From positions 1 to 4,064 of IMG/VR virus record IMGVR_UViG_2534682060_000012: a stretch of 4,064 bases of DNA, one strand, 5' to 3'. The DNA is from a virus (Duplodnaviria > Heunggongvirae > Uroviricota > Caudoviricetes). Positions 1 through 4,064 of the stretch are shown here, one piece after another. How positions within the stretch are numbered: position 1 is the first letter of the stretch; the number at the start of each line of letters is the position of its first letter. A program made the position numbers and the translations under genes. The notes beneath the pieces were generated by a model. That model saw only the letters and a program-made list of their open reading frames with translations. It was not told where the DNA came from and did no database searches.

Positions 1-246
1 ACCGGAATCAGCCAGCAGGCTGGCGAACAGGAGGCCACGCAGCCGGACAGCGTGATAGCCGAAAATTACGCGCGTGTTGTTGCTGAGGTGATGCGCCGTG
101 ATGGTATTGAGCTTAACGGCGTGGATATGCGCAACATACGAACCAGAGTCCTTGAGTTGCTGGCATACCGTCGCCGTTCTCAACAACGGAGGGAGAGCGC
201 GAAAAGTACTTACCAGTGGAAGAAGCCGGAACGACTGCGGCGGTAA
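1..246 (+). CDS. 3' end of an unidentified protein-coding gene (5' part lies upstream of the window); hydrophilic, Arg/Lys-rich C-terminus
   Basis: Frame 1 is open from nt 1 to TAA at 244-246 (82 codons: TGISQQAGEQEATQPDSVIAENYARVVAEV...YQWKKPERLRR). Codons in the first half look enterobacterial, but the last ~35 codons are rich in rare Arg/Ile codons (ATA, CGA, AGA, AGG, CGG). I do not recognise the protein. Coding status rests only on frame length and partial codon bias. Confidence 0.4.
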   Translation, partial: TGISQQAGEQEATQPDSVIAENYARVVAEVMRRDGIELNGVDMRNIRTRVLELLAYRRRSQQRRESAKSTYQWKKPERLRR

Positions 247-264
247 CTTGCTGATATTCCCGAT

Positions 265-547
265 AACGCAAAATTGCGTTGGCTGGTGGGTGAGTTGCAG
301 ATTTGCAACTCGACCATGAAACTACGGAAACTACCCGTAGTTTGGGTAGTAAGAGTAACACCCAGATTTTGGGGCTTACTCGCGATACCCAAATAAAGGG
401 TATCGGTGGAAGAAATATCGTTTCTCATATGTAAGTACCGAGGGCGGAATTCCGCCTTCGGTTACTTATTGTGCTCATGCACAGGGAGGGGCGGGTCAAA
501 TCTCTGTACCCTGACGTCTTCAGGACTGCCCGCCCCATCGATTTTTT
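265..547 (+). other. Hairpin-dense noncoding segment: eight consecutive stem-loops ending in a T6 tract; candidate structured RNA (3'UTR-derived or sRNA) or DNA-level binding/recombination region
   Basis: Read directly: A) AACGCA/TGCGTT 265-280. B) GAGTTGCA-GATT-TGCAACTC 292-311. C) AAACTACGG/CCGTAGTTT 319-343, with an alternative CTACCC/GGGTAG pairing 331-349. D) GAGTAA...CCCA/TGGG...TTACTC 353-381. E) CGATACCC-AAATAAA-GGGTATCG 383-405. F) ~38-bp imperfect palindrome 431-469 with a perfect 14-bp core GGCGGAATTCCGCC 443-456. G) GTGC/GCAC 471-482. H) GGGGCGGG 488-495 / CCCGCCCC 529-536 with inner CCTGA/TCAGG 510-524, then TTTTTT 542-547. Confidence 0.5.
488..547 (+). terminator. Candidate intrinsic-terminator-like element closing the structured segment
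   Basis: 8-bp all-GC stem (GGGGCGGG 488-495 / CCCGCCCC 529-536) followed 5 nt later by T6 (542-547). The loop is large (33 nt, itself containing a 5-bp inner stem) and the gap before the T-tract is atypical, hence low confidence. Confidence 0.35.
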
Positions 548-802
548 ATACCCGCGAAAAATGAAAAACGCTTCACGCTGGTGGGCCTGATGCCGATATG
601 GGGAGCCGCATACCGGAGAATATCCACCAGCACGGCAACAGCAGAATAGCCCCGACACAGAAAAACCACGAATATGGGGTTTTTGTTATGGCATGGTCAT
701 GATGACCGCCCCTGCTCTGAATGGTGGAAATCACCACGCAGATCATCCACCAGCTTCATGACGGATAGCCGGAAAATGATAATGATTAAAGCGTGTTGAT
801 CT

Positions 803-832
803 TTGTTCGCGGTTGTTCGATATTGTTCGTGA
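803..832. repeat. Three helically phased 10-bp imperfect tandem repeats (TTGTTCG core at 803, 813, 823)
   Basis: TTGTTCGCGG / TTGTTCGATA / TTGTTCGTGA read directly; the 7-nt core is identical in all three units at exact 10-bp spacing. Confidence 0.85.
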
Positions 833-835
833 AGC

Positions 836-859
836 GGTGTAGTTAATGGTGTAGTTAAT
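836..859. repeat. Perfect tandem duplication of the 12-mer GGTGTAGTTAAT
   Basis: GGTGTAGTTAAT at 836-847 and again at 848-859, directly abutting, 10 bp upstream of the candidate -35 element. Confidence 0.9.
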
Positions 860-869
860 ATCACTGTTT

Positions 870-897
870 TTGACGGGCTTGTTATTTGCAACATAAT
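870..897 (+). promoter_or_regulatory. Candidate sigma70 promoter for clpS-clpA
   Basis: TTGACG (870-875), 16-bp spacer, CATAAT (892-897); AT-rich surroundings; about 135 bp upstream of the clpS ATG. Assigned by motif only; the transcription start is not known from this sequence. Confidence 0.4.
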
Positions 898-1032
898 GAA
901 AAATAAAGACTAATTAACTAAATGATATAAATGATAGTTATCTATCATGTGGAGTAGATTGGTCAGGCAAATAAGCTCTTGTCAGCGGCAGGGCGTTCTG
1001 CCGATAACCGTAACCGAAGATGATAACTGACA

Positions 1033-1353
1033 ATGGGTAAAACGAACGACTGGCTGGACTTTGATCAACTGGCGGAAGAAAAAGTTCGCGACGCGCTAAA
1101 ACCGCCATCTATGTATAAAGTGATATTAGTCAATGATGATTACACTCCGATGGAGTTTGTTATTGACGTGTTACAAAAATTCTTTTCTTATGATGTAGAA
1201 CGTGCAACGCAATTGATGCTCGCTGTTCACTACCAGGGGAAGGCCATTTGCGGAGTCTTTACCGCCGAGGTTGCAGAAACCAAAGTGGCGATGGTGAACA
1301 AGTACGCGAGGGAGAATGAGCATCCATTGCTGTGTACGCTAGAAAAAGCCTGA
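1033..1353 (+). CDS. clpS: ClpS, adaptor of the ClpAP protease (N-degron recognition)
   Basis: 106-aa ORF, ATG 1033, TGA 1351-1353. The translation [51 protein letters not shown]... matches ClpS as I remember it for E. coli. It lies 30 bp upstream of clpA, the canonical operon arrangement. Confidence 0.95.
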
Positions 1354-1383
1354 ATGCAGGCATAAAAATTGGGGGAGGTGCCT

Positions 1384-3660
1384 ATGCTCAATCAAGAACT
1401 GGAACTCAGTTTAAATATGGCTTTCGCCAGAGCGCGCGAGCACCGTCATGAGTTTATGACCGTCGAGCACTTGTTACTGGCGCTGCTCAGTAACCCATCT
1501 GCCCGGGAGGCGCTGGAAGCGTGTTCTGTGGATTTGGTTGCGCTCCGTCAGGAACTGGAAGCCTTTATTGAACAAACCACACCCGTTCTGCCTGCCAGTG
1601 AAGAGGAGCGCGACACACAGCCGACGCTGAGTTTTCAGCGTGTACTGCAACGTGCGGTCTTCCATGTCCAATCCTCCGGTCGCAATGAGGTAACCGGTGC
1701 AAACGTTCTGGTCGCTATCTTTAGCGAACAGGAGTCGCAGGCGGCATATCTGTTGCGTAAACATGAAGTCAGCCGTCTCGATGTGGTGAACTTTATCTCT
1801 CATGGCACGCGTAAAGACGAGCCGACACAGTCTTCTGATCCTGGCAGCCAGCCAAACAGCGAAGAACAAGCTGGTGGGGAGGAACGTATGGAGAATTTCA
1901 CGACGAACCTGAATCAGCTTGCGCGCGTGGGCGGAATCGACCCACTGATTGGTCGTGAGAAGGAGCTGGAGCGTGCTATTCAGGTTCTCTGCCGTCGCCG
2001 TAAAAACAACCCGCTGCTGGTGGGGGAATCTGGTGTCGGTAAAACCGCGATTGCGGAAGGTCTTGCCTGGCGAATTGTTCAGGGCGATGTGCCGGAAGTG
2101 ATGGCTGACTGTACGATTTACTCTCTCGATATCGGTTCTCTGTTAGCGGGCACTAAATATCGCGGCGACTTTGAAAAACGTTTTAAAGCGTTGCTCAAGC
2201 AGCTGGAGCAGGACACTAACAGCATCCTGTTTATTGATGAGATCCACACCATTATCGGTGCGGGGGCAGCGTCTGGTGGCCAGGTCGATGCGGCTAACCT
2301 GATCAAACCGTTGCTCTCCAGCGGTAAAATTCGCGTAATTGGTTCGACAACCTATCAGGAGTTCAGCAACATTTTCGAGAAAGACCGTGCTCTGGCGCGT
2401 CGCTTCCAGAAAATTGATATTACTGAACCGTCGATCGAAGAAACTGTTCAAATCATCAATGGCCTGAAACCGAAGTATGAAGCGCACCACGACGTGCGTT
2501 ATACCGCAAAAGCGGTGCGTGCAGCGGTAGAGCTGGCGGTGAAATACATTAACGATCGTCATCTGCCGGATAAAGCCATTGACGTTATCGACGAAGCGGG
2601 CGCTCGCGCACGCCTGATGCCGGTAAGCAAACGCAAGAAAACCGTTAATGTGGCGGATATTGAGTCCGTGGTGGCCCGTATTGCGCGCATTCCAGAGAAG
2701 AGTGTTTCTCAGAGTGACCGCGATACCCTGAAAAACCTCGGCGATCGCCTGAAAATGCTGGTCTTCGGTCAGGATAAAGCCATTGAGGCGCTGACTGAAG
2801 CCATTAAGATGGCGCGTGCAGGTTTAGGTCACGAACATAAACCGGTTGGTTCGTTCCTGTTTGCCGGCCCTACCGGGGTCGGGAAAACAGAGGTGACGGT
2901 ACAGCTTTCGAAAGCGTTGGGCATTGAGCTGCTGCGCTTTGATATGTCCGAGTATATGGAACGCCATACCGTCAGCCGTCTGATTGGTGCGCCTCCGGGA
3001 TACGTTGGTTTTGATCAGGGAGGTTTGCTGACTGATGCGGTCATCAAGCATCCACATGCGGTGCTGTTGCTGGACGAAATCGAGAAAGCGCATCCGGACG
3101 TGTTCAATATTCTGTTGCAGGTGATGGACAACGGTACGCTGACCGATAACAACGGACGCAAAGCGGACTTCCGTAACGTGGTGCTGGTGATGACCACCAA
3201 CGCCGGGGTACGTGAAACTGAGCGTAAATCCATTGGTCTTATCCACCAGGATAACAGCACCGATGCGATGGAGGAGATCAAGAAGATCTTTACACCGGAA
3301 TTCCGTAACCGTCTCGACAACATTATCTGGTTTGATCATCTGTCAACCGACGTGATCCATCAGGTGGTGGATAAATTCATCGTCGAGTTGCAGGTTCAGC
3401 TGGATCAGAAAGGTGTTTCTCTGGAAGTGAGCCAGGAAGCGCGTAACTGGCTGGCCGAGAAAGGTTACGACCGGGCAATGGGCGCACGTCCGATGGCGCG
3501 TGTCATCCAGGACAACCTGAAAAAACCGCTCGCCAACGAACTGCTGTTTGGTTCGCTGGTGGACGGCGGTCAGGTCACCGTCGCGCTGGATAAAGAGAAA
3601 AATGAGCTGACTTACGGATTCCAGAGTGCACAAAAGCACAAGGCGGAAGCAGCGCATTAA
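1384..3660 (+). CDS. clpA: ClpA, AAA+ unfoldase/ATP-binding subunit of the ClpAP protease
   Basis: The ORF track starts at TTG 1369, but the ATG at 1384 is preceded by GGAGG (1374-1378) and gives a 758-aa protein beginning [20 protein letters not shown], which is the ClpA N-terminus as I recall it. Two AAA+ modules are present: Walker A GESGVGKT (nt 2023-2046) and GPTGVGKT (nt 2866-2889), Walker B-like ILFIDEIH and [10 protein letters not shown], and the ClpP-docking IGL tripeptide (nt 3232-3240). Stop TAA 3658-3660. Confidence 0.97.
1876..1890 (+). promoter_or_regulatory. clpA: Internal in-frame translation initiation site of clpA (Shine-Dalgarno plus ATG of Met169), expected to give the shorter ClpA65 form
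   Basis: GGGGAGG at 1876-1882, 5-nt spacer, ATG 1888-1890 in the clpA frame (codon 169). The context is nearly identical to the main start (GGGGGAGG, 5-nt spacer, ATG 1384). Internal initiation at Met169 of E. coli clpA is established knowledge; whether it is used here is inference. Confidence 0.6.
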
Positions 3661-3685
3661 TCTGATTGTTAGGTAGGTTGGTCAA

Positions 3686-3722
3686 GTCCGTAATCTCGAA
3701 AGAGGTTACGGACTTTTTGTTT
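3686..3722 (+). terminator. Rho-independent terminator of the clpS-clpA transcript
   Basis: 12-bp stem GTCCGTAATCTC (3686-3697) / GAGGTTACGGAC (3702-3713) with one G-U wobble and a GAAA tetraloop, followed by TTTTTGTTT (3714-3722); starts 26 nt after the clpA stop. Confidence 0.8.
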
Positions 3723-3724
3723 AT

Positions 3725-3753
3725 GGGGTGGAGGAGGTTCAGACCCTTTTTTT
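3725..3753 (+). terminator. Weak second hairpin plus T7 tract (possible back-up terminator or leader boundary)
   Basis: GGGT (3726-3729) / ACCC (3743-3746) short stem with 13-nt loop, then TTTTTTT 3747-3753. The stem is short, so this is tentative. Confidence 0.3.
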
Positions 3754-3759
3754 GATGAT

Positions 3760-3873
3760 GATGGTAAATTGTTGATAATTAGTGCTGCGGGAAGGTAAGG
3801 ATAAAAAAGGGTGGTAGCAGGAAAATGAGATGGTTTTGCTTTATTAACAACGGGCTAAACGTGTAGTATTTGA
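3760..3873 (+). promoter_or_regulatory. Putative CRISPR leader (AT-rich) with possible promoter
   Basis: AT-rich by eye and lies immediately 5' of the first, best-oriented repeat. A TG-TAGTAT extended -10-like motif sits at 3862-3869, about 5 bp before repeat 1, and TTGATA at 3772-3777. Leader identity is inferred from position and array polarity (degenerate repeat at the far end). Confidence 0.45.
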
Positions 3874-4021
3874 GTTCACTGCCGTACAGACAGCTTAGAA
3901 ATCGACGGGGTGCGGTAAAACCTTTGCGAACGCGTTCACTGCCGTACAGGCAGCTTAGAAATTCACAGGTAACATACTCCACCCGCCCACCATGTTCACT
4001 GCCGTACAGACAGATAAAATG
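3874..4021 (+). CRISPR. Short type I-F (Ypest/Csy-type) CRISPR array with no cas genes in the window: 3 repeats, 2 spacers
   Basis: Repeats: R1 3874-3901 GTTCACTGCCGTACAGACAGCTTAGAAA; R2 3934-3961 GTTCACTGCCGTACAGGCAGCTTAGAAA, the canonical I-F repeat as I recall it; R3 3994-4021 GTTCACTGCCGTACAGACAGATAAAATG, degenerate at its 3' end. Spacers: S1 3902-3933 TCGACGGGGTGCGGTAAAACCTTTGCGAACGC; S2 3962-3993 TTCACAGGTAACATACTCCACCCGCCCACCAT. The 28/32-bp periodicity is exact. Orientation is + from the repeat polarity (3' CTTAGAAA handle) and the distal degenerate repeat. Confidence 0.9.
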
Positions 4022-4023
4022 CG

Positions 4024-4052
4024 AAAAAAAAGCTCGCACTTTCGTACGAGCT
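4024..4052 (-). terminator. Rho-independent terminator for a minus-strand transcript entering from beyond the window end (possibly also bidirectional)
   Basis: On the + strand: A8 (4024-4031), stem AGCTCG (4031-4036) / CGAGCT (4047-4052) with inner pairs A4038-T4045 and C4039-G4044, then CTTCTTT. On the minus strand this reads as hairpin followed by T8, the classic intrinsic terminator. The gene it terminates is outside the window; from memory of E. coli synteny it would be a tRNA-Ser or infA, which is unverified here. Confidence 0.6.
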
Positions 4053-4064
4053 CTTCTTTAAATA

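Follow-up and report, generated by a model that had tools for sequence, protein, structure and literature searches.

SaPIbov5 and P4 are satellites that carry the cos of their helper phage and depend on the helper terminase. Among the Gram-negative PICIs, the prototype is EcCICFT073 of E. coli CFT073, which was demonstrated to be helper-dependent (Fillol-Salom et al. 2018, PMC6092414). Its packaging-specificity slot holds RppA (c1503) (PMC6739421, 2019), and the PICIs of E. coli strains IHE3034 and 18098 encode TerS (Fillol-Salom et al. 2018, PMC6092414). The capsid-forming PICIs compared here (EcCIEDL933 type, bioRxiv 10.1101/2022.09.08.507074) integrate upstream of clpS, as does the island described below, and encode portal and head completion/connector proteins together with HNH and both terminases, the small one of the P27 type.

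The window, by which we mean the whole 4,064-nt stretch analysed (IMGVR_UViG_2534682060_000012:1-4064), was followed up mainly over the 1032 bases 5′ of clpS, and its features are listed below. It contains the right end of an island only, and the structure of the island was read from genomes identical over 1-1032. In AR_0077 we found a 10,732-bp element between yljB and clpS, with cspD and yljB intact to its left. The integrase at the left end is a tyrosine integrase with Phage_integrase and Arm-DNA-bind_3 domains. The other genes encode AlpA (Phage_AlpA, E=3e-16), a primase (DUF927, E=4e-47) that also matches the phrog_1139 DNA primase, Icd-like proteins, DUF4222, SSB, a second AlpA-like HTH protein, a lambda-E-type capsid protein, a lambda-D-type decoration protein and a small terminase (TerS) of the Nu1 family, and a 94-aa gene stands last. 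Annotation, domain and PHROG searches of the 10.7-kb island revealed no portal, protease, large terminase, tail, lysis or repressor/Cro genes. The island has sequence features that mark a Gram-negative PICI: a size within about 10-15 kb, a left-end integrase, att direct repeats, an AlpA activator with a rightward primase/replication module, an incomplete phage structural, tail and lysis set (capsid-E, decoration-D and Nu1 homologues only), packaging signals (an SfV-type cos, and a lambda cosN with a Nu1-type TerS) and collinearity with the proven member EcCICFT073. Judged by sequence, it belongs to the known family of EcCICFT073-type PICI satellites, and window 1-930 is very probably the right-hand end of an integrated copy.

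Features of the window (positions counted from its first base)
Feature	Position	Strand	Basis or remark
Island last gene, 3′ part (81 codons and stop)	1-246	+	ORF list and annotation
Hairpin-rich spacer	247-483	none	RNA fold, repeats, conservation
123-nt multi-hairpin unit	287-409		Conserved in many PICIs
Terminator-like hairpin	437-462		13-bp, GC-rich; terminator scan
cos site, SfV/SfI/SfII/ST64B/phiP27 type	484-566	+	Phage-record comparison
8-bp inverted repeat GGGGCGGG / CCCGCCCC	488-495 and 529-536		Inside cos
Cohesive-end sequence TGCCCGCCCC	527-536		Exact match to SfI
Spacer between cos and att arm	567-740		Repeats, sequence, distribution
Chi octamer GCTGGTGG	577-584		Inverted pair with 624-631
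Chi octamer CCACCAGC, complement of GCTGGTGG	624-631		Inverted pair with 577-584
attP-derived P′ arm	741-930	none	Repeats shared with integrase side of attL
TTGTTCG, three copies	803, 813, 823		P′ arm
GGTGTAGTTAAT, two copies	836, 848		P′ arm
Sigma-70-like promoter (predicted)	870-897	+	TTGACG-16-CATAAT, 10/12 matches; promoter scan
Inverted TAGTTAAT	913		P′ arm
attR core ATGATAGTTATCTATCAT	931-948		7-bp inverted repeat around TTAT; K-12 comparison
clpS leader	949-1032		Native chromosome, outside island
clpS	1033-1353	+	Native; ORF listing and database comparison
clpA	1384-3660		Native; ORF listing and database comparison
Three type I-F CRISPR repeats	3874-4021		Native, 3′ of clpA; Rfam CRISPR-DR4

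An Rpp that redirects the helper small terminase, which is not universal in the family, was not found in the island: BLASTP gave no RppA match, and when the AlpA-like HTH protein, TerS and the last-gene product were each compared with PDB sequences, none matched the solved RppC entries or anything else Rpp-like, TerS and the last gene giving chance matches only. The AR_0077 copy has an Icd-like pseudogene and a frameshifted SSB (L001 12261-12591 and 16532-16955), and some island copies may be decaying.

The element was inserted through the action of its tyrosine integrase at an 18-bp core that lies 85 bp before clpS, and cspD and yljB were thereby moved about 10.7 kb away from clpS. On the model of EcCICFT073, a helper phage would induce the AlpA-type activator, the island would excise, circularise and replicate by means of its DUF927 primase, and the concatemers would be cleaved at cos and enter particles made by the helper.

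The attachment site bears on the insertion itself. The attB core in K-12 overlaps the stop codon of yljB and is identical to attR, and 18-bp direct repeats bound the island in AR_0077. Core position 12 is T in attL and attP and C in attB and attR; in the sequences compared, this one-base polymorphism is distributed as site-specific exchange predicts. Furthermore, in two independent metagenome contigs window 1-948 runs straight into the integrase side through the T-form core; this is the attP junction of an excised circle or of a tandem copy, and it suggests that such copies exist in natural samples. The junctions lie at L014 5040-5110 and L021 1320-1400 (JGI sample 3300045988; Logan run SRR14630139). 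Copies of TTGTTCG and GGTGTAGTTAAT were also found between attL and int, and the P′ arm repeats are conserved in EcCICFT073 and in capsid-forming PICIs at the clpS site; we infer that they are putative arm-type sites for integrase and excisionase. The predicted promoter within the arm faces attR. When the island is integrated its target is clpS, at a distance of 136 bp, and after excision and circularisation it would read over attP towards int. In the capsid-forming PICIs at the clpS site its −35 hexamer is conserved and its −10 hexamer is weaker.

The yljB/clpS site is a shared PICI hotspot, although neither clpS nor cspD was named as a PICI att site in the literature searched. Capsid-forming PICIs were seen integrated at the same core in four loci (L023, L024, L026 and L027, about 4000-5230), and the assembly collection has 1079 indexed blocks with the exact sequence of their last gene. 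In one assembly (L016 1944-3400), the island attR core is followed by an opposite-strand integrase in place of clpS, perhaps from a further element inserted in tandem there.

The first-pass annotation had described the window as opening with the tail of an unrecognised plus-strand ORF with rare codons towards its end. The ORF is genuine, with 81 residues and a stop within 1-246, and contains nine rare codons (ATA twice, CGA twice, AGA, AGG and CGG three times), five of them within the last 19 codons. Its identity can now be supplied: it is the conserved last gene of PICI satellites. The product is a 94-aa protein (WP_024187550.1 in AR_0077) that matches phrog_1561 (function unknown) with E=2e-50 and has homologues in 981 clusters, mostly from E. 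coli; genes of this type stand last in classical and capsid-forming PICIs alike. No Pfam, PDB or fold match was obtained for it. The AlphaFold2 model, with a mean pLDDT of 66.5, has three helices, and Foldseek against viral structures returned nothing below E=0.37. A set of 80 related IMG/VR loci was defined by the presence of a homologue of this gene, and included 30 classical PICIs with a Nu1-type TerS, 29 capsid-forming PICIs and 4 loci with Rpp. In GTDB genomes, a search with the 94-aa protein alone found no related loci, and a search with the alignment found only six, none of which had either of the cos types discussed below.

The structured segment that had been noted behind this ORF is also real. 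The spacer after the last gene folds to −105.7 kcal/mol, as against −62.8 ± 5.0 for shuffles (z = −8.6). Its 123-nt unit is 91-95% identical across many PICI loci, both classical and capsid-forming, occurs twice in L084 and lies at a distance from the last gene that varies among PICIs. Within the unit are a 20-bp palindrome around GATT, where most relatives have GATC, four AAACTAC heptamers (two direct and two inverted) and a GATACCC/GGGTATC palindrome. Among 13 distinct but highly similar copies of the unit, compensatory changes were seen at one of 38 predicted pairs. The spacer is not a described RNA family: it matched nothing in Rfam or in phage records, and a search of the whole window against Rfam at E≤1 gave, within 1-1032, only a chance snoRNA match at 695-744. 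As a working guess held with low confidence, it may combine an operon terminator with protein-binding palindromes.

The right half of that structured segment proved to be of a different kind, namely a phage cos site. When 50,697 phage records were searched, only window 484-566 matched, with E values down to 2e-28. These 83 nt are 92-95% identical to SfII, SfI, SfV, SfIV, ST64B and E. coli relatives; for phiP27 the identity is 83%. The cohesive ends of SfI were experimentally determined as TGCCCGCCCC (PMC3636060); the end of the SfI record coincides with window base 536, and the cos-site annotated in phiP27 aligns to the same 10 nt. The upstream GGGGCGGGTCAAATC box, the T-run and the ACCCGCGAAA box of the phages are retained as well, so the segment has both the 10-nt cohesive end and the conserved flanks of an SfV/HK97-type cos. 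SfV-type phages encode HNH, a Terminase_4 small terminase and then an HK97-type large terminase, and the counterpart of the segment is the whole intergenic space between the HNH gene and terS; the island match ends at the edges of this element, about 30 nt right of the cut. Whereas the cos of SfV, SfI, SfII, ST64B and phiP27 lies between HNH and terS, that of the island lies between the last gene and the att arm, and the island, unlike these phages, is without HNH, P27-type small terminase and large terminase.

Between this cos and the att arm, the inverted pair of Chi octamers is located 40-95 bp right of the cut site, and the minus-strand Chi would be oriented to stop RecBCD entering from the left end of cos. 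Many PICIs have kept the block 573-616, which has several mosaic breakpoints next to it. Two minus-strand ORFs (573-746 and 697-894) had no PHROG match, overlap the arm repeats and were treated as non-coding.

Phages of the SfV/SfI/ST64B/phiP27 type cut cos with HNH, a P27-type small terminase and an HK97-type large terminase. The cos would allow such phages, or a capsid-forming PICI with the same machinery, to package the island, and we judge the chances that it is functional to be roughly even. In favour of function, the extent of the match is precise and the cut site exact. The main alternative, which we rate somewhat below even, is that the site is a non-functional passenger that arrived, by recombination with a capsid-forming PICI using the same integrase and att site, together with the right-end module (last gene, spacer and att arm), packaging proceeding only through a lambda-type cos and the Nu1-type TerS of the island itself. 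The capsid-forming PICIs at clpS share the last gene and the att arm, which offers an easy recombination route, and two capsid-forming loci (L084 and L107) carry segments of 247-566 with 88-97% identity. The module was found in only 7 of 52 related loci, counting those with enough downstream sequence: 4 of 20 islands with Nu1-type TerS, 2 of 20 capsid-forming PICIs and 1 of 3 others. It is therefore spread over terminase classes and has been shuffled independently of the terminase genes. A one-base cosN change in some copies of the site, and the presence in the island of a complete lambda-type cosN and TerS of its own, also agree with a passenger. Against it, the phage match spans exactly the HNH-to-terS intergenic element, the 10-nt cohesive end is exact, and the flanks are nearer to those of phages than to the commonest cos of capsid-forming PICIs, which is only 82% identical to that of the island. 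Against the main reading, most island-bearing genomes gave a single match to the query, so that in these no SfV-type prophage cos accompanies the island.

The second cos lies outside the window. An exact lambda cosN, GGGCGGCGACCT, was located at L001 19017-19028, about 980 bp before window base 1. It lies 145 bp upstream of the island terS in lambda-like flanks, and its counterpart in EcCICFT073 is cos1. Compared with N15 gp1 the island TerS shows 47.5% identity, and with lambda Nu1 37%; it is unrelated to the small terminase of SfV-type phages. By sequence comparison, then, the island has two co-oriented cos sites of unrelated types. The lambda-type cos with the Nu1/N15-type TerS would serve lambda/N15-like helpers. 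A possible, though in our view rather unlikely, extension is that the island is a two-helper satellite whose SfV/HK97-type cos depends on the HNH, P27-type small terminase and large terminase of another phage family or of a co-resident capsid-forming PICI. If so, the island would parasitise the packaging machinery of another satellite, and PICIs could be directed to new helpers by exchange of the cos module as a cassette. Possibly new is the joint presence of an island-encoded Nu1-type TerS with one cos of lambda type and one of SfV type.

The class of element was also considered against other candidates. That 1-930 borders the remnant of a defective lambdoid prophage and not a satellite is very improbable: the lambda-like E, D and Nu1 homologues, the lambda cosN and the pseudogenes among the island genes agree with such an origin, but 10.7 kb without portal, protease, tail, lysis, large terminase or repressor/Cro genes, a gene order that follows EcCICFT073 gene for gene, and the recurrence of the same architecture in dozens of IMG/VR loci led us to reject it. 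A P4-like satellite was rejected because no annotation or family match for Psu, Delta or Sid was found in the island; a P2 cos query had zero matches when up to four mismatches were allowed. The lack of portal, protease, connectors, HNH and large terminase likewise removed a capsid-forming PICI from consideration.

Having retained an integrated EcCICFT073-type PICI, we asked how common the insertion is. Window 1-1032 is 100% identical in 13 complete E. coli genomes, AR_0077 included, and at least 80% of it is present in 168 of 5426 complete genomes; for window 1-926 the figure is 155 of 5426. A 202-bp probe across the K-12 yljB-clpS junction showed the junction to be uninterrupted, as in K-12, in 5058 of the same 5426 genomes. 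Hence the site is occupied in roughly 7% of genomes, and about 3% have the right end as in the window. The DNA of 1-930 is accessory, of a known kind.

These results largely bear out the first-pass annotation, which had proposed from the missing cspD that 1-780 might be accessory DNA. A tblastn search of the whole window with K-12 CspD gave zero matches even at E≤10, and the ORF listing contained no minus-strand ORF of cold-shock character within 1-1032. The K-12 layout given there was correct: in MG1655, 322 bp separate the clpS start from the divergent cspD upstream of it, and macB lies farther out. The 24-codon yljB, of which the annotation was unaware, sits between cspD and clpS there. The extent was underestimated, since the foreign DNA covers 1-930 and similarity to K-12 resumes at about 927-931. 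Of the proposed replacement or insertion, insertion was right (10,732 bp in AR_0077) and cspD has not been replaced: in AR_0077 it is intact beyond the other end of the island, some 11 kb upstream of clpS and outside the window. Integrase and att-site signatures were looked for and both were present in the AR_0077 island. The contrary idea, that 1-1032 is conserved core sequence upstream of clpS and the K-12 layout had been misstated, is virtually without probability, having nothing in its favour apart from the last 100 bases (about 927-1032 is common to K-12, and some part of the query occurs in 5425 of 5426 genomes), and is refuted by the K-12 comparison, the place of cspD in MG1655, the presence of 1-926 in only about 3% of genomes and the junction left uninterrupted in 93%.

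The chromosome to the right of attR is native. The clpS leader and clpS (949-1353) are 99.5% identical to K-12 and were found in 5425 of 5426 complete E. coli genomes. The CRISPR repeats beyond clpA scored 50.1, 40.4 and 20 bits with Rfam CRISPR-DR4, and copies 1 and 3 have a G-to-A change in the stem; no cas genes lie within the window. The three repeats resemble the orphan CRISPR locus between clpA and infA of E. coli. At 4015-4064 there is a minus-strand hairpin followed by a T-run, with weak, sub-threshold Rfam matches to MicC and the Thr leader. In AR_0077 a tRNA-Ser gene begins just past the window end, and the hairpin probably serves as its terminator.

For annotation, the island explains a strain-specific break in the well-known cspD-clpS synteny and marks the yljB stop codon as an integration hotspot for classical and capsid-forming PICIs in roughly 7% of complete E. 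coli genomes. The outward promoter-like site and the insertion 85 bp from the clpS start could alter clpS-clpA expression in carriers. The locus also offers a natural case of a classical PICI with its own Nu1-type TerS and lambda-type cos together with a near-exact cos of HNH-dependent phages. If both cos sites work, the helper range of PICIs would be widened through cassette exchange at the right end, and such a wider range would bear on the transport of virulence and defence genes between strains by PICIs.

The island can finally be set beside the known systems. Of the 12 island proteins tested by BLASTP, 10 matched EcCICFT073, and nine matched their counterparts in the same order. The common order is int, alpA, icd-like, DUF4222, primase, small ORF, SSB, E-type capsid, D-type decoration, two small genes and last gene, and both elements end with the conserved last gene, a non-coding tail and attR. 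At the protein level the two are 36% to 97% identical, with 77% for the integrase, 97% for Icd, 55% and 54% for the capsid and decoration proteins and 71% for the last gene; the primases differ in their C-terminal part. In each element a lambda-type cosN precedes the packaging-specificity gene, and the same arm-type repeats stand beside attR. However, the slot that holds RppA in EcCICFT073 is filled in the island by a full-length Nu1/N15-type small terminase, and the att site is yljB/clpS in place of roxA/phoQ. The second cos of EcCICFT073 is an inverted lambda-type cosN, and that of the island is of the unrelated SfV/HK97 type; EcCICFT073 has two lambda-type cos, and an SfV-type site was not found in it.

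With the capsid-forming PICIs at clpS, the island shares the P′ arm (92% identity) and window 1-307 and 741-1032 (92% identity). The last gene of capsid-forming PICIs is 89% identical to that of the island and has a homologous HNH-type cos region downstream of it, and some of these elements carry the 247-566 module of the island. Unlike them, the island has only the lambda-E-type capsid protein, the decoration protein and the Nu1-type small terminase. Since classical cos-bearing islands are without HNH and large terminase, the most economical use of the cos would be the strategy of SaPIbov5 and P4. The likeness lies in that strategy, a copy of the helper cos, whereas the lineages and helpers differ; beyond SaPIbov5 and P4, the island has a small terminase of its own and a second cos of another type.

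Follow-up and report, generated by a model that had tools for sequence, protein, structure and literature searches.

A putative pirated SfV-type cos site and satellite-specific palindromic modules in the right arm of an Escherichia coli PICI-type satellite

Positions 265-547 of the window (the whole stretch analysed here, 4,064 nucleotides of the virus record IMGVR_UViG_2534682060_000012) form the opening part of a PICI-type satellite's right arm, which is non-coding and ~680 bp long. Positions 487-566 hold, judged by sequence, a pirated copy of the cos site of SfV-type phages, and the hairpins A-G upstream of it are satellite-specific palindromic modules of non-phage origin, shuffled as blocks among PICIs and cf-PICIs (capsid-forming PICIs). 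As the final hairpin is a copy of an SfV-type cos, the satellite probably has two packaging signals, the additional one serving a different kind of helper phage. We regard as rather likely a composite explanation, in which the SfV-type cos acts as second packaging signal and the modules A-G cap the operon in a BIME-like manner. The hairpin stretch is neither a riboswitch nor a known sRNA nor a replication origin.

The satellite measures 10.7 kb. Of 5,426 E. coli genomes, 168 contain the full segment, with the element inserted between the genes cspD/yljB and clpS. Three-way alignment with the attB of K-12 placed attL and attR in the 41-kb locus L001. The att cores (L001 10196-10219 and 20931-20948) delimit an element of ~10.7 kb with the integrase gene at one end (int, L001 10383-11621), flanking att repeats and a size within the ~10-15 kb of PICIs. 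The genes annotated in RefSeq are int, AlpA, Icd-like, DUF927 primase, SSB, major capsid, decoration, AlpA-like, TerS and a 94-aa ORF, identities backed by Pfam and PHROG assignments (Phage_AlpA E = 3e-16, DUF927 primase E = 4e-47, capsid genes lambda E/D-like, TerS Nu1-like); tail or lysis genes are absent from this gene list. The 94-aa protein matches phrog_1561 (E = 7.5e-51) and nothing in Pfam or NCBIfam, a pattern search of genome contigs returned 600 pattern matches with none confirmed, and its gene also closes the operon in cf-PICIs such as L004. In the AR_0077 record a frameshift interrupts the SSB gene and one icd-like gene is incomplete, so that this satellite copy may be impaired.

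A 21-bp tandem repeat (iterons) lies directly 3' of the primase gene (L001 16011-16052) and would act as the replication origin; because of these iterons, the hairpin stretch is rejected as an origin. It is likewise rejected as part of attP, because the arm-type repeats and the core, at 803-948, are at least 250 bp away. The repeats of this region recur at attL (L001 10303-10359) and are probably arm-type integrase binding sites. No gene is annotated by RefSeq within the hairpin stretch, in agreement with the initial annotation, which saw no ORF of credible length there; overlapping ORFs of 39-82 aa are all unannotated. A small hydrophobic ORF on the minus strand (573-746) was considered as a gene and rejected, its start and C-terminus being unconserved in homologues and NCBIfam containing no match to it.

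The high density of hairpins over 265-547, from which the analysis started, is confirmed. Between 250 and 560 the plus strand folds with an MFE of -135.8 kcal/mol, against -90.4 +/- 4.7 kcal/mol in dinucleotide shuffles (z = -9.8), and the minus strand reaches z = -10.0. Nine hairpin spans hold 231 of the 283 bases, and 69% of bases are paired in the MFE structure. L001 as a whole has 26 perfect hairpins with stems of 7 bp or more, three of which occur here within 115 bp, and the neighbouring region 548-800 is far less structured (z = -2.1). Both strands are equally structured; the signal therefore consists of DNA palindromes and is strand-unspecific.

Table 1. Features of the satellite right arm, with positions in the window.
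Feature	Position	Strand	Description or basis
Gene of 94-aa protein, 3' part	1..246	+	last satellite gene; PHROG 1561, WP_024187550.1; RefSeq, L001 19962-20246
IHF-binding consensus (predicted)	244..256	-	WATCARNNNNTTR (TATCAGCAAGTTA); overlaps stop codon; leader of IHF + hairpin unit
Hairpin A	264..281	.	AACGCA aaat TGCGTT; hairpin of the oriented unit
Chi site	282..289	+	GCTGGTGG; left copy of direct repeat GCTGGTGGG flanking B-H
Hairpin B	292..311	.	GAGTTGCA gatt TGCAACTC
Hairpin C	319..350 (hairpin span 319-343)	.	AAACTACGG/CCGTAGTTT; alternative pairing ACTACCC/GGGTAGT
Hairpin D	353..381	.	GAGTAA...TTACTC; inner CCCA/TGGG
Hairpin E	383..405	.	CGATACCC aaataaa GGGTATCG
Hairpin F	411..425	.	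AGAAAT atc GTTTCT
Hairpin G	431..472 (span 431-469)	+	17-bp stem around GGCGGAATTCCGCC, then TACTTATTGT; terminator scan
Small hairpin G'	470..483	.	TGTGC tcat GCACA
Putative cos unit of SfV/SfI/SfII/SfIV/ST64B/phiP27-type phages	487..566	+	92-95% identity to phage cos regions (83% to phiP27)
Hairpin H	488-536		span
Inverted repeat within 487-566	488-495 / 529-536		GGGGCGGG / CCCGCCCC; hairpin H + T6 of the initial annotation
Predicted cohesive end (cosN equivalent)	527..536	+	TGCCCGCCCC; exact match to SfI virion-end sequence
Chi site	577..584	+	GCTGGTGG; right copy of the flanking direct repeat
Chi site	624..631	-	CCACCAGC on + strand
Chi site	747..754	-	oriented like 624-631
Probable arm-type integrase binding sites	803..859	+	TTGTTCG + GGTGTAGTTAAT repeats; same repeats at attL
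attR core	931..948	.	ATGATAGTTATCTATCAT, itself palindromic; satellite right boundary; attB/attL/attR alignment

Positions 484-566 are 92-95% identical to SfII, SfI, SfV, SfIV, ST64B and E. coli phages and 83% identical to phiP27. The identity holds over 83 bases in at least eight phage genomes and also in prophages, in which 487-566 matches the spacer between HNH and TerS. Homology to phage cos regions ends sharply at 487 and 566, and the flanks are unrelated. The GC-rich stem followed by T6, which has the look of a terminator, proves to be the inverted repeat conserved in the SfV/SfI/phiP27 cos region; the conserved cos flanks, i.e. the GGGGCGGG repeat upstream and a T-run with ACCCGCGAAAAATGAAA downstream, are present as well. 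For SfI, the cohesive end TGCCCGCCCC was determined as a 10-nt gap by direct sequencing of virion DNA ends (PMC3636060). The record of phiP27 carries a homologous CGCCCGCCCC, annotated as cos-site, under the match, those of SfV and SfIV start inside the match and that of SfI ends inside it: SfI ends at the equivalent of 527-536, SfV starts 7 nt upstream. With both the SfI cohesive end and the identity to phage cos regions in 487-566, the supposed terminator reads as a pirated cos site. The cos unit is found in 1,632 of the 5,426 E. coli genomes (30% of complete genomes), mostly in prophages.

Four substitutions separate the satellite cos from the phage cos, among them a C to A change at 522 that perfects the inner hairpin 510-524. 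The cohesive end is altered to TGCCAGCCCC in some satellite copies (L017, L097), and other variants of the same cos family occupy the same place in satellites L095, L097 (two in tandem) and L035. SfV/SfI/phiP27-type temperate phages possess an HK97-like head module and package by HNH, P27-family TerS and TerL, and their cos (SfV, SfI, SfII, SfIV, ST64B, phiP27) shares with the satellite copy the 80-bp unit, the inverted repeat, the 10-nt cohesive end and the T-rich tract. It sits between HNH and terS, whereas the satellite cos is flanked by satellite DNA, with neither an HNH gene nor a P27-family terS gene beside it; their absence is expected for a pirated site and has no bearing on cutting in trans. 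The SfV-type cos is found at one place only in the AR_0077 record, which therefore contains no resident SfV-type helper. A replication, packaging or recombination site had been among the candidate explanations for the whole array; it applies to the last hairpin, as a phage-type cos inside a PICI satellite.

A lambda-type cosQ-cosN is located 1.5 kb upstream of the SfV-type cos in the same orientation (L001 18985-19062). It is 94-95% identical to lambdoid phages and diverges ~20 bp past cosN, i.e. a lambda-like cosQ and cosN are combined with a non-lambda cosB, as in the EcCICFT073 subgroup; lambda-like cosQ-cosN has been described for EcCICFT073 (PMC6092414, PMC6739421). The protein encoded after this cos has 180 aa and is Nu1-like (PF07471, phrog_57). 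It matches none of the PDB chains searched, RppC included, and is therefore not called an Rpp. Head and packaging proteins of the satellite (E, D, Nu1) are lambda-type and not SfV-type, which counts against an SfV-type helper. Lateral transduction from the outward-facing cos was also considered; cos phages are reported not to perform it (PMC12829572).

The composite explanation runs as follows. Upon induction of an SfV/SfI/phiP27-type helper, and with the satellite excised and replicated, the helper terminase would recognise the 80-bp unit, cut at the predicted cohesive end and package the satellite rightwards; the sequence identity of the cos is established, and from it cutting and packaging by the helper are predicted. 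The modules A-G would stand at the 3' end of a single rightward operon, like BIME-type extragenic palindromes. As part of the transcript, they would cap the mRNA at its 3' end, and hairpin G would terminate transcription ahead of cos, attP and the promoter region of host clpS, giving A-G a putative role as BIME-like 3' cap and operon insulator.

Hairpin A follows the stop codon by 16-22 nt in most related loci and is one copy of an oriented unit, "IHF consensus + variable-stem hairpin", that is typical of right arms. Two matches to the IHF consensus are present in the whole window, against 0.29 expected. Across related right arms totalling 50 kb the leader TGATATTYYCGR occurs in 108 co-oriented copies; the island DNA upstream (551 kb) contains none in that orientation and one in the opposite. 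Paralogous units retain hairpins with different stems (ACGCA/TGCGT, GCCCA/TGGGT, CCTCA/TGAGG, TTCGCC/GGCGAA and CAGCC/GGCTG), and in later units the last gene's 3' end recurs together with its stop codon. The hairpin block is flanked by four Chi sites, a roughly tenfold excess. The polarity of RecBCD and Chi is established, and on this basis the Chi site at 624-631 would be rightly oriented for RecBCD entering the left end cut at 527-536.

The stem of hairpin B is unchanged in 14 of 15 homologues, and its loop reads GATC in 11, giving a perfect 12-bp palindrome. The two mutually exclusive pairings noticed in hairpin C both exist (319-327/335-343 versus 330-336/344-350) and stem from two direct copies of GAAACTAC with GTAGTTT and GGGTAGT behind them. 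Informative variation in C is confined to L094, the only homologue diverged here, in which an 11-nt deletion removes the ACTACCC arm and a shorter palindrome is kept. The outer stem of D is disrupted in 5/15 homologues. In E, four homologues have U-A in place of C-G as the outer pair, the only clear compensatory change in B-G. Covariation over 15 distinct homologues is accordingly weak, with 90.7% of cells paired and most pairs invariant: B and C do not vary, 4 of 69 pairs change on both sides, and the score is hardly above shuffles.

The plus strand folds 8-12 kcal/mol better than the minus strand in most close homologues, a preference not seen in unrelated arms or in the two homologues that diverge most; counts of G-U versus A-C together with plus and minus folding energies give a weak lean to the plus strand, in close relatives only. 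Perfect palindromy extends across the centre of G and, in most homologues, of B, and L095 carries the core of G in inverted orientation; both features suit an origin or role at the DNA level better than one at the RNA level. In the terminator scan, G is the sole intrinsic-terminator-like site, on the plus strand only; A-F have no T tract behind the stem, and other right arms possess 0-2 terminator-like sites against ~0.9 expected, i.e. not above chance. A stack of decayed terminators, one of the initial proposals, accordingly suits hairpin G and finds no enrichment in related right arms; it is possible for A-G, as is a 3'UTR element.

The B-E block is found in right arms of cf-PICIs with 93-95% identity (91.5% in two loci), and these cf-PICIs have their own cos elsewhere, far from the block. 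When hairpins A-G were compared with 50,697 phage records by relaxed BLAST, all matches were at chance level (E >= 0.7); at this sensitivity the modules are therefore not cos or pac sites of other phages. A second scan of genome contigs with the B-C junction pattern gave one match, in an unrelated Arenicella MAG and probably by chance, so that the B-G block seems confined to E. coli-type satellites. Identity with a REP/BIME or ERIC-type repeat, named beforehand as the result that would overturn the structural interpretation, does not apply: per genome, the median number of places with the segments is one (maximum 6), all of them in satellites or prophage cos sites. BIME/RIP elements of E. coli (REP + IHF site) are nevertheless similar in being extragenic mosaic arrays of palindromes at operon 3' ends with an IHF consensus beside the palindromic unit, the latter predicted here and for unit A only (RIP/BIME-1 architecture). 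They differ in being dispersed, whereas A-G are always in satellites, and the stems of A-G are heterogeneous and lack a REP consensus.

Several other explanations compete with the composite one. The modules A-G could act as double-stranded DNA, with IHF (at 244-256) and sites for dimeric proteins organising the arm for cos packaging or attP recombination, which we hold possible and yet unlikely. The equal structure on both strands, the palindromic centres of B and G, the inversion of the G core in L095 without loss and the conserved, unit-wise oriented IHF consensus agree with it, as does the fact that in L001, L017, L095 and L097 the B-G block immediately precedes a cos variant. It is weakened by the same B-E block lying far from cos in cf-PICIs, by SfV-type phages having an HNH gene and no hairpins at the position equivalent to A-G, and by a distance of 400-650 bp from the att core, beyond a normal attP; moreover, eight different palindromes would need several binding proteins, for which the satellite encodes few candidates. 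Somewhat more doubtful is that A-G are functionless scars of cassette gain and loss, palindromes generated and kept perfect by template switching and moved by Chi-stimulated or short-homology recombination. The right arm is a variable slot of PICIs for accessory and defence genes, an Abi gene follows the array in L094, and the order of modules is mosaic, with A-E and B-G duplicated in L097 and L026. The direct repeat GCTGGTGGG flanks B-H, and L013 has an "empty" version in which hairpin A is joined directly to the sequence after 577; the repeated gene ends in later units and the decay of D and G in L029, L096 and L094 point the same way. Scars would leave unexplained, however, that all 15 different right arms fold better than shuffles (z -1.5 to -9.0) despite unrelated sequences, that B and C are unchanged across satellites with differing flanks, and that the units are strictly co-oriented, 108 to 0. 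To a similarly doubtful degree, the right arm as a whole may be a modular region for packaging and end protection. HNH-type cos cassettes would then gather in a slot of the right arm alongside the resident lambda-type cos, two unrelated terminase systems could package one 10.7-kb satellite, clustered Chi sites would guard the cos-cut ends of a satellite without a RecBCD inhibitor, and the oriented IHF + hairpin units, like the B-G palindromes, would work in cis as components of the region and not as RNA elements.

Two further readings appear very improbable. A structured regulatory RNA (an sRNA, or a riboswitch or attenuator working through the exclusive pairings of C, as first proposed) could draw on the existence of these pairings and on the somewhat better folding of the plus strand in close homologues. 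Against it, a cmscan with Rfam (both strands, E <= 1) over 250-930 returned only a chance snoRNA match at 695-744 and nothing relevant within the hairpin stretch, and the explanation as a known RNA is therefore dropped. Upstream there is no promoter-like site, downstream of C neither an ORF before attR nor a terminator/antiterminator pair or other expression platform, L094 lacks one arm of the alternative pairing, and the covariation score barely exceeds shuffles. That hairpin H is a plain operon terminator, its cos likeness reflecting a shared terminator, has no better prospects. A GC-rich inverted repeat followed by T6 is present on the plus strand, and in phages the same sequence stands between two genes, HNH and terS. 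The arms are, however, 33 nt apart, for which reason the terminator scan does not call H, the right arm of the repeat coincides exactly with the cohesive end mapped by experiment in SfI, the conserved unit runs 30 bp past the T run, and phage genome records start or end within the unit.

Satellites that copy the cos of a helper are already known from P4, SaPIbov5 and EcCICFT073. We know of no hairpin array adjoining cos in cos SaPIs or P4, and the palindrome array, the oriented IHF-consensus units and the Chi excess are, to our knowledge, undescribed parts of PICI anatomy. The closest comparison is with EcCICFT073-type PICIs of E. coli (Fillol-Salom 2018, 2019). These share the order int, alpA, primase, lambda E-like capsid, D-like decoration and packaging gene, the lambda-like cosQ and cosN without lambda cosB, and the ability to carry more than one cos site (cos1, cos2). 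The satellite described here differs in that its extra cos belongs to the HNH-dependent SfV/phiP27 family and is located in the right arm, and in the Nu1-like TerS after the lambda-type cos, without detectable similarity to the RppC structure. In the literature searched, no report of a second cos of this type in a PICI was found. SaPIbov5 carries a copy of the helper's cos and is packaged by the terminase of HNH-dependent cos phages (summarised in bioRxiv 10.1101/2022.09.08.507074). SaPIbov5, other cos SaPIs and P4 thus resemble the present satellite in the copied helper cos and in packaging by the helper terminase. They differ in the Staphylococcus host of SaPIbov5 and the P2 helper of P4, and cos SaPIs and P4 possess one cos type only, against two here.

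In genome annotation it should be borne in mind that a GC stem followed by a T-run at a satellite's end may represent a cos rather than a terminator. The satellite is an E. coli PICI with putative cos sites of two unrelated packaging families, one lambda-type and one HNH-dependent of SfV/phiP27 type. If both cos sites work, the satellite would have a wider helper range, and with it a wider potential to move genes, than the picture of one helper family suggests, and the cos variants that occupy this position in related satellites would then illustrate how a change of helper comes about.

The window is E. coli chromosome, with clpS at 1033-1353 followed by clpA at 1384-3660. Sequence from ~927 onward is common to all 5,425 genomes with a match, the complete segment 1-1032 being found in only 168 of 5,426. 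The additional DNA of strain AR_0077 (41-kb locus L001, numbered 20,000 higher than the window) forms an island of 10.7 kb flanked by cspD/yljB and clpS. It encodes a tyrosine integrase, AlpA, Icd-like proteins, a DUF927 primase, SSB, a lambda-E-like major capsid and a lambda-D-like decoration protein, a second AlpA-like protein, a Nu1-like small terminase and a 94-aa ORF of PHROG 1561. Gene content and size define the island as a PICI-type phage satellite (phage-inducible chromosomal island). Its layout is close to that of EcCICFT073, which likewise combines genes for capsid and decoration proteins with cos sites of lambda type (PMC6092414; PMC6739421). The hairpin cluster directly follows the last satellite gene and is therefore part of the non-coding right arm (247 to ~930).

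Elsewhere in the locus, two 21-bp tandem repeats directly 3' of the primase gene (L001 16011-16052) probably constitute the origin of the satellite. The AR_0077 copy may be partly decayed, given a frameshift in its SSB gene (L001 16532-16955) and one partial icd-like gene (12261-12591). The sole sigma-70-like site in 1-1100 (TTGACG, 16 nt, CATAAT at 870-897, 10/12 matches) lies inside the satellite end, directed towards clpS; as the insertion displaces native DNA upstream of ~927, carriers may differ in how clpS is expressed. The interval 3874-4021, from clpA towards the tRNA-Ser/infA side, contains three 28-nt type I-F CRISPR repeats (GTTCACTGCCGTACAGGCAGCTTAGAAA; Rfam CRISPR-DR4, E = 5e-10, 5e-7 and 0.94, the outer two degenerate) and two 32-nt spacers, which correspond to the small I-F array known from the clpA-infA region of E. 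coli. No cas genes are annotated across the 41-kb locus.

The hairpin density that the initial annotation regarded as unusual at 265-547 is far beyond chance. The fold of 250-560 reaches -135.8 kcal/mol vs -90.4 ± 4.7 for dinucleotide-preserving shuffles (z = -9.8), its reverse complement z = -10.0; since both strands score alike, the signal consists of DNA palindromes and is not a single-strand property. Nine hairpin spans cover 231 of the 283 bases, and the two mutually exclusive pairings described for hairpin C are both present. Perfect hairpins with stems of at least 7 bp occur 26 times in the surrounding 41 kb, three of them here, inside 115 bp. The 250 bp after the cluster are mildly structured only (z = -2.1). 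Fifteen right arms of quite different sequence all fold better than shuffles (z -1.5 to -9.0), hence hairpin richness is a property of the satellite right arm, with the window as an extreme case. The stretch is a composite of hairpins A-G and a homologue (487-566) of the SfV-type cos, the cohesive-end packaging site of these phages.

Features of the satellite right arm in the window
Feature	Position	Strand	Remark
Hairpin A	264-281
Hairpin B	292-311
Hairpin C	319-343
Hairpin D	353-381
Hairpin E	383-405
Hairpin F	411-425
Hairpin G	431-469
Hairpin G'	470-483
Hairpin H	488-536
Chi GCTGGTGG	282-289	+
Chi GCTGGTGG	577-584	+
Chi GCTGGTGG	624-631	-
Chi GCTGGTGG	747-754	-
Integrase-arm-like repeats	803-859		same repeats again at attL
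attR core	931-948		alignment with the empty K-12 site

The segment 484-566 matches hundreds of E. coli genomes at ~94% identity, independently of the remaining arm; in the example examined, the match is located between an HNH endonuclease and a P27-family small terminase of a prophage that has an HK97-type head module. Among phage genomes, its 83 bases are 92-95% identical to SfII, SfI, SfV, SfIV, ST64B, vB_EcoM-720R4 and SKA5, and 83% identical to phiP27. The homology is limited to 487-566, the flanking sequences being unrelated. The genome records of SfV and SfIV start within the match, that of SfI stops within it, and in the phiP27 record CGCCCGCCCC beneath the match is annotated as 'cos-site'. 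Sequencing of SfI virion DNA ends gave a cohesive end with a 10-nt gap, 5'-TGCCCGCCCC-3' (PMC3636060). This decamer, TGCCCGCCCC, occurs exactly at 527-536, as right arm of the GC-rich stem GGGGCGGG (488-495) / CCCGCCCC (529-536). By homology, 487-566 is thus very probably a counterpart of the SfV/SfI/phiP27 cos site. That hairpin H, noted before as a GC-rich stem plus T6, is merely a terminator appears highly improbable beside these matches.

An exact lambda cosN (GGGCGGCGACCT) is present at L001 19017-19028, upstream of the Nu1-like terS gene, inside a 78-bp segment (18985-19062, located roughly 940-1,015 bp before the window begins). This segment shares 94-95% identity with lambdoid cosQ-cosN, after which the similarity diverges, an arrangement also described for EcCICFT073. 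The satellite therefore holds cos sites of two unrelated packaging families, and both are co-directed. Lambda cosN is found in many of 84 related IMG/VR loci, often with a second, inverted copy; its combination with an SfV-type cos 280 bp past the last stop codon is found in a subset (L001, L027, L032, L041). Related satellites carry other HNH-type cos variants at the equivalent position, diverged in L095 (2026-2110) and phiP27-like on the reverse strand in L035. L097 (2170-2596) possesses two different HNH-type variants in tandem with roughly 300 bp between them, which gives this position the look of a slot for cos cassettes. In both L017 and L097 the sequence reads TGCCAGCCCC, altered within the cohesive end.

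Four Chi octamers flank the cos block inside 473 bp. According to the established polarity of RecBCD, a cut at 527-536 would create a right end for which Chi 282 is active and a left end for which Chi 624 and 747 are active; Chi 577 would act for neither and resembles a footprint of recombination. The 24 dereplicated right arms contain 37 Chi octamers in 16.4 kb, roughly 10× the usual E. coli density (one per ~4.5 kb), mostly oriented active for RecBCD moving rightwards. Since no RecBCD inhibitor is annotated in this satellite, Chi sites close to the cos ends may protect it. A palindrome between Chi sites, CGATATGGGGATCCCCATATCG, is conserved in right arms of PICIs and capsid-forming PICIs (cf-PICIs), perfect or near-perfect in L004 (9253-9274 region), L016, L071 and others; its counterpart in the window is the degenerate CCGATATGGGGAGCCGCATACCGG (592-615). 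The 57-aa hydrophobic minus-strand ORF 573-746, without match in NCBIfam, overlaps two Chi sites and is probably not a gene: its start and C-terminus vary in homologous arms, the conserved core being a DNA block (655-710) with two further small hairpins.

Hairpins A-G are modules that recombine. In most relatives hairpin A follows the stop codon of the last gene, B-C-D(-E) is shared with cf-PICI right arms (93-95% identity, 91.5% in two loci), and B-G directly precedes a cos variant in several satellites. Hairpin blocks are duplicated in L026 and L097; the direct repeat GCTGGTGGG bounds the whole B-H block (about 291-585), which is absent from the equivalent arm of L013. The cf-PICI examined possesses an HNH-type cos variant of its own, located before terS, so the hairpins are not part of a cos site; the earlier suggestion of a packaging site of a mobile element holds for the last hairpin. 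An Rfam search of the stretch matched no family for A-G, and phage genomes gave no match (all E ≥ 0.7). A known dispersed repeat (REP/BIME or ERIC-type) is rejected, as A-G segments occupy a median of one place per genome. In L029 and L096 the same last gene and A-G (with decay of G) belong to satellites that interrupt the large-subunit gene of a prophage terminase, a 'helper-embedded PICI' configuration (PMC10111431). In L094 (1790-2551), the most diverged homologue, an 'abortive infection family protein' gene follows the array in opposite orientation, which fits the right arm as an accessory/defence slot.

On the minus strand, 244-256 reads TATCAGCAAGTTA and fits the IHF consensus WATCARNNNNTTR perfectly; the consensus occurs twice in the window vs 0.29 expected. 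The same IHF-consensus leader (TAAC..YTGATATTYYCGR) followed by a hairpin is present in one to four copies per related right arm (L036, L011, L061, L092, others); the window's own unit, leader plus hairpin A, spans 244-281. Stems differ between units yet remain complementary (ACGCA/TGCGT, GCCCA/TGGGT, CCTCA/TGAGG, TTCGCC/GGCGAA, CAGCC/GGCTG), and later units reproduce the 3' end of the last gene, TAA included. Right arms totalling 50 kb contain 108 copies of the leader, in one orientation throughout, vs no copy in that orientation and one in the opposite in 551 kb of upstream island DNA (counts not dereplicated). BIME/RIP elements of E. coli have a like architecture of IHF site and palindrome, with unrelated sequence.

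We tentatively favour, at somewhat less than even probability, a BIME-like role for A-G where the satellite's one rightward operon ends: A-G would be transcribed as operon tail and shield the 3' end, and G would halt transcription ahead of cos, attP and the clpS upstream region. In the terminator scan, G alone has a GC-rich stem and U-rich tail, on the plus strand only, so that, of the proposed stack of decayed terminators, only G is terminator-like, A-F having no T tract; three other right arms contain 0-2 terminator-like sites vs ~0.9 expected. G-U-compatible cells outnumber A-C cells (73 vs 31), and for most close homologues the plus-strand fold is the more stable by 8-12 kcal/mol. Neither strand is consistently favoured in the two homologues that diverge most or in unrelated arms, and L095 has the G core in inverted orientation. 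The two main rival readings are both rather unlikely. One is an architectural role at the DNA level, which would suit the palindromic signal on both strands. The other, functionless scars of recombination, is in line with the duplicated and shuffled blocks; the oriented leader-hairpin unit gives the best evidence that hairpins, those of the A type at least, are kept for a reason. In the covariation check on 15 distinct homologues, 90.7% of cells pair, but B and C are invariant and both sides change in only four pairs, among them E's outer pair, where four sequences have U-A in place of C-G. An sRNA or an origin of replication is very improbable for A-G, and so is the riboswitch or attenuator formerly proposed for hairpin C: nothing regulated lies downstream, and in L094 an 11-nt deletion removes one arm of the alternative pairing while the palindrome persists.

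Pirated cos sites in satellites and PICIs with two lambda-type cos sites are already known; a full-text search of open-access papers found no PICI described as having an SfV-type cos or as combining two cos families. Of 5,426 complete E. coli genomes, 1,632 contain the SfV-type cos unit, in most cases at the 90-95% identity that marks the prophage level, so candidate helpers are common. For HNH-type helpers, 487-566 would probably be a second packaging signal of the satellite.

Follow-up and report, generated by a model that had tools for sequence, protein, structure and literature searches.

A short type I-F CRISPR array downstream of clpA, in a stretch of DNA without cas genes, raises the question of what the array is and whether it could act on anything. 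We analysed the whole 4,064-nt stretch (hereafter the window), in which a preliminary description had seen a cas-less remnant. We consider it highly probable that the feature is the E. coli orphan anti-cas type I-F array of the clpA-serW locus, a trap against incoming I-F systems. The feature itself is already known and published, a short cas-less array being present after clpA in most E. coli, and what is new here is confined to details of the allele, namely a G17A change in the first and third repeats (R1 and R3) and the aim of the first spacer (S1) at what we take to be the Walker-A codons of Cas3.

The array and its chromosomal setting

A repeat search combined with direct reading of the window identified three direct repeats of 28 nt each on an exact 60-nt period, with two 32-nt spacers separating the three type I-F repeats across positions 3874-4021 (Table 1). 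When compared with the Rfam family CRISPR-DR4 (RF01317), which corresponds to the I-F repeats and to the 'CRISPR4' repeats of Kunin et al., R2 scored 50.1 bits (E 5e-10) and R1, which carries one change from the consensus, 40.4 bits (E 5e-7), both exceeding the gathering score of 35, while R3 scored 20 bits. The period and these scores bear out the three I-F repeats and two 32-bp spacers that had been described. The possibility that the repeats belong to another CRISPR subtype was answered by the same scores and by R2, whose sequence is the same as that of the repeats flanking the annotated I-F cas operons of S88 and N47. The terminal repeat ends in ...ACAGATAAAATG, as is typical of cas-less alleles, whereas the terminal repeat of cas-positive arrays ends in ...GGCAGTATTCACA. 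Weak Rfam matches to MicC and Thr_leader at 4015-4064 fell well under their gathering scores and were set aside as terminator look-alikes.

Table 1. Features of the array and its surroundings, in window positions unless a comparison locus is named.
Feature	Position	Strand	Sequence or length	Remarks
Right end (attR) of phage-satellite-like element	1-948
18-bp att core	931-948		ATGATAGTTATCTATCAT	attL copy has one mismatch
clpS	1033-1353
clpA	1384-3660			stop codon 3658-3660
CRISPR leader	3661-3873	+		alignment with cas-less and cas-positive alleles; promoter scan
clpA intrinsic terminator	3684-3715	+	14-bp stem, then T-run	inverted repeat
Sigma-70-like site (putative promoter)	3752-3779		TTGATG-16-GATAAT	in leader
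Repeat 1 (R1)	3874-3901	+	GTTCACTGCCGTACAGACAGCTTAGAAA	I-F type with G17A
Spacer 1 (S1)	3902-3933	+	32 nt; TCGACGGGGTGCGGTAAAACCTTTGCGAACGC	leader-proximal; anti-cas3f
Repeat 2 (R2)	3934-3961	+	GTTCACTGCCGTACAGGCAGCTTAGAAA	exact I-F consensus
Spacer 2 (S2)	3962-3993	+	32 nt; TTCACAGGTAACATACTCCACCCGCCCACCAT	anti-cas1f
Repeat 3 (R3)	3994-4021	+	GTTCACTGCCGTACAGACAGATAAAATG	terminal; degenerate 3' part; also G17A
Convergent intrinsic terminator of the serW (tRNA-Ser) transcription unit	4024-4059	-		2 nt beyond R3
Array in comparison loci	L007 23874-24021; L009 401-488; L002 3213-3300

The distance of 214 bp from the clpA stop given previously was accurate, with R1 beginning 214 nt after the stop codon and 213 nt intervening. 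This interval holds an intrinsic terminator that parts clpA transcription from the array leader, and the ~110 nt of the leader adjoining R1 were near-invariant in an alignment of cas-less and cas-positive alleles. A sigma-70-like site in the leader is a putative promoter, as judged from its sequence. At the other end of the array, the convergent terminator reported at 4024-4052 was recovered on the minus strand with a slightly longer stem (4059-4024). The gene order of M18 and AR_0077 places the array between clpA and tRNA-Ser (serW), in the clpA-infA region, and the statement in the preliminary description that this region is the home of the E. coli I-F system (CRISPR3/CRISPR4) is confirmed by published work (PMC2886076, PMC3903273). 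Positions 931-4064 of the window are 100% identical to E. coli strain M18, in which the order is cspD, yljB, clpS, clpA, array, tRNA-Ser (serW), infA, aat and cydCD.

Directly after the position corresponding to the window's last nucleotide, 4064, M18 carries a 178-bp unit (L001 12405-12584) between the window's terminator and serW that contains a further copy of the terminator and of the tRNA 3' end. This unit scores 41.8 bits against Rfam RtT, just under the gathering score of 45, and PGAP annotates an 'RtT sRNA' at the same position in several other strains; K-12, AR_0077 and Ec1115 are without it.

The upstream side of the array had been described as housekeeping, which holds for clpS and clpA but not for the left end of the window. 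Positions 1-948 form the right-hand end of a ~10.7-kb phage-satellite-like element that is integrated between yljB and clpS (compare L007 10203-20948), and M18 was ruled out as a match for the whole window because positions 1-930 have no match in that strain. Encoded on the element are a tyrosine integrase, Icd-like proteins and a DUF927 primase-like protein, along with a small terminase and the major capsid and head-decoration proteins, and 168 of 5,426 complete E. coli genomes carry it.

An empty cas slot and the distribution of the array

A scan of the 4,064-nt window found no cas genes, as had been stated. In M18 the 12 kb to each side of the array are free of cas genes, and neither M18 nor AR_0077 has I-F cas genes within 12-17 kb downstream of it. 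In the cas-positive strains N47, S88, A33, 20Y000092 and EC-7215 the layout is clpA, CRISPR, cas1f, cas3f, csy1, csy2, csy3, cas6f, serW, CRISPR and infA, with ~8.6 kb, comprising the leader-distal array flank and the cas operon, between the clpA-side array and the serW terminator. In the window only 2 nt separate R3 from the serW-side terminator, the genes that come next in both M18 and AR_0077 are tRNA-Ser, infA, aat and cydCD, and there is no I-F cas operon just past the window end. Because the terminal repeat abuts this terminator, the slot for cas1f-cas3f-csy1-csy2-csy3-cas6f is empty, and this is visible from the window alone. We also compared a chimeric query, consisting of the window plus samples, in reverse complement, from each of the six I-F cas genes, with complete E. 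coli genomes. This query matched the closest full-length relatives in one place only, with no second match to the six cas gene samples anywhere on their chromosomes. The lack of an adjacent I-F cas operon makes this an orphan array and not a complete system, and the interpretation of the feature as an I-F orphan located at the clpA-serW-infA site of E. coli thus stands, neither a neighbouring operon nor a repeat of another subtype having been found.

A simple deletion junction linking cas-positive to cas-less alleles was sought and none could be drawn, since the two kinds of allele have unlike terminal repeats and also diverge in the sequence that precedes the serW terminator. The I-F operons of some cas-positive strains are themselves decaying, with an internal stop in cas3f of N47 (L003 15755-18988) and in csy2 of S88 (L004 12596-13519).

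Across the census set of 5,426 complete E. coli genomes, cas1f-cas3f was present in 241 (4.4%), with all copies chromosomal and falling into two sequence classes of 201 and 40 genomes at at least 99% and ~94.6% identity to S88, respectively. The unit of a repeat and S1 was present in 1,560 genomes. Any match to S1 was found in 1,802 genomes against a sum of 1,801 for the array-bearing (1,560) and cas-bearing (241) genomes, and the two sets are therefore essentially disjoint, that is, the array and the cas genes are almost completely mutually exclusive. S1 is kept at 32/32 in ~1,550 of the array-bearing genomes.

Array content varies at the locus, K-12 having only S2 as its single spacer, Ec1115 only S1, and the window and M18 both. 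AR_0077 has another first spacer, which matches cas3f at 31/32 with a CC PAM, followed by a variant of S2 (TTCACTGG...) with one mismatch fewer to cas1f than S2. The exact unit of R1 with G17A and S1 was found in 69 genomes, and ~1,530 others differ from it by 1-2 bases. The full 4,064-nt window was matched by none of the 5,426 complete genomes. The relatives that come closest over the full length cover 4,004 nt, which is 60 nt less than the window, and thus lack one repeat-spacer unit; in Ec1115, one of these relatives that was read directly, S1 is present and the S2 unit is absent. The satellite end (1-930) and an S1+S2 array with R1 G17A never occur together in the 5,426 complete genomes, and the window comes either from a strain outside the genome collection or from a recombinant of two haplotypes.

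Spacers against cas genes and the G17A allele

The preliminary description had suggested that the array could matter if an I-F system arrives. This idea has a published reason that the description overlooked, in that both spacers match I-F cas genes. S1 matches cas3f at 32/32 in the EC-7215-type allele and at 31/32 in the S88-type allele, in which the mismatch is at position 12. The S1 protospacer (L004 9001-9032, within cas3f) encodes Cas3f residues 425-435, ASTGCGKTFAN, which we take to be the GxGKT Walker-A motif, or helicase motif I. S2 matches the antisense strand of cas1f over codons 33-43, at 30/32 in S88 (mismatches at positions 4 and 6) and at 29/32 in EC-7215 (positions 4, 6 and 10). 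For a single match of at least 29/32 within the operon the chance expectation is ~1e-10. Every protospacer is preceded by a 5'-CC PAM on the spacer-sense strand, in agreement with the E. coli I-F PAM of GG at the leader-proximal end (PMC3506596).

Every sixth guide position is kept from pairing by the Cas7f thumbs of the I-F Csy complex (bioRxiv 10.1101/453720; PMC5965380). The S1 mismatch lies at the non-pairing position 12, so S1 would be an effectively perfect guide against both cas3f alleles. For the same reason S2 would keep one true seed mismatch, at position 4, which is present against every cas1f allele examined, and S2 may favour priming over direct interference. That S1 is aimed at the Walker-A codons, with its sole mismatch to the common allele at a non-pairing position, may reflect selection for an escape-proof target rather than chance.

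Neither spacer matched phage sequences. Among PLSDB plasmids there were seven matches to S1 or S2, all of them copies of the array and most in chromosome-sized records, and no plasmid-borne cas target was found. Among GTDB species representatives S1 had no match outside Escherichia, and the two Escherichia records that matched comprised one cas3f and one orphan array. The PLSDB 'plasmids' CP088669.1, CP061270.1, NZ_OL790696.1, CP099174.1 and NZ_CP141089.1 carry the chromosomal clpA-side array; several such records are 0.7-4.9 Mb in length and look like mislabelled chromosomes or chromosome fragments.

The stem-loop recognised by Cas6f has a 5-bp stem, CUGCC-GUACA-GGCAG, and G17A in R1 and R3 places a C9-A17 mismatch within it. 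Predicted hairpin stabilities were -8.6 kcal/mol for R2, -2.2 kcal/mol for R1 and -1.4 kcal/mol for R3, and among the three repeats only R2 has the canonical 5-bp hairpin. The change in R3 is also found in K-12, M18 and Ec1115, while R1 has the consensus G17 in every other allele that was read directly (K-12, Ec1115, AR_0077, S88 and EC-7215). The first 20 nt are common to R1 and the terminal repeat. The shared change could have come from recombination between the repeats and not from two independent mutations. A mature crRNA is predicted to be 60 nt long, of which CUUAGAAA would supply an 8-nt handle, the spacer 32 nt and a hairpin handle the remaining 20 nt (cf. PMC5965380). With G17A present in both R1 and R3, the S1 crRNA may be poorly cut at its 5' end and the S2 crRNA may have a weak 3' handle, and these two ends may be poorly processed or bound.

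A probable trap for incoming I-F systems and its alternatives

In the naming of Touchon & Rocha (2010), CRISPR3 is the clpA-side array and CRISPR4 the serW-infA array, which occurs only in cas-positive strains (PMC2886076). The cas-less form is called CRISPR4.1-2 by the Mojica laboratory (PMC3903273, PMC4489801). The E. coli cas-less CRISPR3 (PMC2886076), CRISPR4.1-2 (Diez-Villasenor 2010; Almendros 2014, PMC3903273) and the anti-cas orphan array (Almendros 2016, Nat Microbiol 1:16081) are one and the same. Cas-less CRISPR3 holds only spacers matching Ypest (I-F) Cas1, Cas3 and Csy2, and an 'anti-CRISPR' role was proposed for it on the strength of the very Cas1- and Cas3-matching spacers seen here (PMC2886076). 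The array of the window shares with this form the clpA-serW locus, the 28-nt repeat, the leader, the degenerate terminal repeat, the one or two spacers matching I-F cas1/cas3 and the lack of adjacent cas genes, and differs from other examples only at the level of the allele, in the G17A of R1 and in its combination with a phage-satellite-like insert upstream of clpS, which none of the 5,426 complete genomes shows. With the complete E. coli I-F system of strains such as LF82, S88 and ED1a, arranged as CRISPR4.1 - cas1f cas3f csy1 csy2 csy3 cas6f - serW - CRISPR4.2, it has in common the chromosomal site, a near-identical leader, the repeat consensus, the 32-nt spacers and the CC PAM (PMC3506596). 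Unlike that system, the window has no cas genes, no serW-infA array and a different terminal repeat; it has two spacers, against 5-13 on the clpA side of the cas-positive strains examined, and these are aimed at cas genes and not at plasmids or phages. As in the chromosomal targeting by Pectobacterium I-F systems (PMC3630108), the crRNAs would be directed against resident or incoming bacterial DNA and not phage, and as in other orphan or distant arrays (PMC7145637) there are no neighbouring cas genes. What sets the window's array apart from self-targeting spacers and orphan arrays at large is that it is aimed at the cognate cas operon itself and that most of the species carries it, fixed, at a conserved site of the core genome.

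In the mechanism that we favour, the array would be transcribed from its own conserved leader, transcription being known from the literature, and the transcript would lie idle in cells without I-F Cas proteins. If a cognate I-F cas operon entered, its own Cas6f and Csy proteins would load the resident crRNAs, and the loaded complex with Cas2-3 would be guided to the PAM-flanked protospacers in the incoming cas3f (S1) and cas1f (S2). Cutting of the incoming DNA and primed spacer acquisition would then cause the I-F system to fail to establish, the interference step again being taken from the literature. According to the summary in PMC8616872, Almendros et al. 2016 found native orphan arrays to be expressed constitutively and to give both interference and primed acquisition against plasmids with I-F cas genes. 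We infer that the present allele retains its function. Counting against the trap are the G17A of R1 and R3, which abolishes the predicted Cas6f hairpin, and the seed mismatch of S2, and the mutual exclusivity of array and cas genes is equally predicted if cas was lost after self-targeting. Two evolutionary readings have been published, one in which the cas genes were lost after self-targeting and one in which the anti-cas array is older than the cas genes. The earlier term 'remnant' thus corresponds to only one of these two readings, although the array is indeed a cas-less orphan.

We regard it as unlikely that the array is an inert, decaying relic, left when an ancestor gained self-targeting spacers and lost its I-F cas genes, and now a scar that drifts neutrally and does not work in this lineage. 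Such drift would fit the removal of two of the three Cas6f hairpins by G17A, the minority status of the R1 variant (69 genomes), the S1-only, S2-only and S1+S2 forms that point to units being lost or gained, and the mismatch in the S2 seed to all cas1f alleles seen, and the cas-loss scenario of Diez-Villasenor et al. 2010 is cited in PMC2886076 and PMC8616872. It fits less well with the conservation of S1 at 32/32 in ~1,550 array-bearing genomes and with the near-invariant leader next to R1. Every spacer observed in a cas-less allele is directed at a cas gene, as also reported in PMC2886076, and Touchon & Rocha argue that these spacers are retained even though spacers are often deleted. Interference by native orphan arrays has moreover been reported from experiment (PMC8616872, citing Almendros 2016).

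In bacteria it is common for an array to lie far from the cas genes that serve it in trans (PMC7145637), and an ordinary working array could in principle be served by I-F cas genes elsewhere in the genome or on a plasmid. We consider this very unlikely here because both spacers would attack the very cas genes that served them, which amounts to autoimmunity, and because of the exclusivity seen in the population, where genomes with the S1 array and genomes with cas genes form essentially disjoint sets. Furthermore, 241 of 241 cas1f-cas3f copies are chromosomal, all six that were examined lie at the clpA-serW locus, the closest relatives have no cas fragments and there was no true plasmid match. 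Least probable of all, to the point of being negligible, is that the feature is not CRISPR at all but belongs to a small protein-coding gene or is a repeat of chance or REP-like origin. The array is overlapped on the minus strand by an ORF of 86 aa (3779-4039) and on the plus strand by one of 63 aa (3870-4061), and in several genomes, such as M11957 and PK8261, the RefSeq/PGAP annotation has a 'hypothetical protein' where S1 matches. A non-CRISPR origin is nevertheless refuted by CRISPR-DR4 matches above the gathering score, the exact 60-nt period, the identity of the repeats with those of cas-adjacent I-F arrays at the locus and the PAM-flanked protospacers of the spacers, and both ORFs are very probably spurious gene calls.

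A further possibility concerns the particular allele, which is carried by at most 69 genomes and could be a partly disabled anti-cas trap, although we consider this rather unlikely. Were it true, no crRNA would have two properly processed ends and the lineage would be permissive again to I-F acquisition. For annotation, the lesson is that short arrays of this kind should neither be discarded as junk nor be annotated as hypothetical proteins. For the biology of E. coli, the anti-cas array helps to explain why I-F cas genes are found in only ~4% of complete genomes, and it provides a case in which a species keeps a CRISPR array without cas genes, apparently to destroy the matching cas operon when it comes in.

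Follow-up and report, generated by a model that had tools for sequence, protein, structure and literature searches.

Most strains of Escherichia coli carry an orphan CRISPR4 array, of type I-F, between clpA and serW/infA, and a minority of them keep CRISPR4.1 together with the genes cas1f, cas3f, csy1-3 and cas6f at that place. The orphan arrays were reported by Almendros, Guzman, Garcia-Martinez and Mojica (2016, Nat Microbiol 1:16081). This is the report to which the initial annotation of the DNA described here had referred, and its content is given as it is summarised in two reviews from the Mojica laboratory. According to these reviews, I-F cas genes are almost invariably what the spacers of the orphan CRISPR4 arrays match, expression of the arrays is constitutive, and both interference and primed adaptation were obtained with native orphan arrays against plasmids that carry the full I-F cas set. 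The anti-cas arrangement is, in consequence, already known since 2016, and the array described below reproduces what the reviews say of Almendros et al.

Two properties of the I-F machinery are needed to read the matches of a spacer. The PAM of the E. coli I-F system has been experimentally defined in LF82 as GG on the target strand. Moreover, in the Csy complex every sixth position of the crRNA is left unpaired by the Cas7f thumbs.

An array that persists after the loss of its cas genes, and that is directed against them, would spare the genome an immune system by which gene uptake would be restricted. This is relevant to the patchiness of CRISPR-Cas in E. coli, and the idea was both proposed and tested experimentally in 2016. 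Here, the anatomy of one such array, its targets with their PAMs, strands and mismatch positions, the boundaries of the deletion that left it without cas genes, and its distribution in the population were read directly from the sequences. The array is an orphan type I-F ('CRISPR4') array with anti-cas spacers, and it is likely to keep I-F systems out of the cell at present.

Organization of the array

The window, that is, the whole stretch of 4,064 nucleotides that was analysed, is E. coli chromosome. It encodes ClpS (1033-1353) and ClpA (1384-3660), both with full-length NCBIfam equivalog matches, and no cas genes were found within it. Just 3' of clpA, a three-repeat type I-F array occupies positions 3874-4021. 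Its repeats are 28 nt long, start at 3874, 3934 and 3994 with a period of 60 nt, and enclose two unique spacers of 32 nt (S1 and S2). The initial annotation had already described an array at this place, with spacers at 3902-3933 and 3962-3993, and both the positions and the sequences proved to be exact. Its remark that neither spacer matches anything else inside the window was also borne out, as both strands proved free of a second copy with three or fewer mismatches, with no match in any of 200 shuffles. The features of the region are the following:

3661-3873, + strand: CRISPR leader, 213 nt, AT-rich, homologous to the leader of CRISPR4.1 (the clpA-proximal array of cas-positive strains)
3684-3715, + strand: clpA terminator-like hairpin (14-bp stem, then a T run) that marks where the intergenic leader region begins
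3874-3901, + strand: repeat 1 (R1), GTTCACTGCCGTACAGACAGCTTAGAAA, Rfam CRISPR-DR4 (RF01317) at 40.4 bits, with the change G17A against the consensus
3902-3933, + strand: spacer 1 (S1), TCGACGGGGTGCGGTAAAACCTTTGCGAACGC, anti-cas3f
3934-3961, + strand: repeat 2 (R2), GTTCACTGCCGTACAGGCAGCTTAGAAA, CRISPR-DR4 at 50.1 bits, the canonical I-F repeat
3962-3993, + strand: spacer 2 (S2), TTCACAGGTAACATACTCCACCCGCCCACCAT, anti-cas1f
3994-4021, + strand: repeat 3 (R3), terminal and degenerate, below the Rfam threshold
4024-4059, - strand: terminator-like hairpin, at the right edge of the cas deletion

R1 and R2 score above the Rfam gathering score of CRISPR-DR4 (35 bits) on the + strand. The repeats of cas-linked E. 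coli I-F arrays have exactly the sequence of R2, whose predicted fold is a Cas6f-type hairpin with a 5-bp stem and a 5-nt loop (-8.6 kcal/mol, z = -2.25). R3 keeps the repeat sequence in its first 20 nt, including G17A, and its last 8 nt have diverged (ATAAAATG). The predicted folds of R1 (-2.2 kcal/mol) and R3 (-1.4 kcal/mol) are both no better than those of shuffled sequences, and according to these predictions G17A disrupts the 5-bp Cas6f hairpin of the two repeats. The first repeat of the other five S1-bearing arrays sampled has the canonical GGCAG, which makes G17A in R1 a minority allele.

Origin of the orphan array by deletion

In cas-positive strains the order of the region is clpA, leader, CRISPR4.1, cas1f, cas3f, csy1, csy2, csy3, cas6f, serW, CRISPR4.2 (where present) and infA. 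The leader of the window shares 91.5-96.7% identity with the CRISPR4.1 leaders that were compared, those of UTI89 (91.5%), 2015C-3905 (96.7%) and CEA224S. It contains one sigma-70-like site at 3752-3779 (TTGATG-16-GATAAT), which is a consensus match only. On the other side of the array, window positions 4025-4062 match positions 15167-15204 of the UTI89 locus (L001) at 94.7%, and in cas-positive strains the counterpart of this segment lies ~70 nt past the stop codon of cas6f, just before serW. Since the leader is homologous to that of CRISPR4.1 and the tail of the window is like the sequence past cas6f, the orphan array corresponds to CRISPR4.1 with a deletion. As judged from these alignments, the deletion extends from the terminal repeat of CRISPR4.1 to ~70 nt beyond cas6f, and R3 is the left edge of the event that took out the cas operon.

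The same arrangement is found in strain M18, where the segment 3661-4064 is 100% identical and the order is clpA, array, serW and infA, without cas genes between them. Only 26 genomes match this 404-nt region at 99% identity or above.

Some other features of the region can be described at this point. The window ends with ...TTTAAATA, and K-12 and UTI89 read ...TTTAAAGATGGCGG there, which is the 3' end of serW. In M18, serW stands ~180 nt further on, which indicates a short insertion between the terminator and serW in the lineage of the window. At the opposite end, positions 1-926 differ from the usual macB-cspD-yljB neighbourhood of clpS, and the homology to UTI89 begins at 927. The same 930 nt form, in strain AR_0077, the right-hand end of an island of ~10.7 kb inserted between yljB and clpS. 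The genes of this island code for an integrase, Icd-like proteins, a DUF927 protein, SSB, a major capsid protein, a head decoration protein and a small terminase. This island looks like a capsid-forming phage satellite, PICI-like. No Pfam match was found for the ORF that ends at window position 246.

The complete I-F loci are themselves sometimes damaged. In UTI89, csy2 (L001 12596-13519) contains an internal stop and bears the annotation of a pseudogene, and in STEC299 an IS110 element is inserted in cas3f. Furthermore, the cas3f-csy1 intergenic region of UTI89 contains, at L001 10972-10989 and in reverse orientation, an 18-nt perfect copy of the core of the repeat hairpin (ACTGCCGTACAGGCAGCT).

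Targets of the two spacers

Of 5,426 complete E. coli genomes, 241 have the cas1f-cas3f segment, which occurs as two alleles, one at least 99% identical to UTI89 (201 genomes) and the other at about 94.6% (40 genomes). The spacers of the window had been proposed in the initial annotation as candidates for anti-cas spacers, and the comparison with these genes agrees with the proposal: S1 matches cas3f at 31-32 of 32 positions, and S2 matches cas1f at 29-30 of 32 positions in E. coli and at 31 in E. ruysiae. On the strength of these matches, S1 is copied from cas3f and S2 from cas1f. The GG-type PAM that was named there for I-F is also present at each target, in the form of a 5'-CC on the spacer-identical strand, and this CC stands 5' of both protospacers in every Escherichia I-F locus examined.

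S1 corresponds to the sense strand of cas3f codons 425-435 (STGCGKTFANA), which encode helicase motif I, or Walker A. The Pfam DEAD helicase domain of Cas3f begins at residue 423, and the target is placed at its start. Against the second cas3f allele (2015C-3905 and CEA224S, loci L002 and L003) the match is 32/32 with a CC PAM. Against UTI89 it is 31/32, with the mismatch at position 12, a synonymous TGC/TGT difference, and against E. ruysiae cas3f it is also 31/32, with the mismatch at position 27. As positions 6 and 12 are left unpaired, S1 is in effect fully matched, as a guide, to both of the E. coli alleles.

Except at the mismatched positions, S2 reads as the antisense strand of cas1f codons 33-43 (N-G-G-R-V-E-Y-V-T-S-E). 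It matches UTI89 cas1f at 30/32 (mismatches at positions 4 and 6), the second allele at 29/32 (positions 4, 6 and 10 in 2015C-3905 and CEA224S) and E. ruysiae cas1f at 31/32, with position 6 as the only mismatch. Because position 6 is unpaired, S2 is likewise fully matched, in effect, to the E. ruysiae allele. On the other hand, the mismatch at position 4 falls in the seed for both E. coli cas1f alleles, and S2 may prime rather than interfere against them. Position 6 (window 3967) is also where the arrays vary, as it is A in the window and T in a common array variant (TTCACTGG...). The T6 variant matches E. ruysiae cas1f at 32/32 and appears to be the 96.9% class of S2 that is found in 888 genomes, for instance in O157:H7. 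Given that this position is unpaired in the crRNA, the change between A and T should be neutral.

At the population scale, S1 is present in 1,802 of the 5,426 complete genomes, 1,590 times at 100% and 212 times at 96.9%. All the sampled matches of the 96.9% class are in cas3f (E = 6e-6 against 28 Gb). Of the matches in the 100% class, 53 were sampled, and none of them falls under a cas gene (47 are in unannotated DNA and 6 under 'hypothetical protein'), which fits copies in arrays, and all 53 of the genomes listed with such a match have it at a single place. Among the cas-positive genomes listed, the single place of the spacer is the cas gene in 12 of 12. S2 is present in 2,579 of the 5,426 genomes; its 100% and 96.9% classes lie in unannotated DNA, and its full-length matches at 90-94%, with E-values of 8e-5 to 3e-3, are in cas1f in every case sampled.

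A fortuitous similarity between short sequences and a large database has to be considered, given that the queries are only 32 nt long and that S2 has two or three mismatches to the E. coli genes. This explanation is extremely improbable. The E-values of 6e-6 and 8e-5 were obtained against 28 Gb, S1 and the T6 variant of S2 each reach 32/32, and both targets belong to the cas operon of the repeats' own subtype. In addition, a CC PAM at both targets is expected jointly in about 1 of 256 cases under even base composition, and four further spacers from orphan arrays, described below, behave alike.

Searches in phage, plasmid and viral collections

The spacers could also be ordinary immunity spacers, taken from a phage or plasmid, with a likeness to cas genes that is secondary, for example through a mobile element with cas-like genes. 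The initial annotation had named, as what would refute its proposal, the lack of any I-F cas match or matches to phage or plasmid sequences only; the cas matches given above do not refute it. A query made of S1 and S2 concatenated found nothing among 50,697 phage records, even with a cut-off of E = 10.

The plasmid collection gave seven matches, all of them 100% to S1, which at first sight would favour a plasmid origin. They lie in unannotated DNA or under 'hypothetical protein', several of them in records of megabase size, and 0 of the 7 carries a cas gene annotation over the S1 match. The one that was opened (NZ_CP148399.1) is a 73-kb chromosomal clpS-clpA-infA-aat-cydC segment with an S1-only array. 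Likewise, IMG/VR was scanned by exact patterns with N at the variable positions and returned one contig per spacer, and both contigs are clpA-region chromosome adjoining an integrated satellite: one with an S1-only array and the other with chromosomal cas1f-cas3f. Moreover, 0 of the 244 places that match cas1f-cas3f in the 5,426 E. coli genomes is on a plasmid. Regarding these data, an origin of the spacers in ordinary immunity has next to no likelihood.

These matches also have a practical side, since searches for spacer targets that trust the labels 'plasmid' or 'viral' on fragments of the clpA region would yield false mobile-element targets.

Distribution and conservation of the orphan arrays

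The form of the array in the window is not the most common one. S1, repeat and S2 stand side by side in only about 200 of the 5,426 complete genomes. Only S2 is found in K-12, B, C and O157, only S1 in many other strains, and in some arrays an extra anti-cas1f spacer stands between S1 and S2. The possibility that the window array arose by simple recombination between an S1-only array and an S2-only one was considered and rejected, because the G17A repeat precedes S1 and is not between S1 and S2.

The 12 orphan arrays that were sampled contain six distinct spacer families, all of which match I-F cas genes. Two of the families target cas1f, three cas3f and one csy3, and a CC PAM is present in the closest-matching loci of each. 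Neither S1 nor S2 was found in the arrays of the three E. coli cas-positive loci that were fetched, where the infA-side array of L003 was seen in part.

When the same 12 orphan arrays are compared with the window, 172 of 2,558 leader positions are different, and 3 of 448 in S1 and S2 together (Fisher p = 2e-9), a contrast that is indicative only, as the sample is non-random and its sequences are related. Seen by strain, the leader is unusually variable and departs from the window by 3-12%, against 0-3% for the last 150 nt of clpA and next to no variation in the spacers. In the arrays, S1 occurs essentially only as the 100% class across about 1,500 genomes. That the spacers are far less variable than the leader supports, in this indicative sense, a continued function.

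This conservation bears on the main alternative, according to which the array is a pure fossil, that is, a scar left from an old event of autoimmunity in which loss of the cas operon was selected, without present function and kept by inertia. Several signs of decay would agree with it: G17A in R1 and R3, a 4-nt deletion in S2 in one sampled array, point variants of S2 in other strains, and the fact that most genomes have one spacer only. Furthermore, the seed of S2 no longer fits any E. coli cas1f, and one review states that the uptake of spacers aimed at cas genes may have caused the gene loss. However, the low divergence of the spacers beside the adjoining leader, the essentially single class of S1 in arrays and the interference and priming by native orphan arrays, as the reviews of the 2016 work present them, argue against an inert remnant, and we regard this explanation as unlikely. 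It shares its account of the origin with the explanation favoured here and differs from it solely on the present function. Concerning that common origin, S1 and S2 probably record the self-targeting by which the original cas deletion came to be selected.

The retention of an anti-cas function at present is therefore the preferred reading, and it can accommodate the same observations. The lineages without one of the two spacers, which are the majority, and the deletion in S2 look like slow decay, and G17A, the S2 variants and the one-spacer lineages fit a slow decay that runs alongside the retention. For this reason, present function is graded as likely and no higher.

Proposed mechanism and possible effect of the G17A repeats

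The steps from transcription and processing to interference and priming are drawn from the literature and from the established type I-F mechanism, and are proposed for the window. A pre-crRNA would be made from the leader and would be inert in a cell without Cas proteins. When incoming DNA with an I-F operon is expressed, its Cas6f would cut the resident transcript, and the crRNAs of S1 and S2, once loaded into the Csy complex, would bring it to bind the CC-flanked sites in the incoming cas3f and cas1f. Cas2/3 would then degrade the incoming DNA, and priming would add further spacers. The incoming I-F operon would in this way be destroyed by its own products, so that the cell stays without an active I-F system.

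The condition of the repeats may affect the maturation step. The crRNA of S1 would take its 5' handle from the last 8 nt of R1 and its 3' hairpin from R2, and the crRNA of S2 would take its 5' handle from R2. With G17A in R1, the release of the 5' end of the S1 crRNA could be impaired, and as R3 has G17A too, a good 3' hairpin may be missing from the S2 crRNA. Hence, crRNA maturation in the window array may be impaired by the G17A repeat allele, according to the predicted folds.

Conservation of the S1 target site

The position of the S1 target over the Walker A codons raises a further possibility, namely that S1 has been kept because of its site, as a broad-range guard against I-F systems from other genera that would be under purifying selection even in cells without Cas proteins. 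The S1 target ranks 8-9 for conservation among the 497 CC-flanked 32-mers of cas1f and cas3f, when these are ordered by their mean mismatches to 30 non-Escherichia I-F loci. In addition, the codon phase of S1 places all five unpaired positions (6, 12, 18, 24 and 30) on wobble bases. A CC PAM, an intact seed and three or fewer effective mismatches were found for S1 in 10 of 35 I-F loci, from five genera, and the range includes the cas3 of Zobellella, Aeromonas, Andreprevotia and Rahnella together with all the Escherichia alleles. Even so, selection of S1 for a broad range appears quite unlikely to us.

Two more general rules were tried and rejected. The first is that anti-cas spacers favour conserved sites: five protospacers rank 8, 65, 153, 376 and 480 of the 497 by the same measure against non-Escherichia loci, and the same five are unremarkable within Escherichia. 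Only S1 stands out in the ranking, and there is thus no general enrichment for conserved targets. The second is a preference for the wobble phase, which, as judged from gene coordinates and mismatch patterns, was observed only for S1 among the six families, against an expectation of one third.

Comparison with known systems

The orphan arrays of Almendros et al. are the closest described systems, and the window array agrees with them, as they are presented in the reviews, in the species, the site from clpA to serW/infA, the 28-nt repeat, the lack of cas genes and the cas-matching spacers with an I-F PAM. There is no difference in kind. The local differences are the presence of S1 and S2 together, G17A in R1, and A instead of T at position 6 of S2. 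What is added here is the arrangement at the scale of 5,426 genomes, the exact targets with the geometry of their mismatches, and the rarer two-spacer form with a damaged first repeat; this addition over the published work is small.

The clpA-serW mini-array of K-12 (J53), which consists of two repeats and one spacer, shares with the window S2, the degenerate terminal repeat and the downstream sequence. It differs in that the S1 unit is missing and the first repeat is canonical.

The complete E. coli I-F systems, such as those of LF82 and UTI89 (CRISPR4.1, cas1, cas2/3, csy1-3, cas6f and CRISPR4.2), have the same repeat and flanking genes as the window, and a homologous leader. Their arrays, in contrast, carry 8-14 non-cas spacers and neither S1 nor S2.

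Finally, self-targeting spacers are said to have been connected with autoimmunity and with the loss of CRISPR-Cas or of the target, reportedly by Stern and co-workers in 2010 and, for the I-F system of Pectobacterium, by Vercoe and co-workers in 2013. The window array resembles this general case in that a spacer fits DNA that is, or once was, the cell's own, with a functional PAM, and in that the system or the target was deleted. It differs from it in that the target is the cas operon itself, and in that the array has outlived the operon and, as far as the reviews of the earlier work go, acts not as a passing accident but as a barrier to its re-acquisition.
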